Shown: piece after piece, positions 1 through 64,000 of the stretch
Position numbering within the stretch: position 1 is the first letter of the stretch
Layout of the letters: the number at the start of each line of letters is the position of its first letter
Source of the DNA: a bacterium
GTDB taxonomy: Bacteria > Patescibacteriota > Patescibacteriia > Patescibacteriales > XYC2-FULL-47-12
Assembly (NCBI GenBank): GCA_030698385.1
Contig: JAUYLZ010000033.1
Location: forward strand, 9,905 to 73,904
Length of the DNA stretch: 64,000 nt
Reading direction: 5' to 3'
Notes under the pieces: model-generated
Databases searched by the model: none
The model's input: only the letters and a program-made list of their open reading frames with translations
What the model was told of the DNA's origin: nothing
Position numbers and translations under genes: made by a program

Positions 1-627
1 ATGAATCGCTACTTCAGTTATTCTATCCTTTGCCGCGTTAAAATCTTCTTCGGATTTCATGCCGACATCTTCTTTGTTCAATCCAGGAATGATATCTGTT
101 TTTTCCGCGGCTGAACTTTCTTCTATTAAAACAGCTTCTTCCTGCTCATCTTTTTTTGGCGGTAAATAACCAAGCTCTTCATCGCTTACCTCAGACTCAA
201 TTATGTCTTTAGTATTCGGAACAATTGAATCATCATTAATAAGATCTTCTTCTATAGCGGCTTCTTTTTCTGGAATGTCTTCTCTTTTAACATACCCTTT
301 TAATTCATCCATATCGCTAAGTTCCAGACCGGCATCGTCTTCAATCCTTTGCTCCAGGCGGTCGCATTGCTTTAATATTTCTTCATTGTCTTTGTACCCT
401 TGCGCGGCTACTCTCGCTCCCTGAATTGTATCATAAGCTTCACTTGTTTGTCCCAACGCTATATACTGCTCCGCGGCTTTGATATAAAGTCTAGCTTTGC
501 CAATACCGGTCTCGCTTTCCCCCTCACCAATGAGCGTTAAGGGCGATTTGGCCTCGGAGCCGTTCAAAACTACGTCCGGTCCGCCAACCTCTTCAATGCC
601 GTCTGGTTGTGCTGAAAATAATTTCAT
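1..627 (-). CDS. hypothetical protein, 5'-complete, 3' end runs off window start (acidic/Glu-rich)
   Basis: Reverse-strand ORF with ATG at 625-627 (MKLFSAQPDGIEEVGG...) continues to the window edge without a stop. Absent from the ORF track because it is truncated. No recognisable motif. Confidence 0.5.
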   Translation of the reverse strand, partial: MKLFSAQPDGIEEVGGPDVVLNGSEAKSPLTLIGEGESETGIGKARLYIKAAEQYIALGQTSEAYDTIQGARVAAQGYKDNEEILKQCDRLEQRIEDDAGLELSDMDELKGYVKREDIPEKEAAIEEDLINDDSIVPNTKDIIESEVSDEELGYLPPKKDEQEEAVLIEESSAAEKTDIIPGLNKEDVGMKSEEDFNAAKDRITEVAIH

Positions 628-692
628 AAAAAAATAGAGTTAAGCAACTCTATTATAACATATTTTTTCATTTATGACGATGTGAAAAAAAC

Positions 693-1274
693 CTAATGCA
701 AACTGTTTATAACCTCAATTTTTTTGGCCATCATCACTTCGGCAATAAAAACGTCGCCGACGTCACGACGGTAATGATAATCACTTTCATCAAGCAATGT
801 CCAGTTGATTTCCCAACCGATCATTTTTTCAAAATCACCGATTGCTTTCTTGCAGTATTTATTTTTGACACTGCCGACAAGCAACAGATCAATTGAGGTA
901 TCAGGCGAGTTTGTAAAACGGCCGGTCAAAATCGCATATTTGATATCACCGAGTTTTCTTAATTTTTCCTTAAAAGCCTCTAGATCCTGCACCTGAATTT
1001 TTACAAAAACATTTTGCAACTCATTATACAAGACAAAATTAGTATTAATCCGATAATGTTTTACATTGACCATTTTTTTGTTCACATCAACCGGTTTGGT
1101 TTCTTCAATAACGCTATCAGTAGACAAAAGCTTGGTTAATTCTTTATTAACACTGCGCACTATTGAACCGGTCTTTTTTGCAATATCGGCAGCGCTAAAA
1201 TCCTCTCCCGGATGCAGGGTTAGATACTTGAGAATTTTGACGCGAACGGCTGAGGAAAAAAGTTGAGTTAACAT
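693..1274 (-). CDS. winged helix-turn-helix transcriptional regulator with C-terminal nucleotidyltransferase-like domain
   Basis: 193 aa. N-terminus VRVKILKYLTLHPGEDFSAADIAKKTGSIVRSVNKEL looks like an ArsR/MarR-like wHTH. C-terminal LLLVGSV stretch resembles minimal nucleotidyltransferase folds. Confidence 0.5.
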   Translation of the reverse strand: MLTQLFSSAVRVKILKYLTLHPGEDFSAADIAKKTGSIVRSVNKELTKLLSTDSVIEETKPVDVNKKMVNVKHYRINTNFVLYNELQNVFVKIQVQDLEAFKEKLRKLGDIKYAILTGRFTNSPDTSIDLLLVGSVKNKYCKKAIGDFEKMIGWEINWTLLDESDYHYRRDVGDVFIAEVMMAKKIEVINSLH

Positions 1275-1459
1275 ACTACAGCTAATTTTTAATAAAAAAT
1301 GAAGATGGTCCTAAAAGTTCTTTAATAATATAATAGCAGATAACCTTAAAAAAAAGCAAGTCTTTTTGTCTACTTTGCGTTTTTATACTATAATATAAGC
1401 AATTAGGAAAAAAGCAAATGGATAGGCAATATCCGAATTTTAATTAATGCCTTTTTATT

Positions 1460-3769
1460 ATGTATTATAAATTAGAAAAGTTAGTCCTGACGCCGACCTC
1501 AGGCAAGCCATCAAGCACGGCTGAAGTTTTCATCAGCAATCCGCAAATTGACCAAGAAGCAATTTTGGGCAAACTTTTTTTCGCCTGCGAAATTGAATCT
1601 GTAAAATCAGATGCTCTAAAAATCATTAACTTCTTCATCTCTGCTCTGCCCAATAATTATTACCAGAGCGAAAAAATTTCTCTGCGTGAAAAAATGGGCA
1701 AAATAAACATCGCTACTTTGTTTGAAAACTCCATTGCCAGAGTAAACGCTGAGTTTGAAAAATTCGCCAAAAAAGAACGCGTCAAAATTGATGGAAAAAA
1801 AGTAAACTTAGTCGCTGGCGTAATCACCAAAAGTGAACTAATCTATAGCACGGTTGGAAGTATGCGCGCTATGCTTATCCACACCGAAGGCAAAAGTGAA
1901 AATGCTGAATCTTTAATAACTGCCGGCGAAGCCAATAAAAAAATTTACAAAATTGCGGTAATTGAAGAAAATGAAACTAGAAAAAAAGTAGATTTCAGTA
2001 AAATTTTTTCCAACGTAACTGAAGGGAAAATACCGCTGGAAGGTTATTTCGTTTTTACCAACGATATTTTGCCTGAGTATATTAGCAATAAGCATTTGAG
2101 CAAAATTATCACCACGCTGCCGCTGCCAAGCGCGGTTGAACAAATCAAATCCCAACTTCACAAAATCAATAACTACGTCACTTTCGTTGGCATTATTATA
2201 AAAAACTCCAGCCAGCCGCAAATAAAACGCTCAATTCCAAAAATGCAACTCCATGTTACTGCCAATAACTCGCTTGAAGAAATGCAATCAACCGAAAACC
2301 GAACATCAAAATATCTTTCTCCTTTTGGCGCTATAAATAAAGACAGAATTATAAACTTTTTTAAAAAAAATACCATCGGCCTGCTAAAGTCAGGCGGTTA
2401 CCCGCGCGAAAACTCAACCATTAGAGACAAAATATTTTTAACCAGAAAAAGCCCTTTTCGAGTAATACTCAGATTTTCCAATTATCTAAAAAATCTGTTC
2501 TCGCTCATAATCAACATTTTTTTCTACCTTATACAAATATCTTTACACCCGGTCTTACTAATCCGAAAAATTTCCCTTTTAACAAAAATTATACTCTCAA
2601 AAATTTTAGGATTTTTTTCTTTTTTGTACTTCTGGTACAAAAAACTGTCGCCGATTAGCAAAACCTGGCTGGTAATCTTTGTAATCTGCGCGTCTTTATT
2701 TACCTACAATATCTACAGTATTACCGGCTCAAAAAATCAACAAATCAACGAAGTCAGCTATCAGGAAAAAGTACAAACTATTCAACAAAAACAAAATCAA
2801 ATTGAAGCCGCCCTGCTCTACAAAGATGAAGAAAAAGCAAAAGCGCTCATTGAAGAAACAGCCGGATTAATTACTGAATTGAATTCCTATGAAAAAATTG
2901 ATGGGCGTTTAATAGAAACACTGCTTAGCAAAAATGCCGAGCAGCTAAAAAAAATCAGCCATGTAATCACCATTGATCCTCAAGAACTAATAGATTTTTC
3001 TAATTTGGAAAAAAATTCTCAACCGCAAAGTATGGCGCTGGTTGACACAATAGTTATAGCCGCCAACCCAAAAACCGGCACTCTCTTTCAGTATAATATC
3101 AAAGATAAAACAGCCAGCAACTTTGCCCTGACAAAAAATATAAACTTTGGCGCTCAGCCTGACAGTGATGAAGCTATTTTTATCTCCGCTCAAGGCGGTG
3201 TCAGAGTAGATAAAACCGGCATTATCCAGACCATTGATGAAAAAATCATAGACAGCCTTAATGAAATAAATGATATTGCCTATTTTAATAGCCGGCTATA
3301 CGTACTATCTGCGGCGAATAATAATATTTTGCGGTTTGCAAAAAATTTCGATACCTACGAAGAATGGGTAAAAGAAAATATAGATCTTAGCAATGCCGCC
3401 AGTGTCGCGATTGATGGCTATATCTATGTATTGAAAAATAATGGCGAAGTATTGAAATTTCTCTCCGGCTATACAAATAAATTTGAATTAAGTAAAATTA
3501 ATCCGCCGCTAACCAGCCCGACAAAAATTAAATTGACCGGTGACAGTGAAGCAGGCCAAATTTATATTCTTGAACCAAGCGCCAATCGAATTGCTGTATT
3601 TAGCAAGGAAGGAAAATTCATAACTCAATATCAGCTAGAAAATCTAACTGATTTAAAAGATTTTTTAGTCATCAAAAATAATGACGCGAAAAGCGTTAAC
3701 GCCAAAGATAAAATTCTGTTGCTGAGCGGTTCTAAAATTTACGAAATTGAAACTAGCGCTATTAAATAA
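1460..3769 (+). CDS. membrane signalling protein: N-terminal degenerate PP2C/SpoIIE-like domain, central TM segments, C-terminal beta-propeller-like repeats
   Basis: 769 aa. N-terminus has PP2C-like motif order (NLVAGVITKSELIYSTVGSMRAMLIH ~ vanvGDSRaylvr; GYFVFTNDIL ~ llLcSDGLwd; TFVGIII ~ DNiTvvvv). The canonical Asp residues are partly replaced. Hydrophobic block at aa ~330-420. C-terminus has repeated YVL/IYVL/IYIL strands. Confidence 0.55.
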   Translation: MYYKLEKLVLTPTSGKPSSTAEVFISNPQIDQEAILGKLFFACEIESVKSDALKIINFFISALPNNYYQSEKISLREKMGKINIATLFENSIARVNAEFEKFAKKERVKIDGKKVNLVAGVITKSELIYSTVGSMRAMLIHTEGKSENAESLITAGEANKKIYKIAVIEENETRKKVDFSKIFSNVTEGKIPLEGYFVFTNDILPEYISNKHLSKIITTLPLPSAVEQIKSQLHKINNYVTFVGIIIKNSSQPQIKRSIPKMQLHVTANNSLEEMQSTENRTSKYLSPFGAINKDRIINFFKKNTIGLLKSGGYPRENSTIRDKIFLTRKSPFRVILRFSNYLKNLFSLIINIFFYLIQISLHPVLLIRKISLLTKIILSKILGFFSFLYFWYKKLSPISKTWLVIFVICASLFTYNIYSITGSKNQQINEVSYQEKVQTIQQKQNQIEAALLYKDEEKAKALIEETAGLITELNSYEKIDGRLIETLLSKNAEQLKKISHVITIDPQELIDFSNLEKNSQPQSMALVDTIVIAANPKTGTLFQYNIKDKTASNFALTKNINFGAQPDSDEAIFISAQGGVRVDKTGIIQTIDEKIIDSLNEINDIAYFNSRLYVLSAANNNILRFAKNFDTYEEWVKENIDLSNAASVAIDGYIYVLKNNGEVLKFLSGYTNKFELSKINPPLTSPTKIKLTGDSEAGQIYILEPSANRIAVFSKEGKFITQYQLENLTDLKDFLVIKNNDAKSVNAKDKILLLSGSKIYEIETSAIK

Positions 3770-3788
3770 TTTATTTTTTATAATTATA

Positions 3789-3815
3789 AAATCCGGCATT
3801 TAAACCGGATTTTGT
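3789..3815 (+). terminator. putative intrinsic terminator for the 1460..3769 gene
   Basis: aatccgg-cattta-ccggatt hairpin followed by ttgtaaa (T-poor tail), 20 bp after the stop codon. Confidence 0.35.
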
Positions 3816-3870
3816 AAACCACTCTCGGCATCCCTGACCGCGGAGAGCGCGCGTTTTTATAAACAAAAAA

Positions 3871-3900
3871 GACCAGCGAATATTTGCTGGTCTTTTTTTT
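3871..3900. terminator. bidirectional intrinsic terminator (serves rplL on - strand)
   Basis: gaccagc-gaatattt-gctggtc hairpin followed by T8 on + strand and ttttttgttt on - strand, 9 bp beyond the rplL stop. Confidence 0.55.
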
Positions 3901-3908
3901 AAATTCAA

Positions 3909-4379
3909 TTACTTCAAAGTAGCTTGTCCGCCGGCGCCATCAATTTTTTTCTTCATCTCTTCAGCTTCTTCCTTTTTCACAGCCGTTTTGATAACTTTTG
4001 GCGCGCCATCAACCAAGTCTTTGGACTCTTTCAAGCCAAGTCCGGTGATTTCTTTCACTACTTTAATTACAGCGATTTTATTTTCGCCAACGCCAGTGAG
4101 TTCTACATCAAACTCTGATTTTTCCTCAACTGCCGCCTCACCGCCGCCGGCGCCCGGCATCGCGCCCATCATCATTGCTGGCGCGGAGGCGGAAACTCCA
4201 AATTTTTCCTCCAGGACTTTGACTAATTCAGACAAATCCAAAACTGACATTTTTTCGATTTCAGACACAATGGACTGAAACTTTTCCGGAACTTCAACTT
4301 TTTTTTCTTCTTTTGTTTCCGCAGTTGGAGCAACCTCAACTTTTCCCTCTGCGGCATTAGTTGTATTTTCTTCTGCCAT
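3909..4379 (-). CDS. rplL: 50S ribosomal protein L7/L12
   Basis: 156 aa. N-terminal dimerisation helix, Ala/Gly-rich hinge ([15 protein letters not shown]), and C-terminal domain [31 protein letters not shown]...KKIDGAGG typical of L12. Confidence 0.95.
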
Positions 4380-4436
4380 ATTTTTTTTAATTAATTATTA
4401 TTAAATTATTATTTTATAAACCTTTAACTCTTAAAC

Positions 4437-4961
4437 TTAACTCTTCTTTTCTCCAACTGCTTTCAGGACATATAAGACATTTTTTAAATTTCCGGCCAAA
4501 GCGTTTACAAATCCTGATATTGGCGCGTTTATTGTGCCGACTACCATGCCATAGAGCTGGTGCTTGGATGGCAACTGTGCCAGCGCTTTTACTTGCGCGG
4601 CATCAATGTACTTTTTTTCCAATACACCGCCGATAATTTCCATGCTTTCGTGTTTTTTGGAAAAATCATTCAAAACTTTTGCCGGCGCGACCTCGTCATC
4701 GTAGCTAAAAATAGCCGCTACCTCGCCAGACATTTCTTTTGCTTTAACGCCGTTAATTTCACTTTCGGAAAAAATACGGTCAAGCAATGTTTTTTTGGCG
4801 ACAATATACTCGCTGCCGGCTTGACGGAACTGCCGACGCAAATCATTGATATCATTGGCGCTAGTGCCAAAAAATTTGGAAAAAAATACAGATTTGGAAC
4901 GAGACAATTTGTCTGTTAAATCTTTTATGATCATCACTTTTTGTTGTTTCGTAATAGGCAT
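4437..4961 (-). CDS. rplJ: 50S ribosomal protein L10
   Basis: 174 aa, immediately upstream of rplL on the same strand. L10-like sequence (KQQKVMIIKDLTDKL...IVAKKTLL). Confidence 0.9.
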   Translation of the reverse strand: MPITKQQKVMIIKDLTDKLSRSKSVFFSKFFGTSANDINDLRRQFRQAGSEYIVAKKTLLDRIFSESEINGVKAKEMSGEVAAIFSYDDEVAPAKVLNDFSKKHESMEIIGGVLEKKYIDAAQVKALAQLPSKHQLYGMVVGTINAPISGFVNALAGNLKNVLYVLKAVGEKKS

Positions 4962-5054
4962 AATTTTGTTAAATTACAAGTTCCAAATAACAAATATCAA
5001 AAAAATTATAAATTTAAAATTTTAATATTTAGAACCTATAATAATATAAAATAA

Positions 5055-5190
5055 AAAAATCTCCGATAAAAACCGCAGATATTAGGATAATTAATTCTGA
5101 AATTTGCAATTTGCATTCAAAAATTAATACTTTTCCTCGACGAGATGTTTAACGCGAATTGCGCCTCGTTGTCTGCGGCTTGCCCCGTAA
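5055..5190 (-). promoter_or_regulatory. possible rplJ (L10) leader structure
   Basis: GC-enriched island inside an AT-rich ~400 bp 5' UTR. Outer inverted repeat ccgcaga/tctgcgg encloses inner hairpins (cgacgag...ctcgttg). Its position matches known L10 autoregulatory leaders. Confidence 0.25.
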
Positions 5191-5378
5191 AATTTAATTA
5201 TTTAGGGGATATTCAGTTATTATAGACATAATAGCATACCTTTAATTTTTGTCAAATGCATTTTTTTGTCAAAATACCACTGCTTACATATTTTATGTTA
5301 ATAACTATTTTTGGTGTAAAAATTTACTTTAATGTTAGCACCTTGACAAAAAAAATAAAAAAATGGCAAAGCAATTTT

Positions 5379-6026
5379 TTATTTTTCTTCATGTATTTTA
5401 GTAAATATTAAGTTACCGTTCCAGGAATTATTTATTAACTTTTTACCAACCCACACTTTATTCTTCTTGTAGCCTGGCCAATAATCAGGATCATTAATTA
5501 ATAAACCAGACACTTCACAATTATTATCAGTTTTATAGCCAAAACACACAACCAGGTGGCCACCTTTCTTTTTTACTTTACCATTTTCGTCAAAATTACC
5601 ACCGCCTAGCCCAGTAGTAACTGATAATATCAATATATAACCATCTTTTATTAATCGCGCTAAACTTTCAAGTGATTTCATTTTTTTTCGAAAAGATTTA
5701 ATATTATAACTCTTTAGTATCCTAACCATAGAATCATGAATCCACCCTCGCTCCTTATCATAAGCATTAATTTGCTGACCTAATCTTATAATATCGCCAA
5801 ATTTAATATGTTTTTCTTCTATGGCATGAATAACCATTTCTAAGCAAGCCGCACCACACCCCTCTTCTCTCCAATACTTTGCTTCCGCTAAATTGAGTAT
5901 TCCCCGCTCTAAATAATTTGATTCTGTAATATCTTGATCATGAAAAAAATCTTTCTCAATAACAATATATTTTTCATTCGAAAATAATTTTTTTTTCTTA
6001 ATTAATTTTTCTAATTTAAATAACAT
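5379..6026 (-). CDS. peptidase C39-like (papain-fold cysteine peptidase) domain protein, standalone
   Basis: 215 aa. CGAACLEMV matches the C39 catalytic Cys motif (CGxAcLxM). GHLVVCFGY...LINDP matches the C39 His/Asp region (HyvVl...i.DP). No transporter domain and no signal peptide. Confidence 0.6.
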   Translation of the reverse strand: MLFKLEKLIKKKKLFSNEKYIVIEKDFFHDQDITESNYLERGILNLAEAKYWREEGCGAACLEMVIHAIEEKHIKFGDIIRLGQQINAYDKERGWIHDSMVRILKSYNIKSFRKKMKSLESLARLIKDGYILILSVTTGLGGGNFDENGKVKKKGGHLVVCFGYKTDNNCEVSGLLINDPDYWPGYKKNKVWVGKKLINNSWNGNLIFTKIHEEK

Positions 6027-6112
6027 TGTAAATTACCCTGCGGCAGAGACCGCAGTGTGAAATTATTATTTCTCTCACTTAATTTCATACTCTGTCAAAA
6101 ATTTGCTTTAAC

Positions 6113-6817
6113 TTAATAAGTACTGCTAATTACCGTACCATTGCACTTATTATTTTTAAATAAATTATCCAGATTCCCCAACTTTTTCCCATTCATTATC
6201 ACAACTTTTAGTTTCAACTTTTCAGCCAATTTTGAAGCAATCGGATCAAAAGGCTTGCTCATGCCCGGCGTCCACTTATCCCCCACTATTTTTCTAAAAT
6301 CAGGCCAGTTAATTTTTTCAATTTTTTTCGCATCTTTAAACTTCTTGGGGTCTTTAGTATAAACATAATCAATATTGGATAAATTTATTACTTTATTAAC
6401 GCCATAAGCATCCGCCAACCTCACTGCCACATAATCGGTTGACCAGCCCGGTTTCCAGCCGCCAGCCACAATAATTTTTTCCTTAAACTTAATTTTTTTG
6501 TCAGCATGCCTGATAATTTCCGGGTGCGACCAGTCATAAAAAATCGTACGTACCAAATGCGCGTTCAGGCGTGAAGAATGAATCCCCAGCCAGTCGCGGT
6601 CCTCGCTTTTGATAGCTAGCACTTTTTGCGCCGCTTGCGCGTACTGGCGCGCGGTTACCCCGCCGCCGGCAACAATAATAAACTTCTTGCCTTTTTTTAT
6701 CTGTTTGACAATGGTTGCTCTGAATTTTTTTAAATATTGCCAGTCGATTCCTGAGTGAGGCACAATGAGCGAACCGCCCAATGAAACTACATACATTTGA
6801 CTATTAACATTTGACAT
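6113..6817 (-). CDS. pyrH: amino-acid-kinase family protein, UMP kinase-like (archaeal-type PyrH)
   Basis: 234 aa. VVSLGGSLI ... FIIVAGGGVTARQY matches UMPK/amino acid kinase N-terminal and glycine-loop motifs. Length fits the short archaeal-type UMPK. Confidence 0.6.
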   Translation of the reverse strand: MSNVNSQMYVVSLGGSLIVPHSGIDWQYLKKFRATIVKQIKKGKKFIIVAGGGVTARQYAQAAQKVLAIKSEDRDWLGIHSSRLNAHLVRTIFYDWSHPEIIRHADKKIKFKEKIIVAGGWKPGWSTDYVAVRLADAYGVNKVINLSNIDYVYTKDPKKFKDAKKIEKINWPDFRKIVGDKWTPGMSKPFDPIASKLAEKLKLKVVIMNGKKLGNLDNLFKNNKCNGTVISSTY

Positions 6818-7247
6818 TTAACTATAATTTATTATTTAAAAGTTTTTTTCTAAATGCTGTAAGTTGATTACCTAGTGCTTCAGCTTTTAATAGAAAGTCG
6901 TTATGAGTATTTAGAGAGATATATTTGCTATCAAGAGCGATATCTAAACATGCTACTACTTCATTTAATGATGTATGCGCTAAATTAAGAAAATGAGCAA
7001 AGTCCTTATCAGTTCCTCTATCAGAACCTTCTGCAATATTTAATATTATTGAATACAATGCTCTCCACATCTGCGAAGATAAGCAATACTTTTCATTAGA
7101 TGGAAAATCTTGATAGATTATTAATTTAACTTCACAACAAAACATTCTCGCATCTTTATAAACTTGAAAATTTCTAAATCGAAATTTTTTTATAAACACA
7201 GAGCTAGTCATAAAAAAAGTTAAATGTTAATAGTCAATAGTCAATTG
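6794..7247 (-). mobile_element. TIR-bounded mini-cassette A carrying a four-helix-bundle gene (IVS-like element)
   Basis: ~29-bp imperfect inverted repeats (24/29 match): catttgactattaacatttgacatttaac (6794-6822) versus the reverse complement of gttaaatgttaatagtcaatagtcaattg (7219-7247). They abut the ORF on both sides. The element sits exactly between the mltG stop (7249) and the pyrH-like start (6817, inside the left repeat). Confidence 0.4.
6822..7211 (-). CDS. four helix bundle protein (TIGR02436-like; '23S rRNA intervening sequence protein' family)
   Basis: 129 aa, helical, with the family hallmark AEG motif (NIAEGSDRGTDKDFAHFLNLAHTSLNEV). Confidence 0.75.
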   Translation of the reverse strand: MTSSVFIKKFRFRNFQVYKDARMFCCEVKLIIYQDFPSNEKYCLSSQMWRALYSIILNIAEGSDRGTDKDFAHFLNLAHTSLNEVVACLDIALDSKYISLNTHNDFLLKAEALGNQLTAFRKKLLNNKL

Positions 7248-7248
7248 T

Positions 7249-8295
7249 TCAACGAAGGTAAAGCGCTTTGTTTTTATTATGTTCATCAAGCGTCTCGGCA
7301 AAATATGACTGTCCGGTCTCTAAATTATTAAGAAAGTATAGATAATTAGTGTCATCAGGATAAATAGCCGCGGTAATCGCGTTCAAACCCGGGTTGGAAA
7401 TTGGCGCCGGCGGCAAACCGCGATATTTATAAGTATTAAACGGCGTATCAGTTTCTAACTCTGCCAAGTTATGCGCCGGCTTTTTGTCCTTTAAATAATA
7501 ACTAAGTGTAGCGTCCGACTGCAAAGCCATGTCAATTCCCAAACGATTCCAAAAAATTCCTGAGACCACTTTCATGTCTTCAGCGCTACGCACCTCACGT
7601 TCTATGATTGAAGCCATGGTGATAATTTCATAAACTGATTTATTTTGTTTGGCGATATCTTCGCGCATTTGTGGAGTTAATTTTTTGGAAAAATTATTCA
7701 ACATCTTTGCGATAATATCACCTGCGTTCGCGTCTTTAAAAACTCTATAAGTATCCGGAAATAAGAATCCTTCTAAAGTAGTCTCTACAGCTCCACCGGG
7801 CGCTTCTTTTAAAAAAGTATAAACATCAGCTGATTCTGTATCCACGCAGTCATTATATTTCGGGCAGTTAACCAGCTTAGAAAAAAGCGCACCTGAAGCA
7901 ATATTATTCGTTTCCAAATAATCGGCAATATCGCTCGCGCGCCAGCCTTCAATTATTTTTACTATCTTTTCATTGCTTAATGCCTCGCCACGCACCAATG
8001 TTTTGGAAATTTCAGCAATTGTCATTTTTTTGTCCAAAACATAATCACCGGCCTGAATATTTGCGCCCCAATTTTTTAACCAAATATACATTTCAAAATT
8101 AAATTTGCTGGCGATTAAATTCTGATCCGCCAAATTTTGTCCAACCACACTGACCCCTTGACCCGGATCAATAGTAAATAAAACTTCTTGAGAGACACTC
8201 TGAACAGATCCGTTAAACGAACTAAAAAAATAAACCATGACAATAACAATAGCAGTAATAGCAACCACGACCGCGATGTAAATTTTTTTTAACAT
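7249..8295 (-). CDS. mltG: endolytic murein transglycosylase MltG (YceG-like)
   Basis: 348 aa. N-terminal TM helix, then YceG-like domain (FTIDPGQGVSVVGQNLADQNLI...; C-terminal ...GQSYFAETLDEHNKNKALY). Confidence 0.85.
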   Translation of the reverse strand: MLKKIYIAVVVAITAIVIVMVYFFSSFNGSVQSVSQEVLFTIDPGQGVSVVGQNLADQNLIASKFNFEMYIWLKNWGANIQAGDYVLDKKMTIAEISKTLVRGEALSNEKIVKIIEGWRASDIADYLETNNIASGALFSKLVNCPKYNDCVDTESADVYTFLKEAPGGAVETTLEGFLFPDTYRVFKDANAGDIIAKMLNNFSKKLTPQMREDIAKQNKSVYEIITMASIIEREVRSAEDMKVVSGIFWNRLGIDMALQSDATLSYYLKDKKPAHNLAELETDTPFNTYKYRGLPPAPISNPGLNAITAAIYPDDTNYLYFLNNLETGQSYFAETLDEHNKNKALYLR

Positions 8296-8297
8296 AT

Positions 8298-9374
8298 TTA
8301 TAGATATTTATCTAAACCTAATTCTTTAATTTTTTCAACAATTTTTTTCACGTCCTGAGCGCTATCCTGATGGCAAACTAGTGTCGCGTCTTGCGTGACG
8401 ACAACAATCATGTCTCGCAATCCGGCGGTTGAGACAATGTTGCTGCTAAAATTATATATCAAATTGTTGCTGCAATCAACTTCTATGATTGTTCCTTTTT
8501 TGATATTTTGTTCGTTTTCGTTTTTTAAGACATCCTTAATTGTTTTCCAATGTCCGATATCAGCGAAGCCGAGATCAGCCGGGATGACGATTAAGTTTTT
8601 TGCTTTTTCCATAATGCCGTAGTCGATTGAGATTGGATCTATTTTGGCGAACTCTTTTTTGATAATCTCATCCGCGTCAGAAGTGCCGATAGCGGCATTT
8701 ATTTTCATAAAAATTTCATACATTTTAGGAAGGAACTGTTGGTACTGAGCTAAAAGCGCATCAACTCGCCAGATGAAGTAACCTGGATTCCAGAGATACT
8801 CCCATTGCTTAATAAGCTCTTCGGCCGTAGCGCGGTCCGGCTTTTCAATAAACCGCTCAACTTTAAAAATCTCATCATTACCAACTGAGAGCAACTGACC
8901 GTTCATTTTTATATATCCATATCCAGTCTCTGCGTAAGTGGGATTAACGCCGACTAATCCGCCATACTCGGGGTTGCGTTCAATAACGTTTCCGGCGAGC
9001 CGAAGAATTCTCAAGTACTCAACCTCATTTTCAATATAGTGATCAGAGTGAACTGTGATTATAATTTCTTTTTGGTTGCTATGATAAAAATGCAACGCCG
9101 TAAAACCAACCGCCGCGGCCGTGTCTTTTTTTTCCGGCTCGCAAAGAATGTTTTTTTCATCTATCTGCGGCAACTGTTCGATAATGCTTGATTTATAATC
9201 AACGCAAGTTGCGATAAAAATATCCTCTTTTCGAAACCCCTTTAACAGACGCTGATATGATTTTTGTAATAGTGTCTGATCATCAACAAAAGGTTGCACC
9301 TGTTTTGGCATACTCTTGCGGGAAACCGGCCAAAGCCTGGTTCCCGACCCTCCAGCTAGGATGATAATTTTCAT
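8298..9374 (-). CDS. mannose-1-phosphate guanylyltransferase (GDP-mannose pyrophosphorylase)
   Basis: 358 aa. ILAGGSGTRLWPVSR nucleotidyl-binding loop plus FIEKP, NPGYFIW and SIDYGIMEKA motifs of the ManC family. Confidence 0.85.
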   Translation of the reverse strand: MKIIILAGGSGTRLWPVSRKSMPKQVQPFVDDQTLLQKSYQRLLKGFRKEDIFIATCVDYKSSIIEQLPQIDEKNILCEPEKKDTAAAVGFTALHFYHSNQKEIIITVHSDHYIENEVEYLRILRLAGNVIERNPEYGGLVGVNPTYAETGYGYIKMNGQLLSVGNDEIFKVERFIEKPDRATAEELIKQWEYLWNPGYFIWRVDALLAQYQQFLPKMYEIFMKINAAIGTSDADEIIKKEFAKIDPISIDYGIMEKAKNLIVIPADLGFADIGHWKTIKDVLKNENEQNIKKGTIIEVDCSNNLIYNFSSNIVSTAGLRDMIVVVTQDATLVCHQDSAQDVKKIVEKIKELGLDKYL

Positions 9375-9560
9375 ACATTTATAATTAATACCTGTAAATA
9401 GTTTAACACCACATAATTTTTATCGCAAGTAAAAATTGTATAGTATTACTGCAAAAAAAATAATTTTTATCCCCTTGATTTTTACTAAATATCATGCTAT
9501 ACTATAAATAATAAAAGATAAAAAAATCTTTTACCAAAAATAAAACAAAAACAAAAAATA

Positions 9561-10418
9561 ATGTCTTATCTAAAAGGAGTTTTTCTTGTCTTTTTGGCGA
9601 GAAAAAAAATAATTAATAGCCAGTTGTCTCTATTTAAATTTATTTTTATAGGGATTTTTTTATACTCAACTTTTCTGCCAAAAACTGTTCAGGCGAGCGC
9701 TGTGATAACTGAAAATATCTTTGCCAGCATAAATAATGAAAGAAAGAAAATAAGTCTCAATGACTTAACAATCAATCCCTTATTAAATCAGGCGGCCGCT
9801 CAGAAAGCTCATGATATTTTATCTCAAGAACGCTTCGCTCATAACTTCCCAGATATGAAATTCTCCGACTGGGTAAAAGAAACTGGTTATGAATATTCAG
9901 TAGTCGGAGAAAATTTGGCTATAAATTTTACTAACAACGACACCTTGTTTAACGCCTGGCTTTCTTCCCCGTCACACAAAAAAAACATTATACATCCTGA
10001 TTTTAATGAAGTTGGTTTGGCAGTAGTTGAAGGCAGTTGGTTTAATAATAATACTTCCGTAGTGGTGGCAATATTCGCAAGTCCAAAAATAGTAACCGCC
10101 TTAGAACAAACTGTTCCAACTACATTAGCAAGCAAACATAGGAGTTACTCTCCCCCGCTGCTGACATCCAACTTAGCTGAAAATTACTATTCTCATATTA
10201 ACTCAAATACTATCGAATTGGAATTTGCCGGCGCCAACCCAATCGTGCTTTCTGAAGTAGAAAAAAATAATACTGCCACAACATTTTATTTTGTTATGGC
10301 AGCCAAGGTCATGTTAATTTTTATGTTCTCAATGCTGATGCTTATGTCTATACTATATTACAGTTATTACTTTTCAAAACTAAACAAAAAAATACAACTG
10401 TTAAATAATCATCCATAA
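9561..10418 (+). CDS. membrane-anchored CAP/SCP (YkwD-like) domain protein
   Basis: 285 aa. N-terminal TM/signal. The SCP-like block (AHDILSQERFAHNF...GENLAINFTNNDTLFNAWLSSPSHKKNIIHPDFNEVGLAVVEG) is followed by a C-terminal hydrophobic anchor. Confidence 0.7.
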   Translation: MSYLKGVFLVFLARKKIINSQLSLFKFIFIGIFLYSTFLPKTVQASAVITENIFASINNERKKISLNDLTINPLLNQAAAQKAHDILSQERFAHNFPDMKFSDWVKETGYEYSVVGENLAINFTNNDTLFNAWLSSPSHKKNIIHPDFNEVGLAVVEGSWFNNNTSVVVAIFASPKIVTALEQTVPTTLASKHRSYSPPLLTSNLAENYYSHINSNTIELEFAGANPIVLSEVEKNNTATTFYFVMAAKVMLIFMFSMLMLMSILYYSYYFSKLNKKIQLLNNHP

Positions 10419-11213
10419 GAGCGCTATCATCACCGCTAACGTTATTCTATAATAAGCGAAAATATTTAATGAATAGTTCTTTACATAAATAATAAAATAC
10501 TTAATTACATAATAACCGACAATATATGAAATGCTAAAACCAAACAATAAAATAAATAGATCGCTCTTATCAGAAATCGCGGCCAGCAAAGCCGGGATTT
10601 TTTTTATATTTGCGCCCAGAATAATCGGCGCTGAAATTAAAAATGAAAAACGAACAGCAGCCTCCCTGTTTAAATTCGCCGCCATTCCTGCTATAATAGT
10701 TACACCGGAACGTGATGTCCCGGGAAAAAAAGCCAATACCTGAGCACAGCCAATGAGCAGAGCTTTTTTCCAATTCATACTCTTTAACTGGATTGATTGC
10801 TTTGAGATCTTTTCAACAACAATAAAAAAAATCGCTATGACAATCAGCATGATAGCAACCACAATGGTTGAGCGTAATTTTTCTTCGATAAAGTCATCAA
10901 ACAAGTACCCCATGATGGCGGCGGGAATTGTAGCCAACACAATATACCAGCCCAATTTGGCGTTTACATCCGGCTCCTTTTTTCCCAGGCTACGCAGCCA
11001 TGACAATGTTATTTCCCGTATATCCCCAAAGAAAAAAATAATAACGGCCAAAAGCGTTCCGGCATGAAGCATGACATCAAACGCCGCGTCGTTAATTGGC
11101 AACGGCGGCAAAATGCTATGCAAAAAAATCAAATGACCCGATGATGAAATTGGTAAAAATTCAGTAAGACCCTGAATAAAACTTAATATAAAAACGCTAA
11201 AATATATAATCAT
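10401..11213 (-). CDS. uppP: undecaprenyl-diphosphatase UppP/BacA
   Basis: 270 aa. QGLTEFLPISSSGHL motif and 8 TM segments typical of BacA. Confidence 0.9.
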   Translation of the reverse strand: MIIYFSVFILSFIQGLTEFLPISSSGHLIFLHSILPPLPINDAAFDVMLHAGTLLAVIIFFFGDIREITLSWLRSLGKKEPDVNAKLGWYIVLATIPAAIMGYLFDDFIEEKLRSTIVVAIMLIVIAIFFIVVEKISKQSIQLKSMNWKKALLIGCAQVLAFFPGTSRSGVTIIAGMAANLNREAAVRFSFLISAPIILGANIKKIPALLAAISDKSDLFILLFGFSISYIVGYYVIKYFIIYVKNYSLNIFAYYRITLAVMIALLWMII

Positions 11214-11224
11214 ATTTTAAATCT

Positions 11225-11662
11225 ATGTATATAATAATTATCTTGCCTCTCACGGCTACTTTTTTAGCTCAGGCTTTAAAATTTTTTATAAAATCAAATC
11301 AGAAAAAGTTTAATCTGCGAAGCGCTTTTTCATATTCTGGCATGCCGTCCGGCCATAGTGCGCTGGTTATTTCACTAGCGGTTATTATGGGGCTTGAAAC
11401 TGGCTGGGATTCGCCGCTGTTTAGTTTTACGGCAATTTATGCTTTTTTAGTTATTCGTGACGCGCTTGGCTTGCGGCGCTTTATTGGGCGTCACAGCACA
11501 ATTATAAATAAATTGGTTAAAGACCTTGGTGATGATGATGTCTTGGAAGAAAATTACCCAAAATTAATTGAAAATATCGGCCACACTATCCCGCAAGTTG
11601 TTGTCGGCGGATTAATTGGAGCAGTTGTCAGCATCGTTGGCTATTACTATTTTAACATTTAA
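11225..11662 (+). CDS. divergent PAP2 family membrane protein (DUF212/YuiD-like)
   Basis: 145 aa. GMPSGHSA motif characteristic of divergent PAP2/acid-phosphatase-related proteins. Divergently transcribed, 11 bp from uppP. Confidence 0.7.
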   Translation: MYIIIILPLTATFLAQALKFFIKSNQKKFNLRSAFSYSGMPSGHSALVISLAVIMGLETGWDSPLFSFTAIYAFLVIRDALGLRRFIGRHSTIINKLVKDLGDDDVLEENYPKLIENIGHTIPQVVVGGLIGAVVSIVGYYYFNI

Positions 11663-11707
11663 ACTTGTGTTTATCAATTAAAAAAAGAGGTTCAATACCT
11701 CTTTTTT

Positions 11708-13306
11708 TTAAATCAACGACCTGCCGGTCATTTCCGGAGGTTTTTTTATATTCATTATTTTGAGAATCGTTGGCGCTACATCCGCCAGAATTCCCTGCGG
11801 TTTTAAAATACTCAAATCCGCGCCACTGATATCCGCTCGGCTTAATTTTTGCCCTTCCAAACTTTTATTTATTATTAACAAAGGAACAGGGTTAGTGCTA
11901 TGTTCTTTGGTGATTGATCCGGTCTGCATATTAAACATCTCCTCGGCGTTTCCATGATCGGCGGTTACAAGCATGGCGCCATCTTTGGCAATAATAATAC
12001 GAGTTAAATCACCAAGAATTTTGTCTAAAAAATTAATACCTTTTATCGTCGCGTCCATATCCCCCGTGTGACCAACCATGTCAGCATTGGCAAAATTAAC
12101 CAAAATAAAATCATATTTATCGTTGCTTAGCGCTTTTTTCAATGCCAAAAAAATTTCTGGCGCTGACATTTTCGGCTCATCGGCATATGACTCAACATTC
12201 ACAGAGGGAATGACTACCCTTTCTTCTCCAAGCATGGCTTCCTCAGCTCCGCCATTAAAAAAATAAGTTACGTGAGCGTATTTCTCAGTTTCGGCAATTC
12301 TTAATTGTTTTAAACCACTATCGGATAGTACTTGGCCCAATGTGTTCTTTATTGTCTCCGGAGGAAATGCGATGTGAACTGGCAGGTTTTTTTCATACTC
12401 TGTCATAGTGACAAAATATAAACTATCAAATTTTTTCATTCGCTCAAACTTATCAAAATCAGGTAAGACAAAAACCTTTGACATCTGACGAGCCCTGTCA
12501 GAGCGAAAATTAAAAAATACGACACTATCTTTATCGTCAATGGTTGCGATTGGCTTGTTGTTATTTGTTATTACTGACGGAACAAACTCTTCATCATAAA
12601 CTTTTTTACTGTAATAGTATTCAATTGCTTCGCCCGGAGTCGCAAAAAACTTATCGCATTTTCCCAAAGCAATGGCATTATATGTTTTTTTGACGCGATC
12701 CCAATGATTATTTCTATCCATTGCGTAAAAACGCCCTGAAAGAGTAGCTATTTTTCCAATTTTGTATTCAACAATTTTTTTCTCTACATCCATAACCAGC
12801 TGACGCCCGCTATTGTAGGGCATATCACGGCCATCTAAAAATAAATGTAAATATACTTGTTTTAATTTATGCTCAGAGGCAAAAGCCAACAGAGCTATTA
12901 AATGTTCAATCGCCGCGTGTATGCCGCCTGTTGATATCAAACCCAGGTAATGCAGCTTTGAATTATTAATCTTTGTATTTTCAATCGCCCCTTTTAAGGC
13001 GGAGTTATCAAAAAAACTATTATCACTGATTGCTTTGTTAATACGAGGCAAATCCTGATAAACTATTCTCCCTGACCCCAAATTCAAATGGCCAACCTCG
13101 CTATTACCCATAGCTCCCCAAGGCACCCCAGCCGCTTCACCAGCGGCGCTTAATATTGTGGCCGGATAGCGCGCTATTAAAGATTCATAATTCGGCAATT
13201 TTGTCTGAGAAATGGCATTACCTGAGTAAAATGGGGCTATCCCCCATCCATCCAAAACAACCAATAATACTGGCTTTGGTCTTTGTTTAAAATTTATATT
13301 TATCAT
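11708..13306 (-). CDS. gpmI: 2,3-bisphosphoglycerate-independent phosphoglycerate mutase
   Basis: 532 aa. LVVLDGWGIAP ... MGNSEVGHLNLGSGR (catalytic Ser) ... ADHGNAE, all iPGM signatures. Confidence 0.9.
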   Translation of the reverse strand: MININFKQRPKPVLLVVLDGWGIAPFYSGNAISQTKLPNYESLIARYPATILSAAGEAAGVPWGAMGNSEVGHLNLGSGRIVYQDLPRINKAISDNSFFDNSALKGAIENTKINNSKLHYLGLISTGGIHAAIEHLIALLAFASEHKLKQVYLHLFLDGRDMPYNSGRQLVMDVEKKIVEYKIGKIATLSGRFYAMDRNNHWDRVKKTYNAIALGKCDKFFATPGEAIEYYYSKKVYDEEFVPSVITNNNKPIATIDDKDSVVFFNFRSDRARQMSKVFVLPDFDKFERMKKFDSLYFVTMTEYEKNLPVHIAFPPETIKNTLGQVLSDSGLKQLRIAETEKYAHVTYFFNGGAEEAMLGEERVVIPSVNVESYADEPKMSAPEIFLALKKALSNDKYDFILVNFANADMVGHTGDMDATIKGINFLDKILGDLTRIIIAKDGAMLVTADHGNAEEMFNMQTGSITKEHSTNPVPLLIINKSLEGQKLSRADISGADLSILKPQGILADVAPTILKIMNIKKPPEMTGRSLI

Positions 13307-13312
13307 TTTTTT

Positions 13313-14899
13313 TTATTTTTTTAATAATGATTTACCAGTCATTTCCGAAGGTTTTTTCATATTCATCAACTGAAGTATGGTGGGGGCAACATCGCCAAGT
13401 ATTCCTTGTTTGCTTAAAACAAATTTTTTTCCTTTTAAATCGCTGTCGTAGAGGATAAATGGTACCGGCATAATTGAGTGTTGAGTGTCAATTTCACCTG
13501 TTTTTTGATTTAACAATCCTTCAGCATTGCCGTGATCAGCCGTAATAATAACGCGATAGTCAGCGCCGGCTTGTGCAATGATTTTACCAATACATAAATC
13601 CGTGATCTCACAGGCCTTAATGGTTGCTTTTAGATTTCCAGTGTGAGCAATCATATCGGGAGCGGCAAAATTAAGCGCGGCAAAATCAAATGACTTTTTT
13701 TTCATCATCTTAATAATCGTACTCGCGACTTTGAATGAACTCATCGCCGGCGCTTCTTCATAATTCTTTTTGTCCGGCGAATTTATGATGACGCGCTTTT
13801 CGCCAGCTACTGTGTCAGCGTAACCACCATTGAGAAAATACGTTACGTGCGCGTATTTCTCGGTCTCGGCTATATACCATTGGCGTAAGTCACGAAACTG
13901 CATAGGTAGTGTTTCTTTAACATCAATACTCGGATAGGCGGTAAAAATACTATCCAAATCCGGCCCAAAATCAGTCATCGCGACATAATTAAGATTATTA
14001 ATGACATTCTTGCGGTGAAATGAACCCGGATTCATTTTTTCAAAATCTTTTTGCACAAACGCCTTAGTAATTTGCCGAGCGCGGTCTGATCTTAGGTTAA
14101 AAAATATTACCGAATCATTATCTTGGATATGAGTTAAACGCTTGCCTTTTTCAAATATCACATAAGGCTCCATAAATTCATCGGTGTTGTTGTGATTGTA
14201 ACTCTGGGTAATAGCGTCAACAACTGACTCAGCTTTGTGCCAAGTGCATTGATCACAGGTCAAAACATCATAAGCCTGTTCGGTTATTGGCCAATTTTTC
14301 TTTCTGTCCATTGCATAATACCGGCCCATGACAGTCGCTATTTTCACGTTTGAACCCAAATAAGGTGTCAGGTCTTTGATTAATTTAAGAGCGGCATGTT
14401 GCGGTGAATCACGGCCATCAGTGAATAAATGTAAATAAACATTTTTTAAATTATTCATTCTAGTCATCTCCAGCAGAGCTTTTAGATGGTCAGGATCGCT
14501 GTGAGCGCTCATTCCGTTTGATAACAGCCCCATGATGTGCAGAGTTGACTTATTTTTTTTGACATGTCTAATTGACTGTAAAAAGGCGGGATTTTTAAAA
14601 AAAGTCCCATCCTTAATGGTCTTCGTTATTCTAATCGTATCCTGATCAACCACGCGGCCGGCGCCAATATTCATGTGGCCTGCTTCTGAATTCCCTTCTT
14701 GCAGATCTGTCAATCCCACGCATTTACCATGCGCGCATAGTTGCGCGTTAGGGTATTCCTTCTGCAAACCGTCCATAACTGGCGTATTAGCCAGCGCAAT
14801 CGCATTGCCTTCGCTAGGCGGCGCAATCCCCCAGCCGTCAATAATTACCAAAACAAGCGGTTTTGTTGTAAACTCTTTTTTTGTTTTTTTTGTGGGCAT
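13313..14899 (-). CDS. gpmI: 2,3-bisphosphoglycerate-independent phosphoglycerate mutase, divergent tandem paralog
   Basis: 528 aa. LVIIDGWGIAP ... EGNSEAGHMNIGAGR ... ADHGNAE. Roughly 40% identical to its neighbour. Confidence 0.85.
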   Translation of the reverse strand: MPTKKTKKEFTTKPLVLVIIDGWGIAPPSEGNAIALANTPVMDGLQKEYPNAQLCAHGKCVGLTDLQEGNSEAGHMNIGAGRVVDQDTIRITKTIKDGTFFKNPAFLQSIRHVKKNKSTLHIMGLLSNGMSAHSDPDHLKALLEMTRMNNLKNVYLHLFTDGRDSPQHAALKLIKDLTPYLGSNVKIATVMGRYYAMDRKKNWPITEQAYDVLTCDQCTWHKAESVVDAITQSYNHNNTDEFMEPYVIFEKGKRLTHIQDNDSVIFFNLRSDRARQITKAFVQKDFEKMNPGSFHRKNVINNLNYVAMTDFGPDLDSIFTAYPSIDVKETLPMQFRDLRQWYIAETEKYAHVTYFLNGGYADTVAGEKRVIINSPDKKNYEEAPAMSSFKVASTIIKMMKKKSFDFAALNFAAPDMIAHTGNLKATIKACEITDLCIGKIIAQAGADYRVIITADHGNAEGLLNQKTGEIDTQHSIMPVPFILYDSDLKGKKFVLSKQGILGDVAPTILQLMNMKKPSEMTGKSLLKK

Positions 14900-14915
14900 A
14901 ACTATTATTGTTACT

Positions 14916-15311
14916 TTAAAATAAAGCTCTATTCTTTAAAAGATAGACTGAACCTGTGGCCCAAACACCATAAAGAATAAATTTTTCAACTATAGCATAT
15001 ACCTCATAAACATGGAACAACCCTACAATATCTATGAATGTTGTCGCTGAAAAAAATATTCCGGGTATAGCTGTTAACCATAAAGCCCATTTTTGACGAA
15101 ATAATAAACCTATACCACATACCACAGCGTATACTACCGACTGAATCATTGATAGCCGCACCAATAACACTTCTGTGCTCACATAACCTGTTGTGAGTTG
15201 GCCCTTTTCAGGTAGTAAAAAAGTTACTATAAGACCTAGTGTTGGAAAAATAGCATACAGCAGTATAATGATAGCAAAAATTTTAACAAATGTAGCGTGC
15301 TTTGTACCCAT
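14916..15311 (-). CDS. hypothetical membrane protein (4 TM)
   Basis: 131 aa hydrophobic ORF with no recognisable motifs. Lies inside a segment bounded by 70-bp direct repeats. Confidence 0.5.
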   Translation of the reverse strand: MGTKHATFVKIFAIIILLYAIFPTLGLIVTFLLPEKGQLTTGYVSTEVLLVRLSMIQSVVYAVVCGIGLLFRQKWALWLTAIPGIFFSATTFIDIVGLFHVYEVYAIVEKFILYGVWATGSVYLLKNRALF

Positions 15312-15349
15312 ATTATTGTAAGTATAATAACTTAGTGTTGGTTATCAAT

Positions 15350-15514
15350 ATCTACGGCAATCGCTTCTTGTTCTCCACCTGCTGCAAATAGTTGCCCTTC
15401 GTTGAGACTTTCTTGTCGCTCTTTTTCTCCAAATCAGCCCGTGCCCAGCCGTCAATAATTACCAAAACAAGCGGTTTTGTTGTAAACTCTTTTTTTGGTT
15501 TTTTGGTGGTCATA
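15350..15514 (-). pseudogene. 5' remnant of an iPGM gene (first ~23 codons)
   Basis: 15444-15513 is ~90% identical to 14830-14899 (the start of the 13313..14899 iPGM gene). It encodes MTTKKPKKEFTTKPLVLVIIDGW, then diverges and stops after ~54 codons. Confidence 0.55.
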
Positions 15515-15521
15515 AGTATAT

Positions 15522-16598
15522 TTACACAGCTTGATAGTGCTTAGATTTTTCAAGCAAAAAATTTTTTAACGTATCAGCGCCGTCTCGCTGTAGCCCAATA
15601 ATTACAATAGACCGCTTCTCTGAACGCTCTGCCGCTGTTTCAATCGCTACGCGGTATAGGCGAAATAATCTATCAACAACGCCTTGGGTAACGTTAACAT
15701 TTTGAATTCTGTTGTAGTATACAAACGTATCGCTGCTCGCTATTACTTTGCTGGAAATAGTGCCCTTTTCACTATCAAAGGTAAATTTAAAATTGTGGTA
15801 CCATATATAGGTATATATAAACACACTAGCCGCGATAATTAACGGCACACCCAAAACCACCGGCAATGCTAATACGGTTGACTGCCACCTTTGACTCTCG
15901 TCAGCAAACAATAAAAACATAAATAATCCCAAAACTGTTACTGCCGTCCGCTCAAACGTCAAAAGAAAAATAATTTTTTGAGACATCGATACCGTATCAC
16001 GAGTTAACATCTTTGTGTTGTTATTCTTTATCTCTTTTGAGGATTGTTTCTGGCTACTCTTAGTGGTATGCTGTACATTTTTTAAACTTTTGCCGGTAAC
16101 CTGCTCATTTAAAAACGCAACGAGTTTATCAGCGTTCTCCCTGTTTAACCCGTCTACGTGAGAATAGAATCCTGACTTCTCGCCGGCAGTTTCGTAATGA
16201 ACATCATACAAACCGAATATACGATCTAAGATATCCTGGTCAACAAAAATATTCTGTATTCTACTGTACTGCACATGTCCTGTCGCACGTGATATAACAC
16301 CTTTGCTAATTTCAGCTTTCTCTGACTCAAAATTGTAATAGTAATACTTGTAGTATAAGTACTGATAGAACCACCCACCGAAAAAAATAAGCACAGATGG
16401 TGTAATAATGACGAAGAAAAGGTAAAAATATAAATCGATGCCTAGCTTCTGACCCGCGTCACCGATAAGATACTCTACAAAAAAAATAAATGGCAAGAGA
16501 ATAAATAATGAACCAGCCAGAGGGTACACTACCCATGAACTCAAAGTTTTCTTAATAATCTTACGCTTGCTTAAGGGTAAATTTTGTGAGTTATACAT
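15522..16598 (-). CDS. YdbT-like membrane protein with two bacterial PH (bPH_2/DUF304) domains
   Basis: 358 aa. Two repeats, each with a hydrophobic hairpin followed by ...ISKGVISRATGHVQYSRIQNIFVDQDILDRIFGLYDV... and ...ISSKVIASSDTFVYYNRIQNVNVTQGVVDRLFRLYRV... (bPH_2 pattern). Confidence 0.65.
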   Translation of the reverse strand: MYNSQNLPLSKRKIIKKTLSSWVVYPLAGSLFILLPFIFFVEYLIGDAGQKLGIDLYFYLFFVIITPSVLIFFGGWFYQYLYYKYYYYNFESEKAEISKGVISRATGHVQYSRIQNIFVDQDILDRIFGLYDVHYETAGEKSGFYSHVDGLNRENADKLVAFLNEQVTGKSLKNVQHTTKSSQKQSSKEIKNNNTKMLTRDTVSMSQKIIFLLTFERTAVTVLGLFMFLLFADESQRWQSTVLALPVVLGVPLIIAASVFIYTYIWYHNFKFTFDSEKGTISSKVIASSDTFVYYNRIQNVNVTQGVVDRLFRLYRVAIETAAERSEKRSIVIIGLQRDGADTLKNFLLEKSKHYQAV

Positions 16599-16626
16599 AG
16601 TAGTCTTTAGTAATTTACAATTTTAT

Positions 16627-17907
16627 CTACCCGTAAACCTCCCGTTCAATCTCCATCAAACGGTTATACTTGCACACCCGCTCACCGCGCGATAATGAGC
16701 CGAATTTTACATAATCAGCTCCCACAGCAACAGCCAAATCGGCAATAAACTCATCGGTTGTCTCTCCACTGCGATGAGAAACAAATATTTTATAATTATT
16801 TTTTTGCGCGAGCTTCACACAGTCTATAGTTTCGCTGAGTGTTCCAATTTGGTTGGGTTTTATCAAGATCGTATTAGCCACTTTCTTTTTTATGCCCATT
16901 TCCAATCTTTTGATATTGGTTGTGAACAAATCATCGCCAACAATCATTATTTCTTTTCCCAATTGCGCGGTCAATTCACGCCAGCCTTCCCAGTCATCCT
17001 GCGATAACCCGTCTTCAATGGAAACAACATTGAACTTTTTTAACCAGTCATTATACAAATCAATAAGCGTAATATTTAAAAAACTTGCTTGATCAAGCTT
17101 AAAAATATATTTTTTTGTATTAATATCATAGAGTTCGGATGAACCCACGTCAATTCCTATGCCAATATCTCTGCCAACTTTGTAGCCGGCCCTGACTGTC
17201 GCGGCCAAAATAAATTCCATCGCCTGAACCGAGGAATAAATATCAGGCGCGTACCCACCCTCGTTTCCCACATCAGTATCAAACCCGTCTTCTTTTAACA
17301 CATCTCCGAGTTCATGAAAAATTTCCGATCCCATTCTTATTTTTTCCGCGATATCTCCTGGTTTTATATTTTTTTGCAAAGGAACTAACATAAATTCCTG
17401 AAAATCCAAATTTGTATCAGCGTGCTTGCCGCCGTTAAAAATATTAAAACACGGTATCGGCAGTTTAGCGTGTCCTTTGTCAAAACCGTAAGTATCCTCT
17501 AGATAAATAAATAATTCTTTTTTTTCAGCAACTGCCGCCGCCCGAGCGCATGACAAAGACACGGCCAAAATCGCGTTCGCGCCCAGCTTTTCTTTGTTTT
17601 CCGTGCCGTCTAATTTTATCAACTCATCATCGATAAATTTCTGTCTTTCAACATCAACATTATTTAATTTCGGCGCAATAATATCGTTAATATTTTTCAC
17701 TGCCTTGGTAACTCCCAAACCTCGGTATCTGTCTTTATCATTGTCACGCAATTCACATGCTTCATGAACTCCGGTTGAAGCGCCGGCGGGAACTGAAGCT
17801 TTGGCGCTGATTCCGTTTTCAAGAGTTACCAAAGATTCAATGGTTGGATTGCCGCGCGAGTCCAAAATTTCGCGGGCGGTTATTGTTTTTATAGTATGAG
17901 AAGACAT
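16627..17907 (-). CDS. eno: enolase
   Basis: 426 aa. ILDSRGNPTIE, SVPAGASTGVHEA and IKPNQIGTLSET enolase signatures. Confidence 0.95.
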   Translation of the reverse strand: MSSHTIKTITAREILDSRGNPTIESLVTLENGISAKASVPAGASTGVHEACELRDNDKDRYRGLGVTKAVKNINDIIAPKLNNVDVERQKFIDDELIKLDGTENKEKLGANAILAVSLSCARAAAVAEKKELFIYLEDTYGFDKGHAKLPIPCFNIFNGGKHADTNLDFQEFMLVPLQKNIKPGDIAEKIRMGSEIFHELGDVLKEDGFDTDVGNEGGYAPDIYSSVQAMEFILAATVRAGYKVGRDIGIGIDVGSSELYDINTKKYIFKLDQASFLNITLIDLYNDWLKKFNVVSIEDGLSQDDWEGWRELTAQLGKEIMIVGDDLFTTNIKRLEMGIKKKVANTILIKPNQIGTLSETIDCVKLAQKNNYKIFVSHRSGETTDEFIADLAVAVGADYVKFGSLSRGERVCKYNRLMEIEREVYG

Positions 17908-17919
17908 AACATAACTTAA

Positions 17920-18327
17920 TTATAAAAAAAATGTAATTGTATACACCACCGCACTTATCGTAGCTAGCAACAACATTACCTTGGAAACAGAAACTATACG
18001 CGATCTCCTGACTTGTAATTGATCTCTTAGAAACCATACTGCAACGATAACAGCAACAACCAACGCACAGAATGCTAATAGTATTAAAAACCAAAAAAAA
18101 GCAGCTATACACCATGTGTCACCCGGACCCGTCACCCGACATCCTAACGAACCGCGTACCGAGTTCTTTATGAAATCGCTTATGAATTCAGGGAACCATA
18201 GGTGTTCAGTAAAAAGTAATACAATGAACACGGGAATAAATGTCAGCGTGACATACATTATAAACAAAATACTGTTCGTAACATAGATTTTCCAGAGTTT
18301 AACTTGTGGCTTGAATTCTTTATCCAC
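17920..18327 (-). CDS. hypothetical membrane protein
   Basis: 135 aa with 3-4 predicted TM helices and no motif. Confidence 0.45.
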   Translation of the reverse strand: MDKEFKPQVKLWKIYVTNSILFIMYVTLTFIPVFIVLLFTEHLWFPEFISDFIKNSVRGSLGCRVTGPGDTWCIAAFFWFLILLAFCALVVAVIVAVWFLRDQLQVRRSRIVSVSKVMLLLATISAVVYTITFFL

Positions 18328-18453
18328 ACAATTCTTATGAGTAAGTAAATAATACTCAATAAATTTTCCCGGCTTTAAAATTATTTATAATGCCCACAGT
18401 ACTAATTTTATTCTATACCCTATGAAAATTGATATCATACCTATAATGGTTAA

Positions 18454-18984
18454 TTACTTCTTAATAATTTTAATAACATCATCTGCGTTATACTGATTAT
18501 TTCCAACTCCGTCCGGGCCGTATGAACCGACCACGACGGCATCAACACAAGTCATGCCGCCATTGCAGGGCAAGTTTGCCTGCGTAACTCTGTAATCAGT
18601 ATCAAAAAAATACGCATTGCCCCATGGATCTGCATTTACTATTACCATATAAGGTCCGCTCCAATTATCATATGTTCCGTCAGTAGCGGCAATACCAACT
18701 TCCGAATCACTCAAACTGTAAGTACAGCCATCCGCGCAGATTTCATTTGCATTGCCGGAATTTACTTCCTCAACCAATTGATGATTTGGCCATACCAATG
18801 TGTCTATGCCAAGTATGCCAATAGCTAAGGCTATTGAAGATATGTCATTTTGTGCCTTGGCTATTTTGGATTGTCTGCGCGCAACATTGTAATTGGTTAC
18901 CGCGATTAATGATATGATAGTAATAATAGATATTACAATCAGTAGTTCTATCAAAGTAAATCCTTTTTTAGATAACTTTGCCAT
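18454..18984 (-). CDS. type IV pilin (prepilin-type N-terminal cleavage/methylation domain)
   Basis: 176 aa. KKGFTLIELLIVISII class III signal peptide and several Cys in the C-terminal domain. Confidence 0.8.
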   Translation of the reverse strand: MAKLSKKGFTLIELLIVISIITIISLIAVTNYNVARRQSKIAKAQNDISSIALAIGILGIDTLVWPNHQLVEEVNSGNANEICADGCTYSLSDSEVGIAATDGTYDNWSGPYMVIVNADPWGNAYFFDTDYRVTQANLPCNGGMTCVDAVVVGSYGPDGVGNNQYNADDVIKIIKK

Positions 18985-18993
18985 ATAGATAAA

Positions 18994-20181
18994 TTAATTT
19001 ACCAAACCTTCCAAGCCGGGCATTTTGTCGCCGGCAAGGTATGCTAACATCGCGCCGCCGCCGGTAGAAATCCAATCTACATAGTCCAACATTTTAGTTT
19101 GCTTCAGCGCTGATACTGTTTCACCGCCGCCGACTACGCCAAAAGCCTTACCGCTCGATACCGACGCGACAACTCTAGCTATGGCTAACGTACCATGTTT
19201 GAAATGATCATTTTCAAACATACCCATTGGACCATTCCAGATGATAGTTTTTGCTTTTTTTAGATAACGGCTGTATAGACGAATTGTCTCGGGACCAATA
19301 TCAAACTGCCAAACACTTTGCTTCAGATCCTTGGCTGAGTAAACTTTTATATCACCGTCTCCTTTTTTACCGGTTGCGGTCACGAAGTCAACCGGCAAAA
19401 TTATTTTTCTAGATAAAATACTCTTGGCCATTTTTTTTGCCTCCTGGCTGACCTTATATTTACCGGTACTGAATTTTTTTGCCGCCAAAAAATCATGACT
19501 AATCATACCGCCAACCAAAATAAAACTCGCTTTTTTCTTCAGGCTCTTGACCACCGGTACCTTGGTTTCAATTTTAGAACCGCCAATAACCAGCACTAGT
19601 GGTTTTTTTGGCCTTAGGGCTTTTTGTAAACTAATAATCTCTTCTTCTAGCAAAAGTCCGGCATATGATGGTAAAAATTTTTTGATAGCGGCAACCGAAG
19701 CGTGTCTGCGATGTGAAACCGCTATGGCATTATTCACGTAAATATCAGCTAGGTTGGCCAACTTTTTTGCGAAATTCTCATCATTTTTTTCCTCACCCTT
19801 GTAAAACCTTAAATTATCCAGAAGTATGATCTGGCCGTCTTTCAAAGCTTTAACGGCATTTTTTGCTCTTAAGCCAATTACATCATCAATATATCTAACT
19901 TTTTTCCCTAGTAACACAGACAACTTAGCGCAAATTGGATTTAATATAAACTTTTTGCTTTTTTTTCCATTCGGCCGGCCCAGGTGCGTAATCAAAACTA
20001 CCTTTGCCCCTTGCGAGGTAAGCAGACGAATTGTTGGCAAACTTTTAACGATTTTGAAATCATCAATCACCTTTTTACCGATAATTGGGACGCTAAAATC
20101 ACATCGGACTAAAATTACTTTGCCACGCAAATTTCTCACGCCTTTAATGGTTTTAATTTTTTTTTTATGAATAAATGACAT
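18994..20181 (-). CDS. pgk: phosphoglycerate kinase
   Basis: 395 aa. VILVRCDFSVP ... VLITHLGRP ... GGGAMLAYLAG, PGK signatures. Confidence 0.95.
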   Translation of the reverse strand: MSFIHKKKIKTIKGVRNLRGKVILVRCDFSVPIIGKKVIDDFKIVKSLPTIRLLTSQGAKVVLITHLGRPNGKKSKKFILNPICAKLSVLLGKKVRYIDDVIGLRAKNAVKALKDGQIILLDNLRFYKGEEKNDENFAKKLANLADIYVNNAIAVSHRRHASVAAIKKFLPSYAGLLLEEEIISLQKALRPKKPLVLVIGGSKIETKVPVVKSLKKKASFILVGGMISHDFLAAKKFSTGKYKVSQEAKKMAKSILSRKIILPVDFVTATGKKGDGDIKVYSAKDLKQSVWQFDIGPETIRLYSRYLKKAKTIIWNGPMGMFENDHFKHGTLAIARVVASVSSGKAFGVVGGGETVSALKQTKMLDYVDWISTGGGAMLAYLAGDKMPGLEGLVN

Positions 20182-20293
20182 TTTTTACTACAAAAATTTT
20201 AATACAAACTTACGTTAATTATACCACAAACTTTTCAGATATAAAAATTAAAACTTTCTTATCAAAGCCATTTTTTTATTCTTTAGCAAATAT

Positions 20294-21409
20294 TTATTTG
20301 TCCAAACCTAGAGTTAAATTAATTCTTCTGTCTTCATTTTGTCGAACTACCAATAGCTCGATATTTTCACCGGCTACCTTAGATAAAATCAGCTTGCTAA
20401 AACTGTTACTTTTATTGATTGAGTCGCCATTTACCTGCAGTACAATATCGCCTTCCTGCAAGCCGGCTAAGGCCGCCGGAGAATTTTTTTCAACAGCGCC
20501 TGAATCATTGCTTTTTGCTAGCAACGCGCCCTGAAGTTCTGTCGCGCCGATATAATCGTATAAATTAAGATAATGAACGCCAAGATACGGCCTGGAGATT
20601 TTTTCTTCTTTTAAAACCGTTGGCAATAGCAGTTTCAGGTAATTAATCGGCGTAACAATGCCGTCTTCGCTATAAAAACCAACTACAGACCCATCCAGTG
20701 AAAACACAAACTCGCCCGCACCAAGCGATGTGTTATTAACCTTGACAACCTGATAAAGCCGTTCACTAGATCTAACCAAGCTATCCGTTGTCTGAAAATT
20801 AGGGTCAGAAATATAAACTACGCTGGCAGTGCGTGAGTTAATGGCAATGACTAGCTGGCCAATTTCATAATCTGCATTTTCTGCGAACTGAACGGCTGTT
20901 AAATCATGGGCTTTTATTTTTACAAACCAGTATTTTGTCGCGGCGTCATAAAGTGTTTTTTCAATATCATAAATTTTTCCGCCGTGATCAACCATGACAA
21001 AATCATCAGTCGCGCTAACATCAATCAATGTGGCAACCCAGCCATCATTTGTCAAAACCAACCCTTCGCCAATTTTTTCGTCTACCAAATAATAACTGCT
21101 AAGATCCAATTGTCCGGCGGCTACTTTAGTTGCCGCTGTTTTTTTGTCATAAACCGCGACAATGCTTCTTTGGCCATCTTGAACTACTTGGCTGATTCTA
21201 TCGTTTTGCTGAACAACGACGTTTTTTGGCTGGCTAATGATTAGACTGCCGCTTTGGTAGTCGCTCCCCAAATTAATATCGCCAAACAATGGCACTCGAA
21301 ACGAAGAATTTAACGAATAAGACTTCATAAAAATACCGCCCAAGACTCCGCCCAGAAGGCTAATAATAATAATTGATATCAATATAAAAATTTTATAATT
21401 TCTAGACAT
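20294..21409 (-). CDS. membrane-anchored PDZ domain protein (HtrA-like architecture, catalytic triad not evident)
   Basis: 371 aa. N-terminal TM. C-terminal PDZ (SPAALAGLQEGDIVLQVNGDSINKSNSFSKLI). No clear GDSGGP/TNxHV protease motifs. Confidence 0.55.
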   Translation of the reverse strand: MSRNYKIFILISIIIISLLGGVLGGIFMKSYSLNSSFRVPLFGDINLGSDYQSGSLIISQPKNVVVQQNDRISQVVQDGQRSIVAVYDKKTAATKVAAGQLDLSSYYLVDEKIGEGLVLTNDGWVATLIDVSATDDFVMVDHGGKIYDIEKTLYDAATKYWFVKIKAHDLTAVQFAENADYEIGQLVIAINSRTASVVYISDPNFQTTDSLVRSSERLYQVVKVNNTSLGAGEFVFSLDGSVVGFYSEDGIVTPINYLKLLLPTVLKEEKISRPYLGVHYLNLYDYIGATELQGALLAKSNDSGAVEKNSPAALAGLQEGDIVLQVNGDSINKSNSFSKLILSKVAGENIELLVVRQNEDRRINLTLGLDK

Positions 21410-21412
21410 ATT

Positions 21413-22168
21413 TTATAACCATTTAGCAGAAAGTAAAATAATAGCGACGCAACTCAAACCAATTGAAAGGTAAGTTTGCAAAACTTTTTTATCCAATCTT
21501 TCTAATAAATACAGCAGTGTTAAATTAAGAATTATATAATAAATAATAGCCAAACTTAATCCGGAAATAAAATGCGTTACTGAAAAAAAAGTTATTGACC
21601 AAAAAAATTCAACCATCACGACACTAACGACAATTGACGCGAAAAAACACAAACGTTGTTCAATTTTATTGATCCAAAAAAACTGGTAAGCGGAAAAAAA
21701 AGTCACAATAATCACGATCAAAGCCAGATACCATGAACGCATATTTAAAAAAATCATCAAACCAAAAATAATTGTACTGAAAAACAAATAACTAACAACG
21801 CTAGAGTAAGACGACGCGCTCTCCAAAGTCAAAGGCTTGTAGCTCGTGATACGCCTCAAAAAGTAGTATAGATATGTGTAGTAATAAAAAAGCCCGGTCG
21901 CGGCTAATACGGCAATACCATGTTGAAGGTAAATGTTATTTAAAAAAATAAAATAAAGTGTTGTAAATATCTCCAGACAAACTACCGGAATTATTAATAA
22001 CAAAAAATTTTTGTCAAAAATCTGATAACTATTAAAATGCAGGACTAATACGCAAGCTGCCGCAACAACAGCTAAGCTATAAAAAAAAGACTGCGGTTTT
22101 AAAATTAAAAATTCCCAAGCAATAAAAGTCGTCAAAGAAATAATAATCGGTATAAATCGTGCGAACAT
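21413..22168 (-). CDS. hypothetical polytopic membrane protein
   Basis: 251 aa with ~8 hydrophobic segments. Confidence 0.45.
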   Translation of the reverse strand: MFARFIPIIISLTTFIAWEFLILKPQSFFYSLAVVAAACVLVLHFNSYQIFDKNFLLLIIPVVCLEIFTTLYFIFLNNIYLQHGIAVLAATGLFYYYTYLYYFLRRITSYKPLTLESASSYSSVVSYLFFSTIIFGLMIFLNMRSWYLALIVIIVTFFSAYQFFWINKIEQRLCFFASIVVSVVMVEFFWSITFFSVTHFISGLSLAIIYYIILNLTLLYLLERLDKKVLQTYLSIGLSCVAIILLSAKWL

Positions 22169-22173
22169 ATTTA

Positions 22174-22602
22174 TTATAGTTCATTTAGCCAGCTGTTTTC
22201 GGCCAAAATTTTTTCAAAGCTTGCTTTTGCCTGTTCTGAAGACAGACCTTGATCAATGCGTTCAAGCAGAATTACCAACTGCGCGTGACCGTCGCGGTAG
22301 GTCTTTGGCACTGTTAAACTAAGCAATGAATTTTTTAATTCAGCAATTTTTTCAACATTTTGATTGTCGATAAAATCTTGGTACTGCGCCATAACTGCTT
22401 TTATTTCAACTAAATATTTGTCCGTCATCTTCTTGGTATCTACGCTGACTGGCGGCGCGGCCTGCTCCGTCTCCAGTTCTAGAGATTTATTATTTGATTC
22501 TAGAAAATCATCTGAAACAGACGTAAACCAAATAAACAAACCGACCATTATCGCGCCAATAACTATAATAATTAAAATTATTAAACTTTTTTCTTTTAAC
22601 AT
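22174..22602 (-). CDS. hypothetical membrane-anchored protein
   Basis: 142 aa. Single N-terminal TM, then a helical soluble domain. Confidence 0.45.
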   Translation of the reverse strand: MLKEKSLIILIIIVIGAIMVGLFIWFTSVSDDFLESNNKSLELETEQAAPPVSVDTKKMTDKYLVEIKAVMAQYQDFIDNQNVEKIAELKNSLLSLTVPKTYRDGHAQLVILLERIDQGLSSEQAKASFEKILAENSWLNEL

Positions 22603-22635
22603 AATAATTATTTAATACAAAAATATTTTAAACTA

Positions 22636-23382
22636 CTACTTTTTATTAAAACCATCAAAGGCGCGCAACACCTCCAGCGGCACCGCAAATATAACAGTAT
22701 TTGACTGATCGGAACTCAAATCATTAATTGACTGCAAGGTGCGCAAATGCAGCGCGCCGGGTGATTCGTTTAAAATACGCGCGGCCTTGGCCATGTTTTC
22801 CGCCGCAGCCACCTCGCCCTCGGCTTTGATGATAACCGCGCGTTTTTCACGCTCGGCCTCGGCCTGCTTGGCGATGGTGCGCTCCATGTCAGCCGGCAAC
22901 GACACGTCTTTGAGCTCGACATTTTCCACCTTTATACCCCACGCGTCCGAGGTCTTATCAACGATATCGCGAATGCGTTCGGAGATTTTTTCGCGCTCGG
23001 CGAGCAGTTCGTCTAAACTGACCGCACCGACAATATTGCGCATGGTGGTCTGCGCCAGCTGTGAAATGGCATAGCGAAAGTTCTCTACCTCAATAATCGC
23101 TTTTCCGGCATCGGAAACTTTATAATAAATTACCGCGTTCACGGTTACCGAGATATTATCTTTGGTAATGGCCTTTTGATCCGGCACGTCCACCGCTTTT
23201 ACGCGCATATCCACCTTTTGCATGGACTGAAACACGGGAATCACCACCCGCCAGCCAGGTTCTTTGATGGCGGTAAACTTACCGAGTGTAAACATCACAC
23301 CGCGTTCGTACTGGTTGACCTGCTTTAAAACAACTACCGCGATAACGATAATTGCAACTACAATTGGTATAATATTTTCCAT
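22636..23382 (-). CDS. SPFH/band 7 (stomatin-like) protein
   Basis: 248 aa. N-terminal TM then SPFH core (YERGVMFTLGKFTAIKEPGWRVVIPVFQSMQKVDMRV ... NISVTVNAVIYYKV) and a coiled-coil tail. Confidence 0.8.
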   Translation of the reverse strand: MENIIPIVVAIIVIAVVVLKQVNQYERGVMFTLGKFTAIKEPGWRVVIPVFQSMQKVDMRVKAVDVPDQKAITKDNISVTVNAVIYYKVSDAGKAIIEVENFRYAISQLAQTTMRNIVGAVSLDELLAEREKISERIRDIVDKTSDAWGIKVENVELKDVSLPADMERTIAKQAEAEREKRAVIIKAEGEVAAAENMAKAARILNESPGALHLRTLQSINDLSSDQSNTVIFAVPLEVLRAFDGFNKK

Positions 23383-23454
23383 ATGGTTAGAATTAGTATT
23401 AAATATTAAGAATAAAAATAAATACCCCAGAACTTAACTTATATTTTATATAAT

Positions 23455-23988
23455 CTAATAAAGTTTTTTATTTTCCAAATGAATTAGAGCTGTTCTAAGC
23501 GCCTGCTTGGTGTACTCTCGCCGCGTCAACTTGCCGCGCGTCAGCCAGCCTATCATGCCTTCGCTGTAACCGATGCGGCTGTTGTCACTCAAGCCCAGCT
23601 CGTGCACCGCTTGATCAACTTCTATGCCGCGTTCGATAATTAATTTTGTAACCTCTATCGGATACTCAAAACAAGAAGATAAACCAATATGAAATTGCGA
23701 ACCATCATAAATGGCGCCGGCGCAAAAATCCATATAGCCAGTCTTGGTCCGCGGCACCTTCATCAAGCCGCTTTCTAAACCTATGCTGTAATCACAATTT
23801 TTAAAGGCGTTACGCGCGCGATTTAATGCGCCTTGAATGGTTTCATCTAGACTGGTCGGCTGATCGGAAACATCTGACGCCGCCGCCACGGAGTCAACCG
23901 CGGCGTTTTTTAAAAAATCATACTCTTGAATAATTTCCTCAACAGCGGCGACTTTCTGCGGATTTTTTGAGCCAACAGTAATTTTCAT
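23455..23988 (-). CDS. inosine/xanthosine triphosphatase YjjX-like (DUF84, Maf/Ham1 superfamily)
   Basis: 177 aa. VGSKNPQKVAAV ... SDQPTSLDETIQGALNRARNA ... ESG ... GWLTRGKLTRREYTKQALRTALI aligns with E. coli YjjX (ATTNPAKI...[22 protein letters not shown]...GVFTAGKLTRAS). Confidence 0.7.
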   Translation of the reverse strand: MKITVGSKNPQKVAAVEEIIQEYDFLKNAAVDSVAAASDVSDQPTSLDETIQGALNRARNAFKNCDYSIGLESGLMKVPRTKTGYMDFCAGAIYDGSQFHIGLSSCFEYPIEVTKLIIERGIEVDQAVHELGLSDNSRIGYSEGMIGWLTRGKLTRREYTKQALRTALIHLENKKLY

Positions 23989-24431
23989 AAATTATCTGAA
24001 TCAATAATAATCGTTGTCGGCCCGTCGTTGATTAAACTGACTGCCATGTGCTCCTGAAATTTACCGGTCTGCACCGGCACCTTCATCGCTTTAACTTGCG
24101 CGATAAACTTTTCGTAGTAATCATTGGCTTTTTCCGGCCGTGCACTTTTGATAAAACTGGGACGATTGCCCTTGGTGCAATCACCATAGAGCGTGAACTG
24201 CGAAACAATCAAGATACTGCCATTCACGTCTTGAACTGACTTGTTCATCTTGCCTTCGCTGTCTGAAAAAATTCTTAAACTAACTACTTTATTCACCAAC
24301 CAGTCAATATCCTTTTGTCCGTCGTTTTCGTGAACTGCCAGAAGAACCAAAAGGCCTTGGTTGATTTTACCGACAATTTTATTTTCAATTTTTACGCTGG
24401 CATTTTTAACGCGCTGAACAACTGTTCTCAT
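23985..24431 (-). CDS. dtd: D-aminoacyl-tRNA deacylase
   Basis: 148 aa. MRTVVQRV...VLLAV...SQFTLYGD...GNRPSF, Dtd signature. Overlaps yjjX-like by 4 bp. Confidence 0.9.
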   Translation of the reverse strand: MRTVVQRVKNASVKIENKIVGKINQGLLVLLAVHENDGQKDIDWLVNKVVSLRIFSDSEGKMNKSVQDVNGSILIVSQFTLYGDCTKGNRPSFIKSARPEKANDYYEKFIAQVKAMKVPVQTGKFQEHMAVSLINDGPTTIIIDSDNL

Positions 24432-24562
24432 GAATTTTAATTCTCAATTTCCATTTGCCAATTTTCATTCAATTGCCAAATATCAATTAATAAATTTTGG
24501 TCACTAAAAATTAGTCATTAAATGAATCCGCCAGCTGGCGGAGAAAATTGATTATTGAAAAT

Positions 24563-24901
24563 TTATACTGAAAAAGCGCCCGCCGCTTCAGCCTCCATTT
24601 CAGCCCATTTGCCGCTATCTTCATCCAGCTTGTACGCTTTGAAGGTATTAGAAAATTCGTCTTCACTATAAATATAATCCACGGCGGTTTCCGAACCGAT
24701 TCGCCGCGAACCAATGGTTTTTTTGTCGAGCAAAATAGGTTTGGTAATATATTCCAGTCTCATCTTGCCCAACGGTCCTTGAAAAATTATAAAATCAATT
24801 TTTGAATTTGGCACATCTTCAACCGTACCCTCGCCTTCTTCGTCAACACCGAACTGATCTTTTACCATGCCGACGATTTGTTGCCATTTTTCCAGCTGCA
24901 T
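24563..24901 (-). CDS. hypothetical protein
   Basis: 112 aa acidic protein between pilT and dtd with no motif. Confidence 0.45.
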   Translation of the reverse strand: MQLEKWQQIVGMVKDQFGVDEEGEGTVEDVPNSKIDFIIFQGPLGKMRLEYITKPILLDKKTIGSRRIGSETAVDYIYSEDEFSNTFKAYKLDEDSGKWAEMEAEAAGAFSV

Positions 24902-24905
24902 AAAT

Positions 24906-25952
24906 TTAATAATAAGCGTTTTTTGTTTCTAAATCACGTTTGCGGTTTTCAGCGATTTTTACGTCTACCAAACCTTCTCTTACTAACTCGTCAATTGAAT
25001 TATTCATTGTTATCATGCCCTCGCTGAGGCTGGTTTGCATAGTTGTTATAATCTGCTCAATTTCATTGCGGCGAATCAGATTAGAAACTGCCCGGTTGTT
25101 TAATAAAATTTCACGAGCGACAATTCTGCCGCCATTCTTGGCCGGCAACAGTTCCTGAGCGATAATCGCGCGCAAATTAGAAGCGAGCTGATTCAATATC
25201 TGCGAATGATTATCTGTCGGAAAAAAATCAACAATGCGCTGAATAGTCTCCGGCGCGGTTGAAGTATGCAGAGTAGACATTAATAAATGTCCGGTTTCAG
25301 CGGCCGTAATCGCCGCCGAAACTGTTTCCAAATCACGCATTTCTCCGACCATAATGACATTCGGATCTTGACGCAATGCCGAGCGCAGGGCCTTGGCAAA
25401 AGAATTTGTGTCAACGCCAAGCTCTCTTTGCTCAATAATACTTCTTTGTTCGGTAAAAAGAAACTCAACCGGATCTTCAATAGTAATAATATGCGCCTTG
25501 CGTTCATTATTGATAATATCAATCATGGCGGCCAGCGTAGAGCTTTTGCCGCAACCGGATGGACCAACAACCAAAATCATGCCGTCACGCAAATGAGTCA
25601 AGTTGTAAATCGTTTCACTGAAACGCAAATTTGTCGGAGACGGCACTTGGCTGGGGATGATGCGCGCGGTCATAGCTATCTTTCCTTCCTGCCTATGAAC
25701 ATTTACGCGGAAACGATGATTCTTGAACTCATAAGCAAAATCAAGCTCTTTTTCTTTTTTGAACTTTTCCTCCAAATCGCTGCCAATTAAATTAAAAATA
25801 GCCACTCTTAATTCTCCACTGCTAAGCGGCTTAATTTCGTCTAATTTTACCAAATCCTCGCCAATACGGACAGCCGGAAAAGAGCCGCCGACCATATGCA
25901 GGTCAGCAGCCATTTTATCAATAGCTAGTTGAAAATAGTCTTTTATATCCAT
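24906..25952 (-). CDS. pilT: type IV pilus retraction ATPase PilT
   Basis: 348 aa. Walker A GPSGCGKSST, then IITIEDPVEF, His box and AIRNLIRE-like motifs of PilT/PilU. Confidence 0.9.
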   Translation of the reverse strand: MDIKDYFQLAIDKMAADLHMVGGSFPAVRIGEDLVKLDEIKPLSSGELRVAIFNLIGSDLEEKFKKEKELDFAYEFKNHRFRVNVHRQEGKIAMTARIIPSQVPSPTNLRFSETIYNLTHLRDGMILVVGPSGCGKSSTLAAMIDIINNERKAHIITIEDPVEFLFTEQRSIIEQRELGVDTNSFAKALRSALRQDPNVIMVGEMRDLETVSAAITAAETGHLLMSTLHTSTAPETIQRIVDFFPTDNHSQILNQLASNLRAIIAQELLPAKNGGRIVAREILLNNRAVSNLIRRNEIEQIITTMQTSLSEGMITMNNSIDELVREGLVDVKIAENRKRDLETKNAYY

Positions 25953-25995
25953 ATCATTAGTATATCACAAGATTTCTTTTTGACTATGTTGACAT

Positions 25996-26379
25996 TTATT
26001 GATATTTCTGATTTTGGTAATAAAGTTTAAAAATATAGACAACTACCATCGCGCCAATAACATCAAATAATAAGTCATAAAAACTAACCCCCCGCCCTAG
26101 AGTAAACCCCTGATGCCACTCGTCGGTAATACCGTAGAAAAAACAAAATAATATTGTGAGATAAGCAATTTTATAATATTTAATTTTAAATTCAGTCAAA
26201 AATAAAATTATCAGATATGACAATATACCAAAAAATAATAGATGCGCGCTTTTGTCCGAAAAATATTCAATTAACGTTTTATCCCTTTGCGGATCAATGT
26301 TTGGCGTGGGAATGCTTGAAGACAAAAAAATCATCAGCATCCAAACGATTACTAAGGTGGATTTTAAGTATTTTTTCAT
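25996..26379 (-). CDS. VanZ-like membrane protein
   Basis: 127 aa, 4 TM, with a GITDEWHQ motif typical of VanZ. Confidence 0.6.
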   Translation of the reverse strand: MKKYLKSTLVIVWMLMIFLSSSIPTPNIDPQRDKTLIEYFSDKSAHLLFFGILSYLIILFLTEFKIKYYKIAYLTILFCFFYGITDEWHQGFTLGRGVSFYDLLFDVIGAMVVVYIFKLYYQNQKYQ

Positions 26380-26489
26380 AATTAAAGAAAACCTCTCTAA
26401 ATACTGCTAATAAAGAGAGGTTTGGTATGCTACTGCTAAAAGTGTGTGGCAATACTGTCTAATTCTTGCAAAAAATTCATAAAAGTACG

Positions 26490-27575
26490 TTACCATATAA
26501 TGATTTTTTTAACAATAAACCAATACCAGTTAAAAATTGGATTGATCAAACGCAATTTAATATCGTCAACTTCTTGGTACCAAATTCGCCCGCTAAACAT
26601 TTTAACAATTACTCTGTCTTGGACTTTGCGTATTTTTTGGCTTTGTTTTCTGGAATTATATAAATAGAGCCAAACGCGCGGCTTGCAAAAATAAAACCAA
26701 ACTCTCGCCTTCTCGCGAAACCAGCCGCTTTTTAGCGAAAATAAAACCAAGCCAAATTCCATAATAACAAAGGCCGGCATTATTAAAATCAAGGTCAGCC
26801 AATGATAATTTTTTATCATCGCGACAATTCGATTCCGGTCCAGCCAATAGTATTTTTTAACTGACCGGGAAAATTCATATTTATGATAAACCACCGCGTT
26901 TGGCGCCAAAACACATTTATAGCCGGACAGCCAAATTCGCCAGCCCAAATCCTGATCTTCATTGTACATCCAGAACTCCTCATCAAAAAGTCCGATGTGT
27001 TCCAATACTTCTTTTTTTAATAAAACCGCCGCGCCGGAGGGATAAGCTATGTCAGTTAATCTATGATTTTTGTCCCGCCATGGCGGTATTAATTGATTAT
27101 TATCTTTAAACTTTTCACGGTAACCTTTGCTAAATCCAAACCCTAGAAAATGCGTTACGTTGCCCAAACTATTAACGACATTAGGTTTATCAGCGAGCAT
27201 TAACCGCGCCTGTACCGCCCCGATTTTTTTATTACTTTTAATCGCGCTGACTAAATTTTTGACGCAATCTTTGTCGGCGACAGTATCCATGTTCAATAGA
27301 AAAATATAATCACAGCCGTTTATCATTGCCTGTTTTATGCCGTCATTATTTCCTTTGGCAAAACCGTCATTATTTAAATTTCGAATAACTTCGGCTGCCG
27401 GGGCATGTTTTTTTATAAAAACAAAAGATTCAGCGCTGGTCTTATTATCAACAATAAAAAGTTGGGTTATGCCATCCCAACTTTGTTTACGCAAGCCAGT
27501 CAAACATTCAGGCAAAAACTTATTTGCGTAATCTTTGTAATTGACAATTACGATACCGACTTTTTCTGGCGCCAT
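26490..27575 (-). CDS. family 2 glycosyltransferase with C-terminal TM domain
   Basis: 361 aa. VGIVIVNYKD ... FIVDN ... DxD-like MDTV ... C-terminal hydrophobic helices. Confidence 0.8.
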   Translation of the reverse strand: MAPEKVGIVIVNYKDYANKFLPECLTGLRKQSWDGITQLFIVDNKTSAESFVFIKKHAPAAEVIRNLNNDGFAKGNNDGIKQAMINGCDYIFLLNMDTVADKDCVKNLVSAIKSNKKIGAVQARLMLADKPNVVNSLGNVTHFLGFGFSKGYREKFKDNNQLIPPWRDKNHRLTDIAYPSGAAVLLKKEVLEHIGLFDEEFWMYNEDQDLGWRIWLSGYKCVLAPNAVVYHKYEFSRSVKKYYWLDRNRIVAMIKNYHWLTLILIMPAFVIMEFGLVLFSLKSGWFREKARVWFYFCKPRVWLYLYNSRKQSQKIRKVQDRVIVKMFSGRIWYQEVDDIKLRLINPIFNWYWFIVKKIIIW

Positions 27576-27627
27576 GGCAATTTATTAAATAAATATTTAT
27601 TCCACCCGATTATTTGCAACCATCTCA

Positions 27628-27969
27628 TTATTCTTTTTTGTTATTAAAAATAGCGAGCGCCTGCACAAGCTTGGTTATTTCGCGCTCTAGGCGCGCCAAG
27701 CGGATTCGCATCCGAAAGATAAAATAAAAAAGCATCACGACCGCGAGATACAGCAAAACTTCAATACCGGAGGCGCTGAAACCAAAATTACCGACCAAGG
27801 CGTCAATTCGGCGCAAAAATAAAATTGCCAGCGCCGCCAACAGCCAAAAAACAAACCAAAAGCTGAATTCGGAACTATTGATTTGTTTTAGTCTTTTTTG
27901 CTGCCAAAGCCGAGCGATAAAAAATAAGACGAAAACTAAGGCAATAAATTGTTGGATGGTTATATTCAT
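27628..27969 (-). CDS. DUF2304-like small membrane protein (GT-associated)
   Basis: 113 aa with 3 TM. Overlaps the upstream GT2 stop by 4 bp, a typical DUF2304 placement. Confidence 0.5.
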   Translation of the reverse strand: MNITIQQFIALVFVLFFIARLWQQKRLKQINSSEFSFWFVFWLLAALAILFLRRIDALVGNFGFSASGIEVLLYLAVVMLFYFIFRMRIRLARLEREITKLVQALAIFNNKKE

Positions 27970-28637
27970 TTTAAAAACTTACCAAAAATTATATCTTTAA
28001 TGATTGCGAAACCGCCGGAAAATTTTTGTCCAAAATCGTAGTAAACTACGGTTATCGGCACTTCTTTGATTTTTAAATTATTTTTGTGGGCATTGTGCAA
28101 TATCTCGGAGCAATGCGCCATTTTGTCCTGTTGCCAATCAATATCCTTCATAGCGCTGGCGCGAAAAGCGCGCAGTCCTGATTGCGGATCGGTTAGTTTT
28201 ATGCCGAAAAAAATCTGGTTAAACAGGCGCGCGACAGGCAAAATAAAATTTTTCTTAAAACTCGGAATGTCTGATTTTTTTTCCAAAAATCTTGAACCAA
28301 AAACTATGTCTGTTTCGCTTTTCAATATCGGCTTAATTAAATCATTAATTTCATTCGCCTGAAACTGCGCATCGGCATCAAAATGAACAATAATATCCGC
28401 TGCTTTCATTATGGCATATTTTGTGCCGGTTTTCAACGCGGCTCCTTGTCCGCGATTGATTAAATGCCGCAAAACTTTCACGCCGCGCTTTGCGGCTATT
28501 TCAACAGTATTATCAGTTGACGCGTCATCAACTATGATTATTTGAAAATTTTCATTAGCAATTAAAATATCATCAATAACGCGCGCTATCGTTTTTTCTT
28601 CATTAAAAGCTGGAATGACAATATAAATTTTCTCCAT
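27966..28637 (-). CDS. family 2 glycosyltransferase, polyprenyl-phosphate sugar synthase (DPM1-like)
   Basis: 223 aa. IVIPAFNEEKTIARVIDDIL ... IIVDDASTDNT ... DADAQF. Confidence 0.85.
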   Translation of the reverse strand: MEKIYIVIPAFNEEKTIARVIDDILIANENFQIIIVDDASTDNTVEIAAKRGVKVLRHLINRGQGAALKTGTKYAIMKAADIIVHFDADAQFQANEINDLIKPILKSETDIVFGSRFLEKKSDIPSFKKNFILPVARLFNQIFFGIKLTDPQSGLRAFRASAMKDIDWQQDKMAHCSEILHNAHKNNLKIKEVPITVVYYDFGQKFSGGFAIIKDIIFGKFLK

Positions 28638-28727
28638 TTTTTTTATAATTATACAACTGTCTCAACTATATAAATTAAGTCCTTGAAGCAATTTAGTCAA
28701 GGACTTATTTATTTTATCTTAAAATAA

Positions 28728-29024
28728 TTAATGTATAGTTTCAGCGCTGTTATTTTTTATCCCGATCTTTTCTTTATCTTCATTTAACTCTTTTAATAAC
28801 AATTCAGCCGCTTTTTCATAACCTTCTAACTTTGCTGTTTCAATTATGTTGGGATCTTTATTCAAAACTTTTCTAATAATAACACTATTCGCGGCCAAAA
28901 AACTTATTTTATCAATCTCATCTTCAAAACCAAGTATTTCTAATAATTTTGCCTGCACGGCCATTTCATGCCCCCGGTCTGTTTTTATATCTTTTCTTTG
29001 TTGCGGAAAATTTATTTGTTCCAT
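28728..29024 (-). CDS. hypothetical protein
   Basis: 98 aa helical, no motif. Confidence 0.4.
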   Translation of the reverse strand: MEQINFPQQRKDIKTDRGHEMAVQAKLLEILGFEDEIDKISFLAANSVIIRKVLNKDPNIIETAKLEGYEKAAELLLKELNEDKEKIGIKNNSAETIH

Positions 29025-29035
29025 ATTTTTATATT

Positions 29036-30016
29036 TTATAATTTAATCAAGCCATTCTGCGCGCCGCGCTTGCTAATCACTGACGCGGTATTTCTAATGC
29101 CCAGCCCGATCGCTTTTTTTATATTACCGTCGTAGAGTATAAGCCCTGAGATAAAAGATGAGCCGAACGCGTCGCCAACGCCGGTTGTATCAAGTCTTTT
29201 TGAGTCAATAATGTTTGAGTGATAAAAATTTTTGCCGTCATACGCGTCAGCGCCGGAGCGGCCGCGCGTGATCACAACTATTTTTGGGCCGTAACTGCTG
29301 ATAACACGCAGCAGATTTTTTATATTATTTAAAAAAGTGGCGTTGTGCTTGCGGCGCGACATTATTTTACGATCATTAACAACCAGCTCGGTCGCTTCAT
29401 CCTGATTCATAATTATGGTATGCGTATGCTCCAAATATTTTCTAACCAGCGCTGAGCCTTCATGCAACTGAACCGAACCGGGGTTCCAAGCAATTTTAAA
29501 GTTTTGACCGGGATGAAAAATTTTTTTCAAATTTCCCCGCCAGTCGCCGCTCAGCGAGCACACATAGACAAAGTTGGTTTCAAGCTTTTTTAAAACCGCT
29601 GAAGAAATAATCAGGCTGTCATTCGCGCCGCGAAAAGTAAATATCGTATGCTCATTATCAGGATATAAAACCAAAGAAACCGAAAAACCGCTAATTTTTA
29701 GTTTATCATACTGAATATAAGCGGTATCAACGCCTTCCTCCTGAAAATGCTCAATAATTTTTTGGGCGCGCTGGCCATTGCCCACACAAGCGATCGCTGC
29801 TGTTTTCAGACCTAGTCTTGAGGCTGAAACAGCCACATTTGAAGCCCCGCCGCCAAAATTAAACTCAGCTTCATTGACAACAATCTTTGCGCCATATTCA
29901 AAAGCCAGCAGCTGCTGGCGCAATATATCGCTTTTATTATCTATTACCTGGCCTTCTCTGACGCAAAAAGTAATATCCTCCACTGCTCCGCCAATTGTGA
30001 TAATGTCATGTTTCAT
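29036..30016 (-). CDS. PfkB-family carbohydrate kinase (ribokinase-like)
   Basis: 326 aa. N-terminal DIITIGGAVEDI, C-terminal DTTGVGDAFGSSFISG (PfkB signature 2). Confidence 0.8.
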   Translation of the reverse strand: MKHDIITIGGAVEDITFCVREGQVIDNKSDILRQQLLAFEYGAKIVVNEAEFNFGGGASNVAVSASRLGLKTAAIACVGNGQRAQKIIEHFQEEGVDTAYIQYDKLKISGFSVSLVLYPDNEHTIFTFRGANDSLIISSAVLKKLETNFVYVCSLSGDWRGNLKKIFHPGQNFKIAWNPGSVQLHEGSALVRKYLEHTHTIIMNQDEATELVVNDRKIMSRRKHNATFLNNIKNLLRVISSYGPKIVVITRGRSGADAYDGKNFYHSNIIDSKRLDTTGVGDAFGSSFISGLILYDGNIKKAIGLGIRNTASVISKRGAQNGLIKL

Positions 30017-30134
30017 AACTTTTTTTTTAAAAAAATTATTATATTTTTATTATAACAAAATTAGCAAAAAAATAAAGGTGAAGCGCTATCACCTTTATTT
30101 GCTAATTTTTAAAAATAATTTTGCAACCATCTCA

Positions 30135-31052
30135 TTATACCTTTAAATATTTTCCAACAGCCAAAAGTGAGGCGACAATATTTATAATGGCCGCTATCAA
30201 AAATTGAATGCCAAAAATCTTAATGAAATTATCCTGAAAGTATCCAACCAATTGCAAGTTCCCTGCCTCGAAAAAAGCCCCCAAGTACGGCTGCAATAAA
30301 TGCACAAATGGATAAAATATTAGAATTATTCCCAAAACACCGCCAAACGCGTATAATATTGCCTCAGCTAAAAATGGCGCGCGAATGAACCAATTGCTCG
30401 CGCCCACCAGCTTCATAATTCGAATTTCTTTTTGATGCGTGTAAATGGCAATGCGAATAGCGTTAAAAACAACCAGAATTGTAATCGCGCCAAAAATAAT
30501 GCTGATCAAAATCGCAACCTGCTGAGCCTTGTAGGTAATATTTTGCATGCTGGTTAAAAGGCTTTTGTGATCGTCAAAATCTCGGCTCTCAATAATATTA
30601 TTTTTGCTCAAATTATCCAGCGAAGCAATCACTTTTTCATAATCAGGCAATTTTCGCGCGCTTACTACCAAGCTTGGATTAAGCGGATTGTTGCCCAGTT
30701 CTCGCAGTGATTCTATAATCTCAGAATCGTCTTTGTGCTTGAACTGAAAAGCCTCCAGCGCCTGCGCTTTGGAAATATATTCAACACCGGTAACCTCTGG
30801 CAAAAGCGTCAATTCATTTTTTAATACGCCGATGTCTTCTTCATTCGCATCCGTGGCTAGGTAAAGACTGAGATCGATTTTACTTTCTACCGATGCAATG
30901 GCGGCTTGTGAGACTACGCCGACGATGATTAAAAAGTTTATGGAAAAAAGCGACAAAATTAAAATAGTAATCGTGATCAGCGACAGCCAAAAGTTCCGGA
31001 AAAAATCCTGAAAGGCGAACTTTACTATTCTGATGAATGAGAGGATGACCAT
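30135..31052 (-). CDS. ftsX: cell division permease FtsX
   Basis: 305 aa. TM1, large extracytoplasmic loop, then 3 TM with the FtsX-like C-terminal pattern. Confidence 0.8.
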   Translation of the reverse strand: MVILSFIRIVKFAFQDFFRNFWLSLITITILILSLFSINFLIIVGVVSQAAIASVESKIDLSLYLATDANEEDIGVLKNELTLLPEVTGVEYISKAQALEAFQFKHKDDSEIIESLRELGNNPLNPSLVVSARKLPDYEKVIASLDNLSKNNIIESRDFDDHKSLLTSMQNITYKAQQVAILISIIFGAITILVVFNAIRIAIYTHQKEIRIMKLVGASNWFIRAPFLAEAILYAFGGVLGIILIFYPFVHLLQPYLGAFFEAGNLQLVGYFQDNFIKIFGIQFLIAAIINIVASLLAVGKYLKV

Positions 31053-31135
31053 GGGAAAATTTTTAATTTCTAATTGACCTAATTTCTAAAAAATTCTAAT
31101 GTCTCAATGTCTAATATTAATATCTTCTTTTTGTT

Positions 31136-32542
31136 TTAAATTTCTTTTATTGAACTTATTATTCTTTGATAAACATTAATTAGTTGACTTTGATCACTTT
31201 CAACTGCCGAAAATCTAAGCGTTAAAATAAATTTGTTGTTAGAAACTAGACCAACAGTCAGAATTTGAGTATTCAACATAGCCTCATTAACAAGACTTTC
31301 ATCGTCATAAAAAATTAATTTGTGTAACTTTATTCCGTCGTCACTCCTAACAACGCTTTTATCTTTAAATGGTAAAGCAAATTCGTAATCTAAATTTTCA
31401 TCTAAATTATCAAAATTAAAATTTTGCCAATTTTCTTGGACTAAAACCTCCATTAACACTCCTTTAACTAACTCACTAGCATTACTCACAAAATTCTCTG
31501 ACTTAATGTCTGCTATTTTTGAAAACTGATTAACCGAATTTAAAATCCATTCTTTCGGATACTGAAACTCAAATCCATACTCCCCATTCCGATAGGTTTG
31601 CCAATCACTTGTATCAATGTCAGCTGTGTCGTTACTGTCTATAAATTTGAAAGTTAAAATAATTTTATCAACTAAACCTCTATCTTCTCCAGCTTGTAAA
31701 TAGCTGGAATATCTAACGAGCTTGCCGTCTATGACCACGGCAATATCATCAGAATGAACTGCTGTGCATGTGTATTTAAAAAACTTTGCTGAATTATTAT
31801 TTATAACAACATCACTAACATTTTCAATACAACTTTCAATTTCACTTATATAATCGTCTGTGTTATTAAACTCTGGAATTACTTTTATACTTAGAGTTGG
31901 TGGAGGAACAAAATCCCCTATTAACTGTTTAGCTCTGTTAGGTGAATAATATGCCTCTTTTTGTTTTACCCAATCTTTTGGCATACTTACTTCAAATCCA
32001 TACTCCTCATTCCGATATGTTTCCCAGTCCTTCGTTGAAACTTCGGACTGCAAGCCCAAGTCATTAATTTCTGTGCCTAATAATTCAAAACTCTCGGCCA
32101 TAGCGTTGATGATGTCACGGTACTGGAACGCGCCGCGCAGAATGTATTGTAAATCGTCTTGCGTGCTAACTACTTTGAGATAACCGTCATAACGCAACTC
32201 CGCCGTAATGTCAACGGCCAAAAGCTCAACCGGATAATCTCTTCCCTTGTTCAAAGCTTCTTCACTCATGGTAAAGCCAAAAAAATACTTAACCGGCGTC
32301 TGCTCGGCGCTCACATCGCGCTGCCACCACCATCCTTGCGGCAACTTCATACTGAAGCCCTCGCTCTCGCGCGCGAGCGTCTGCCATTTGGCTAAATCAC
32401 CAACGGGGACTTGGGCAACTTGCTCGTTCTGTGCGGCAATTCCCCTGTCTTTAGCGACTGGAATTTCCCCCGCCTTCAAACAACCGGATAAAATAAACGC
32501 GGCGGCAAGGATTAAAATGGATGTTTTAAAAAATTGAGACAT
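31136..32542 (-). CDS. lipoprotein of unknown function (paralog of 32562..33506, carries extra repeat modules)
   Basis: 468 aa. Lipobox LSGC. Shares ~120 aa N-terminal domain with its neighbour (PVGDLAKWQTL-RESE, YPVELL, YDGYL, QYRDIINAM). Internal repeats DWQTYRNGEYGFEFQYPKEW / DWETYRNEEYGFEVSMPKDW. Confidence 0.6.
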   Translation of the reverse strand: MSQFFKTSILILAAAFILSGCLKAGEIPVAKDRGIAAQNEQVAQVPVGDLAKWQTLARESEGFSMKLPQGWWWQRDVSAEQTPVKYFFGFTMSEEALNKGRDYPVELLAVDITAELRYDGYLKVVSTQDDLQYILRGAFQYRDIINAMAESFELLGTEINDLGLQSEVSTKDWETYRNEEYGFEVSMPKDWVKQKEAYYSPNRAKQLIGDFVPPPTLSIKVIPEFNNTDDYISEIESCIENVSDVVINNNSAKFFKYTCTAVHSDDIAVVIDGKLVRYSSYLQAGEDRGLVDKIILTFKFIDSNDTADIDTSDWQTYRNGEYGFEFQYPKEWILNSVNQFSKIADIKSENFVSNASELVKGVLMEVLVQENWQNFNFDNLDENLDYEFALPFKDKSVVRSDDGIKLHKLIFYDDESLVNEAMLNTQILTVGLVSNNKFILTLRFSAVESDQSQLINVYQRIISSIKEI

Positions 32543-32561
32543 TGGAATTTTTGATTAATTG

Positions 32562-33506
32562 TTAATTTTCTATGAACTTAAAACTTGAGGCAATGCCGTC
32601 TTGAAAATAAGTGTCCGTCCAGTTGTCTATGACAATTGAAATTAAATTGCCGCCGTCTATTACCTGCAACCAATACCAGTCGCCATAATTCACTGTTGTC
32701 AACAGCGCTTTTTTACCGCCAAGAGTAATTTCTCTTTTGGCAATACGGTCGGCGGCCAAACCGCCTTCATTATTTGGACCGCGGCCGCGCTTGTCATAGT
32801 TGTACAAAATTTCGGCCACATCCGTTGATTGGGTTGTCTCAATTTTCAAAAAATCCGGCGACACGAAACATGATATTTCGCCGCAGAACTCCAGATAAAA
32901 AACAGCGCCATCTTTTTTGTCTTCATAAATTTTTACCTGAGACGGGTATTTGAATTCAAAGCCATACTGATCATTCCGGTAAACCGGCCAACTTGTTATA
33001 TCCACGTTTTCATCAAGAAATTTAAAACTATCAATCATGGCGTTAATGATATCGCGATACTGGCGGCCGCCGCGCAAGACATACCGCGCGTCATCTCTGA
33101 TCATAAATGTTCGCAGATAGCCATCATAGCCCCATTCAGATCCGTCAGTGGTTATTAAAAATTCAACCGGATAATTCGCGCCTTTTCCCAAAGTCTCCTG
33201 GCTGGGCGCCAGTCCGAGAAAAAATGAAGTTTCCGGCGTTTCACCATCCCAGTCTCTTTGCCAGTACCAGCTTTGCGGATACTTAATGACAAAATTTTCA
33301 CTTTCTCGCTTCAGCGTCTGCCACTTGGCCAAATCACCAATGGGTACTTGCTCTGTATCTTTTTGTTTCGGCGTTATAAAACTCTCACCGGTATTAACTT
33401 TTTTCTGGCAACCGGATAATAATACTATTATTACCAAAATTAAAAAAATTATTCCTAGTTTCCTAGCCATTAATTTTTTGTAAAAAATCTGAAAATTAAA
33501 AATCAT
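32562..33506 (-). CDS. lipoprotein of unknown function (paralog of 31136..32542)
   Basis: 314 aa. Lipobox LSGC. Same conserved domain plus one WPVYRNDQYGFEFKYP module. Confidence 0.6.
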   Translation of the reverse strand: MIFNFQIFYKKLMARKLGIIFLILVIIVLLSGCQKKVNTGESFITPKQKDTEQVPIGDLAKWQTLKRESENFVIKYPQSWYWQRDWDGETPETSFFLGLAPSQETLGKGANYPVEFLITTDGSEWGYDGYLRTFMIRDDARYVLRGGRQYRDIINAMIDSFKFLDENVDITSWPVYRNDQYGFEFKYPSQVKIYEDKKDGAVFYLEFCGEISCFVSPDFLKIETTQSTDVAEILYNYDKRGRGPNNEGGLAADRIAKREITLGGKKALLTTVNYGDWYWLQVIDGGNLISIVIDNWTDTYFQDGIASSFKFIEN

Positions 33507-33516
33507 AAACCTAAAA

Positions 33517-34203
33517 TTAAAGCAGATACTTCCCTTTCTTCTGATCAGAAATCACCCGCCCGCCGTCAATGGTAATGACGCGGCGGCGCAGGCTATTCAC
33601 GACTTCTTTGTTGTGCGTAACCAAAATTATCGTGGTTCCCAATCGATTAATTCGCTCCAGCAGTGAAATAATATCAGCGGCATTAATTGAATCCAAATTT
33701 CCGGTCGGTTCATCAGCGAGCAGAATTTTTGGCCGGTGCACGAGCGAGCGCGCGATGACTACGCGCTGTTGCTCGCCGCCGGAAACTTCAGACGGGTAAC
33801 GGTGCATCTTGTGTTCCAATCCGACCAGTTTGAAAACCTGCGGTACAATCGCTTTTATCTGCGATGGCACATGTCCGCAAACCTGCATGGCGAAAGAAAC
33901 ATTTTCAAACAAGGTTTTCTTCGGCAACAGTTTAAAATCCTGAAAAACAACGCCGATCTGGCGCCGCAAATAAGGTATTTCGCGCTGTTTAATATGCGTT
34001 ATGTCCCAGTCGCCGAGAATTATCTTTCCTTGGCTGATGCGCTCCTCTCCGATCAGAGCTTTCACCATAGTGGTCTTGCCGGTGCCTGACTGTCCGACAA
34101 TAGAAACAAACTCTCCCGGTCCAATAAACAGACTGAGATTATTCAGCGCCTTGATGTTCGGCGGATATATTTTTGTTACATTTTCAAAAGTAATCATGTT
34201 CAA
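33517..34203 (-). CDS. ftsE: cell division ATP-binding protein FtsE
   Basis: 228 aa. Walker A GQSGTGKTT, ABC signature SGGEQQRVVIARSL, Walker B ILLADEPTGNLD. Confidence 0.9.
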   Translation of the reverse strand: MNMITFENVTKIYPPNIKALNNLSLFIGPGEFVSIVGQSGTGKTTMVKALIGEERISQGKIILGDWDITHIKQREIPYLRRQIGVVFQDFKLLPKKTLFENVSFAMQVCGHVPSQIKAIVPQVFKLVGLEHKMHRYPSEVSGGEQQRVVIARSLVHRPKILLADEPTGNLDSINAADIISLLERINRLGTTIILVTHNKEVVNSLRRRVITIDGGRVISDQKKGKYLL

Positions 34204-34282
34204 GAGATTTTGTACGGATTTAATTATGTTTGCGAACCATTAATACGAATCGTTTTAAGTATCTAAATGTTCGTGCAGCTAT

Positions 34283-34325
34283 GCGCCTGCCTGCCGCCTG
34301 CCTGCCGGTAGGCAGGGCAGGCAGG
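34283..34325. repeat. GC-rich palindrome (cctgcctgcc tandem plus inverted copy)
   Basis: gcctgcctgccgcctgcctgccggtaggcagggcaggcagg forms a ~15-bp G+C hairpin, anomalous against the AT-rich background. No T-tract follows on either strand. Confidence 0.5.
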
Positions 34326-34459
34326 AATGCCGCGAATGCACTTAACGTTAATTTATACATTTTCAAACATTTCTTTAAAATTTACTAATTATAAAAAATT
34401 TATCATTGTATATAGCGCTAGAAGTGTATTCCAAAGCAAGAAGCCAGCAACCGGAATCA

Positions 34460-34771
34460 TTAAAATAATGGCCTTGATACGAAATCGAATATATAGTAAA
34501 TGGTCGCAGAATAAATTAAAAAAATTACTATTGTTAACATGGCCTTATTTCTAGTTGGAATATTTTTATTCAAGACGGTGGTAATAGATAAAGATGCTAT
34601 TAATGGAACAACTATAAAAACCACAAAGAATATTGATAATGCTTCAAAGTCCTTAAATGAATTTAACTCTGAAATTTCTCTACCATTTTTTAAAATAGTA
34701 AGAATTGATATTATAATAGTAAAGACAAAAATAGTTAGAAAAACAAATAATAATCTTTTTAATTTATTCAT
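34460..34771 (-). CDS. hypothetical membrane protein
   Basis: ORF track gives 34460..34867. Start moved to the internal Met (MNKLKRLL...) to avoid a 70-bp overlap with the upstream dacA-like gene. 3 TM. Confidence 0.4.
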   Translation of the reverse strand: MNKLKRLLFVFLTIFVFTIIISILTILKNGREISELNSFKDFEALSIFFVVFIVVPLIASLSITTVLNKNIPTRNKAMLTIVIFLIYSATIYYIFDFVSRPLF

Positions 34772-34796
34772 AATTAAACGCTTAAATTTTGCATAA

Positions 34797-36371
34797 CTAC
34801 CGACGCATTGCGTAACGCAATAAATCGGCAACTTCATTAAAGCTCTGATCTCTGGTTCGCGCGCCAAATAGCACGGCTACTAAATTTCTGTCTGCAAATT
34901 TTGCCTTGGTCATCAGGCAATAGCCGGCTTCGTCCAAATAGCCGGTTTTGCCGCCGGTTATATAAAAATCATCAGCTAGCAATCTGTTTGTATTTCGGAT
35001 GTTAAATTTCTTTTTCTCTTTAATTGTTTCAAAGGCGTATTCTTTCAGTGTCGTCACCTCAAGCAGTCTAATATCTTTAAGAACCTCTTTGCTTATTATA
35101 ACATAATTTGACACTGTTGACACATTTTGTGGAGCTAAACCGGTTGGTTCAATAAAGACGGTGCTGGTCGCTCCCCAGGAATGGACTTTTTCATTCATTT
35201 TGTTGATAAAATCACCACGCTCTAGCCCGCTAACTCTGACCAATGTCTCAACCGTATTATTTGTTGAGGCCATTAAAGAGGTGTAGAAAAGATCTTTTAT
35301 CTTTAGTTCATCATTATCAGCGATGCGTAAACGCGCCGCTTCATACTTATCCACATGAGCATGAGTTATTTCTTCGTCAATATTTTTGTAAGCCACTATT
35401 TTTTCAAAATCCGGATTAGTGTCTAAAAAAACACTCGCTGATATCAGCTTGGTCAAACTGGCCAAAGGCAATGCTTGGTCAATATTTTTTTCGTAAATTA
35501 TCTCATCAGTATCTACATCTTTTACAACGGCCGCTACCGATGCCACCTCCGGTAATAAGCCGATTTGATCTATTTTTATACCCATTATTCGTCCGGAGTC
35601 TTGCGTTATTTGCAAAGGCTCTATTGAAACATTGATAATGCCGGCGCCAAGCGGAGCTAGTTTTTCAAAAGCGACTTTGTCCAGGTCTATTACTCTGCCG
35701 GGATGCAACGCGCGATCCGGCCCGTAGTCATTGACTTCCACATCGACAAATTTTGAATTGTCATAATTCCAAACGCGCAAGATAGATCCCTTGGGAAAAT
35801 CAGGCGAAGCGGCAAAATTACCGCTTTTATAACCATACCAACTGGCATTGCCGCTGCCCATAATCTCGGGGTTGGAAAAAACAGCGATGCGCGCAAAGGG
35901 CAGATGGATGTAAGCTCGAACCATGTTCTCACCGACATAATCGCGGGTCGGCAATGGCCGCCAGGCGTTAAAACCTTTGTCAAAAAAATACACTTGTTTC
36001 ATGTCTGTGCTGGCGCCACCATACTTCATCTGAATAATAAAAGGTATGTTATTGTCGTAGGCTGATTTGTTGCGAAATTCAAACTGATAAATTTCACTGA
36101 CTCTATCCATTGACCATGGCTCGTCAATTGGTTCATGCAACTCTGCGACATCAACGCCGGTTGCCTCGTTGAGAATCCCCGGAGTTAGTGAAAGTTTTAG
36201 CGCGCCATCAAAAGCGTTTACCGTATAACCTTTGGAAATTGTCGGCTCATCCAAATTAATAAAAAAAGACTTATTTTGCGCGACTGCTTCGGTTTGCGCG
36301 TTTACGGCGTTAAAAGTAAAAAAAATAAGACCTGAGATTATTAATACTTGCCAGAATTGATTTTTTTTCAT
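34797..36371 (-). CDS. secreted D-alanyl-D-alanine carboxypeptidase (peptidase S11, PBP5-like) fused to an N-terminal RlpA-like DPBB domain
   Basis: 524 aa. Signal peptide. DPBB-like block GNASWYGYKSGNFAASPDFPKGSILRVWNYDNSKFVDVEVNDYGPD. S11 motifs SLTK (SxxK), STN (SxN), KTG. Confidence 0.75.
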   Translation of the reverse strand: MKKNQFWQVLIISGLIFFTFNAVNAQTEAVAQNKSFFINLDEPTISKGYTVNAFDGALKLSLTPGILNEATGVDVAELHEPIDEPWSMDRVSEIYQFEFRNKSAYDNNIPFIIQMKYGGASTDMKQVYFFDKGFNAWRPLPTRDYVGENMVRAYIHLPFARIAVFSNPEIMGSGNASWYGYKSGNFAASPDFPKGSILRVWNYDNSKFVDVEVNDYGPDRALHPGRVIDLDKVAFEKLAPLGAGIINVSIEPLQITQDSGRIMGIKIDQIGLLPEVASVAAVVKDVDTDEIIYEKNIDQALPLASLTKLISASVFLDTNPDFEKIVAYKNIDEEITHAHVDKYEAARLRIADNDELKIKDLFYTSLMASTNNTVETLVRVSGLERGDFINKMNEKVHSWGATSTVFIEPTGLAPQNVSTVSNYVIISKEVLKDIRLLEVTTLKEYAFETIKEKKKFNIRNTNRLLADDFYITGGKTGYLDEAGYCLMTKAKFADRNLVAVLFGARTRDQSFNEVADLLRYAMRR

Positions 36372-36497
36372 AGTATGATAGTTAGTTAACTGATTAGGTA
36401 TAATGATAATATTTTAGTACTGCAATGCTAATACTCTAAAACGGGTATAGTATAATGATAGTATGTGACCTTCCCCCGTCTGACACAGCCTGAGCGA

Positions 36498-36568
36498 GCG
36501 AGATTAGTACAGTGGTAGTATATCGGCTTCCCAAGCCGAGGACGCCAGTTCGATCCTGGTATCTCGCT
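36498..36568 (+). tRNA. tRNA-Gly (anticodon CCC)
   Basis: Hand-folded cloverleaf: acceptor GCGAGAT/ATCTCGC, D-arm GTAC-AGTGGTA-GTAT, anticodon arm TCGGC-TTCCCAA-GCCGA, T-arm GCCAG-TTCGATC-CTGGT, discriminator T. No encoded CCA. Confidence 0.75.
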
Positions 36569-36699
36569 CAGTCCGGCGATGGCGGGCAGGCAAGGTTGAG
36601 GCACGAGTCCGATTCCCGTTACCCGCTCTGGTAATTTCAGATTTCAAATTTCAGAATGAAAAATATGTTATTTTGAAATTTGAAATTTACGTTTAAAAC

Positions 36700-36775
36700 G
36701 CCGAAATAGCTCAGCTGGTAGAGCAATGCTTTCGTAAAGCAGAGGTCGGGAGTTCGAATCTCCCTTTCGGCTCCA
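36700..36775 (+). tRNA. tRNA-Thr (anticodon CGU)
   Basis: Acceptor GCCGAAA/TTTCGGC, D-arm GCTC-AGCTGGTA-GAGC, anticodon loop TTCGTAA, T-arm GGGAG-TTCGAAT-CTCCC, CCA encoded. Confidence 0.85.
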
Positions 36776-36779
36776 TTAT

Positions 36780-38552
36780 TTAATTCTGTATTAAGATCAA
36801 AACTTTCGCGTTAGTCTTCATTTCTGTCAAATACTGATCCAAATTGTAATTTGTATACATGGAAATCTTCTTCAGCCAATACTCGACGCCGGCGCGCTGA
36901 GTTTTTTTATCATAGAGCTTCACGACATAATACGCGCCCTCTTCCCGAATAATATCGCTAACCTCGTTTATATCCAAATCCGCGGCGACTGCCTGTAACT
37001 GCCCGCTCATATTGTTAAATTTAACAAAACCAATATCACCGCCGCGCTGCGCCTGTTCGTCCTCGCTGTATTTTTCCGCCATCTCTTCAAACTCAACATT
37101 ACCTCTGCTCAACAACTTCAATACTTTTTTCAGCCGCAAGGCAACTGACTTATGAATATCATCATCCTGGATAAAGCTGACGTTAATTTTATCTTTTAAC
37201 ACATGATAGTAAATTACTTTTTCCAAAAATAACTCCTTGGTCAAACCATAGTCATTGTATATTACATCGGTGTAATCTTCCGGCACTTCATAAGCGCTCT
37301 CATAATAATTATATTTATCAATTAAATCTTGATCCGAAACTGTAATATCGTATTTGTCAGCTAATGTGTCCAGAAGTCTTTTTTCAATCATTGCGTCCAC
37401 AATCAAATCTTTAGCCAAAAACTCACCGGCATTTTCATCTGTAGCTTGGTAATACTTTGACAACAAACGAAAATCATCCAAATATGAGGAGTAATAAATT
37501 GGTTTCCAATCCACTAAAATCGCCGGAAACGGCAGCTTGCTGATCAAAATTCTCCTCAACGCTCCGGCATCTTTTGAATAATAAACAACATACCCAAGAG
37601 CAACCAGAATTAAGATCAAAATAATTAACAGCAAAAATAAAGAAGCGACAATTTTTTTAAAATTATTTTTTAGATAAAAAACTATCTTTTGTCTTTTTTC
37701 TCTTCGCCTGATTTTTTGCCGTTCTCTTTGTTTTTGTCTTTCCTCTTTTTTCTGCTTCAATGCTTCCGCTCGGAGCCTTTTCTCCTCCTTCAGCCTGATC
37801 TGATTTTCCGCTATGTGTTTTTTTTGTGTCTCTTGATCTTGCCTTCTTTTCAGCTCGTCTGCTGCTTGTTTTTTCTTTAACTCACCCGCTTTTTGCGCCA
37901 GCAACATTGATCTTTCTTCTTTGATTTTTTGGTAATTTTTTTGCGCGTTTAACTTCATTTCTAAAGACAGTTGCCTTTTTTTCTCTAAATTTTTTCTTTT
38001 TTCATCTTTTCTCTTCTGTCTGGCCGCGATATGTTCAACTTTTAGACGCGCCTTGGCCGCGAGTTTGCGCTGTTTATCAGCGCTTAAATATTTTTCGTTT
38101 TCAGACGATTGAAAAAGCACGTTTTCACTTTTTACATTATCAAGTGATCGCAAGCCGGCAATTTTTTTTTCCTGACGCAATTTTTTATTTAGACTTCTTT
38201 TTTCAACTCCCCGCGACCAGCGTTCTTTTCTTTTCTGAATCTTTTCCGCGTTGTAAATAGAACCAAACCATGAACTCAAACCTTTGTTTTCCGGGTCGCT
38301 AATTGCTTCGTTCAAGCTCTCGGCAATTTCTGATTTTTCATCTTTTTCATCTTTTTTGTACTTTTTGCTGGTTATTATATTGTTAATTTTTTTACCATCA
38401 GACAATTCTTTTGGCTTTTTTCTTTGCTTAGGCGCTTTTATTTCGTTTGTCTGCCCGGCAATAAAAGAATCTAGCGTTTCATCCGCGCTATTTGTTTGAT
38501 CAGTGCTTTTCTGCTTTTTGATAACTTTTACGCCATCAACACTTCTTAGCAT
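36780..38552 (-). CDS. PrsA/SurA-like parvulin peptidyl-prolyl isomerase with long basic N-terminal cytoplasmic tail and one TM
   Basis: 590 aa. aa ~1-290 are extremely K/R/E-rich (KRKERWSRGVEKR...RQKIRRREKRQK), then a TM (IVASLFLLLIILILILVALGYVVYY). C-terminal PpiC-type rotamase block (GNVEFEEMAEKYSEDEQAQRGGDIGFVKFNNMSGQLQ...EGAYYVVKL). Confidence 0.65.
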   Translation of the reverse strand: MLRSVDGVKVIKKQKSTDQTNSADETLDSFIAGQTNEIKAPKQRKKPKELSDGKKINNIITSKKYKKDEKDEKSEIAESLNEAISDPENKGLSSWFGSIYNAEKIQKRKERWSRGVEKRSLNKKLRQEKKIAGLRSLDNVKSENVLFQSSENEKYLSADKQRKLAAKARLKVEHIAARQKRKDEKRKNLEKKRQLSLEMKLNAQKNYQKIKEERSMLLAQKAGELKKKQAADELKRRQDQETQKKHIAENQIRLKEEKRLRAEALKQKKEERQKQRERQKIRRREKRQKIVFYLKNNFKKIVASLFLLLIILILILVALGYVVYYSKDAGALRRILISKLPFPAILVDWKPIYYSSYLDDFRLLSKYYQATDENAGEFLAKDLIVDAMIEKRLLDTLADKYDITVSDQDLIDKYNYYESAYEVPEDYTDVIYNDYGLTKELFLEKVIYYHVLKDKINVSFIQDDDIHKSVALRLKKVLKLLSRGNVEFEEMAEKYSEDEQAQRGGDIGFVKFNNMSGQLQAVAADLDINEVSDIIREEGAYYVVKLYDKKTQRAGVEYWLKKISMYTNYNLDQYLTEMKTNAKVLILIQN

Positions 38553-38576
38553 AAACTATTTTTTAACTATAGACAT

Positions 38577-38743
38577 CACATTCCAAGAATTGATTTAGAA
38601 CGCCGGAAAAATTGTGGTAGGCGCAGTTTTGGAGCGTAGAAAATTTTGAGCCGTAGTCCCGCGTCTGCGGGATGAAAAATTTTCTAGCGAAAAACAAGCC
38701 AGCCGCGATTTTAACAAGTTATTGAGTCCATTCTTGGAATGTG
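38577..38743. repeat. ORF-less nested inverted-repeat element (long imperfect rod-like hairpin)
   Basis: Outer 14-bp perfect inverted repeat cacattccaagaat (38577-38590) / attcttggaatgtg (38730-38743). Inner 11-bp inverted repeat tagaaaatttt/aaaattttcta. Central cccgc-gtct-gcggg hairpin. Confidence 0.45.
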
Positions 38744-38752
38744 AGGTCTATA

Positions 38753-39238
38753 CTATGATTCATTATTTTTTTCCCCAAAAAAATACTGCCACCACTGCCG
38801 CGGATTTGACAACTCTGCCTTGGGCAATTCTTTATCCAAACCATCAATTACATAAATTGACTTATTTTCTTCATTAGTTCTTTCTGCCAGTTCATCTTTT
38901 ATGACAACGACACTTTCCCCCGGCTTTTTCAAGTCTAAATTAAGCCTGGCTTGTGACTCAATAAAACCTTCACTGCCCAGATAATCGATAATATTTTCAA
39001 GTTCTTTATTTTTTTTGCTCAATTTATCCGACTCTTCTTGCAGCTGTGCTATTTCCTGATTCAGTAAATACCGTTGCTTTACCTTCTTTGCCAATGGATA
39101 ACCAATTAAAATAACCAAAATAAGCCCAATCACTGGGAATAATTTTGATTTGGAAAAAAATGATTTGATTGGATTTTCCTCTCTAACGATGCGTGATCTC
39201 ATGGGTTCATTATACAAAAAAACGGCGGTATTTACCAC
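38753..39238 (-). CDS. ftsB: FtsB/DivIC-like septum formation initiator
   Basis: 161 aa. Single TM, then coiled coil LLNQEIAQLQEESDKLSKKNKELENIIDYL and ESQARLNLDLKKPGE motif of the FtsB/DivIC family. Confidence 0.6.
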   Translation of the reverse strand: MVNTAVFLYNEPMRSRIVREENPIKSFFSKSKLFPVIGLILVILIGYPLAKKVKQRYLLNQEIAQLQEESDKLSKKNKELENIIDYLGSEGFIESQARLNLDLKKPGESVVVIKDELAERTNEENKSIYVIDGLDKELPKAELSNPRQWWQYFFGEKNNES

Positions 39239-39263
39239 CTAAGTGTTTTTTACTTATTCTTAG

Positions 39264-39683
39264 CTATTTATTTAAATATTTATCAACAGCCTTATTTACC
39301 AGCAGGTCCGCCGCTTTGTTAAACTCCCGTCTGACATGAAAAAATGTCACTTTTTTAAACTGCTGTGATAAATTGTATATTTTGAAAAATAATGGCGCTA
39401 ATTCCTTATTTTTTACTTTATATTCAAGTTTTAATTGTTTGACAACAAGTTCGGAATCCAAATAAAAAACCAACTCCTCGGCGTCCAGTTTTTTTGCCTC
39501 TTCCATGGCGCGTAAAACAGCTCTGTACTCGGCTTGATTATTCGTCGTCTCACCAATGTATTCAGCAATTTCATTAATCACCTTTTTCTTATCATCAGCG
39601 ATAACCACGCCAATGCCGGCCGGGCCGGGATTACCGCGCGCGCCGCCATCGGTGTGGATGATTAATTTTTTATGTGAAGTCAT
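39264..39683 (-). CDS. rnhA: ribonuclease HI
   Basis: 139 aa. IHTDGGARGNPGPAGIG ... NNQAEYRAVLRAMEEA ... DSELVVKQ, RNase H catalytic DEDD pattern. Confidence 0.85.
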   Translation of the reverse strand: MTSHKKLIIHTDGGARGNPGPAGIGVVIADDKKKVINEIAEYIGETTNNQAEYRAVLRAMEEAKKLDAEELVFYLDSELVVKQLKLEYKVKNKELAPLFFKIYNLSQQFKKVTFFHVRREFNKAADLLVNKAVDKYLNK

Positions 39684-39700
39684 TGTGTTGTATTAATAAT

Positions 39701-40230
39701 TCAAATCTACAAAATAATGCAAATCTACAAATTTATGCAAATATTGCAAAAAATAATTTATGCAAATTACGCCTTTTTATAGTATAAACCGTTTAGAATC
39801 CTCTTAGGAACTAAACGCGGTTGCCTAAAATTTACTAAAATTCCTAAATGTAAATTTAAAGTTACTAAATATCTCTTTACCTGATAATAATCTTCTTTAG
39901 TTAAGGAATCTCTGGCTTTGAATTCAACTATTATCTTATTTTCAATTATAAAATCTACTATACACCTAACATCTCCTTTCCCATATTGATGGTCGTTGAA
40001 GCGATATTCTCTGATATACTTAAATTTCTTTTGTTGCAATAGCTTTTCAAAATAATCTCCGTATTGTTTTTCGTTACGAAAGCGACCTAAATCCTTATGC
40101 GCCTTAAAGAATAAACCAACTATTTCATAAGATAATTCTTTGTGTATGCATTTATCTTCTGCCATAATATAATTTGCATATGAAATTTTGTAGTATTTGC
40201 ATGTTAATTTGTAGTATTTGCATTATATTT
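39701..40230 (-). mobile_element. TIR-bounded mini-cassette B carrying a GxxExxY gene
   Basis: Left flank 39701-39776 and the reverse complement of right flank 40171-40230 share ~60 bp of imperfect inverted repeats. These are built from atgcaaat and ctacaaa units (each side has ttgtagtatttgcat / atgcaaatctacaaa twice). The right repeat overlaps the last ~9 codons of recJ. Confidence 0.35.
39767..40165 (-). CDS. GxxExxY protein (TIGR04256-like, PD-(D/E)XK fold)
   Basis: 132 aa. LSYEIVGLFFKAHKDLGRFRNEKQYGDYF ... GDVRCIVDFIIENKIIVEFKA ... YQVKRYLVTLNLHLGILVNFRQPRL matches the GxxExxY family consensus. Confidence 0.75.
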   Translation of the reverse strand: MAEDKCIHKELSYEIVGLFFKAHKDLGRFRNEKQYGDYFEKLLQQKKFKYIREYRFNDHQYGKGDVRCIVDFIIENKIIVEFKARDSLTKEDYYQVKRYLVTLNLHLGILVNFRQPRLVPKRILNGLYYKKA

Positions 40231-42003
40231 TAAATCAATAACTTTCAACTGCACCTCCCGCCGGCCATTCCATTCATTAATATCAAGATAGTAAACTAAA
40301 TCAATAAACTGGCCGATTTTTAAATTCAGCCATTCCGCCGGCGCGCTAAACGCTATGGCGTTAAAAAGTTTTTTGTCCTCTGAGCACAATCTCAGTTTCA
40401 AATGCTGATTGTCGTTGCCCATCGTCTGCATATGCGCGACCAACAACTTTTTGGTTATAAACTTGGGCTGTTGGTTGCCCATGCCAAACGGCCTCAGCTT
40501 CCGCAGAGCGTTGTACAAATCCTCGTCGATATTTTTAAAATCAACTTCCAGATCAATTTCCAGAGTCGGTTCAAGTTCCGTGTTTTTCAATTTTTTCGCG
40601 GCGATTTTTTGGCATTTTTTCAAAAAAGGCAAAAGAGAATCTTTGTCCTTGACCGTAAAACCGCAGGCTTGTTTGTGTCCGCCGTAGGTTGATAAAAATT
40701 CAGCGCACTCCTCAAGCATTGCCGTAATGTCAAACTCCGGGATGCTCCGGCCGGAACCGGTCGCTTCCCCGTCTTTATCAGTAATCGCCAAAGATGGCCG
40801 GTAGTACTTTTCGGTTAGTTTGCCAGCCACAAGCCCCATCACGCCAGCCGACCACGGAGCCGTTTGATCAGTTTCTTTTTCCTGAAGACGGACAAGCGCT
40901 TGTCCGTTTTCTTTCGCGCTAACACTTAATAACTTTGGCCAAACGGCGAATAAAATTTTGTCCTCTTGCTTTATTTCCGCATCCGCCTGTTCAAAAATAT
41001 CCAGCGTAATCTCCTGGCGTTCTTTGTTTTTGCCGTCCAGTTCTTTGGCTACTTTTACAGCTTCAGCTTTATCCTCGGTAACCAAGAGTTGGTAGGCGTT
41101 ATTAGCGTGATCCAACCGGCCCATAGCATTTATTCTTGGCGCCAGCTGAAACCCAACCTGCCAAGTATCAATTTCTTTGCTATTGCCGTTTTTGTCAGTA
41201 TCGGACTGTGAAACTTTGATTAATTGTTTGAGGCCAACGCGCTGTGTTTTATTTAAAACAACCAAGCCGTATTTTACCAAAACGCGGTTCTCGTCAAGCA
41301 GTGGCATCAGATCGGCAATAGTGCCAATGGCGACTAAATCCAATAGCCATTTTTCAAAAACCTCGGCTGCTTTTTTCTGGCTTTTTTTTAATAATGCTTG
41401 CGCGAGCTTAAACGCCACGCCGCAACCGGCCAAACCGTCAAAAGGATAGGTCTCACCCGGCACCTTTGGATTGATAATGAGGCAATCGGGTAGCTCATCA
41501 GGGGCTTCATGGTGATCGGTAACGATGATATCTGTGCCTAAATTTTTACCGAAATTAATCTCGCCGACGCTGCGGATTCCCGTGTCAACGGTAATGACCA
41601 GTTTAGTTCCATTTTCAGCTAAGTATTTTAGCGCTTCATTATTGAGGCCGTATCCTTCGCTTTTGCGGTCCGGAATATACACGCTGATTAAATTTTTGCC
41701 AGGCTGCAAAAATTCCAATGTCTTGAAAAGCAGCGCGGTGGAGGTAACGCCGTCAGCGTCATAGTCGCCATAGACGGTGATTTTTTCATTTTGTTCAATA
41801 GCCTTAAAAATCCTCTCAACCACTGCTGGCATGTTTTTGAAAAGAAATGGATCGTGCAACCGCTCGGTATAGTTCGGGTTTAAAAAATTATTCACCTGAT
41901 CAGGCGTAACGCCGCGCCGGCTCAACAACCGCAAAACCACCGGATTTATATCTTTTACATCTAAAATTAAAATTTTTTTATTTTCAACCAACCGCCACTT
42001 CAT
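40204..42003 (-). CDS. recJ: single-stranded-DNA-specific exonuclease RecJ
   Basis: 599 aa. DHH motifs (VYGDYDADGVTSTALL, DHH at ...VTDHHEAPD), DHHA1 (GGHKQACGF), and C-terminal OB region. Confidence 0.9.
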   Translation of the reverse strand: MKWRLVENKKILILDVKDINPVVLRLLSRRGVTPDQVNNFLNPNYTERLHDPFLFKNMPAVVERIFKAIEQNEKITVYGDYDADGVTSTALLFKTLEFLQPGKNLISVYIPDRKSEGYGLNNEALKYLAENGTKLVITVDTGIRSVGEINFGKNLGTDIIVTDHHEAPDELPDCLIINPKVPGETYPFDGLAGCGVAFKLAQALLKKSQKKAAEVFEKWLLDLVAIGTIADLMPLLDENRVLVKYGLVVLNKTQRVGLKQLIKVSQSDTDKNGNSKEIDTWQVGFQLAPRINAMGRLDHANNAYQLLVTEDKAEAVKVAKELDGKNKERQEITLDIFEQADAEIKQEDKILFAVWPKLLSVSAKENGQALVRLQEKETDQTAPWSAGVMGLVAGKLTEKYYRPSLAITDKDGEATGSGRSIPEFDITAMLEECAEFLSTYGGHKQACGFTVKDKDSLLPFLKKCQKIAAKKLKNTELEPTLEIDLEVDFKNIDEDLYNALRKLRPFGMGNQQPKFITKKLLVAHMQTMGNDNQHLKLRLCSEDKKLFNAIAFSAPAEWLNLKIGQFIDLVYYLDINEWNGRREVQLKVIDLKYNANTTN

Positions 42004-42079
42004 ATACTTGACTTTTTTAATTAATAATGATAATATATCACTAGTTTTTTAACAATTTGAAATATAATAAAAAGGAGAA

Positions 42080-42511
42080 ATGCTCATGATCTTTGCCTTG
42101 GTAGTTTCTATAATAGTTTCTACAATATTAATTTTCCTTATCATTCTTACACTTCTTCGTGGAAAGACAATGGAAAATAGCGAACTATGTTTTATTTTTA
42201 TTCTTTTTATGATGTTTTTGACTATGTCTCATGTGTGCTGGGTAAAATATTTTCAAGGGATACCCAGCGACGAGCGACAATTATTCTCTTCACAGGTATA
42301 CACGGTTTTGTGGATCTGTCAGCCGGATCCAAGTGAACAATTATATATTGTTAAACTGGATGATAATCGAGTTTATCAATTCTCCAAACTGCCATCCTCA
42401 CGGGTATTTCGTTATGACCGTGGTAAAGAAAATCCCTTCATAACATTGCCCAATGATGATCTGATAATTGCGCCCGCCCTGATACCATCAGCAACTGGCG
42501 CAAGTGAATAA
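42080..42511 (+). CDS. hypothetical membrane protein
   Basis: 143 aa. Strong RBS aaaggag 8 bp upstream. Two TM then a soluble domain. Followed by an intrinsic terminator. Confidence 0.5.
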   Translation: MLMIFALVVSIIVSTILIFLIILTLLRGKTMENSELCFIFILFMMFLTMSHVCWVKYFQGIPSDERQLFSSQVYTVLWICQPDPSEQLYIVKLDDNRVYQFSKLPSSRVFRYDRGKENPFITLPNDDLIIAPALIPSATGASE

Positions 42512-42535
42512 AAATTATCTGCCAAAATTTAGCTT

Positions 42536-42573
42536 AAAGCCCTCTGCAAATTTAATGAGGGCTTTTTATTTTT
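42536..42573 (+). terminator. intrinsic terminator
   Basis: aaagccctc-tgcaaatttaat-gagggcttt followed by ttatttttaa. Confidence 0.6.
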
Positions 42574-42574
42574 A

Positions 42575-42674
42575 ATACAATAACATTGGCAAAACGGTAA
42601 AAGCAAGCATTGCCAAAATCATAATAATCATAACCGCACGAGTTATTATTTTTTTAATAGTTTTCTTCTTCATA
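42575..42674 (-). CDS. possible small hydrophobic peptide (33 aa)
   Basis: MKKKTIKKIITRAVMIIMILAMLAFTVLPMLLY. Starts where the murJ start codon would lie relative to the duplicated cassette flank. No RBS check possible, could be spurious. Confidence 0.2.
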
Positions 42675-42894
42675 TAATCCTACTAATTACGAATTAACTA
42701 CAAATTTACCAATCGCTTCTACTGAAGCTTTGATAAATTTACTAAACGCATAAATTTTACTCCATTAGATCTAATTATATATGGCGCTTGTCTTTTAAAT
42801 ATTAATTCTTTTATTTTAAAATTATTAGCGACAGCTCTTTCGTAATATTTCTCTTGGAATTATTAGTATATTCTAAATAATTAGTAATTAGTAG
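42670..42894 (-). pseudogene. decayed copy of the GxxExxY cassette (two internal deletions), TIRs intact
   Basis: 42670-42760 is ~97% identical to 47765-47849 and 42762-42856 is ~93% identical to 48015-48110. Terminal repeats ctactaattacgaatt (42670-42685) and aattagtaattagtag (42879-42894) are preserved. ~165 bp and ~105 bp of the ORF are missing. Confidence 0.6.
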
Positions 42895-42910
42895 GAGTTA
42901 GAGTATCAGG

Positions 42911-44695
42911 CTATCGTTTAAGTACGCTTAAGAAGGCCTCGGGAGGAATCTCCACGCCGCCCTTGCCCAAAGAGGCCATCTTCTTTTTGCCTTTCTTTTG
43001 TTTTTCCAATAACTTACGCTTGCGCGAAACATCGCCGCCGTAAAGTTTGGCGGTAACGTCTTTGCGCAAAGCCGAAATACGTTCCGCCGCGATGATTGAC
43101 CCGCCGATAGCGGCCTGGATTTTGAGCATGAACTGCTGGCGCGGCAAGGTATTTTTCAATGAATTAACAATTTCTTTGCCGCGCTTTTGCGCTTCGTCTT
43201 TGTAAACAATTGTGGACAGCGCCTCAACCGCTTCTTCAGCGACTAAAATATCCATCCGCACAACTTCGGCCGCGCGATAATCCAGATACTCATAATTAAT
43301 CGAGGCGTAACCGCTAGTCGCGCTTTTTATTTTATCGTAAAAATCAGTTAAAATTGTAGACATTGGCATTTCGTAATGCAGAACTGCCCGGTCATCATCA
43401 ATATATTCGGTCGTTCTATAAATGCCTCTTTTTTCTTGGACTAAATTCATAATTGAACCCATGTAGATCTTTGGCGTTATCACATCAAGCGTTACCCACG
43501 GCTCCTTAATCTCGGCAATCTGCGATGGATCAGGCAGGTCATAAGCCGAACGAATAATGGAATCTTTGCCGTCAGTTTTTTTTAACTGATAAGCAACCGA
43601 AGGAGTGGTTACAATTAATTCAAGATCAAATTCTCGGTGCAGACGCTCCTGAAAAATTTCCAAATGCAAAAGCCCCAAAAAACCGCAACGAAAGCCAAAA
43701 CCAAGCGCTTGCGACTGCTCGGGCTCATATATCAAAGCTGAATCAGTCAATTTCAGCTTGCCAATCGCCTCGCGCAGATCATCATACTCATTCCCTTCTT
43801 TGGCAAAAACTCCGGCAAAAACCATTGGCTTCACTACCTTGTAACCGGGCAGAGCTTTTACTTCTCCGGCCGCGGAAGTTTTCTTGGTAATAGTGTCGCC
43901 AACCTTGCACTCCTCAACCGACTTGAGTCCAGTAACGATATAGCCGATTTCTCCGGTGTCTAAACTTCCGGTCGAAAAATAGTCCGGCTTGAAAAATCCG
44001 ACATCCAAAGCCTCGCTTTCAGCCTCCGTTTCAATTAACTTTATTTTATCGCCTTTTTTGATACTGCCATCAACAACGCGCGCATAAGCAACAACCCCTT
44101 TGTACTCATCATAAACCGAATCAAAAATCATGGCGCGCAAGTTATTTTCTTTTTCCCCTCTCGGCGGCTGGACGCGATCAATGACTGCCTGCAAAATTTG
44201 TTCCACTCCCGCTCCGGTTTTTCCGGAGGCTTCAATAACGTCTTCAGCTTTGCAGCCGATCAACTTCACGATACTTGCTTTGGTGCCGCTGACATCTGCC
44301 GCTGGCAGATCAATTTTGTTCACCACCGGAATTATTTCCAAATTCTGTTCAAGCGCCAAATATAAGTTTGCCAAAGTCTGCGCCTGAATGCCTTGCGTTG
44401 AGTCAACTAACAAAATCGCCCCTTCAACAGCGGCGAGCGAACGTGATACTTCATAGGAAAAATCAACATGTCCGGGCGTGTCAATTAAATTCAAATGATA
44501 ACCCAAATAATTCATATTTACCGGCGCGAGCTTAATCGTAATGCCCCGCTCCCGTTCCAGCTCCATTTTGTCCAAAAATTGAGCTTTCATATTTCGTTTG
44601 TCAACGGTGTGGGTAATTTCAAGCATGCGGTCAGCGAGCGTTGACTTACCGTGGTCGATATGAGCGATAATACAGAAATTACGAATGTTGTTCAT
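42911..44695 (-). CDS. lepA: translation elongation factor 4 (LepA)
   Basis: 594 aa. NFCIIAHIDHGKSTLADR G1 motif, DTPGHVDF, NKIDL, and the LepA-specific C-terminal domain. Confidence 0.95.
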   Translation of the reverse strand: MNNIRNFCIIAHIDHGKSTLADRMLEITHTVDKRNMKAQFLDKMELERERGITIKLAPVNMNYLGYHLNLIDTPGHVDFSYEVSRSLAAVEGAILLVDSTQGIQAQTLANLYLALEQNLEIIPVVNKIDLPAADVSGTKASIVKLIGCKAEDVIEASGKTGAGVEQILQAVIDRVQPPRGEKENNLRAMIFDSVYDEYKGVVAYARVVDGSIKKGDKIKLIETEAESEALDVGFFKPDYFSTGSLDTGEIGYIVTGLKSVEECKVGDTITKKTSAAGEVKALPGYKVVKPMVFAGVFAKEGNEYDDLREAIGKLKLTDSALIYEPEQSQALGFGFRCGFLGLLHLEIFQERLHREFDLELIVTTPSVAYQLKKTDGKDSIIRSAYDLPDPSQIAEIKEPWVTLDVITPKIYMGSIMNLVQEKRGIYRTTEYIDDDRAVLHYEMPMSTILTDFYDKIKSATSGYASINYEYLDYRAAEVVRMDILVAEEAVEALSTIVYKDEAQKRGKEIVNSLKNTLPRQQFMLKIQAAIGGSIIAAERISALRKDVTAKLYGGDVSRKRKLLEKQKKGKKKMASLGKGGVEIPPEAFLSVLKR

Positions 44696-44863
44696 AACGG
44701 TAAAACACTAAAAAATAAAATTTAAATCAGTACCAAAACAATTCCGCTGTCAGCGGTACTTGCGCCAACAGCGGGGAAAGAGAGAATATAAATAATAATT
44801 ACTTTAACGCTTCCCAAATTCGATCTTCATCAAAACCCCACTCCAACATCTTCTTGAATATTT

Positions 44864-45169
44864 TTATATTAATGAATTGTCGTTGCACAAATGCGCCGGA
44901 ATGCCAAAGTAAGTAAAAACGGCATCGCGGATAGATGCAGACATTTCTTTCACGCTAGCTCCGCCGGTAATCACGCCGTCAAGATTGACCGATTCCGCCG
45001 TCCAAGAGCCATCCGGATACTGCTCAATTTTAAATTCAATGCGACCGCCTAATGTTTGAATTGCTTTCTTCATTGACTGAACGCGCGGGTCGGCATCCTC
45101 GTTAAAATGATAACCCCAGCGTCGCAACATCGCGGCGGTTAGGTAAATTGTTTTATTTAAAATACTCAT
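44864..45169 (-). CDS. HicB-like/UPF0150 (DUF1902) family protein, no HicA partner found
   Basis: 101 aa. EQYPDGSWTAESVNLDGVITGGASVKEMSASIRDAVFTYF resembles the HicB N-terminal RNase H-like fold domain. Confidence 0.45.
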   Translation of the reverse strand: MSILNKTIYLTAAMLRRWGYHFNEDADPRVQSMKKAIQTLGGRIEFKIEQYPDGSWTAESVNLDGVITGGASVKEMSASIRDAVFTYFGIPAHLCNDNSLI

Positions 45170-45304
45170 GCTTATATCTTAAAAAATTTAAGCGGAATTG
45201 TCAAATTTTAACCTATTTTAACCTATTTCTAAAAAACAAAAACGAGGCCATGCCGACCCCGCTTTTTTATAAACATATCCGCCAAATTAATTTTCCCTAA
45301 AAAA

Positions 45305-45604
45305 TTACTTATGAATAAGCTGAATTATGTGCAGTGATATAATTGAAAAGCCAAATGCCACGCGAATCGCGCGCAACGCCTGCTTGCGCCAGCGGTCTTC
45401 TTTATTAATCTCAATTTTGGTAATACCTTCCACCACCAAAAAAAACGCGGCGGCAAAAGCAAAAACATCAATCGTTACCGGATCAAGGTAACTGCATCTG
45501 GCGGCCAGCTTACCTTGGCCGAATAATTGAACGCTGACTGCTCCGCCAATGGCCAGCGCTGAAATAGAAACGGTTAAAATTCTGGCGATATTGATATTTT
45601 TCAT
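45305..45604 (-). CDS. hypothetical membrane protein
   Basis: 99 aa, 3 TM. Confidence 0.4.
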   Translation of the reverse strand: MKNINIARILTVSISALAIGGAVSVQLFGQGKLAARCSYLDPVTIDVFAFAAAFFLVVEGITKIEINKEDRWRKQALRAIRVAFGFSIISLHIIQLIHK

Positions 45605-45639
45605 ATTTTTTAAAATATAAGTATTTTTTTTAAAAAAAA

Positions 45640-46029
45640 TTATTTACTAAAATCCAAAGCGCCGGAATTGATGCAATACCTCTGTCCGGTCGGTTTTGGC
45701 CCGTCCGGAAAAACGTGGCCCAAATGTCCGCCGCAACGCGCACACGTCACCTCCATGCGCGTCATGCCGCCCGAGGCGTCTTCACGCAACTCAACGGCGC
45801 CAGAGTGCGCCACTTCGTAAAAACTAGGCCAGCCGGTGCCACTGTCAAATTTGGCGTTGGAAGAAAACAGTTCGGCGCCGCAACCGGCGCAGACATATCT
45901 GCCTTTATCGTGATTATCATGGTACTTGCCGGTAAAAGCCGCTTCCGTCCCCTCTTCGCGCAAAATTTTATATTGCTCCGGCGTTAATTTTTTTTTCCAC
46001 TCTTGGTTAGTTTTATTTATCGTAATCAT
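45640..46029 (-). CDS. msrB: peptide-methionine (R)-S-oxide reductase MsrB
   Basis: 129 aa. Two CxxC zinc motifs ([21 protein letters not shown]) and RYCINSA-like catalytic region. Confidence 0.9.
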
Positions 46030-46087
46030 GTTAATTTTTACTTCTTAACTTAAAAACTTCGTACTTCATACTTCTTACTTCTTACTT

Positions 46088-47758
46088 CTAAATTCCTCTC
46101 GCTTCGCTGACATCGTCTGTTTCAATTTTTTCACGCTTAAACTTTGAACGAATGCTACGGATGAAATTCAATAATTCTTCAGACTTTAACAGCCAGCAAA
46201 CTATTATAAAAATTATTATGCCAAAACTACCGGCTAAAAATCCTTGCGTCAACACACCCCAGAACTTCGTCATATTAACCAATGGTTCAATTAAAAACTT
46301 AACCGCTTGAATGCTAATGCCGGCGGCAATGCTGGCCAAAGAAATTTTTAATGTTGACATCAGAATGCGCACTTCATCAAGATTGCCAAACTCTGCCTTG
46401 AGCAATATCCACAACAAAGCGAAATTTATAATCATACTGATAGAAAATGCCAGCGCCAAACCGGCAACGCCCAGAGGCTGACAGATATTTGCCGCTCCGC
46501 AAGCTATGATGCTTGGTAAATACAAACTTAAACCCAAATTAACCACTACCGCGAATAGCCCGACATAAAAAGGCGTTTTGCTGTTTTTTTGCACATAAAA
46601 CATACGAACAAGCAATGGAATAATTGCCTGCGCGAACAGACTTAAGCAAAAATAAGTCAAGGTATTAATTGTCAAAATCGTATCCTGCCAGTCAAACGCG
46701 CCCGCGCCAAGAATGACACGAATGATTTGCGCGCGCAAAGTCAGTATCAAAACCGTAGCTGGTAAAATGAAAAAAATGATTTGACGCAATACTTTGGAAA
46801 AATTCTTAATCAGCACGCCCCGGTCATCAGCCAAAGCCGACAAAGTTGGAAAAGCGGCAATCGCGAACGAGATGCCGAAGATGCCGACCGGAAATGATTG
46901 TAAATTATTAGCGAAATTAAATACTGCCAAACTGCCGGCCGCCAGTGTTGAAGCAATTATAGTTATCACAACTAAATTAACCTGCATCACCGCCAGACTC
47001 AACGTGCGCGGAACCATCATTATGGCAATCTGACGAATATACTTATTGCGCCAATTAAAAACCGGCTGCCAGCGCCAGCCCAATGAAAAAACGGTCGGCA
47101 CTTGAATCAGTAAATGCATCAGCGCGCCAAAAACAACTCCGTAAGCCAAACCATACACTCCCCAAATCGGCGTAAAGTATAGAGCGCCAATGATAATCCC
47201 TATGTTGTAAATAATCGGCGCCAGCGAATACACGAAGAATCGCTTAAAAGACTGCAACACTCCGCCAAAGACCGAACTTAAGCCCAGAAACAGCGGCGAC
47301 AAAAACATTATCCGAGTCAGGTTCACGGTGATCAATTGAGCATCAGCGTCAAACCCCGGCGCCAACAATTTCGTAAGTGGTTCGGCAAATATTACCAAAA
47401 CCAGTGACGTAACAATTAATAAACTGCCAAGAATGTTTAAAGCAATGTTGGCCACTAGCCAGGCTTCGTTATTTTCTTTGTCAGTAATTTTTTTAATTAT
47501 TGACCGGTGATTAATCAAAGCCGCAAAAACCGGAATGAATCCGGCTGAAAGCGCGCCCAATACCAAAAGATTATAAATAAGATCCGGAACGCGAAAGGCC
47601 GCGTAGTACATATCAAGAGTCGAACCGGCGCCGAATTCGGAGGCCAAAATTCTATCGCGAAATATACCTAAAAAACGGCTGGCTAGCGATGCCGCCGCGA
47701 CAATAACCGCCGCAACCGTTATAGAGTTTATTTTTGAAGTAAATAACTTGCTTATCAT
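46088..47758 (-). CDS. murJ: lipid II flippase MurJ (MviN)
   Basis: 556 aa, 14 TM. N-terminal SRFLGIFRDRILASEFGAGSTLDMYYAAFRVPDLIYNLL MurJ motif. Confidence 0.85.
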   Translation of the reverse strand: MISKLFTSKINSITVAAVIVAAASLASRFLGIFRDRILASEFGAGSTLDMYYAAFRVPDLIYNLLVLGALSAGFIPVFAALINHRSIIKKITDKENNEAWLVANIALNILGSLLIVTSLVLVIFAEPLTKLLAPGFDADAQLITVNLTRIMFLSPLFLGLSSVFGGVLQSFKRFFVYSLAPIIYNIGIIIGALYFTPIWGVYGLAYGVVFGALMHLLIQVPTVFSLGWRWQPVFNWRNKYIRQIAIMMVPRTLSLAVMQVNLVVITIIASTLAAGSLAVFNFANNLQSFPVGIFGISFAIAAFPTLSALADDRGVLIKNFSKVLRQIIFFILPATVLILTLRAQIIRVILGAGAFDWQDTILTINTLTYFCLSLFAQAIIPLLVRMFYVQKNSKTPFYVGLFAVVVNLGLSLYLPSIIACGAANICQPLGVAGLALAFSISMIINFALLWILLKAEFGNLDEVRILMSTLKISLASIAAGISIQAVKFLIEPLVNMTKFWGVLTQGFLAGSFGIIIFIIVCWLLKSEELLNFIRSIRSKFKREKIETDDVSEARGI

Positions 47759-47764
47759 CTAATC

Positions 47765-48252
47765 CTACTAATTACGAATTAACTACAAATTTACCAATCG
47801 CTTCTACAGAAACTTTGATAAATTTACTAAACGCATAAATTTTACTCCATGTGGCGTAAAGTTTGCTAAAATAGCAAGCTTTAAATTAGTGGCCTTAAGA
47901 TACGCATTTACCTGATCTATGTTTTGCTTATTGAAGTAATTACCTTTTTTTAGTTCAAGTATCACCTTGCCGGCAACCAAAAAATCAAGATAATACCTGC
48001 CAATAATTTTACCATTAGATCTGATTATGTATGGTACTTGTCTTTTAAATATTAATTCTTTTACTTTAAAATTATTAGCGACAGCTCTTTCGTAATATTT
48101 CTCTTGGTATCCATATCCCAATTCGTTAAAGACAGAATATAATACGCCAACAATTTTATAACTCAAATCTGGATAGACCAAATCCTCCCTAATAACTCGA
48201 CGAGAATACATAGATAGTTATTAGTATATTCGAAATAATTAGTAATTAGTAG
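47765..48252 (-). mobile_element. TIR-bounded mini-cassette D carrying an intact GxxExxY gene
   Basis: 16-bp terminal inverted repeats ctactaattacgaatt (47765-47780) and aattagtaattagtag (48237-48252; 15/16 match). The right repeat abuts the rseP stop codon (48253) and the left repeat starts 6 bp after the murJ start codon (47758). Confidence 0.45.
47804..48211 (-). CDS. GxxExxY protein (TIGR04256-like, PD-(D/E)XK fold)
   Basis: 135 aa. LSYKIVGVLYSVFNELGYGYQEKYYE ... GRYYLDFLVAGKVILELKK ... VNAYLKATNLKLAILANF family consensus. Confidence 0.8.
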   Translation of the reverse strand: MYSRRVIREDLVYPDLSYKIVGVLYSVFNELGYGYQEKYYERAVANNFKVKELIFKRQVPYIIRSNGKIIGRYYLDFLVAGKVILELKKGNYFNKQNIDQVNAYLKATNLKLAILANFTPHGVKFMRLVNLSKFL

Positions 48253-49422
48253 TTAGCTGAAGAACTTAGTAATGTCGCGATAAGTAACTAAAATGACGAG
48301 AAATATGAGCAAGGCAAAACCGGCGTTATGAATAAAAGCTTCGACTTTTTCCGGCACGGCCCGGCCCCGAATTTTTTCAATGATTAAAAATAAAACCCGC
48401 CCGCCGTCCAAAGCCGGAAACGGCAAATAGTTTAGTATTGCCAAGTTGACAGATAATATCGCCGTGAACTGCAATAAATAGACAAATCCCAACTGAGCCA
48501 TCTGACCAGTAATGGTTGCAATGCCGACCGGTCCGGACAAACTCTGGCTAACCCCGACGCCGGTAAAAATATCTCTAAACAACCCATAAAAAGCGGCGAT
48601 GATAAACCAGATCAAAAATACCGTGGATTTAATTCCCTCCCAAATCGCTCGGTACCAAGGAAAACTTACTAAACCGGTCTCCGCGATGGCAACGCCAATG
48701 CCAACCTCATCGCTCTCTCCCAAAACCTTGGGTGTTATCGCCAAATCAAACTCTTCACGGCCGCGTCTTAATTGATAATCAAGCTCTTGCCCCGCCTTGT
48801 CAGCTAAAAAAGCCTGTAACTGTGTATAGTTGCTAAACTGCTGGTTATTAATGCTCAAAATCACATCGCCAAACTGAACGCCAGCATTGGCCGCGGCTGA
48901 ATCTGGCAGTACCTGCATTATCTGAATGTTACGATCGCGCACTATCGCGGCCGGACTGACGCCATCCAAGTCCTGAGGCAGTCCCAACATATAACCAAGT
49001 GAAATAAAGAGAGCGGCAATGATTATATTCATAGTTACTCCGGCTGACAAAATAATACAGCGCTTCCAGATTTTTTGGTGACCAAAGCTATCGGTTTCGT
49101 CTTTGCTGTCTCCTTGTTCTCCTTTTATTTTTACAAAACCGCCCAATGGCAGCCAATTTATGGAATACACCGTGCCGTCAGCGTCATCAACTTCTCTGCT
49201 GCCCCAAACCACCTTCCACTTTCTTGATTTCTTTGGCGCCTCACTTTCATCAGCGCCGGCTTTATTAATCGGACGATAAATACCAATCGCGCGCGGCGGA
49301 AAGCCCCAGCCAAACTCCGGACAACTAACGCCGAATTTTCGCGCGGTCCAAAAATGGCCTATTTCATGAGCGAAGACAAGAATGGATAAAATTACGATAA
49401 ATATAATAATAGTGGTAAACAT
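48253..49422 (-). CDS. rseP: RIP metalloprotease RseP (site-2 protease, M50) with PDZ domain
   Basis: 389 aa. HEIGHFWTARKFGV HExxH in TM1, PDZ (AANAGVQFGDVILSINNQQF), LDG motif ALDGGR. Confidence 0.85.
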   Translation of the reverse strand: MFTTIIIFIVILSILVFAHEIGHFWTARKFGVSCPEFGWGFPPRAIGIYRPINKAGADESEAPKKSRKWKVVWGSREVDDADGTVYSINWLPLGGFVKIKGEQGDSKDETDSFGHQKIWKRCIILSAGVTMNIIIAALFISLGYMLGLPQDLDGVSPAAIVRDRNIQIMQVLPDSAAANAGVQFGDVILSINNQQFSNYTQLQAFLADKAGQELDYQLRRGREEFDLAITPKVLGESDEVGIGVAIAETGLVSFPWYRAIWEGIKSTVFLIWFIIAAFYGLFRDIFTGVGVSQSLSGPVGIATITGQMAQLGFVYLLQFTAILSVNLAILNYLPFPALDGGRVLFLIIEKIRGRAVPEKVEAFIHNAGFALLIFLVILVTYRDITKFFS

Positions 49423-49617
49423 AATTTTTTATTTTTTATTTATAAACTCATTTTGATACTATACTATAAAGGTAACCTTTTTACAATTAGTTGTTAAAAT
49501 AATCGTTAATTCTTTAAAAAAATTATAACCTTTCTGATTCATTGACAAAAATTAAATATTTTGCTATTATCTACAATATTTGCACCTTAGAAAATATATA
49601 TATAAAAGGAGATAAAA

Positions 49618-50106
49618 ATGAAGAAAAAAACTGGATTGGCTTTGGCGGACTTACTGATAATTATACTCCTCATAGTCATACTTGGTTTAAGTTTGTTCTT
49701 AAGTTTGTTTCTTAATTTGAAAGATGCGCGAAAAAATAATGAAGAAAATGAAAAAATGGCTCTGCAGTGGTTACAAAAAGAAACTAAACGCAAAGAAAAT
49801 AAGCTGGCGGGAAAACCAGAAGCGGAAGAGTTTGAAATCTTGCCTAAAACCACGCCGCTAATTAAAACAGATACAGATATTGAAATTGTTGACCCAATCT
49901 CGGATGGCGATGGACTAAATGCCTATCATCAAAACATTCTTTTTTTCCCGGCCACCGGCAATGTTTTTCGCGCCAGCTTGCGAGCATATATGGATAAAAA
50001 TTATCAATCAGAGACATGCTACCTAAAAGTTATTACTGCCTTCCCCGATCATGACAAATGGAATAACGGAACTACCGTAGTTATTGAACAAGTTAGAACT
50101 GACTAA
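49618..50106 (+). CDS. hypothetical membrane-anchored exported protein
   Basis: 162 aa. RBS aaaggagat. N-terminal TM. No motif. Confidence 0.5.
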   Translation: MKKKTGLALADLLIIILLIVILGLSLFLSLFLNLKDARKNNEENEKMALQWLQKETKRKENKLAGKPEAEEFEILPKTTPLIKTDTDIEIVDPISDGDGLNAYHQNILFFPATGNVFRASLRAYMDKNYQSETCYLKVITAFPDHDKWNNGTTVVIEQVRTD

Positions 50107-50124
50107 ATAAAAAGGAGAGAGAGA

Positions 50125-50454
50125 ATGAAGACAGAACAGGTAAAAAATATTATACTTTGTATTCTTATTGCACTTTTTTTTGGCCAGACCATACTATCTT
50201 TTTCAGTAAGTGGTGGAGTTGCTAAAAATCAACCAGAGCAAGTTGTTATACCACATTATCATGGTAATGACATCTATGTTTTTCCCACCACTAACCCAGA
50301 ATCGTTGGCGGCCAGCATTTCCGACTTTATTAACAAAAATAAAGTTGAGAGTGAGTATGTCTTTGAGGTACTGGCCATAACCAGCACTCAAGGTTATAAA
50401 AAATCTCTTGTTTGCTTCCGAAAAACGCCGATACTGTGGCCGAAAGAAAACTAA
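50125..50454 (+). CDS. hypothetical secreted protein
   Basis: 109 aa. RBS aaaggagagag. Signal-peptide-like N-terminus. Confidence 0.5.
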   Translation: MKTEQVKNIILCILIALFFGQTILSFSVSGGVAKNQPEQVVIPHYHGNDIYVFPTTNPESLAASISDFINKNKVESEYVFEVLAITSTQGYKKSLVCFRKTPILWPKEN

Positions 50455-50546
50455 CAAATGAACACTTCAAATCCATTCCAAAACACCGGAATGGATTTTT
50501 TTATACATTAGTAAATCTGCATTCTGAAATTTACAATCTAAAATCA

Positions 50547-51101
50547 TTAAATTGTCATAATATCTTTTTCCTTTTTGTCTCTAATCGCTTCAAGCTCTTC
50601 ATTGCGCTTTTTTATCTCTTCTTCCATTTCTTTTAAAAATCTGAATTTATCGTCTTCGGCTATTTCTTTGTCGCTTTCCGCCTGCTCAATGGTTTTTTTA
50701 ATATCATCGCGTGTCTGGCGAATTTTGATGTGTGCTTGCTCCAGTTTTTCATTTAATTTTTTCACCCGATTTATTCTATCCTCCTCAGTCGGCTTGGGGA
50801 TGCTGATTCTTACTTGTTCGCCTTCATTGACAGGGTTAAGGCCAAGATCAGCGTCCACAATTCCCTTTTCAATATCTTTGAGCGTGCCCTTGTCCCACGG
50901 TTTTACAACCATGCAATTGGCGTCAACGACAGAAATATTGGCTAATTGCTGCAGTGACACCTTGCTGCCGTAGGACTCAACCTGCACGCTGTCAAGCATT
51001 GCCGGATTAGCGCGTCCGGTTTGGATTGAGCTGATATCGCGCCGAAAAAATTCAATTATGTTTTTTAAATCCTCCTCATGTAACGAAATGTAATTATTCA
51101 T
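50547..51101 (-). CDS. frr: ribosome recycling factor
   Basis: 184 aa. SSIQTGRANPAMLDSVQVESYG ... QLANISVVDA ... charged C-terminal helix. Confidence 0.95.
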   Translation of the reverse strand: MNNYISLHEEDLKNIIEFFRRDISSIQTGRANPAMLDSVQVESYGSKVSLQQLANISVVDANCMVVKPWDKGTLKDIEKGIVDADLGLNPVNEGEQVRISIPKPTEEDRINRVKKLNEKLEQAHIKIRQTRDDIKKTIEQAESDKEIAEDDKFRFLKEMEEEIKKRNEELEAIRDKKEKDIMTI

Positions 51102-51114
51102 ATGTTTTTTTTAA

Positions 51115-52269
51115 TTATTTTTTTTCTTCTAATAAAAATACTCCTAAATAGACAATATTTGAATTATGTGAATCTAAAACCAGCGCTGAACCCTTGCGCT
51201 CGCTAGGGAGAACTTTTGACTCCCAGGTGCGGCCGCCGTTCCGGCTGACGCCCAAAGTGGTATCAGTCACATAGTAAATAACGTTCGTATCAAAAACAGC
51301 CATGGCTATTTTATTAATCGGCGTCCGCTGTGAAGGCGGGATTAGCGCGACATTATCCCAGCTTTCGCCCAGGTCAGCGCTTTTCAAAATACCGGCATCA
51401 GTCGCGACAATAATGGTTCGCCCGTCGATTTGAGCGATAGCCATGTCGCGAATGCGCACCGCCTGCGGGTTTATTTCAAAAAAATCATCTCGATAGTGCT
51501 TCCAGCTGGCGCCACCGTCAAGCGAACGATAAATAGCGTCCCCTTCGGTCGATACCCACAAATTTTTGGTATTGCGCGGATTTACCAAAATGCGGTTTAC
51601 AACCGTGCTACCCATGCCGCTGCGGCTCGTCCGGTTGGCGGGTATATCAAAACGGTATTTGGCAATCCATGACTTGCCTGAATCCTTACTCTCCAGAAGC
51701 TCACTGCGTGAAGTTCCGGCGTAGACTATAGCGGAATTAGTCGGATCAACGGTGATGGTATTAATCTTTGTTGCCGGATCATTATCATTATAAGTCTGGT
51801 GCCAGGTTCGCGCGCAGTCTACCGATTTGTAGATCTTGTTGGTCGAAGCCACAAAAATAACGCACTTATTTTCATGACTGACAACAATGTCATTGATAGT
51901 GATTTTTTTCAGACTGGTCGCCGTCGTCCAGCTCTGCGCTCCGTCGTAGGTATAGATCAAACCGCCTTGATTAATACCGGCATAAAAAGCATTGTCGTCG
52001 TTTGGGTCAATGGCCAGAACCGTAATATTGCCGGAGGTAAAAGTCGGAATATTCGGACTAACCGTATTTATCAAAGACACCTGCTTCCAGGTATTGCCGA
52101 AATCAACGCTTTTGTATATGCCGCCATTTGTCAGCGTCACATTGCTCTGCGCGCTGGGAGACTTAAAACTCACTCCGCAGCCGGAGGCTAATACGGAGAT
52201 TATAAATAAAAATATAAAAATTTTTACTCCTTGAAATTTTTTCATAATAGTTCTGATCGCGTGAAGCAA
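51115..52269 (-). CDS. BNR/Asp-box repeat lipoprotein (Ycf48-like beta-propeller)
   Basis: 384 aa. Lipobox LASGC. At least six S-x-D-x-G-x-T/S-W repeats (SVDFGNTW, SVDCARTW, SKDSGKSW, SLDGGASW, SADLGESW, SRNGGRTW). Confidence 0.65.
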   Translation of the reverse strand: MLHAIRTIMKKFQGVKIFIFLFIISVLASGCGVSFKSPSAQSNVTLTNGGIYKSVDFGNTWKQVSLINTVSPNIPTFTSGNITVLAIDPNDDNAFYAGINQGGLIYTYDGAQSWTTATSLKKITINDIVVSHENKCVIFVASTNKIYKSVDCARTWHQTYNDNDPATKINTITVDPTNSAIVYAGTSRSELLESKDSGKSWIAKYRFDIPANRTSRSGMGSTVVNRILVNPRNTKNLWVSTEGDAIYRSLDGGASWKHYRDDFFEINPQAVRIRDMAIAQIDGRTIIVATDAGILKSADLGESWDNVALIPPSQRTPINKIAMAVFDTNVIYYVTDTTLGVSRNGGRTWESKVLPSERKGSALVLDSHNSNIVYLGVFLLEEKK

Positions 52270-52303
52270 TCCTAAATAAATTATTTTTTTGTAATAATGA
52301 TAA

Positions 52304-53314
52304 CTACTGGTAGTATAATTGTTCCAAAGCCAACTTTGGATTGACCGAAGCGTCTAAATACAACCTTGTTTTTTCCAAATTTTTATTGAATTCTATCAGT
52401 TCAGCAATTGTGATTGAAGTTTCTTTTATTTTTTCCAATAAATGCTGGTTGGCTGCCAAGTGTTCCTGCCCATAAGCAATGATTAATAAATCACGGATGA
52501 CGCTTTGCCAAAGATCAATAATTTCCTCGGCTTTTTTGCGCTCATCTTTTTTGCTTGTCTTGGCGAGCAAACTTGAACAAATTTTAATTTTGCCTTTCAA
52601 GTCGGCTGAAAATAAATTCAGAAGCTCCGCGGTCGTCGCGCGGATTTCTGCCAAGTAGCCCCTGTCTTCAAAAATCTTCGCCGCCCTGGCCGGACGGCTT
52701 AATGACAGATTGGCGAAATCACGGGCATCAGTGCGTGAAGCGCTAAAACAGTCAACCAAATAATCATTTATATCATTAACAGCAACTGATCGAAATGTCA
52801 GCACCTGCGCTCTGGAAACTATGGTCGTCGGCAGTTTTTCAAGCTCAGTCGCCAAAAGAATAATAATTATATTTTTCTTTGACTCCTCCAGCGTCTTTAG
52901 CAACGCGTTGGCCGCCTGATCGCTGAGTTTGTCCGCTTCTTTGATAATGCCAATTTTATAGATACCGACAAATGTGCCCAGACGCATAATATTGATAAAT
53001 TCCCTAACCTGATCAATACTGATGTTTTTTTTGTCCTCTTGTCTTTGCAAATAATGCACGTCGCTATGAATTTCCTTATAAACTTGGCGGCAACTAACGC
53101 ACTCCTGACAGGGCAACTTGCCGCTTTTTTTTAAATTATCACAAAGTAAAGTAGCGCCAAAATGTTTCGTAACCGTTGACTTCCCTACCTCAGCCAAACC
53201 CGTAAAGATATAACAATGGGCCAGCTTATCATTCACAATGCTGGCTTGCAAAAATTCAATAATATGCTGATTGCCAAAAAAAGGCCAATCAAACTGATAT
53301 TGGCTTACTTCCAT
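52304..53314 (-). CDS. holB: DNA polymerase III delta-prime subunit (clamp loader AAA+)
   Basis: 336 aa. HCYIFTGLAEVGKST P-loop variant, CxxC zinc module (CQECVSCRQV), sensor motifs. Short length fits delta-prime rather than tau. Confidence 0.7.
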   Translation of the reverse strand: MEVSQYQFDWPFFGNQHIIEFLQASIVNDKLAHCYIFTGLAEVGKSTVTKHFGATLLCDNLKKSGKLPCQECVSCRQVYKEIHSDVHYLQRQEDKKNISIDQVREFINIMRLGTFVGIYKIGIIKEADKLSDQAANALLKTLEESKKNIIIILLATELEKLPTTIVSRAQVLTFRSVAVNDINDYLVDCFSASRTDARDFANLSLSRPARAAKIFEDRGYLAEIRATTAELLNLFSADLKGKIKICSSLLAKTSKKDERKKAEEIIDLWQSVIRDLLIIAYGQEHLAANQHLLEKIKETSITIAELIEFNKNLEKTRLYLDASVNPKLALEQLYYQ

Positions 53315-53459
53315 ATCTAAACTATACCAGAATTTTTTATTGAAATCAAATATATTTAAAAATTTGCAGATTAGCTATATTACGTTATACTATAAGTATT
53401 ATACTAAGTGTTTAACACTTAAAATCGATCTTTTAGAATTAAAGGAGAAAATAAAAATC

Positions 53460-54386
53460 ATGAAAAAAAAATTATGGATTGCGCTGACAATGACAAGGTT
53501 CTTTGCCATAAACTTGTTAGGTCTGCTCGGATTACTATGGTTTGCGGCGGGACTTGGTAATTTTGAAATTACCCTTCCCTTCATTGGCGCAGTTCCGCCA
53601 ATGAGCTGGCCGGCGATTTTTTGCAATATTGCTTTGTTCTTTATCATAATGTTTGGCATCACTGGCGGCTATCATCGGTATTTTTCTCATCGCACTTACA
53701 AAACCTGGCGCTGGTTCCAAGCAGTGCTAGCGCTCTTAGGTAGTCTGGCGGCGCAATGGGGTCCTATTTTATGGACGTACCATCATCGCCTGCACCATAA
53801 ATATTCAGATAAAGAGCTTGACTTGCATTCACCTGTACAAAAAGGCTTCTGGTGGGCGCATCTACTGTGGATATTCTTCCAAATAAAATTGCCGGAAAAA
53901 ATATACTATGCAAATGCAACTACACTACAACGAATATGGTACTGGATTGTTCCGCCAGCGAATGTCTACCCTAAAGAAGTTAAAGATTGGACACGGTTCT
54001 GGGAACTGCGTCTCCTGGATAGATGGTGGATTGTTCCACCGATACTGCTGGGAGTTGCGATGTATTATTTTTTAGGTCTCGCTGGCCTATTTGCGTTCTT
54101 TACCTGCATTGTATGCACGTGGCATGCGACCTTTACTATTAATTCGGTAACCCATATCTTTGGGTCGCGCCGCTTTGACACTAAAGATAATAGCCGCAAT
54201 GTCTGGTGGCTATGGCTATTTACCATGGGAGAGAACTGGCATAACAATCACCACGATAATCCTACAGCGGAACCTCAGGGAATGTATTGGTGGGAGATAG
54301 ACTTAACTCACTACATTATAGTGTTTCTTTCATGGATAAAATTTGTCCAAGAAATAAAAACACGCAAGACATTACAAAAAATATAA
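53460..54386 (+). CDS. membrane fatty acid desaturase (acyl-lipid/acyl-CoA delta-9-like, three His boxes)
   Basis: Start taken at ATG 53460 with RBS aaaggag at 53441-47 (track ORF begins at a TTG at 53340). His boxes HRYFSH, HHRLHH, HNNHH with 4 TM in the desaturase arrangement. Confidence 0.8.
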   Translation: MKKKLWIALTMTRFFAINLLGLLGLLWFAAGLGNFEITLPFIGAVPPMSWPAIFCNIALFFIIMFGITGGYHRYFSHRTYKTWRWFQAVLALLGSLAAQWGPILWTYHHRLHHKYSDKELDLHSPVQKGFWWAHLLWIFFQIKLPEKIYYANATTLQRIWYWIVPPANVYPKEVKDWTRFWELRLLDRWWIVPPILLGVAMYYFLGLAGLFAFFTCIVCTWHATFTINSVTHIFGSRRFDTKDNSRNVWWLWLFTMGENWHNNHHDNPTAEPQGMYWWEIDLTHYIIVFLSWIKFVQEIKTRKTLQKI

Positions 54387-54403
54387 CTAAAAAACATAGA
54401 TCT

Positions 54404-54441
54404 TTAACTCCGTTTGCCTCGCCGGTAACCGGAGTTTTTTT
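54404..54441 (+). terminator. intrinsic terminator after desaturase
   Basis: aactccg...ccggtaaccgg...cggagtt hairpin followed by T7. Confidence 0.5.
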
Positions 54442-54559
54442 ATAGCTTGAAAATATTGTAAAAATAATATATGGTTACTATACGTTCTTTTAAAACAAGA
54501 TAGTTTTTAAACTATTTTTAGATATATTTTTGAGATCAAAAAAAGATTGGAGAAAAAAA

Positions 54560-56038
54560 ATGACACAAAATAAGCAATTAAGGTTTAGAATGATTATCCC
54601 GGCTTTTCCGCGCAATAACATTTATACGCGAATTGCTAAAAAAACAACTTCTTTGGGGCCTGTCTTAGTGGCTTCCGCTGTAAAAAAATTTTTGCCCAAT
54701 TGGGCGGTAGAAATTATTGATGAAAATAATTATCATCATGGACCATTGGCTGCGGACAACAAACCGGATCATACAATTCTGCAACAAGAAGACCCTGCTG
54801 ATGTAGTCGGTTTTTATTGTGGACTAACATCGACCATGCTCCGTGTCTGGGAGTTAGCCCAATTCTATAAACAATCAGGGGCAATTACCCTCGCCGGCAG
54901 CTGGCATGTTAAAGCCCTACCGGAAGAATCTTTAGAAAAAAATATTGATGTTGTGGTAATCGGCGATGGTGAAAAAGCAATTATTGACATTCTCACAAAG
55001 TTTGAAAATCAAAAAGACATACCGAGTATTATTACTGCCGAAAATATTAATCTTGCCTGTGACCTGCCATTTCCTGATTTTGGAATTTTAAGATTCGCTA
55101 GAATGAAATTGTATCCGCTGGGCATGATTCGCGGCTGTTCAAAAAAATGTGAATTCTGTCTGGTAAAAGACAAACCACGCTGGGGAACGCCGGAATACTT
55201 ATATGATTTGATGAAATGGCTGGTAGAAACTAGGCGTGCAAATAAATTTTTCCTAGTGGATGATCGTCTGGAAGAAAATCGCGAAGGCTATCTAAAATTC
55301 TTTGGGCTAGTTGCGCAAAAATATGGCCATAGCAAAGAACTCACTGCTCAAGCCAGATTGGAGGCTATTGAAGATAGTGAGTTGATAACGGCAATGGTAA
55401 ACGCTGGTGTAAAAAATGTTTGTCATGGAGTTGAATCCCCTATCCAAGCAGAACTTAATGCCATGCAAAAAGGCCTAAAAGTACAAAAAATGCTTGGTTA
55501 CCTGAAAGCCTGGCGAAAACTTTTTTTTGTGCACGCTATGTTTATGTGGGGTTACCCTCTAAAAACCGGCGTCCAAATTTCCTACTCGGAAAGAATTAAA
55601 ACTTTTAAAAGCTTTATCCGCAAAGGAAAGCCAGATACCATTCAGATATTACGGACGGTTCCTTTGCCTGGGTCGGAACTAAGAGAACGGCTAGAAGCAG
55701 AGAATAGGTTATTTCCGCTCAACGAGGTCAACTGGGATAAGTATGACGGCAATTTTGTCTGTTTTCTGCCCGGTCCCAATGATTTATCTTTAATTGAGAT
55801 TCAAAAAGGGCCGACTAAACTAATGCGATGGTTTTATTACTCTTTGGCCTGGGTGGTTTTTCCTTGGCGGACGATAATGATGCCGTTTGATTACATCTTT
55901 AGAGGCTGGTCACAGTGGTACCGCGGCTGGCGCAATGATCTTGCAAAAATAGGCGCTAATATCCTTCTTTTCAAGGAAAGACAGTCTGAAAAAAAGTTTA
56001 TCAAATTTTTACGTAATAAAAAAAAACAAAACACATAA
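54560..56038 (+). CDS. B12-binding domain-containing radical SAM protein
   Basis: Internal ATG at 54560 preferred (MTQNKQ...). N-terminal cobalamin-binding-like Rossmann region. CxxxCxxC cluster motif GCSKKCEFC. ~490 aa, typical of class B radical SAM enzymes. Confidence 0.75.
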   Translation: MTQNKQLRFRMIIPAFPRNNIYTRIAKKTTSLGPVLVASAVKKFLPNWAVEIIDENNYHHGPLAADNKPDHTILQQEDPADVVGFYCGLTSTMLRVWELAQFYKQSGAITLAGSWHVKALPEESLEKNIDVVVIGDGEKAIIDILTKFENQKDIPSIITAENINLACDLPFPDFGILRFARMKLYPLGMIRGCSKKCEFCLVKDKPRWGTPEYLYDLMKWLVETRRANKFFLVDDRLEENREGYLKFFGLVAQKYGHSKELTAQARLEAIEDSELITAMVNAGVKNVCHGVESPIQAELNAMQKGLKVQKMLGYLKAWRKLFFVHAMFMWGYPLKTGVQISYSERIKTFKSFIRKGKPDTIQILRTVPLPGSELRERLEAENRLFPLNEVNWDKYDGNFVCFLPGPNDLSLIEIQKGPTKLMRWFYYSLAWVVFPWRTIMMPFDYIFRGWSQWYRGWRNDLAKIGANILLFKERQSEKKFIKFLRNKKKQNT

Positions 56039-56135
56039 TAGCATACACGCCTCGGAATAAATATTCCGAGGCTATATTTTTTTTAAATAATTAATTGGCT
56101 TGCTTTTTTTCACCAAGTATCTTATAATATCACTC

Positions 56136-57509
56136 ATGAACTACACCTCATTAAAATTAAAAAAATATATTTTAATTCTTGGAGATATTGCGGTTCTTTA
56201 CTTGTCGCTATATCTCACGCTGATAGTTCGCTACGCGGAGTTGCCGACGGCCAACCTTTGGCAAGAACACTTCTGGCCGTTCACCGTTATTTTTTTTGTA
56301 TGGCTGATTATTTTTTATTTAAATAATCTATATGATTTAACTCTGGCGATTAATAACGTCAAATTTTACGGGCTTTCAGCGAACGCTCTTTTTTTTAATT
56401 TTTTAATCGGTTCCGCGTTTTTTTACCTCATCCCGCAGATTGGCATCACGCCAAAAAGAAATCTTTTTATTGATATTATAATCACCGCGATTATTTTTAT
56501 TCTCTGGAGACTAGTTTATAATGTGATATTAAAAACGTATCTGCCGAAAAGCAATGTCGCCATCATCGGGCTTAACGATCAGGTGCGCGAAATTATCAAG
56601 CATTTTCACAACTACCCTCATCTTGGATTCAAAATTGCCTGTTTGCTTTATGATAAAGAGGTCTATGAACAAGGCTTGTATAATATAAAAATTTGCAAAA
56701 ATGTTGATAATATAAAAGCAGAAATAAAAAATAATAATATTTCTATTGTTGTTCTCGCTGAAGATTTGCAAAAATCACAAGAACTTAGATCACAGCTATT
56801 TTCAGCCATTCACCTGGGAGTGAACTTCACCAGCTTAAATCATTTTTACGAAAAAATTATGGGAAAAATTCCCGTACAGGCGATTAACCAGATGTGGTTT
56901 TTGGAAAATTTAAACGAGGGCAGCAAGTTCTGGTTTGATTATTTTAAGCGTCTCTACGACGTTATTTTAGCTTTTGCCATTCTAATTATAACTATTCCCT
57001 TCTGGCCGATAATCGGTCTGATAATTACTTTGGAAAGCCGCGGCTCCATGTTTTACTCACAAAAAAGAGTCGGCATAAACAACAAAATTATTCATCTGAC
57101 AAAATTCCGCACTATGATTGAAACCGGAAATACCCGCCGACCGACAGTACCCAACGACTCGCGCGTAACACGCCTTGGCGGCTATCTGCGCCGCATGCGC
57201 ATTGATGAAATACCGCAGGTCATAAATATCATCAAAGGCGACATGAGCTTCATCGGCCCGCGCCCGGAACGACCGGAACTTGTGGTAAACTTACAAAAAG
57301 AAATTCCTTTTTATAACGAGCGCACGCTGGTTCTGCCCGGCGTTACCGGCTGGGACCAGGTCTGCGGCGAATATCATTCGCCCTCCACTGAAGATACAAT
57401 AAAAAAACTCCAGTATGATTTGTTTTATATAAAAAACAGATCTGTATTTTTAGACCTGTTGATTATTTTAAAGACATTAAGAACGGTTGTTTTGGGAAAG
57501 GGGCGATAA
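56136..57509 (+). CDS. polyprenyl-phosphate glycosyl-1-phosphate transferase (WbaP/bacterial sugar transferase family)
   Basis: Start at ATG 56136 (MNYTSLK...). 4-5 N-terminal TM. C-terminal sugar transferase domain (KRLYDVILAF ... YSQKRVGINNKIIHLTKFRTM ... DEIPQVINIIKGDMSFIGPRPERPE). Confidence 0.8.
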   Translation: MNYTSLKLKKYILILGDIAVLYLSLYLTLIVRYAELPTANLWQEHFWPFTVIFFVWLIIFYLNNLYDLTLAINNVKFYGLSANALFFNFLIGSAFFYLIPQIGITPKRNLFIDIIITAIIFILWRLVYNVILKTYLPKSNVAIIGLNDQVREIIKHFHNYPHLGFKIACLLYDKEVYEQGLYNIKICKNVDNIKAEIKNNNISIVVLAEDLQKSQELRSQLFSAIHLGVNFTSLNHFYEKIMGKIPVQAINQMWFLENLNEGSKFWFDYFKRLYDVILAFAILIITIPFWPIIGLIITLESRGSMFYSQKRVGINNKIIHLTKFRTMIETGNTRRPTVPNDSRVTRLGGYLRRMRIDEIPQVINIIKGDMSFIGPRPERPELVVNLQKEIPFYNERTLVLPGVTGWDQVCGEYHSPSTEDTIKKLQYDLFYIKNRSVFLDLLIILKTLRTVVLGKGR

Positions 57510-57513
57510 AAAT

Positions 57514-58731
57514 TTATTTAATTGAGTTAAATAAATATATAAATAAATTTTTATCTGCCTTGCTAAATTTGATTCTGCGCCGTGCCATGACTTTTCCAGC
57601 AGTAACCATAGCTTTATCAAGTTGATAGCTCATCTCGTTTTTACCCGCTTCCAGCCAAGAAAATGAAGGTATGTATTTTGGCAAATAACCGGCGCCAAAA
57701 ATGTTACTGGAAAAACCCACAGTTGTGCCGGTATTAAACATGGTATTGATTCCGCTTTTAGAATGATCGCCCATGAATAAGCCGACAAAAGTTAACCCGG
57801 TGTTAATTTTATTTTTACCGTCAAAAATAATATCAACATTGCTGTAATTATTCTTTAAATCACTATTATTGGTATTTGCGCCCAAATTGCACCAAGAGCC
57901 GATATAGGCGTGGCCCAAAAAACCATCGTGCTGCTTGTTGCTATAGTCTAAAATGATGCTTTCCTCAACTTCACCGCCGACTTTGCAAACCGAACCAATG
58001 GAGGTGCCTTCATAAATTTTAGCGCCGACTTTTATTTTAGACTGTGGACCAATATAGACTGGGCCAATGATGACGCTGTTAGGCATGACTTCCGTCTTTT
58101 CCTCAATAACCACTGGACCGTCTTCAGCGTTAATCACTGCACCCGGCATTATTTTACTGCCTTGTCCTATAAAAATATTTTTTTTATTTATTAAATACGC
58201 GCCAGGATAAACTTGGCCGGCAATTTTCCCCAATGAAAAACTTTTCGCGTCGCTAATTATTTGTTCGCTGTTGCCGTTAACTAAATCCCAAATATAGTTT
58301 GCTAATTTTACTTTAACTTGAATTTTTTTAAGTTTATTTTCTTGTAAACTAAAATAATTATCTGTATTATTAATAAGCGCTAAATTTTCTTTGGTTAAAT
58401 ATGCCGCCACTAACTCTTGTCTTACATAAAATACGGCATCAGTTTTCGTCTTAGTAACTGTCTGCAGAAAATTTTTATCTGCAACTACTCTTCCATTGAT
58501 AAAAAGCGTAGCCTCGGAATTTTTTTTCTGAATAAATAATTTGAAATTCTGCTTTTTTGCCATCGGTTGCAGATATTTTCGGCAATGATAACAATAGCTG
58601 GCCCGAGGCTGGTATTTAATAATTTTTTGAGCCAAAGTAAAAATACCGCAACGCATTTCCCAGACGGGTCGTGAAAGCGTCAAAGGATAAAAATTATTCG
58701 CTTTTTTATCTTCAAAGATACAAATTTGCAT
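57514..58731 (-). CDS. GlmU-like sugar nucleotidyltransferase/acyltransferase with left-handed beta-helix (hexapeptide repeats)
   Basis: 405 aa. N-terminus IFEDKKANNFYPLTLSRPVWEMRCG resembles sugar-nucleotidyltransferase starts. Long C-terminal run of [LIV]-G-x-x-x-x hexapeptides (IGQGSKIMPGAVINAEDGPVVIEEKTEVMPNSVIIGPVYIGPQSKIKVGAKI...). Confidence 0.55.
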   Translation of the reverse strand: MQICIFEDKKANNFYPLTLSRPVWEMRCGIFTLAQKIIKYQPRASYCYHCRKYLQPMAKKQNFKLFIQKKNSEATLFINGRVVADKNFLQTVTKTKTDAVFYVRQELVAAYLTKENLALINNTDNYFSLQENKLKKIQVKVKLANYIWDLVNGNSEQIISDAKSFSLGKIAGQVYPGAYLINKKNIFIGQGSKIMPGAVINAEDGPVVIEEKTEVMPNSVIIGPVYIGPQSKIKVGAKIYEGTSIGSVCKVGGEVEESIILDYSNKQHDGFLGHAYIGSWCNLGANTNNSDLKNNYSNVDIIFDGKNKINTGLTFVGLFMGDHSKSGINTMFNTGTTVGFSSNIFGAGYLPKYIPSFSWLEAGKNEMSYQLDKAMVTAGKVMARRRIKFSKADKNLFIYLFNSIK

Positions 58732-58828
58732 TATTTTAAAATATCTAATAATTAAATATGGGGTCTGCTCTAACGAACTAAAATAAAAATTATTTTCGTT
58801 TTTATTTTTTTATATTTTGCAATAGTAT

Positions 58829-59542
58829 TTAATATTTTAATAAGCGTGTTAACAAAAATTCTGCTACTTCCAAATCATACGGCACGTTGATGTCTATTGA
58901 CCTGTTCGCCGGCATTATATATGCCCGGGAAGTCTTGCCAAATGAATCACCTTGCATAATAAGCGATGTTTTAGTTAGATAAACTGCGCAATTGCGTTTA
59001 TATGCTTTTACGCCTTTCTGCCTTGATAAAGACTGGCGGCCTTCGTCAGTAAAAAGAGGTTTAATCAAATTGTTTTTTGTAATAAGTTTTATTTTAGACG
59101 GATCAAAATCAACTAACTCTACCATGCTCATAACTGAATCGGCATTTGAATCAACTGCAATTTTAATACATTCATCAATATCTTCAGCTGATCTTAGGGG
59201 AGAAGTTGGTTGTAAAGTCATAACATAATCATACGAGGCTTTTTGATTTTCCTTAAGCCACCGCAAAGCATGCTGAACTACCGGCATATGAGGCGTATCA
59301 TGCTGCGCCAGCGCTGCCGGACGCATAAATGGCACCTTGCCGCCGTAAATCTTTGCGACTTCAGCAATTTCGTCATCATCCGTTGAAACAATACAGTTCG
59401 TCAAAAGAGCGCTGGCTTGAGCCACCTGTAAAGTATAAGCAATCATTGGCCTTCCTCCTAACAAAACTATATTTTTCTTCGGGATGCTGGTAGAGCCGCC
59501 GCGAGCCGTTATTAAACCTAAAATTTTTTTATTTTTATACAT
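58829..59542 (-). CDS. CMP-sugar synthetase (acylneuraminate/nonulosonate cytidylyltransferase family)
   Basis: 237 aa. LITARGGSTSIPKKNI N-terminal signature of the NeuA/KdsB cytidylyltransferase family. Overlaps the neighbour by 1 bp. Confidence 0.8.
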   Translation of the reverse strand: MYKNKKILGLITARGGSTSIPKKNIVLLGGRPMIAYTLQVAQASALLTNCIVSTDDDEIAEVAKIYGGKVPFMRPAALAQHDTPHMPVVQHALRWLKENQKASYDYVMTLQPTSPLRSAEDIDECIKIAVDSNADSVMSMVELVDFDPSKIKLITKNNLIKPLFTDEGRQSLSRQKGVKAYKRNCAVYLTKTSLIMQGDSFGKTSRAYIMPANRSIDINVPYDLEVAEFLLTRLLKY

Positions 59543-59543
59543 A

Positions 59544-61055
59544 TTATTTAGTGCAGTCGCTGGAACTGCGAATTAATATGGCGTAACTGTCAATTGTTTG
59601 ATCAAGCTGATAACAACTATAATCAAGATCATGCAACCCCGCCTCTTTACTTAAATATACCGCGGGCGAGATCAACATGTCATATTCACCGCGCTCAATT
59701 GCTGTTCTAATTTCTCTGCCGAGACTTAGCTTTTCATTTATCCTAATATATTGATAAAAATTTTCATTCGGATATAAGTATGCAAGTTCAGATGCGTTAT
59801 AAAAAACGACGCTAGTTGATGGTTTGATGGTTTTTAAATACTGACCGAGAGGAGTTATTTTATCCGGTCTATACCCCCACTCTTCATTACCGAGATGAAT
59901 AAACTGAACTGCCAGCAATAACCCAACGGCGACAACAGCTAAATCTTTCCGCCAATTTAAAAATTTAACTATGTAAAGCACGGCTGCCGGTAGAAAAATA
60001 AAAAGCAAGACATGGGCCGGAAAAAAATAACGATACCAGCCTGGTGTACGCAGATAAGCGCCGATTGTCAACAAAGAAAAACAGAACACAATGATCTCAA
60101 CGCTATAAATTTTTTCTTTCTTTTTAAATTTAATGATTAAAAAAAACAAAAAAACCGTGAGAAGCGCGCTAAAATGAACCGGCGTTGACTCCATAAAAAA
60201 TCTAAAAAAGTTAGAGGATAACAAATTTAATATTTCCTCAGCCGGCAGTTGATAAGGATTGCTGTAAAAAGAATACATTTCTGCCCAGTTAATGGCGCCG
60301 CTAAATTGCGTCTTCACCCAGATAACTAACGGCGCTATAAAACCGATTGCTCCGCTTAAAAAAGTGTAGGGCAATTTTTTCCAAAAATGAATTTTAAAAA
60401 TAACGGATACTAATACTGCCGCGGCAATTATTAAAAAAGACGGCTTTGTGGCGGCAGCCAAACCAAAGCCCAGCCCGGCTAGAAAAGCGTAAATTTGACG
60501 CTGATTGGCGCCAAACTTTCTGTCCATTTCTTCAGTCAGGTGCATAAAAAACATGCCAAAGGTAAAATAAAACAGTCCCGGCACCTCACCAATAACTGAC
60601 TTTCCGTTGCCGTAAAGCGGGGCAAAGGTGGTAAGTAACAGTGTAGCAGCCAGCGCTAAATAGCCGCCATAAAGCCTTTGGACCAGTAGATAAAAACTTA
60701 AAGTAAAACCAATAATAAAAAGCGCCATTATGACGCGAGCTCCAAATATACTCTGTCCGAAAAATTTAACCAGAAAAGCCTGCGGCAAAAGCAGTGGATA
60801 GCCAACTGTAACCAGTGATAAGTCGCTGTAACTGTCAGGACTAAGCTGAACGCCAAATACTCCGTTATCGGCCAGCGTCCGCCCGGCATGTAAGAATATT
60901 CCTTCATCAAACCAAACTGCAGGCTTACTGGTTAAATTGTAAAAACTGGCGGATAGAACAATAGCCGCCGCGAAAATACCAAGTAAGATTTTTACCTGAT
61001 TTGTTTTCAGCGTTAAATTTTTAAATTTATATCTATGCATAATAAGCCTTATCAC
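59544..61055 (-). CDS. GT-C fold glycosyltransferase (ArnT/PMT-like, GT83/GT39 family)
   Basis: 503 aa, ~11 TM. N-terminal PAVWFDEGIFLHAGRTL (DE motif in first periplasmic loop) typical of ArnT/PMT glycosyltransferases. Confidence 0.7.
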   Translation of the reverse strand: MIRLIMHRYKFKNLTLKTNQVKILLGIFAAAIVLSASFYNLTSKPAVWFDEGIFLHAGRTLADNGVFGVQLSPDSYSDLSLVTVGYPLLLPQAFLVKFFGQSIFGARVIMALFIIGFTLSFYLLVQRLYGGYLALAATLLLTTFAPLYGNGKSVIGEVPGLFYFTFGMFFMHLTEEMDRKFGANQRQIYAFLAGLGFGLAAATKPSFLIIAAAVLVSVIFKIHFWKKLPYTFLSGAIGFIAPLVIWVKTQFSGAINWAEMYSFYSNPYQLPAEEILNLLSSNFFRFFMESTPVHFSALLTVFLFFLIIKFKKKEKIYSVEIIVFCFSLLTIGAYLRTPGWYRYFFPAHVLLFIFLPAAVLYIVKFLNWRKDLAVVAVGLLLAVQFIHLGNEEWGYRPDKITPLGQYLKTIKPSTSVVFYNASELAYLYPNENFYQYIRINEKLSLGREIRTAIERGEYDMLISPAVYLSKEAGLHDLDYSCYQLDQTIDSYAILIRSSSDCTK

Positions 61056-61065
61056 TACTTATTTT

Positions 61066-62142
61066 TTAGTAAGCCCTGTCCTGATCTCCTCCCCCCTTAG
61101 TAGTATACCATTTCTTTGAATCTACTCTTGGTTTATTGTTAACCTTAAAAACAAAGTTTATAAAATTTTTACCCTTTAGATCCAAAGGGTTAAAGCGATT
61201 CGGCAAATATTTATAATAATTTTTATTGCAATTAACAAATCCCAGCTTCTGCAGACTATTTAAATGATAATCTCCGGAAAAAAAATAATCTATAAAATAA
61301 ATATTTTGATTTTTAAAATAATTAATTAAACTCTCTAAAAAAAATTTTTCGGTCTCGTCAAAAGAAATAAAATCTATAATGCGTGCGACTGGAAATTCAC
61401 CCCCCCCTTCTCTTCTTATTACAGCAAATGACTTAATCAAATTTTCAGATGTAAGTATGAATATCTCATAATTAATCAAAGGATGTTTAAAGTACCGCCA
61501 ATTTAAATAAGCTTCTGAACGCTCAACGCTTAAAGGGTATTTTTTTAACATATTTTCGCTGTTAAAAAAAACGTTTAATCTGTTATCAAAACTGTCTATT
61601 TTTTTAAAATTGTCAGAATATTTATTTTCATAGTCTAAATTTTCGAGTGCTTCACTGTTTGTAATTTTCAGATCTTTCAAACCGTCAAATTTTTTTATAC
61701 TGGAAACATTATAAATAAACACGTAGCGATTTAAATTAAATCCCCTCCACCCTCGGCCAGTAAATAGCTTCATGGCATCTTCATTTAAACCATGGTCGCA
61801 GGCTAGCGGACTAATCTTTTCAGCTTCACGCAGCAATAAATAACCTAAACCAAAATTTCTTAAATCTTTTTTTACGATTAAATTTGCTAAGCTAGTGCAA
61901 TTTATTTTAGCATTAAAATAATTAAATTTTAATACGGTCATGCCAAAAACTCCAATTAAAGAGCCCCCTCCACTAAAAACTCCTAAAATTGAAAAATTAT
62001 TGTTTGCCAACGGAAATTCGCCAAACTGCCAATGAATGTATTTGGGGTCAGTCAATATATGTGATGGTCCATAGTTATCACGATTAAAATCAAGTAATTT
62101 TTCTTCTTCACTTTTTTGTAAAAATCTTATTTTGATGTCCAT
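61066..62142 (-). CDS. two-lobed GNAT-fold (FemAB/Acetyltransf_6-like) acyl/aminoacyl transferase, putative
   Basis: 358 aa. N-lobe LANLIVKKDLRNFGLGYLLLREAEK resembles GNAT motif A. A second GNAT-like lobe is in the C-terminal half. Overlaps the carrier-protein gene by 16 bp. Confidence 0.4.
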   Translation of the reverse strand: MDIKIRFLQKSEEEKLLDFNRDNYGPSHILTDPKYIHWQFGEFPLANNNFSILGVFSGGGSLIGVFGMTVLKFNYFNAKINCTSLANLIVKKDLRNFGLGYLLLREAEKISPLACDHGLNEDAMKLFTGRGWRGFNLNRYVFIYNVSSIKKFDGLKDLKITNSEALENLDYENKYSDNFKKIDSFDNRLNVFFNSENMLKKYPLSVERSEAYLNWRYFKHPLINYEIFILTSENLIKSFAVIRREGGGEFPVARIIDFISFDETEKFFLESLINYFKNQNIYFIDYFFSGDYHLNSLQKLGFVNCNKNYYKYLPNRFNPLDLKGKNFINFVFKVNNKPRVDSKKWYTTKGGGDQDRAY

Positions 62143-62381
62143 TGAATTATTTTTTTTGATATATTATCTATTGAATTAAAGTTTTCCGGAGTTAAGCTTA
62201 ATATATCAATTTCAATTTTAAATTTTTTTTCAATATAATCTATCAAACTAAACATCGTTAAAGAGCTCACTATCCCCTCTTTTACAAGATCACGCTCATC
62301 ATCTTCTATTGTAAAACTGGTCGCTTTAATTAAATAATCTCTCAAATTTTTTTTTATTTCTATCAAATCTATATTACTCAT
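62127..62381 (-). CDS. DltC-like aminoacyl/acyl carrier protein
   Basis: 84 aa. KEGIVSSLTMFSLIDYIEKKFKIEIDILSLTPENFNSIDNISKKII aligns with D-alanyl carrier protein DltC ([28 protein letters not shown]...IIAKV). The phosphopantetheine Ser lies in the SSL position. Confidence 0.6.
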   Translation of the reverse strand: MSNIDLIEIKKNLRDYLIKATSFTIEDDERDLVKEGIVSSLTMFSLIDYIEKKFKIEIDILSLTPENFNSIDNISKKIIQWTSK

Positions 62382-63903
62382 AATTTTTTTTTAATGTTTC
62401 TCTGTCAATTTTACCTGTACTTGTTTTAGGTAACAATGACAGAAAATGAAATTTACTTGGAATCATATAATATGGTAAAATTTTAGCAAGATCTGCGGAA
62501 ACCTGTTCAGATGATAAACTCTCTTTAGATGCGATAAAAGCTGTTAAATCTACTGCATTATTAAGTTCTCTAAAAATAATTGTTGTTTCAGTTACATAAT
62601 CTAATGAATAAATCGCTTTTTCAATTTCGCCAACTTCAATACGATACCCCATTCTCTTAAATTGATCATCTTTACGACCGATAAAACTGTAATTGCCATT
62701 TTCATCAAGATAAACTAAATCACCGGTTTTATATACGATATCTTTATATTTACTATTGAATGGATTTTGAATAAAAACTTCCCTAGTCTTTTTTTCATTG
62801 CACCAGTAACCCGGACTAAGGCAGGCGCCCCTGATAAAAAGCTCGCCGCTTGATTTTCTTTCCGCCTTTCGTCCATCTGCATCTAAAGCAAAAATTTCCG
62901 CGTTCGCGCACGATTTGCCGATTGGAACTGATTTATCTACTTCTTTCGGAACTTCCTTAATTCTATAAAAACTGCATTGAACCGTAGCCTCGGTGGGCCC
63001 ATACATATTAATAAATTCTTTATCCGGAAAAATCTTCATCCAATCTCTTAAATACTTAACCGGAAAAACTTCACCATTGAAACATATACTTCTGACTTTT
63101 TTTAATCTGCTTGGATCTATACTGCCTGCTTGAAAAAGATAAGAAAGCAATGACGGCACTGAATTCCAGATTGTAATTTCTGTCTTTTCTATGTAGTCCA
63201 CCAACGCTCCCGGAAAAACCGATAATTTTTCGGGAATTAAAACCAATGTTGCCCCGCTTTTTATTGATGAATAAATATCAAAAGTTGATAAGTCAAAATG
63301 AAAAGGAGGATGCGCCGATAATTTGTCTGCAGCCGTTATTTTTAGTTCTGATACCGACCATTCAGCCGCATCAATTACATTACGATGCGTAATCATTACT
63401 CCTTTGGGCGTGCCGGTCGAACCTGAGGTGTAAAAAATATATGCTAAATCGGAATCAATAGACTGATAATTTGGGTTTAAATTGCTTTGACTAGTTATTT
63501 GAGCATTGACCGCATCACTATCAAGAGAATATAACTCAATATCTTTTGCCGTCATTTTTTTTATTTTGTCTTCTGTTTCATCTTCATATAAAACAATTTT
63601 TGGCTTGGCATCATTGACAATTTTCTCTAATCTCTCATAAGGAGAATTCGCATCCAGAGGCACATATATGGCATCGGCTTTTAAAATGCCAAAAATAGTT
63701 GCTAAGGATTTAATTGATTTATGCAGACAAAAACAAACTCTGTCTCCATGTTTTATATCCAAATGTTTTAGATAATTAGCTATTTGATTAGCCAAGCTGT
63801 TCAAATCAGAATAATTAATAATTTCTTCATTAAAAATGGCCGCGATTTTATGCGGTTGTTTGATTGCCTGTTCATCCAGATATTGTTGAAGTAAATATAT
63901 CAT
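62374..63903 (-). CDS. DltA-like amino acid adenylation enzyme (AMP-binding, ANL superfamily)
   Basis: 509 aa. AMP-binding signature IFYTSGSTGTPKGVMITHRNV, YGPTE, GELFIRG, and C-terminal PKTSTGKIDR lysine motif. Length and organisation match DltA. Confidence 0.8.
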   Translation of the reverse strand: MIYLLQQYLDEQAIKQPHKIAAIFNEEIINYSDLNSLANQIANYLKHLDIKHGDRVCFCLHKSIKSLATIFGILKADAIYVPLDANSPYERLEKIVNDAKPKIVLYEDETEDKIKKMTAKDIELYSLDSDAVNAQITSQSNLNPNYQSIDSDLAYIFYTSGSTGTPKGVMITHRNVIDAAEWSVSELKITAADKLSAHPPFHFDLSTFDIYSSIKSGATLVLIPEKLSVFPGALVDYIEKTEITIWNSVPSLLSYLFQAGSIDPSRLKKVRSICFNGEVFPVKYLRDWMKIFPDKEFINMYGPTEATVQCSFYRIKEVPKEVDKSVPIGKSCANAEIFALDADGRKAERKSSGELFIRGACLSPGYWCNEKKTREVFIQNPFNSKYKDIVYKTGDLVYLDENGNYSFIGRKDDQFKRMGYRIEVGEIEKAIYSLDYVTETTIIFRELNNAVDLTAFIASKESLSSEQVSADLAKILPYYMIPSKFHFLSLLPKTSTGKIDRETLKKNYE

Positions 63904-64000
63904 GTAACTTATTAATCAAGTAATTAAACACATAGCTATCGCTATCTCACTTGTGTGCGCTATTGATATAAGACATTTTTGCTTTTCGCCTTTATAATAA

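Follow-up and report, generated by a model that had tools for sequence, protein, structure and literature searches.

A repeat-bounded four-helix-bundle gene cassette at an mltG/pyrH junction and its likeness to 23S rRNA intervening sequences

The origin of rRNA intervening sequences (IVSs) and the role of the conserved open reading frame (ORF) present in some of them have been debated since the early 1990s. To our knowledge, gene cassettes of this type have so far been known only from inside rRNA genes. In the 23S rRNA of Coxiella burnetii, the IVS measures 428-444 nt, is closed by a 28-bp terminal stem and carries an S23p ORF; it also contains two to three tandem GACAGAT heptamers, the number of which varies between strains, and cleavage by RNase III takes place at the first of them (PMC4990558). 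Copies borne on rRNA in CPR bacteria are listed in PMC11270868. This ORF is decaying and apparently not expressed, and the 2016 study gives only hypotheses for the origin of the IVS and the role of its ORF (PMC4990558). Heptamer repeats have been described elsewhere and were read as binding sites for a translational regulator (PMC4679880). Also, paired arrays between operon genes of Geobacter metallireducens were termed "global regulator binding sites" of classes 1-3 and were read as IHF/HU sites (PMC2700814).

No description of an IVS-like gene cassette in an operon spacer was found in the searchable literature. Here, we analyzed such a cassette in a stretch of 64,000 nucleotides, hereafter called the window. 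A sequence-only reading of the window had proposed that a four-helix-bundle gene bounded by inverted repeats was inserted between mltG and pyrH, that GxxExxY genes of the window shared this architecture, and that both protein families were associated with rRNA IVSs, which suggested one insertion or processing mechanism for both. Three results were named as refuting this interpretation: no stable stem, an invariant junction in relatives, and no similar repeat pairs at other four-helix-bundle genes. Each of the three was tested, and the interpretation withstood all of them; it is thus supported.

The inserted unit between mltG and pyrH

The presence of a repeat-bounded four-helix-bundle cassette at the mltG/pyrH junction was confirmed. 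The whole cassette, constituted of a 5′ arm, the four-helix-bundle ORF and a 3′ arm, occupies positions 6797..7248 (minus strand, 452 nt), its limits being given by the empty sites of relatives. The upstream host gene is mltG (YceG family; 7249..8295, minus strand; PF02618, E 4.7e-83), with its stop TGA at 7249-7251. The downstream host gene, of pyrH type (6113..6796, minus strand), was assigned by PF00696 (AA_kinase) and by N-terminal alignment with relatives; its name, UMP kinase, is taken from one source annotation. The ORF caller puts the pyrH start at 6817, inside an arm, whereas alignment to relatives gives 6796 as the native start.

The inverted-repeat arms extend over 6793-6823 and 7218-7248, 394 nt apart. 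They are complementary at 26 of 31 positions (84%), with a core of 23 nt at 91%; the repeats of about 29 bp (24/29) noticed in the sequence-only reading are real and slightly longer. Both arms follow the heptamer consensus NTRACNN, with TGAC or TAAC every 7 nt and four units per arm. In the 5′ arm of the transcript (7218..7248, minus strand), four heptamers form a forward array (TTGACTA TTGACTA TTAACAT TTAAC), with TRAC units at 7243-7219. This array is preceded by a degenerate unit, TTGAACA, inside which the mltG stop codon lies, and is joined to the ORF start by TTTTTT (7212-7217). Since 7 is not divisible by 3, TGA or TAA stops occur along the 5′ array in each of the three frames. The 3′ arm (6793..6823, minus strand) is the reverse-complement array GTTAAAT GTCAAAT GTTAATA GTCAAAT (units at 6822-6798) and overlaps with the stop codon of the ORF, TAG (6824-6822). 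It holds an in-frame ATG (6817-6815) as well as the native pyrH ATG (6796-6794), in agreement with the earlier placement of the pyrH start inside the repeat. Concerning the mltG stop, its adjacency to the other repeat was correct but the reported 2-bp gap was not, as the TGA abuts the arm directly (0 nt).

A 19-nt word of the arms was found in the window only at the two cassette flanks (chance expectation, 0.07 matches), and so were runs of at least three TRAC units with a period of 7 (shuffle mean, 0.065). When the complementarity of one flank with the other was scored for 69 non-overlapping ORFs of the window, three cassette genes ranked 1, 2 and 4; the calculated probability that three named genes all fall in the top four by chance is about 8e-5. 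The gene ranked third, a PsbP_2-like gene (31136..32542), adjoins its own paralog and was not taken as a cassette.

Two related lineages present the gene order manC-mltG-pyrH-rplJ-rplL with no cassette at the junction, and their PyrH is 66-68% identical to that of the window. These syntenic relatives came from a search with PyrH; the search of GTDB genomes and JGI metagenomes with MltG was uninformative, as its best matches were 35-45% identical and had no pyrH downstream. From the mltG stop to the pyrH start, there are 8 nt in L039-41 (TAA-cctttact-ATG) and 5 nt in L042-44 (TAA-ttatt-ATG). Across this gap, the MltG C-termini (NKRLYLK-stop / NKALYLR-stop) and the PyrH N-termini (MTYIISLGGS / MYVVSLGGS) can be aligned (relatives L039 and L042). 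Judged from these alignments, the junctions of the relatives are true empty sites and 6797-7248 is a discrete insertion; the proposal of an insertion at a stop/start junction that varies among relatives was borne out in L039-L044. The reciprocal case was also observed, a contig of a relative carrying a four-helix-bundle cassette before a gene whose ortholog in the window (693..1274, 57% identical) has none.

These observations bear on the simplest alternative, a resident gene with flanks that are palindromic by chance or for regulation (promoter, terminator), with no insertion. The DNA is AT-rich and contains many weak inverted repeats, and TTGACA resembles a −35 box, of which it is the consensus. 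However, the empty sites of the relatives contradict such an explanation, the arm word is confined to two flanks, and the ranking by flank complementarity singles out the cassette genes. A scan for sigma-70-type promoters and intrinsic terminators found neither at the cassette ends, so that the arms were retained as neither, and variant array units (CTAACAC and GGTGACA, for instance) match a −35 box poorly. We thus regard a resident gene as hardly credible.

Considered as an insertion, the unit can be compared with the ORF-containing 23S rRNA IVSs of Leptospira and Coxiella burnetii. It has in common with them the protein family (PF05635, "S23p"), terminal inverted repeats able to form a stem of about 28-31 bp around the ORF, a sporadic distribution with relatives lacking the element, and a G+C content below that of the flanks. 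The Coxiella IVS is also close in size (428-444 against 452 nt) and carries TGAC-core tandem heptamers (GACAGAT) in its 5′ arm, in strain-variable number (PMC4990558); the window has four units, and near-identical contigs from other loci differ likewise (9 units in L012 versus 13 in L013, L022 and L024 also differing). With such matches in size, terminal stem and tandem heptamers, the link to rRNA IVSs is stronger than the sequence-only reading had claimed. Unlike the rRNA elements, the window cassette lies between protein-coding genes of an operon and not in an rRNA helix: an Rfam scan of the window returned two tRNAs and the L10 leader only, with no rRNA, and the cassette matched no known RNA family in Rfam, even at E = 1. 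Moreover, the Coxiella ORF is decaying whereas that of the window is conserved as well as intact, 39 columns being invariant across 30 homologue sequences, and RNase III excision is demonstrated for rRNA IVSs whereas the window cassette may share it.

The encoded protein and the GxxExxY sister cassettes

The gene of the cassette (6822..7211, minus strand) encodes a protein of 129 aa of the 23S_rRNA_IVP / TIGR02436 family. The family, already recognized from the letters alone, was found with PF05635 (E 3e-28, 98.5 bits, cutoff 33.8) and with TIGR02436 (E 1.7e-25, 89.3 bits, cutoff 24), and 720 homologues were obtained at E<1e-10. The AF2 model (pLDDT 92.5) showed four long helices. Its first Foldseek match was 2GSC (TM 0.82-0.94, rmsd 1.1-1.6), followed by 2RLD and then by Avd (4DWL); 2GSC and 2RLD contain five chains each. 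Avd forms a pentamer and, within the ribonucleoprotein of diversity-generating retroelements (DGRs), binds RNA. The window protein has the same fold (Foldseek TM 0.74-0.88 to 4DWL) and a weak profile similarity to Avd (PF22296, NF033474, phrog_3206). However, its NF033474 score of 23 bits lies below the equivalog cutoff of 80, and neither a reverse transcriptase nor template/variable repeats are present nearby, the neighbours being mltG and pyrH. The RVT_3 match at 39264..39683 is an RNase H. The encoded protein is of an Avd-like, nucleic-acid-binding fold and not a recognisable transposase. No phage or viral carriage was detected in IMG/VR (searched with the protein and with a 30-sequence profile) or in GenBank phages, and PADLOC matches to defence systems were at noise level only.

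Inverted repeats also flank the GxxExxY genes of the window and of one relative, so that the architecture claimed to be common to both families was recovered. Cassette B (39690..40235, minus strand; GxxExxY ORF 39767..40165) sits between recJ and an RNase H gene, with the recJ stop inside the first repeat unit; the reiterated words ATGCAAAT and ACTACAAA and their complements are present in its flanks, which have the highest flank-complementarity score of the window (57). Cassette C (47759..48256, minus strand; GxxExxY / PDDEXK_3 ORF 47804..48211; TIGR04256, E 4.9e-27) lies between an rseP-like (M50) gene and murJ. Its arms (47765-47781 and 48236-48252) form an inverted repeat of 17 nt, 94% complementary, and its boundaries were set by homology to copy D (42674..42901, minus strand). 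The latter, recognized by alignment and by a tblastn remnant, is a second copy of cassette C that has lost internal sequence and has no ORF; located between lepA and a 33-aa ORF, it has kept both arms and retains the closing stem (z -4.2). The two GxxExxY ORFs scored 94.6 and 70.6 bits against TIGR04256 (cutoff 35), and 94.1 and 73.3 bits against PF13366 (PDDEXK_3; cutoff 22). One further GxxExxY locus (L036/L037), whose 3′ end is replaced by an IS1595 insertion, was left out. The arms of the two families are made of different words, and a strict heptamer period is not general in GxxExxY arms, where words are reiterated at irregular periods of 7-11 nt. One insertion mechanism may be common to both families.

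Arrays around homologous genes and the terminal stem

In 228 kb of fetched loci, TRAC arrays were found almost only beside homologous four-helix-bundle genes. Homologues (63-71% identical) with flanking inverted arrays occupy seven further, unrelated host contexts from several CPR phyla, which brings the independent contexts to eight: mltG/pyrH, queH/tgt, GT2/mreB, pilin/pilin, GT4/asnB, pilB/pilin, PPDK/ham1 and pilC/pilin-like. Similar repeat pairs were present at every other homologue examined, as the sequence-only reading implied. The same protein subfamily, with the same arrays, recurs in many CPR genomes between unrelated genes that point in one direction, the cassette gene being co-directional with the host genes in 8/8 contexts (calculated chance, 2^-8). 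The arrays typically count 4-5 units per arm. In the 5′ arrays, stops exist in all three frames at 8/8 loci, and, relative to the first array unit, the host stop is located at -30 to +11 nt. The host start is inside the 3′ array or at most 15 nt away; ATG occurs in one to three frames of the 3′ arrays, not always in all three.

Inverted arrays with no ORF are present in L025. Outside the CPR genomes, a homologue on an Anabaena plasmid (42% identical) is flanked by inverted (AGGTGAC)n arrays, and heptamer arrays surround two homologues of the window protein that are encoded on cyanobacterial plasmids. In L033, a divergent four-helix-bundle gene without BLASTP similarity carries CTAAT words in place of TRAC. 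The arm word tracks the protein subfamily, TRAC going with the 63-71% identical proteins and with the Anabaena homologue. An argument for horizontal transfer, based on the four-helix-bundle protein being more conserved than housekeeping proteins, was abandoned; it holds against MltG (at most 45%) and fails against PyrH (up to 68%).

The TAACTGA repeats of Beggiatoaceae, cyanobacteria and Bacteroidetes (PMC4679880) and the short tandemly repeated heptamers of cyanobacteria have the same heptamer period and a patchy occurrence across distant phyla. TAACTGA-type repeats also lie directly upstream of start codons and give three-frame stops, with TAAC each 7 nt. They differ in being direct repeats (one indirect case) tied to no gene family (PMC4679880), whereas the arrays of the window are inverted pairs around a specific small gene. 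In G. metallireducens (PMC2700814), opposite-strand arrays of 3-5 tandem units of 7-9 nt lie between adjacent genes, for example at proB/proA and moaA/mosC, and these pairs resemble the ORF-less inverted arrays of L025. They are made of other words (MTYCTGA, GTTGCTYN) and, in the rows considered, stand about 80-100 nt apart, with no room for such an ORF; their kinship with the present cassettes may be supposed.

A stable closing stem was predicted for the window cassette, in line with the structure suggested by the sequence-only reading. The MFE fold of the 458-nt cassette RNA contained 23 flank-to-flank pairs (ensemble expectation, 23.8), and the arm-arm duplex had a z of -4.8 versus shuffles, the whole-cassette fold being only modestly better than shuffles (z -1.8). 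All ten folded cassettes presented a closing stem, with 21-37 flank-to-flank pairs (MFE and ensemble) and arm duplexes with z from -3 to -8. Own-locus duplex energies were no better than those of cross-locus combinations (permutation p 0.18). Thus, the complementarity follows from the shared word and gives no compensatory-change argument for an RNA stem; the impression that both arms had locus-specific heptamer variants in common is unsupported by the same test. The data are equally consistent with a role of the arrays at the level of DNA.

One such role would be that of multi-site terminal inverted repeats, the cassette being a non-autonomous, MITE-like transposon with cargo, served by a transposase or recombinase encoded elsewhere, and the RNA stem a by-product. 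We consider this possible but unlikely. Many transposon ends are terminal inverted repeats built of reiterated sub-terminal words, and the empty sites in relatives, the two ends kept by the internally deleted copy of the sister cassette, the ORF-less arrays of L025 and the lack of locus-specific covariation between arms all point in this direction. However, no target-site duplication was visible at any of three window cassettes, whose flanks show no direct repeat (CGTTGA/ATGTAT for the four-helix-bundle cassette, TTCAG/ATGAT for cassette C and ATACT/ATGAA for copy D). No transposase was seen in or beside the cassettes or among the scanned ORFs of the window, and the sole one encountered, IS1595 in L036, disrupts a cassette. 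Dispersed copies in the window number two for the GxxExxY type and one for the TRAC-array type, and a single copy per 64 kb of the latter does not favor a transposon. Also, every cassette is co-directional with the host genes and fills the stop-to-start spacer, a pattern for which a constraint at the level of transcription or translation is needed besides transposition. MITEs, REPINs and integron gene cassettes are comparable as short units bounded by inverted repeats between genes, some copies being ORF-less or decayed, and as carriers of a promoterless cargo gene expressed from outside. They differ in that neither a target-site duplication nor a cognate transposase, RAYT or integrase was seen for the window cassettes. 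In contrast with integron cassettes, the inverted repeat of the window is split across the ORF and is not a 3′ attC, and the cassettes are scattered singly in housekeeping operons, not arrayed at one site.

The arrays may otherwise be binding sites of the encoded Avd-like protein, presumably a pentamer, or of a host RNA- or DNA-binding protein, with a role in autoregulation or packaging. The number of heptamers in an arm, four to five, would suit a pentamer, such as the five chains of 2GSC and 2RLD or the RNA-binding Avd, and the repeat word changes with the protein subfamily (TRAC versus CTAAT in the divergent L033). Similar paired repeats in G. metallireducens operons were read as sites bound by a regulator (PMC2700814). 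Yet the GxxExxY cassettes encode an unrelated fold with the same arm architecture, the ORF-less arrays and the decayed copy D keep arms without a protein gene, and the link between word and subfamily is equally expected from common descent of whole cassettes. We therefore judge binding sites to be a very improbable explanation.

Proposed processing and implications

The explanation that we favor, and which we find moderately probable with all its parts taken together, is an IVS-type mobile cassette in mRNA, transcribed by read-through and processed by RNase III at its stem. The cassette was inserted into an operon at the 5-8 nt that separate the mltG stop from the pyrH start, and would be transcribed by read-through within the mltG-pyrH mRNA. 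Base pairing between the two arrays would give a stem of about 25-31 bp, looping the cassette out. By analogy with the 23S rRNA IVSs of Coxiella and Leptospira, this stem is probably a substrate of RNase III, which would cut mid-stem; a stem-capped four-helix-bundle mRNA would be released, and the mltG and pyrH reading frames would remain intact. Three-frame stops in the 5′ array and ATGs of the 3′ array at or near the host start would keep the insertion non-polar on its neighbours. A point against this explanation is that the stem, which contains the pyrH start codon, should impede translation of pyrH if left uncleaved. No RNase III gene was found in the 64-kb window, which is uninformative for the whole genome. 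We infer that the cassette moves in the manner of a mobile element; an arm-bounded unit is duplicated within the genome (cassette C and its decayed copy D), and no mobility enzyme was identified.

In a wider reading, which is tentative and distinctly unlikely to hold in all its parts, rRNA IVSs would be the visible tip of widespread stem-bounded, one-gene "mRNA intervening sequences". Self-insulating modules would colonise operon stop-to-start spacers in CPR bacteria, cyanobacteria and other phyla, and RNase III would excise them from polycistronic transcripts. The arm words (heptamers in the four-helix-bundle type) would be recognition sites of the encoded proteins, to which the cassettes would owe their spread: a pentameric Avd-like bundle or, in the sister type, a PD-(D/E)XK nuclease. 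The intergenic heptamers of cyanobacteria, Beggiatoaceae and Geobacter may be footprints or ORF-less relatives of such modules.

For the annotation of CPR genomes, the arrays often supply host start or stop codons near cassettes, which are easily miscalled, as for pyrH (6817 versus the native 6796). Such cassettes could also account for some of the unexplained tandem heptamers reported in several phyla. The same element as in rRNA (family, size, stem and heptamers) is found in operon spacers with an intact, conserved ORF and with clean empty sites in relatives. Thus, the problem shifts away from a single awkward setting, that of rRNA, and towards hundreds of mRNA settings comparable with one another, in which mobility, processing and protein function become testable.

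A discrete insertion between mltG and pyrH

The four-helix-bundle gene (6822..7211, minus strand) encodes a protein of 129 amino acids that matched PF05635, the '23S rRNA IVS protein' family (E 3e-28), and, by profile search, TIGR02436, 'four helix bundle protein' (E 1.7e-25). Its AlphaFold model, computed with 30 homologues as input (pLDDT 92.5), resembled the family crystal structure 2GSC (TM 0.82-0.94), followed by 2RLD and then the retroelement protein Avd. All genes around it are on the minus strand, with mltG (YceG family, E 5e-83) upstream and pyrH, identified by profile match as a UMP-kinase-type amino-acid kinase gene, downstream. The inverted repeat described in the sequence-only reading is present: the two arms, at 6793-6823 and 7218-7248, are 31 nt long, 84% complementary (91% over a 23-nt core) and 394 nt apart. 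A 19-nt word of the arms has two sites in the 64-kb window, both at the arms, for a chance expectation of 0.07 matches. The same reading correctly put the pyrH start inside the left repeat, as the native ATG (6796-6794) falls within that arm; the 2-bp gap that it left between the mltG stop and the other repeat does not exist, as TGA 7249-7251 directly adjoins the arm.

A search with the window PyrH retrieved relatives at 66-68% identity, whose contigs share the window's order manC, mltG, pyrH, rplJ, rplL (minus strand, 9374 to 3909). The empty mltG-pyrH junctions that the sequence-only reading had suggested looking for were found in these syntenic relatives, where the spacer from mltG stop to pyrH start measures 8 nt (TAA cctttact ATG) or 5 nt (TAA ttatt ATG). 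MltG C-termini are collinear residue by residue (NKRLYLK-stop in a relative, NKALYLR-stop in the window), and so are PyrH N-termini (MTYIISLGGS and MYVVSLGGS, respectively). Because these termini align across the junction, the native pyrH start is ATG 6796-6794. The insert thus spans 6797-7248 (452 nt) and occupies the entire stop-to-start spacer. The reciprocal case also exists: one relative's contig carries a four-helix-bundle cassette before a gene that lacks one in the window, where its ortholog is 693..1274 (57% identical). Given the empty sites of the relatives, the window cassette is a discrete insertion.

The pyrH-rplJ operon has a second variable spot, a C39-like peptidase gene (5379-6026) between pyrH and the rplJ leader; this position is empty in one syntenic relative (L042) and holds an unrelated 113-aa ORF in another (L039). 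The ribosomal protein L10 leader upstream of rplJ (RF00557, 54.7 bits, 5044-5196) and two tRNA genes (36498-36568 and 36700-36772) are ordinary features.

Inverted heptamer arrays at homologous genes

A total of 720 homologues of the 129-aa protein were retrieved at E<1e-10; the best are 64-74% identical, and the hosts named in the source records include Peregrini-, Staskawicz-, Uhr- and Gracilibacteria. DNA was fetched around seven of them. All seven genes are co-directional with, and squeezed between, two host genes, and the host pair differs each time (queH/tgt, GT2/mreB, pilin/pilin, GT4/asnB, pilB/pilin, PPDK/ham1, pilC/pilin-like). Also, similar repeat pairs, on whose presence at other four-helix-bundle genes the first interpretation depended, flank all seven: heptamer arrays with TGAC or TAAC (TRAC units) at period 7, in forward orientation upstream and reverse-complemented downstream. 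The window arms read TTGACTA TTGACTA TTAACAT TTAAC upstream and GTTAAAT GTCAAAT GTTAATA GTCAAAT downstream. In the window, runs of at least three TRAC units are confined to the two cassette flanks (0.065 per window in shuffles); in 228 kb of fetched loci, they lie almost exclusively beside four-helix-bundle genes, the exceptions being one run within a glycosyltransferase gene and one ORF-less inverted pair. Unit number varies between near-identical contigs (9 in L012, 13 in L013; L022 also differs from L024). The cassette type, one protein subfamily combined with one kind of inverted array, is thus conserved across genomes and always co-directional with the host genes in eight independent contexts, with arrays that differ in length between strains. 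In locus L033, the arms of a very divergent four-helix-bundle gene are built from another word, CTAAT.

The ORF-less pair (L025 1640-1712), two arrays of 4 units around an 18-nt loop (hairpin z -3.3), sits directly before the T2SSE/pilB start, a short way upstream of an operon start, and a full cassette follows T2SSE/pilB in the same operon. Short G+C-rich hairpins, tttccgccaaaggcggaa and ccgccttggcggg, lie in or between the arrays of two cassettes (L018 3440-3475, L027 2095-2115) and resemble terminators or nested small elements.

More distant homologues were found on cyanobacterial plasmids, within type I-D CRISPR-cas operons. That of Anabaena sp. 90 pANA02 (L031 1438-1806, 42% identical) lies between cas6 and cas4; (AGGTGAC)n repeats cover about 300 nt upstream of it, and four units in inverted orientation follow it. 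That of Pseudanabaena galeata pPg_01 (L032 1492-1851), also in a cas6/cas4 context, is surrounded by long (AAAGCTA)n and (AAAGCCA)n arrays.

Sister cassettes and other inverted repeats of the window

Two GxxExxY / PDDEXK_3 genes of the window, 39767..40165 (between recJ and an RNase H gene) and 47804..48211 (between an rseP-like gene and murJ), likewise run in the direction of their neighbours and have inverted reiterated words, not strict heptamers, on both sides; this supports the proposed common architecture of both cassette types. When the two flanks of each of 69 non-overlapping window ORFs were compared for complementarity, the four-helix-bundle gene ranked second (score 37) and the GxxExxY genes first and fourth (57 and 32), for a median of 16; by our own calculation, the chance of finding these three genes within the top four is about 8e-5. 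In a relative, the flanks of a GxxExxY homologue (69% identical) form a near-perfect repeat of 36 nt made from the same words as in the window. A decayed second copy of cassette 47759-48256 occupies 42674-42901, with lepA on one side and a small ORF on the other; its homology runs from the left arm to the start codon of the host gene. Two internal deletions destroy its ORF, and the closing stem is kept. This is direct evidence that the whole arm-bounded unit was copied within this genome. Four-helix-bundle and GxxExxY cassettes may share one mechanism.

Other inverted repeats were also seen. Third in the flank comparison was a 468-aa PsbP_2-like gene, flanked by a 28-nt repeat (31081-31108 / 32533-32560, 86% complementary) and adjoined by a gene that matches this family less strongly. 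The longest inverted repeat of the window, 25-nt copies with 2 mismatches, ends an ORF-less element of 185 nt (38568-38752; RNA fold z = -7.1), which starts directly after the stop (38753-38755) of gene 38753..39238(-) and stops 15 nt short of the start of gene 36780..38552(-). It is a stem-bounded insert at a stop/start junction like the cassettes, but without repeated words and gene. In another locus (L036), a GxxExxY cassette has lost its downstream arm to an IS1595-family element (1698-2415; terminal inverted repeats of 20 nt) that is inserted in the gene's 3' end.

Predicted closing stem, rRNA intervening sequences and the host operon

Ten cassettes were folded at full length: the eight of TRAC-array type and, from L033, the divergent four-helix-bundle and a GxxExxY cassette. 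All ten were predicted to close with 21-37 flank-to-flank pairs, in both the minimum-energy structure and the ensemble; the window cassette forms 23 and 23.8 such pairs, respectively, in agreement with the closed stem anticipated from its repeats. Arm-arm duplexes were 3-8 standard deviations stabler than shuffled controls. However, pairing was no stronger between the two arms of one locus than between arms of different loci (p 0.18), and complementarity is therefore a consequence of the common word. The arms showed no compensatory changes able to tell an RNA stem from a role at the DNA level, and a DNA transposon with a transposase acting in trans is a serious rival explanation; no target-site duplication was detected at the window cassettes, and no mobility enzyme was found.

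The cassette was compared with ORF-bearing rRNA intervening sequences (IVS). The 23S rRNA IVS of Coxiella burnetii, 428-444 nt long with a 28-bp terminal stem, holds an ORF of the PF05635-type family, preceded by 2 or 3 tandem GACAGAT heptamers according to the strain, and RNase III cleaves where the first repeat begins (PMC4990558). Tandem GACAGAT gives TGAC at period 7, the same core as in the window and the fetched loci. The family was also found within rRNA insertions in a survey of CPR rRNA genes (PMC11270868). The window element agrees with ORF-bearing rRNA IVS in every testable feature (protein family, size, terminal stem, heptamer repeats) except location, in mRNA instead of rRNA. In the searchable literature, we found these heptamers tied to this element type only in Coxiella, and no description of such cassettes in mRNA contexts; similar intergenic repeats have been reported elsewhere without a link to cassettes (PMC4679880, PMC2700814). 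The cassette matched no Rfam family, and a scan of its ends revealed no promoter-like or terminator-like sites. We infer that it is transcribed by read-through and that RNase III would cut the closing stem.

The arrays also have coding consequences. As a period of 7 nt shifts the reading frame from unit to unit, a forward array carries TGA/TAA in all three frames, which was the case in 8/8 loci. The stop of the upstream host gene falls within the first units or at most 11 nt from them; in the window, the mltG TGA belongs to a degenerate unit, TTGAACA. ATG occurs in one to three frames of the reverse array, and the downstream host start is inside this array or at most 15 nt away; the window has an in-frame ATG (6817-6815) 4 nt past the cassette ORF stop, and the native pyrH ATG 21 nt beyond. 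In two contexts of pilin type, the array either encodes part of a leader peptide or provides the start codon. Thus, the arrays may act as translational insulators, which would limit polarity of the cassette on the host operon.

Follow-up and report, generated by a model that had tools for sequence, protein, structure and literature searches.

Tandem PsbP-like lipoprotein genes between ftsE and ftsX of a Falkowbacteria-like bacterium: a probable strain-variable surface cassette

Introduction

As the preliminary description of this DNA stated, ftsE and ftsX, two cell-division genes, usually lie side by side, and they succeed each other directly in essentially all of the ~120 comparison loci where both are seen. 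The locus studied here raises the question of what two lipoprotein genes, here called lipA and lipB, are doing between them in an ultrasmall, Falkowbacteria-like member of the Patescibacteria. Having analysed the whole 64-kb stretch of DNA that holds the locus (the window), we consider it probable that lipA and lipB form a strain-variable surface-lipoprotein cassette, co-transcribed within the ftsE|ftsX spacer of a Falkowbacteria-like subgroup.

Results

Two same-strand lipobox proteins of 314 and 468 amino acids had been described between ftsE and ftsX, and the open reading frames confirm this. All four genes were found on the minus strand at the coordinates first given for them, head to tail in the order ftsE, lipA (302 or 314 aa), lipB (468 aa) and ftsX. 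The cell-division ABC ATPase gene, ftsE (33517..34203, minus strand), encodes 228 aa when read from a TTG at 34203; an alternative ATG at 34197 gives 226 aa and is the start called in the related locus L081. Pfam identified an ABC_tran domain (8.9e-34), and the best NCBIfam match was TIGR02673 FtsE, whose 261.0 bits fall short of the cut-off of 264.85; the next family scored 182 bits. Orthology is further supported by the conserved synteny with ftsX in relatives. The permease-like division protein encoded by ftsX (30135..31052, minus strand; 305 aa) carries both an FtsX-type extracellular domain (PF18075 FtsX_ECD, 2.2e-13, 51.1 bits) and the permease domain (PF02687, 3.3e-10, 40.5 bits), each above the Pfam cut-off. 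Its best NCBIfam matches are FtsX models, at 170 and 162 bits and thus under the curated cut-offs of 255 and 225. Homologues at E<=1e-40 number 836, the nearest named ones coming from Candidatus Falkowbacteria.

LolCDE and MacB are grouped with the FtsX-type permeases in one ABC class. With lipoproteins encoded between its two subunits, the system could be read as a MacB/Lol-like type VII machine that has these lipoproteins as substrates, and not as the FtsEX of the divisome. We regard this as extremely improbable: the best family matches are to FtsE and FtsX, the permease has an extracellular domain specific to FtsX and lacks MacB_PCD, DivIC and wall enzymes are conserved syntenic neighbours, and most orthologous operons contain no lipoprotein gene. 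The reading was ruled out on the domain evidence.

The intergenic gaps are 10 nt between ftsE and lipA (46 nt with the NCBI start of lipA), 19 nt between lipA and lipB, and 83 nt between lipB and ftsX. No terminator-like site was found on the coding strand between ftsE and ftsX, and the lipB-ftsX spacer has no stable fold (-4.5 kcal/mol, z +0.9). A hairpin followed by a U-run, resembling an intrinsic terminator, lies after ftsX (30070..30100, minus strand; -22.5 kcal/mol, z -3.9) and is likely the end of the transcription unit. At the other end, 5′ of ftsE, is a GC-rich palindrome (34286..34325, minus strand; the fold of 34270-34345 is -39.9 kcal/mol, z -3.2). We conclude that lipA and lipB very probably share the ftsEX transcript. 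The conserved upstream neighbour of ftsEX encodes a secreted protein with RlpA-like DPBB and Peptidase_S11 domains by Pfam (34797..36371, minus strand). A homologue lies 5′ of ftsE in ~40 of the 51 related loci L085-L135, and also in L001, L002 and L067. Directly 5′ of ftsE, this protein is the better candidate for an FtsEX-linked wall enzyme in the lineage.

The first lipoprotein gene, lipA (32562..33506, minus strand), encodes 314 aa from its first ATG. The NCBI call of 302 aa (P0001), which begins MARKLG at 33470, is likely the true start. The second, lipB, occupies 31136..32542 on the minus strand. Both products carry a lipobox of the form [LVI][ASTVI][GAS]C, LLSGC in LipA (IIVLLSGC in context) and ILSGC in LipB (AFILSGC), and lipidation is predicted from these sequences; the homologues P0003 and P0004 have ITAGC and P0242 has IAGC. 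BLASTP aligned the first ~185 residues of LipA and LipB with 44% identity (1e-49). The ~120-aa domain that they had been said to share was borne out as a compact subtype of PsbP-like module. This N-module of ~115 aa lies at 33006..33350 in lipA (minus strand; residues 41-155 of P0001) and at 32069..32413 in lipB (minus strand; residues 44-158), the two copies being 54% identical. It is followed by longer modules of the W-x-T-Y-R-N...ILSTFKFI type, one in LipA and two in LipB, giving two and three PsbP-like modules in all. The C-terminal PsbP_2-like module of lipA (32565..32990, minus strand) starts WPVYRNDQYGFEFKYP and was recognized by its motif and by phmmer matches to modules of Patescibacteria proteins. 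Modules 2 and 3 of lipB (31139..32026, minus strand) start WETYRNEEYGFEV and WQTYRNGEYGFEF. A motif scan also upheld the W-x-Y-R-N-x-x-Y-G-F-E modules reported in both proteins; the motif occurs three times in the window, each time within lipA or lipB.

The shared domain is confidently predicted to adopt a PsbP-like alpha/beta fold. In the AlphaFold2 model of LipA (mean pLDDT 76.7), the N-module scores 87-97 and the C-module 50-84, and modules 2 and 3 of the LipB model score 70-94. When the LipA model was compared with the PDB by Foldseek, the top six hits were all PsbP-family chains (probability 0.98-1.0), the best being CyanoP (2lnj, 2xb3), PsbP and PsbP-like NDH subunits at 0.99-1.0. The target-normalised TM scores of 0.39-0.52 are modest because the query has two domains. 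PsbP_2 (PF18933) was found in LipB with 54.4 bits (2.1e-14) and marginally in LipA with 27.5 bits, the gathering cut-off being 27. A profile-profile comparison also aligned the N-module with the generic module over its full length (98.3% probability, E 2e-14). A sequence search of the N-module against PDB chains gave nothing, the best match being an antibody chain at E 0.8.

LipA appeared to be an orphan in a word-index search, which returned only itself and its paralogue, and this was overturned by profile and LipB searches. In an exhaustive profile search of 1.84 billion representatives, the N-module had 71 relatives, which are mostly small lipoproteins; a prepilin-type N-terminus is seen in some (P0243, N_methyl 22.8 bits). 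The N-module is probably a general surface domain. Within its family, the close subgroup of LipA, LipB, P0003, P0004 and P0242 is the only set seen at an ftsE|ftsX junction.

The arrangement is not unique to the window genome. P0242 is encoded 102 nt 3′ of the ftsE stop in L139, and P0004 is encoded 63 nt 5′ of the ftsX start in L083, each from an independent sample. All five of the closest N-module lipoproteins with visible context, from the window and two other populations, are at this junction. The ftsE genes of L139 and the window share 44% third-position identity, with synonymous sites largely saturated. A scan for FtsE in GTDB species genomes had suggested a unique gene order, since it gave no insert and nothing closer than 68% identity; on its own it is misleading. 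The persistence of N-module lipoproteins at the junction could reflect selection for linkage.

In most relatives the lipoprotein genes are absent, and ftsE and ftsX are adjacent with no insert in ~120 related loci. L086 and L089 are fully syntenic with the window (RecJ ... DivIC, PPIase, DPBB/S11, ftsE, ftsX, PfkB, ... GT2, DUF2304, GT2, VanZ, T2SSE), with FtsE 86% and FtsX 69% identical, yet they are insert-free, with ~110 nt between ftsE and ftsX. The two genes are also adjacent in L136 and L138. In L095 they overlap (ATGA), although the C-terminal part of FtsE has 98.8% protein identity (85% for DNA) between L095 and the insert-bearing L139. Among the 139 loci compared, nearly all of them ftsEX neighbourhoods, no N-module protein or W-x-x-Y-x-N module was found elsewhere. 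Other occupants of the junction are 23S_rRNA_IVP genes (L114, L121, L131) and the gene for a 200-aa membrane protein (L128), and different secreted proteins are encoded 5′ of ftsX in L085, L092 and L137. Although FtsX is 93% identical between L092 and L137, their genes 5′ of ftsX differ in how they end. Greater divergence of the FtsX extracellular domain in insert-bearing lineages was considered and rejected, as its identity is 61-70% in insert-bearing and insert-free lineages alike.

These distributions bear on the proposal, made in the preliminary description, that the lipoproteins are new FtsEX-coupled partners. The N-module would dock on the extracellular domain of FtsX, ATP-driven movement would act on the lipoproteins, and the C-modules would recruit or regulate a wall component. 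Part of the proposal stands: the same family recurs at the same junction in L139 and L083, the genes sit inside an operon with no terminator between them, the lipoproteins are predicted to lie outside the membrane, where FtsX also has its extracellular domain, and the N-module is conserved while the C-modules vary. Against it, the genes are missing from L095 and other close relatives, further relatives have unrelated genes at the junction, the insert is hypervariable, and its presence goes with no greater divergence of the FtsX extracellular domain. We consider the proposal unlikely.

The genes for P0003 and P0004 are identical over ~520 nt on their 5′ side and lie between the same flanks, but their C-modules are unalignable; whole modules have been replaced between alleles. 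Between lipB and the P0003 gene, tracts of 90-98% identity flank a core of 25-35%, the ftsX background being 85%. Recent exchange between these two genes was considered and rejected, because the flanking tracts are only moderately above that background; our claim is therefore one of hypervariable cores and not of proven recent transfer. A conserved N-module with variable C-modules would also fit docking of the N-module on a constant partner such as the extracellular domain of FtsX. In composition lipB is a mosaic, its N-module having 45-56% GC and modules 2 and 3 ~30%, in a window of ~39%. It is bracketed by a 28-nt inverted repeat, with one arm (31081..31108, no strand assigned) in the lipB-ftsX spacer and the other (32533..32560, no strand assigned) spanning the lipB start codon and the lipA-lipB spacer. 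The arms are complementary at 24 of 28 positions, and their 17-mer core has only two copies in the window, on opposite strands (two matches in none of 100 shuffles). This repeat is the sole mobile-element-like signature found; the genes flanking the insert include neither a transposase nor an integrase.

The low GC of the lipB modules, the bracketing repeat, the patchy presence of the genes and the other passengers at the junction would all suit recently acquired passengers of an AT-rich spacer prone to recombination, whose role, if any, is unrelated to the locus and which are heading for loss. It seems rather improbable that they are no more than this, given that the open reading frames are intact with canonical lipoboxes, the N-module is predicted to fold confidently, the tandem duplicate is retained, and the family has been kept at the junction in lineages distant enough for synonymous sites of ftsE to be largely saturated.

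Discussion

A variable surface cassette is likelier than a division partner because the closest relatives lack the genes and because the genes vary fast. LipA and LipB, two paralogues encoded in tandem, are predicted lipoproteins that would be exposed on the outside of the cytoplasmic membrane, and their lineage-restricted cassette very probably rides on the ftsEX transcript. Because ftsE and ftsX sit next to each other or overlap in close relatives, FtsEX would not need the lipoproteins, which would act independently of the FtsEX mechanism. Module content would be altered by recombination at the conserved module junctions. Such replacement suggests binding proteins that are exposed and under diversifying selection, their role possibly lying in envelope, ligand or host contact rather than in the regulation of wall hydrolysis.

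If the genes are only passengers, they are still a modest, clean example of a core division operon of a reduced-genome bacterium hosting a fast-changing surface cassette whose modules are swapped whole between strains. Such an example helps in understanding how surfaces vary among uncultured Patescibacteria, which may be attached to hosts. Should the N-module bind FtsX, the range of FtsEX partners would extend past coiled-coil hydrolase activators. It is quite doubtful, in our estimation, that these are clade-specific, lipid-anchored PsbP-fold proteins that dock on FtsX, with FtsEX driving or being modulated by its partner and exchangeable C-modules giving strain-specific outputs or targets; if true, this would add a new class to the FtsEX partners, one from the Candidate Phyla Radiation with neither coiled coil nor hydrolase domain.

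Known FtsEX partners bind FtsX through a coiled-coil domain and either are hydrolases or, as regulators, connect FtsEX to one, as with EnvC-AmiB (PMC11627006). Similar to EnvC, PcsB, CwlO and RipC, LipA and LipB are predicted to be extracytoplasmic and are encoded with or near ftsEX, and their role could conceivably be coupled to the extracellular domain of FtsX. In contrast to these partners, they are missing from close relatives and show no coiled coil or hydrolase domain. The longest helix of the LipA model outside the signal peptide has 13 residues, and modules 2 and 3 of the LipB model have short helices only. LipB also has a 28-residue helix (residues 128-155), which is not reliable because it lies in a region of pLDDT <50; that region is homologous to the well-modelled alpha/beta N-module of LipA. 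Searches for LytM/M23, CHAP or NlpC/P60 domains gave only PsbP_2/PsbP in Pfam and nothing relevant in NCBIfam. A precedent for non-canonical accessory proteins, which favours a partner role, is offered by SweC and SweD, described as co-factors of FtsEX-CwlO in Bacillus subtilis (PMC6705773). Like these, LipA and LipB might be accessory FtsEX proteins besides a hydrolase, but the analogy would be functional only, as no sequence or domain relationship was found. Our literature search gave nothing joining FtsX with PsbP, and the two papers it found that mention both FtsEX and Patescibacteria deal with other matters than this arrangement.

The surface cassette that we favour resembles PsbP and CyanoP (PF01789; bacterial PsbP_2, PF18933) in its alpha/beta-sandwich fold, and CyanoP is likewise a lipoprotein. 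The present host differs in being non-photosynthetic, the modules of LipA and LipB form tandem chains of two or three, and LipA shares 12-17% sequence identity with the solved PsbP structures. The N-module is a ~115-aa compact subtype of which Pfam detects the first strand only. Multi-module 'PsbP-related' secreted proteins of Patescibacteria (for example P0005-P0007, P0023 and P0031) have the same W-x-T-Y-R-N-E-E-Y-G-F-E-x-K-Y-P ... ILSTFKFI junctions, with an internal N-type module in P0006, and share with LipA and LipB the design of an anchor plus a chain of modules.

Results

The genes ftsE (33517-34203), lipA (32562-33506), lipB (31136-32542) and ftsX (30135-31052) all lie on the minus strand, and ORF and domain analysis bore out the order given in the preliminary description, in which two lipoprotein genes separate ftsE from ftsX. 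FtsE, an ABC ATPase, matched the NCBIfam FtsE equivalog best, at 261 bits (cut-off 264.85; next family, 182 bits), and FtsX contains an FtsX-type extracellular domain as well as the FtsX permease domain. Translation of lipA, which directly follows ftsE, from 33470 (MARKLGIIFLILVIIVLLSGC) yields a canonical signal peptide and lipobox, and the public database entry P0001 (302 aa) uses this start as well. The lipobox of LipB, encoded between lipA and ftsX, is ILSGC. Several predicted signals point to a single ftsE-lipA-lipB-ftsX transcript: no terminator-like sites were found on the coding strand from ftsE to ftsX, the 83-nt lipB-ftsX spacer folds into no stable structure, a U-run hairpin (30070-30100) lies 3′ of ftsX, and a GC-rich palindrome (CCTGCCTGCCCTGCCTACCGGCAGGCAGGCGGCAGGCAGG; 34286-34325, minus strand) flanked by ftsE and a small membrane ORF forms a strong hairpin (-39.9 kcal/mol, z -3.2) with no U-run behind it.

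As had been assumed, ftsE and ftsX are normally adjacent. At 80 loci from species-representative genomes, ftsX directly followed ftsE wherever both were found, and no LipA or LipB homologues were present within 10 kb; among 41 metagenome loci and looked-up contigs, the gap was 0-625 nt. The closest FtsX homologues bear the names Candidatus Falkowbacteria or Patescibacteria. Contigs L086 and L089 (FtsE 86% and FtsX 69% identical to those of the window) match the window in gene order (RecJ, RNase H, DivIC, PPIase, DPBB/S11, ftsE, ftsX, PfkB, ..., GT2, DUF2304, GT2, VanZ, T2SSE), with just ~110 nt between ftsE and ftsX. The two genes are also adjacent in L138, near the window, and in L136, near the insert-bearing contig L085. 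Since ftsE and ftsX are adjacent or close in these syntenic and other relatives, the ~2.4 kb between them in the window represent an insertion into a junction that is conserved elsewhere, and this insertion is dispensable.

The arrangement is not unique to this genome, as related inserts also occur at L083 and L139. In L083, 63 nt separate the stop codon of the homologue P0004 from an ORF that matches the window's FtsX at 41 of its first 48 residues. In L139, the gene for the homologue P0242 starts 102 nt downstream of the ftsE 3′ end. The C-terminal part of this FtsE shows 98.8% protein identity and 85% DNA identity to its counterpart in L095, but in L095 ftsE and ftsX overlap (ATGA) without an insert. 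Secreted proteins of other kinds are encoded directly upstream of ftsX on three contigs (L085, L092 and L137). L085 encodes a repeat protein and a 480-aa membrane-anchored protein beginning with the module motif. The genes in L092 and L137 end in ...VFNKFIQSFMIF and ...VKYIFEIANNQ, respectively; their FtsX proteins are 93% identical, yet the upstream genes differ. Elsewhere, the ftsE-ftsX spacer holds a gene for a four-helix-bundle 23S_rRNA_IVP protein (L114 2728-3117, L121 7577-7957 and L131 546-917) or a 200-aa membrane protein (L128 448-1050). The junction is thus permissive in Patescibacteria and accepts foreign genes repeatedly. Further copies of the N-module, the ~115-120-aa N-terminal domain common to LipA and LipB, or of the module motif were found by neither HMM nor regular expression among the 139 loci retrieved, which are almost exclusively ftsEX neighbourhoods. 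The L085 repeat protein (1-927, two genes upstream of ftsX) contains a ~75-aa repeat twice (...GRILLQIEEHGEAWYVDP...KFYM...AFEIMKAFGLGIKNDDIDKIPIG...) and has no Pfam match.

The inserted genes vary at a single locus upstream of ftsX on contigs from different samples, L082 (93-1205, P0003) as against L083 (26-1018) and L084 (96-1088; both P0004). The DNA is identical over ~520 nt from the 5′ spacer through most of the N-module, the C-module that follows cannot be aligned, and near-identity returns over the gene's last ~35 nt and the downstream spacer. Because an ftsX start comes after each gene, P0003 and P0004 are alleles with different C-modules rather than tandem paralogues. Unrelated C-modules behind an identical N-module indicate a cassette-like replacement of modules. 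Between lipB and the P0003 gene, a core of 25-35% identity is flanked by tracts (nt 139-199 and 379-520) in which identity rises to 90-98%, and the ftsX 5′ end of the P0003 population is 85% identical to that of the window. The genes inserted at this junction thus evolve fast and in a modular fashion.

The two arms of a 28-nt inverted repeat, matching at 24/28 positions, enclose lipB precisely (31081-31108 and 32533-32560). The 17-mer core of the repeat occurs at only two sites in the 64 kb, on opposite strands, and two matches were seen in 0/100 shuffles. The repeat may mark a past recombination event or delimit a segment able to invert. A related word, TCTAATGTCT, is found repeatedly ahead of the P0003 and P0004 genes, and L086-L088 carry it between S11 and ftsE. 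In this lineage, the intergenic spacers flanking ftsE and ftsX are AT-rich, with short words in direct and inverted order (CCGAATG/CATTCGG, GCTAATCCGCAAATTGCGAAT...ATTCGCAGATTAGC; L086 6893-7000, L089 6891-7000, L139 256-357 and L092 154-290), and may be structured or recombination-prone elements. The composition of lipB is also a mosaic, the N-module having 45-56% GC and modules 2 and 3 about 30%, and the first W-E-T-Y-R-N junction marking the change.

The paralogy of LipA and LipB noted earlier held, with 44% identity across the first ~185 residues, as did the W-x-Y-R-N-x-x-Y-G-F-E modules, whose three motif copies in the window are confined to lipA and lipB. Pfam PsbP_2 (PF18933; cut-off 27 bits) matched LipB at 54.4 bits and LipA at 27.5 bits. 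Structure prediction of the shared domain, suggested in the preliminary description, gave an alpha/beta sandwich of PsbP type. In the AlphaFold2 model of LipA (65-sequence alignment, mean pLDDT 76.7) this domain reached pLDDT 87-97, and there were no long helices apart from the signal peptide. The top Foldseek matches to the PDB were all PsbP-family chains (probability 0.98-1.0), namely CyanoP (2lnj and 2xb3), photosystem II PsbP and PsbP-like NDH-PSI subunits. In the LipB model, modules 2 and 3 reached pLDDT 70-94, the alignment used being one in which the N-module was modelled poorly. The N-domain profile aligned end to end with the profile of the generic W-x-T-Y-R-N...ILSTFKFI module of Patescibacteria proteins (hhalign 98.3%, E 2e-14); therefore, the conserved ~120-aa domain is a compact subtype of the same PsbP-like module, of which LipA has two and LipB three. 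The lipoproteins are a new compact subtype inside a known fold family.

An exhaustive profile search recovered 71 N-module relatives among 1.84 billion representatives. Small lipoproteins of 150-220 aa make up the majority; in P0006 the N-module lies inside a multi-module protein, and in several others (P0243, P0244, P0251, P0257, P0268, P0274 and P0280) a prepilin-type N-terminus such as QQNGFSLIGILVVVVIIAALAYGS replaces the lipobox, N_methyl scoring 22.8 bits in P0243, over its cut-off. The prepilin-like forms suggest display on pilus-like fibres. Because the relatives comprise small lipoproteins, prepilin-type and multi-module proteins, the N-module fits a general extracytoplasmic display domain. 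P0003 and P0004, both on short contigs, are the only database proteins with an N-module at about 49% identity, and P0242 is the next closest (E 5e-38).

Beside the operon, a gene for a secreted RlpA-like DPBB and Peptidase_S11 protein (34797-36371, minus strand) lies upstream of ftsE and is the conserved neighbour of ftsEX in this lineage (also in L001, L002, L067, L086-L091 and L095-L135); in more distant relatives the match is limited to the N-terminal/DPBB part. The S11-ftsE gap is 593 nt in the window as against ~140-156 nt in the syntenic L086 and L089, and it holds an ORF of 20-31% GC (34460-34867, minus strand) for a small multi-TM protein, with a probable start at M33 (34771) and no Pfam match. 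This ORF is a second lineage-specific insertion. The plus strand carries tRNA-Gly(CCC) (36498-36569) and tRNA-Thr(CGT) (36700-36775) in the interval between the minus-strand PPIase and DPBB/S11 genes, and a ribosomal L10 leader occupies 5044-5196 (minus strand).

Discussion

Taken together, we consider it probable that LipA and LipB are PsbP-fold surface lipoproteins whose genes form a cassette that varies among strains, located in the ftsE-ftsX spacer and co-transcribed with it. Such proteins would function in binding at the cell surface. That they are instead a decaying passenger is improbable, and a Lol-like substrate relation is very improbable; both are less likely than the surface cassette or a partnership with FtsEX.

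The preliminary description proposed LipA and LipB as envelope partners of FtsEX, which now seems unlikely. The recurrence of one N-module family at the junction in at least three populations and the pattern of a conserved N-module with variable C-modules do favour this proposal. Against it, the lipoproteins lack a hydrolase domain and, in confident model regions, a coiled coil, and the FtsX extracellular domain is no more divergent in insert-bearing lineages than in insert-free ones. These points only weaken the proposal because non-canonical FtsEX co-factors exist, SweC/SweD being a precedent (PMC6705773). Among the papers searched, none links FtsX with PsbP-like proteins. As an FtsEX-linked wall enzyme, the DPBB/S11 protein is a better candidate than the lipoproteins.

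A 2024 review describes FtsEX as signalling to coiled-coil-domain partners that are hydrolase activators or hydrolases (PMC11627006). LipA and LipB, predicted to be without a coiled coil where their models are confident, differ from these known partners, and ftsE-lipA-lipB-ftsX is a new form of an already known operon.

What the first reader, a model, noticed from the sequence alone, without database searches (positions are those of the whole stretch)
39701..40230. Third cassette (GxxExxY) between rnhA and recJ with ~60-bp composite inverted repeats whose right arm supplies the last codons of recJ
Both flanks are built from repeated atgcaaat / ctacaaa units in inverted orientation (ttgtagtatttgcat twice at 40180-40222; atgcaaatctacaaa-like units twice at 39705-39745). 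recJ terminates (..KYNANTTN*) inside the right repeat, so the insertion has rewritten or created the RecJ C-terminus. The repeated 8-mers could also be operator or protein-binding sites.
Basis: seen in the sequence. Interest (0 to 1): 0.6.

Follow-up and report, generated by a model that had tools for sequence, protein, structure and literature searches.

The report
Mobile nuclease-gene cassette between recJ and rnhA
The repeats are the two ends of a small mobile DNA cassette carrying a nuclease gene, which jumped in just ahead of the rnhA start codon of a groundwater-type ultra-small bacterium, rewrote the last seven residues of RecJ, and looks like the long-sought mobile relative of the "intervening sequences" that fragment bacterial ribosomal RNA.

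Summary
Window 39714-40227 (- strand) is one discrete 514-bp cassette. It holds a 132-aa GxxExxY (PD-(D/E)XK nuclease) gene between two inverted arms of 62 and 53 nt. Each arm is an array of ..C(G/A)AAT units, and the tips read TATAAT / ATTATA.

The cassette is mobile:
- Against a relative with 65-73% identical host proteins, identity jumps from about 62% to 92-100% exactly at the arm tips.
- The cassette tree contradicts the host tree.
- An 81%-identical copy with the same tips sits at an unrelated locus.
- The closest relatives have empty sites at all three cassette positions of this window.
- At one filled/empty pair there is no target duplication.

In empty genomes recJ overlaps rnhA. Insertion just 5' of the rnhA ATG removed recJ's native end, so RecJ now terminates inside the arm (YNANTTN*).

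Of 82 homologous cassettes, 69 have such arms, against 6% of control genes. Most of the high-scoring controls, including the five best, are further GxxExxY or 23S-rRNA-IVS-protein genes.

The arms are far more conserved than synonymous sites. They show no RNA-specific wobble bias.

Most likely reading: a self-recognising selfish cassette akin to rRNA intervening sequences. The enzymology of its movement is inferred, not shown.

The parts
39714..40227 (-). Whole mobile cassette (5' arm + GxxExxY ORF + 3' arm), 514 bp
   Evidence: Against L082, nucleotide identity is about 62% in recJ, 92-100% from the TATAAT tip (40227) to ..GCATTAT (39714), and about 60-65% in rnhA. The same tips bound the copy at an unrelated locus, L089.
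40166..40227 (-). 5' arm: TATAATGCAAATACTACAAAttaacATGCAAATACTACAAAatttcatATGCAAATtatatt (two 16-nt modules plus one half module)
   Evidence: 98% identical to L082 and about 95% to L085, although synonymous sites of the ORF differ by 16% and 57%.
40204..40227 (-). Last 7 codons (YNANTTN) and the TAA stop of recJ, lying inside the 5' arm
   Evidence: Read from the sequence. The tail is absent from cassette-less orthologues. It is identical in L082 and L085, where it is encoded by the arm.
39767..40165 (-). GxxExxY / PDDEXK_3 nuclease gene, 132 aa
   Evidence: TIGR04256 at 70.6 bits (cut-off 35) and PF13366 at 73.3 bits. D71, E81 and K83 are invariant in 47 homologues. dN/dS is 0.05-0.17. The AF2 model has pLDDT 92.9 and a PD-(D/E)XK core nearest to Cas4 4ic1.
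39714..39766 (-). 3' arm: TTTGCATaaattatttttTGCAATATTTGCATaaaTTTGTAGATTTGCATTAT (inverted copies of the 5' units)
39684..39713 (-). Older material between the cassette tip and the rnhA ATG. 39696-39713 (TTTGTAGATTTGAATTAT) is a diverged extra arm unit, followed by a 12-nt spacer.
   Evidence: It has no counterpart in the empty sites of L172 and L176. L082 has a homologous but host-level-diverged unit (GGCTGACTTGAATT) outside its own tip. The unit type ATTTGAAT matches the arms of L070.
40204..42003 (-). recJ (upstream host gene)
   Evidence: TIGR00644 at 527 bits. lepA-recJ-rnhA synteny holds in about 33 genomes.
39264..39683 (-). rnhA (downstream host gene)
   Evidence: RNase H family hits and synteny.
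47759..48256 (-). Second cassette of the same build: GxxExxY ORF 47804-48211 with arms 48212-48256 and 47759-47803. It sits between the gene at 48253-49422 (position of the M50 peptidase gene in syntenic L172) and murJ.
   Evidence: TIGR04256 at 94.6 bits. Inverted-repeat score 36 against shuffles 15.7 +/- 2.8. The 3' tip abuts the murJ ATG (47758). The upstream gene's stop (48253-48255) lies in the arm. The site is empty in L172.
42674..42901 (-). Decayed copy of the cassette-2 family. Both arms are kept and the ORF has two internal deletions. It lies between lepA and a 33-aa ORF.
   Evidence: About 95% identical to cassette 2 over the retained parts. The empty site in L172 reads TAA-cacataact-ATG, against WIN TAG-cctgatact-[element]-ATG.
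6793..7248 (-). Third cassette of the same build with different cargo: 23S_rRNA_IVP / four-helix-bundle ORF 6822-7211 with its own inverted arms (units ACATTTGAC / TATTGAC)
   Evidence: PF05635 at 98.5 bits and TIGR02436 at 89.3 bits. Inverted-repeat score 37 against shuffles 14.5 +/- 2.5.

Best explanation
Window 39714-40227 is a discrete, horizontally mobile gene cassette. It carries a promoter-less, operon-co-oriented 132-aa PD-(D/E)XK ('GxxExxY') nuclease gene. The gene is bounded by two inverted arms that are the element's functional ends.

**Arm anatomy.** Each arm is an array of 2-3 modules of about 20 nt. Each module is built from two ..C(G/A)AAT units spaced 8-12 nt apart. The tips read TATAAT..(5') and ..ATTATA(3').

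**Shown**
- The cassette was acquired, or replaced, in this lineage far more recently than the host genomes diverged.
- Where a filled/empty pair can be read, there is no target-site duplication.
- The cassette lies immediately 5' of the rnhA start codon. In the closest relatives recJ and rnhA overlap at that point.
- recJ therefore lost its native last 3 codons and stop, and now ends at the first in-frame stop in the 5' arm (YNANTTN*).

**Inferred**
- The arms are arrays of binding sites for a sequence-specific protein, most probably the cassette's own nuclease.
- That protein would pair the two ends and make the DNA breaks that let the unit be copied or exchanged into gene junctions.
- In read-through operon transcripts the arms must also pair into a long imperfect hairpin bracketing the ORF, as in rRNA intervening sequences. 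This may allow RNase III-type processing and make the insertion tolerable.
For: **Mobility**
- WIN against L082: host proteins are 45-73% identical, but GxxExxY is 92% identical. There are sharp identity steps at both tips.
- Cassette dS is 0.18 for WIN-L082 against 1.1-1.2 for WIN-L085 and L082-L085. Host flanks group L082 with L085 (81% / 77%) and are 65-70% to WIN.
- L089 carries an 81%-identical cassette with the same tips between T2SSE and Translin genes.
- Four more pairs of 78-86% identical cassettes lie at unrelated loci; a fifth (L152/L167) shares its downstream gene.
- The window holds an intragenomic second copy, now decayed.
- The closest relatives, L172 and L176, have an empty recJ|rnhA site; L172 is also empty at the other two window cassette positions.
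- L174 keeps an ORF-less remnant with four ATTCG units.

**No target duplication.** The lepA|33-aa site shows none.

**Generality**
- 69 of 82 homologous cassettes have flanking inverted repeats with z>4 (median 8.0). For 145 other genes the median is 0.37 and 6% pass.
- The five best control hits are further GxxExxY or 23S_rRNA_IVP ORFs.

**Arms are functional and sequence-specific**
- The arms are 90-98% identical where synonymous sites differ by 16-57%.
- The CRAAT / ATTYG motif is enriched 10- to 30-fold and is strictly oriented, even in cassettes whose proteins are under 52% identical. At least 2+2 motifs occur in 39 of 67 cassettes and in 0 of 136 controls. Spacing peaks at 8-9 and 11-12 nt.
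- The variable tip base covaries between the two ends in 18 of 23 cassettes, against 29% expected.

**Nuclease is intact.** D/E/K are invariant, dN/dS is 0.05-0.17, and the model is a confident PD-(D/E)XK fold.

**Hairpin potential.** The MFE and centroid folds of the transcript contain the terminal stem (z = -3.06). Arm pairing energy is -39 kcal/mol against -22 for shuffled arms.
Against: - No activity of any GxxExxY protein is known; PF13366 is listed as 'Unknown' in PMC3424549.
- By general knowledge, PD-(D/E)XK enzymes hydrolyse and are not known to join DNA. The nuclease alone therefore cannot be a complete transposase.
- 23S_rRNA_IVP cassettes have the same build but carry no nuclease.
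- The ORF is co-oriented with the upstream neighbour in 53 of 54 cases. A symmetric-ended DNA transposon would not give this without selection or an asymmetric target.
- No closely related (>90% nt) filled/empty pair was available. The insertion point and the lack of a target duplication rest on comparisons at about 75-80% nt identity.
- The flanking TATA is palindromic, so a 2-4-bp duplication at some sites cannot be excluded.
- Two GxxExxY genes on non-CPR plasmids lack this architecture.
Confidence: 0.6

Rival explanations
1. **RNA-level element (true IVS analogue).** The arms exist mainly to pair in the recJ-cassette-rnhA transcript. RNase III cuts the stem, excising the cassette RNA and separating the two host messages. 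Arm conservation would reflect selection for this stem, and mobility would be secondary.
For: - The build matches the Coxiella 23S rRNA IVS: a 28-bp terminal stem, tandem heptamer repeats next to the ORF, and RNase III excision shown in vitro (PMC4990558).
- 23S_rRNA_IVP ORFs in these genomes have the same flanks.
- Near-absolute co-orientation with the operon.
- A predicted terminal stem in both the MFE and centroid folds.
- Neisseria Correia elements show that inverted-repeat elements in transcripts can be RNase III substrates (PMC2649163).
Against: - No RNA signature. Arm mismatches are G.U-type 62 against A.C-type 60, with 144 transversions.
- Sense and antisense pairing energies are equal (-39.2 against -39.0, p = 0.8).
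- A pairing-only constraint does not explain why one pentamer (CRAAT) and the TATAAT tips are kept across cassettes with 30-50% identical proteins, or why units within one arm resemble each other.
- In WIN the middle module keeps the CAAA core while losing complementarity (CTAC against TTGC).
Confidence: 0.2
2. **Passenger cassette moved in trans.** The arms are recognised by a recombinase or transposase encoded elsewhere, in the host or in another element. GxxExxY would be mere cargo, for example an addiction, defence or repair nuclease, like the genes in integron cassettes or pdif modules.
For: - Two unrelated cargo families (PD-(D/E)XK and four-helix bundle) share the build.
- ORF-less and ORF-deleted derivatives persist.
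- Hydrolytic nucleases do not join DNA (general knowledge).
- The absence of a target duplication fits site-specific or single-strand recombinases.
Against: - Arm motifs differ by cargo family: CRAAT for GxxExxY; TAACATT, CTAAA or GTTAG for IVP ORFs. A single trans-acting enzyme would not predict that.
- Units within a module are direct repeats, not dyads. They therefore do not look like Xer or tyrosine-recombinase core sites.
- No recombinase or transposase was seen among the window's odd-strand ORFs, and motif scans found none. This is a weak negative because it covers only 64 kb.
Confidence: 0.25
3. **Regulatory sites.** The repeated units are operators. GxxExxY, or a host factor, binds them to control its own expression or that of rnhA and recJ.
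For: - The arms are under purifying selection.
- The motif arrays have roughly helical-turn spacing.
- The arms abut the start codons of both the cassette ORF and the downstream gene.
Against: - No sigma-70-like promoter lies on the coding strand in or near the arms.
- Regulation does not explain the sharp horizontal-transfer boundaries at the arm tips, the copies at unrelated loci, or the conserved tips.
Confidence: 0.1
4. **Chance.** The matches are low-complexity AT-rich similarity with no biological meaning.
For: The region is AT-rich. The total count of ATGCAAAT in the window (10) equals the shuffle expectation.
Against: - Inverted-repeat score 62 against a shuffle maximum of 35.
- Six of the 10 sites are clustered and strictly oriented.
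- The architecture recurs in 69 of 82 homologous cassettes but in only 6% of control genes.
- The arms are more conserved than synonymous sites.
Confidence: 0.01

Closest known systems
Bacterial rRNA intervening sequences (IVS) carrying a 23S_rRNA_IVP / S23p ORF (Coxiella burnetii, Leptospira; also reported in CPR rRNA genes)
   Same: - A small ORF of about 120-130 aa bracketed by terminal inverted repeats that can form a long stem.
- Short tandem repeats between stem and ORF (Coxiella GACAGAT heptamers, with variable copy number).
- Sporadic, horizontally transferred distribution, and an unknown mobility mechanism (PMC4990558; PMC11270868).
- The window itself holds an IVP-family ORF with such arms (6822-7211).
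   Different: - It sits between protein-coding genes, not in an rRNA helix. No Rfam hit was found here or in 20 related loci.
- The cargo is a PD-(D/E)XK nuclease, not a four-helix bundle.
- The arms carry a conserved oriented pentamer array and conserved tips.
- RNase III processing is untested, and no RNA-specific signature was found.
Free-standing homing endonuclease genes (e.g. phage T4 seg/mob genes; the PD-(D/E)XK homing enzyme I-Ssp6803I), from general knowledge
   Same: - A small nuclease gene wedged, co-oriented, between conserved genes.
- The same site is occupied in diverged genomes, and the gene tree conflicts with the host tree.
- Gain, decay and loss all occur at one site.
   Different: - Homing genes have no terminal inverted repeats and spread by homologous repair with co-conversion of flanks. 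Here the boundaries are sharp at the tips and the flanks are about 62% identical.
- Related copies occur at unrelated loci.
MITE-type inverted-repeat elements co-transcribed with operons, e.g. Neisseria Correia repeat enclosed elements
   Same: - Terminal inverted repeats and an intergenic location.
- They are transcribed with neighbouring genes, and the hairpin can bind or be cut by RNase III (PMC2649163 abstract).
- ORF-less derivatives exist here too.
   Different: - Correia elements carry no gene and are described as duplicating TA (general knowledge).
- Here the ends enclose an intact, selected ORF. No duplication was seen at the one readable site.
REP/REPIN-RAYT systems and IS200/IS605 elements, from general knowledge
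   Same: - An enzyme gene flanked by its own cognate hairpin-forming repeats.
- No target duplication.
- A strong orientation bias.
- ORF-less hairpin derivatives in intergenic DNA.
   Different: - Those use HUH (Y1) transposases and subterminal hairpins rather than long inverted arrays.
- No HUH domain is present here. Pfam and NCBIfam give only PDDEXK_3 / GxxExxY.
Integron gene cassettes, from general knowledge
   Same: - Promoter-less single-gene units co-oriented with the surrounding transcription.
- Imperfect inverted repeats with an unpaired base. The 5' tip module has 9-nt spacing against 8-nt in the 3' tip in 8 of 17 cassettes.
   Different: - attC lies only 3' of the gene, and cassettes stack at one attI next to an integrase.
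- Here the arms flank the ORF on both sides, and cassettes are scattered singly between housekeeping genes.

Membership tests
GxxExxY protein family (TIGR04256 / Pfam PF13366 PDDEXK_3) | Scores above the curated cut-offs of the family models | tested here: met
   TIGR04256 at 70.6 bits (cut-off 35) and PF13366 at 73.3 bits (cut-off 22).
GxxExxY protein family (TIGR04256 / Pfam PF13366 PDDEXK_3) | PD-(D/E)XK catalytic residues and fold | tested here: met
   D71, E81 and K83 are invariant in 47 homologues. The AF2 model has pLDDT 92.9 with an alpha-beta-beta-beta-alpha-beta core. Foldseek finds Cas4 4ic1 (E 5.5e-4), lambda-exonuclease-like, AddB, Hjc and splicing endonucleases.
GxxExxY protein family (TIGR04256 / Pfam PF13366 PDDEXK_3) | Nuclease activity and its substrate | not testable with these tools
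   No experimental report was found. The function is listed as 'Unknown' in PMC3424549.
rRNA intervening sequence (IVS) | Inserted in a helix of a 23S (or 16S) rRNA gene | tested here: not met
   It lies between recJ and rnhA. There is no Rfam match in 39500-40400, and no rRNA in 20 related cassette loci.
rRNA intervening sequence (IVS) | Terminal inverted repeats that can form a stem bracketing the insert, with short tandem repeats next to the ORF | tested here: met
   Compare the Coxiella IVS description.
rRNA intervening sequence (IVS) | ORF of the 23S_rRNA_IVP / S23p four-helix-bundle family (in ORF-bearing IVSs) | tested here: not met
   The cargo here is PDDEXK_3. The feature is met by the sister cassette at 6822-7211 (PF05635 at 98.5 bits).
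rRNA intervening sequence (IVS) | Excision from the transcript by RNase III | not testable with these tools
   Only indirect tests were possible. There is no G.U excess (62 against 60) and no sense/antisense energy difference.
TIR DNA transposon / MITE | Terminal inverted repeats with conserved tips, and copies at different loci | tested here: met
   Tips are TATAAT[GCT]C[GA]AAT ... ATT[CT]G[GCA]ATTATA. Related copies lie at unrelated loci and twice within this genome.
TIR DNA transposon / MITE | Target-site duplication | tested here: inconclusive
   None is seen at lepA|33-aa (WIN against L172) or between the two cassette-2 copies. However, the empty sites come from about 80%-identical species, and the palindromic TATA at many tips could hide a short duplication.
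TIR DNA transposon / MITE | Encoded (or identifiable trans) DDE-type transposase | tested here: not met
   The only ORF is a 132-aa PD-(D/E)XK protein. No transposase was seen among other window ORFs tested.
Free-standing homing endonuclease gene | Nuclease gene at the same intergenic site in diverged genomes, with gene-tree / host-tree conflict | tested here: met
Free-standing homing endonuclease gene | Spread by homologous repair, leaving co-converted flanks | tested here: not met
   Identity drops to host level within a few nt of both tips.
Free-standing homing endonuclease gene | Enzyme cleaves the empty target site | not testable with these tools
   Needs biochemistry.
Integron cassette / Xer (pdif) module | Single 3' attC with an adjacent integrase/attI, or 28-bp 11-6-11 dyad Xer sites at both ends | tested here: not met
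   The arms lie on both sides. Units inside a module are direct repeats, not dyads. No tyrosine-recombinase motif is present in the window.

The most novel reading that the evidence does not exclude
GxxExxY and 23S_rRNA_IVP cassettes together form an unrecognised class of autonomous mobile elements.
- They make no target duplication.
- Their ends are inverted arrays of short protein-binding units, recognised by the cassette's own small protein.
- They insert with fixed polarity at the 5' edge of start codons in operons and, for the IVP branch, into rRNA helix tips.

On this reading they are the active, ancestral form of bacterial rRNA intervening sequences. The GxxExxY protein would be a new kind of mobility nuclease.
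Probability: 0.3. Interest if true: 0.85.

Novelty: new variant of a known kind. Interest (0 to 1): 0.72.

Why it matters
**An old open question becomes testable.** The origin and mobility of rRNA intervening sequences have been open since about 1990 (discussion in PMC4990558). Here the same architecture is caught moving between genomes and between loci, at protein-gene junctions. Both filled and empty sites are available, and one version carries an intact nuclease. That supplies concrete substrates (arms, tips, empty junctions) and a candidate enzyme for experiments.

**It gives a first functional context to a large orphan family.** GxxExxY / PF13366 had 876 hits at E <= 1e-5 for this one query, and no function is recorded for the family.

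**It shows operon remodelling in streamlined genomes.** CPR operons are altered without gene loss:
- C-termini are rewritten, as in RecJ here.
- Overlapping gene pairs are split apart.
- Stop or start contexts are supplied by the element.

**It matters for annotation.** Tails and N-terminal extensions encoded by the arms are artefact-like features of neighbouring genes.

Tried and rejected
1. **Strand-specific RNA selection.** G.U-type against A.C-type mismatches in 51 arm pairs were 62 against 60. Sense and antisense hairpin energies were equal. There is no RNA signature, so I did not rank the RNase III model first.

2. **Promoter or terminator role.** No sigma-70-like site lies on the coding strand and no terminator lies in the arms.

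3. **Known RNA family.** None at E <= 1.

5. **Defence-system models.** Only marginal Cas4-like hits (E about 4e-3).

6. **Classical transposition.** I looked for target duplications at two-copy and filled/empty sites and found none. The palindromic TATA prevents a firm statement elsewhere.

7. **Homologous-repair homing.** No co-conversion tract was found.

8. **rRNA context of homologous cassettes.** None in 20 loci.

9. **Xer- or tyrosine-recombinase-type sites, RNase III or recombinase genes in the window.** Nothing found.

10. **Close relatives for an exact empty site.** The best LepA match is only 82% identical, so the empty sites used come from different species.

11. **Universality.** Two non-CPR plasmid GxxExxY genes do not show the arm arrays.

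12. **Literature.** Searches for GxxExxY, PDDEXK_3, PF13366, TIGR04256 and IVP found no description of these cassettes.
Full report
**1. Observation**

The window is a 38% GC stretch with nearly all genes on the - strand. Related genomes place it in a Patescibacteria (CPR) bacterium close to Falkowbacteria.

- rnhA lies at 39264-39683, a GxxExxY ORF at 39767-40165, and recJ at 40204-42003.
- Six of the window's ten ATGCAAAT sites lie in this 510-bp span, three on each strand and facing each other.
- The two flanks align as inverted repeats with score 62. Shuffles give 20.0 +/- 3.4, and none of 500 reaches 62.
- On the coding strand the layout is: TATAATGCAAATACTACAAA-ttaac-ATGCAAATACTACAAA-atttcat-ATGCAAAT-tatatt-[ATG..ORF..TAA]-TTTGCAT-aaattattttt-TGCAATATTTGCAT-aaa-TTTGTAGATTTGCATTAT.
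- RecJ's last seven codons and its stop (40204-40227) lie in the outermost module.

**2. The architecture is general and specific to cassette genes**

Two more cassettes in the window have the same build but different repeat sequences:
- a GxxExxY gene at 47804-48211;
- a 23S_rRNA_IVP gene at 6822-7211.

I collected homologous GxxExxY genes from metagenomes and genomes.
- 69 of 82 have flanking inverted repeats with z>4, with a median of 8.0.
- For 145 other genes in the same loci the median is 0.37 and 6% pass.
- The five best-scoring controls are two further GxxExxY ORFs and three ORFs that hit PF05635, 23S_rRNA_IVP.

The cassette ORF is on the same strand as its upstream neighbour in 53 of 54 cases and as its downstream neighbour in 49 of 54. 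Median spacers are 38 and 51 nt, so the arms fill the whole intergenic space.

**3. The cassette is a discrete mobile unit**

*Horizontal transfer into the same site.* I compared the window with L082 (Falkowbacteria CG10_44_15).

| Feature | Identity WIN against L082 |
|---|---|
| RecJ protein | 65% |
| RnhA protein | 72% |
| FtsL protein | 45% |
| LepA protein | 73% |
| GxxExxY protein | 92% |

In 40-nt bins, nucleotide identity is about 62% in recJ. It jumps to 92-100% exactly at TATAAT (40227), stays there to ..GCATTAT (39714), and falls back to about 60-65% in rnhA.

Synonymous divergence of the ORF is 0.18 for WIN-L082 but 1.1-1.2 for WIN-L085 and L082-L085. Host flanks instead group L082 with L085 (81% / 77%), against 65-70% to WIN. 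The cassette tree therefore contradicts the host tree.

*Copies at other loci.*
- L089 carries an 81%-identical cassette with the same tips between T2SSE and Translin genes.
- Four other pairs of 78-86% identical cassettes sit at unrelated loci; a fifth pair (L152/L167) lies upstream of the same gene.
- In the pairs with readable tips, similarity begins at (T)ATAAT[GCT]C[GA]AAT and ends at ATT[CT]G[GCA]ATTATA.
- Inside the window, 42674-42901 is a second, internally deleted copy of the cassette-2 family. It is about 95% identical to cassette 2 over what remains.

*Empty sites.* The closest relatives by LepA (82% and 80%) are syntenic with the window. L172 is empty at all three cassette positions and L176 at recJ|rnhA. 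L174 keeps only an ORF-less remnant with four ATTCG units at recJ|rnhA. L009, L019 and L056 have ORF-less inverted-repeat inserts at that junction. Gain, replacement, decay and loss all occur at this one junction.

**4. The RecJ tail**

In L172 and L176, recJ and rnhA overlap by 11 and 8 nt (..GATTTGAAAAATGAAATATAA..). RecJ ends K-NEI* or K-IHE*. About 30 other cassette-less orthologues end 1-6 unrelated residues after the conserved motif.

In the window the cassette starts right after the conserved Lys codon. An insertion just 5' of the rnhA ATG removes recJ's native end. recJ then reads into the arm to its first in-frame stop.

L082 and L085 have the identical tail YNANTTN*, because the arm encodes it. 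L070 has an older cassette with TTCAAAT units, and its RecJ carries an 18-residue arm-encoded tail.

The same happens elsewhere. The stop codon of the gene upstream of cassette 2 lies in that cassette's arm.

**5. Insertion geometry**

At lepA|33-aa ORF the empty site reads TAA-cacataact-ATG. The filled site reads TAG-cctgatact-[element]-ATG. The 9-nt spacer is intact, the element abuts the ATG, and nothing is duplicated.

Both cassette-2 copies and several cassette-1 relatives have their 3' tip directly against the downstream ATG. Over 31 cassettes with a recognisable tip, the ATG lies within 4 nt in 17 and within 10 nt in 24.

Because TATA is palindromic, a short duplication cannot be excluded at every site.

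Outside the window's 3' tip lies an extra unit, 39696-39713, that is diverged at host level between WIN and L082. I read it as a relic of an earlier occupant. On that reading, the present cassette replaced an older one.

**6. What the arms are**

*They are under strong selection.* They are 98% (WIN-L082) and 90% (WIN-L085) identical, where synonymous sites differ by 16% and 57%.

*The constraint is on sequence, not only on pairing.*
- The oriented pentamer C(G/A)AAT occurs 1.6-3.9 times per 70 nt in 5' arms, against 0.13 in controls.
- Its complement occurs 2.4-3.5 times in 3' arms, against 0.28 in controls.
- This holds even for cassettes with under 52% identical proteins. Spacing peaks at 8-9 and 11-12 nt.
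- IVP cassettes use other units.

*The two ends covary and are slightly asymmetric.*
- The variable tip base covaries between the two ends in 18 of 23 cassettes, against 29% expected.
- The 5' tip module tends to have 9-nt spacing and the 3' tip 8-nt spacing.

*The arms can pair, but there is no RNA-specific bias.*
- The transcript fold contains the terminal stem.
- Arm pairing energy is -39 kcal/mol against -22 for shuffled arms.
- G.U-type mismatches number 62 against 60 A.C-type, with 144 transversions.
- Sense and antisense energies are equal.

**7. The protein**

- The ORF matches GxxExxY / PDDEXK_3 above the curated cut-offs.
- D71, E81 and K83 are invariant in 47 homologues.
- dN/dS is 0.05-0.17.
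- The AF2 model is confident (pLDDT 92.9) and shows a minimal PD-(D/E)XK core. The nearest solved structure is Cas4 SSO0001, with TM 0.54.
- No function is recorded for the family.

**8. Interpretation**

*Shown:*
- the cassette is a discrete, selected, horizontally and intragenomically mobile unit;
- its ends are the arm tips;
- it rewrote RecJ's C-terminus.

*Inferred:*
- the arms are arrays of binding sites for the cassette's own protein, because the motif is specific to the cargo family, conserved beyond any pairing need, and repeated at roughly helical-turn spacing;
- that protein's nuclease activity initiates copying or exchange.

*Open:*
- how the DNA is joined;
- why polarity is fixed;
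- whether RNase III processes the hairpin in transcripts.

The main rivals are an IVS-type RNA role and mobilisation in trans. Neither is excluded, and the RNA role could coexist with mobility.

**9. Comparison and novelty**

The nearest described thing is the ORF-bearing rRNA intervening sequence. This element fails the defining criterion of rRNA location, and its cargo differs.

It behaves like a homing gene in its recurrence at one site. It behaves like an inverted-repeat element in its sharp ends.

I found no description of such cassettes in the searchable literature. I therefore class it as a new variant of a known kind.

**10. Limits**

- Empty sites come from different species (LepA 80-82% identical).
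- All sequences are metagenome assemblies.
- No expression or biochemical data exist.
- Two non-CPR GxxExxY genes lack the arm arrays, so the architecture may be lineage-restricted.

Noticed in passing
window 42674-42901 (- strand): A decayed second copy of the cassette-2 family lies between lepA and a 33-aa ORF. Both arms are intact, and the GxxExxY ORF is reduced by two internal deletions. What remains is about 95% identical to 47759-48256. The site is empty in the closest relative, L172.
   Followed up: yes
window 6793-7248 (- strand): A 23S_rRNA_IVP (four-helix-bundle, Avd-like) ORF sits between two protein-coding genes. It has its own inverted arms of ACATTTGAC / TATTGAC units. The 3' arm overlaps the first in-frame ATGs of the downstream gene (6113-6817), so that gene's annotated N-terminus may be arm-encoded.
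   Followed up: partly
L174 10043-10123; L009 about 5669-5870; L019 about 4085-4372; L056 about 4281-4450: Other Falkowbacteria carry ORF-less inserts at the same recJ|rnhA junction. L174 has a solo 3'-type arm with four ATTCG units. L009, L019 and L056 have hairpin-like inverted-repeat inserts; L019 also has CCTGCC repeats nested inside. These look like cassette scars or MITE-like derivatives.
   Followed up: partly
L138 against L142 (cassette ORFs 1977-2372 and 1016-1411): The two strains are 99.8-100% identical through the left flank and the cassette. Identity falls to about 78% starting just beyond the 3' arm. This looks like a recombination breakpoint at the cassette end.
   Followed up: partly
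L144 502-894 and 1330-1716; L168 1956-2369 and 3096-3464; L152 about 1870-1980: Cassettes interleave between successive genes of single operons. L144 has two GxxExxY cassettes between consecutive genes of one gene cluster (one an 88-aa cysteine-rich ORF). L168 has one GxxExxY and one IVP cassette among pilin-like genes. In L152 a 3'-type arm directly precedes the next cassette's ORF.
   Followed up: partly
arm tips of 17 cassettes (e.g. window 40207-40227 against 39714-39732): The ends are asymmetric. The first two CRAAT units are 9 nt apart in the 5' tip but 8 nt apart in the 3' tip in 8 of 17 cassettes, and the reverse in 1. When the arms pair this gives one unpaired base. It could mark left against right ends.
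   Followed up: partly
L170 1507-1896 (Treponema saccharophilum plasmid); L171 1510-1884 (Fusobacteria plasmid): GxxExxY genes outside CPR do not show CRAAT arm arrays. The Treponema gene is flanked by an 11-nt perfect inverted repeat, ACACGGATTCG. The Fusobacteria gene is flanked by a direct repeat of about 26 nt, CAGATTTAATCCGTGTACCTAT..
   Followed up: partly
window 42004-42673: The lepA-recJ spacer is 908 bp here, against 130-300 bp in most relatives. Besides the decayed cassette it holds three features: a conserved 33-aa hydrophobic ORF (42572-42673, also in L172), a terminator-like hairpin (about 42540-42565), and an orphan + strand ORF (42080-42511, 143 aa) with no Pfam or NCBIfam hit.
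   Followed up: no
L070 5686-5746: In this relative the RecJ tail encoded by the arm is 18 residues long (NNSNIQMNSNTSNTNNSN). It consists entirely of translated TTCAAAT-type units, giving an Asn/Ser-rich low-complexity tail.
   Followed up: partly
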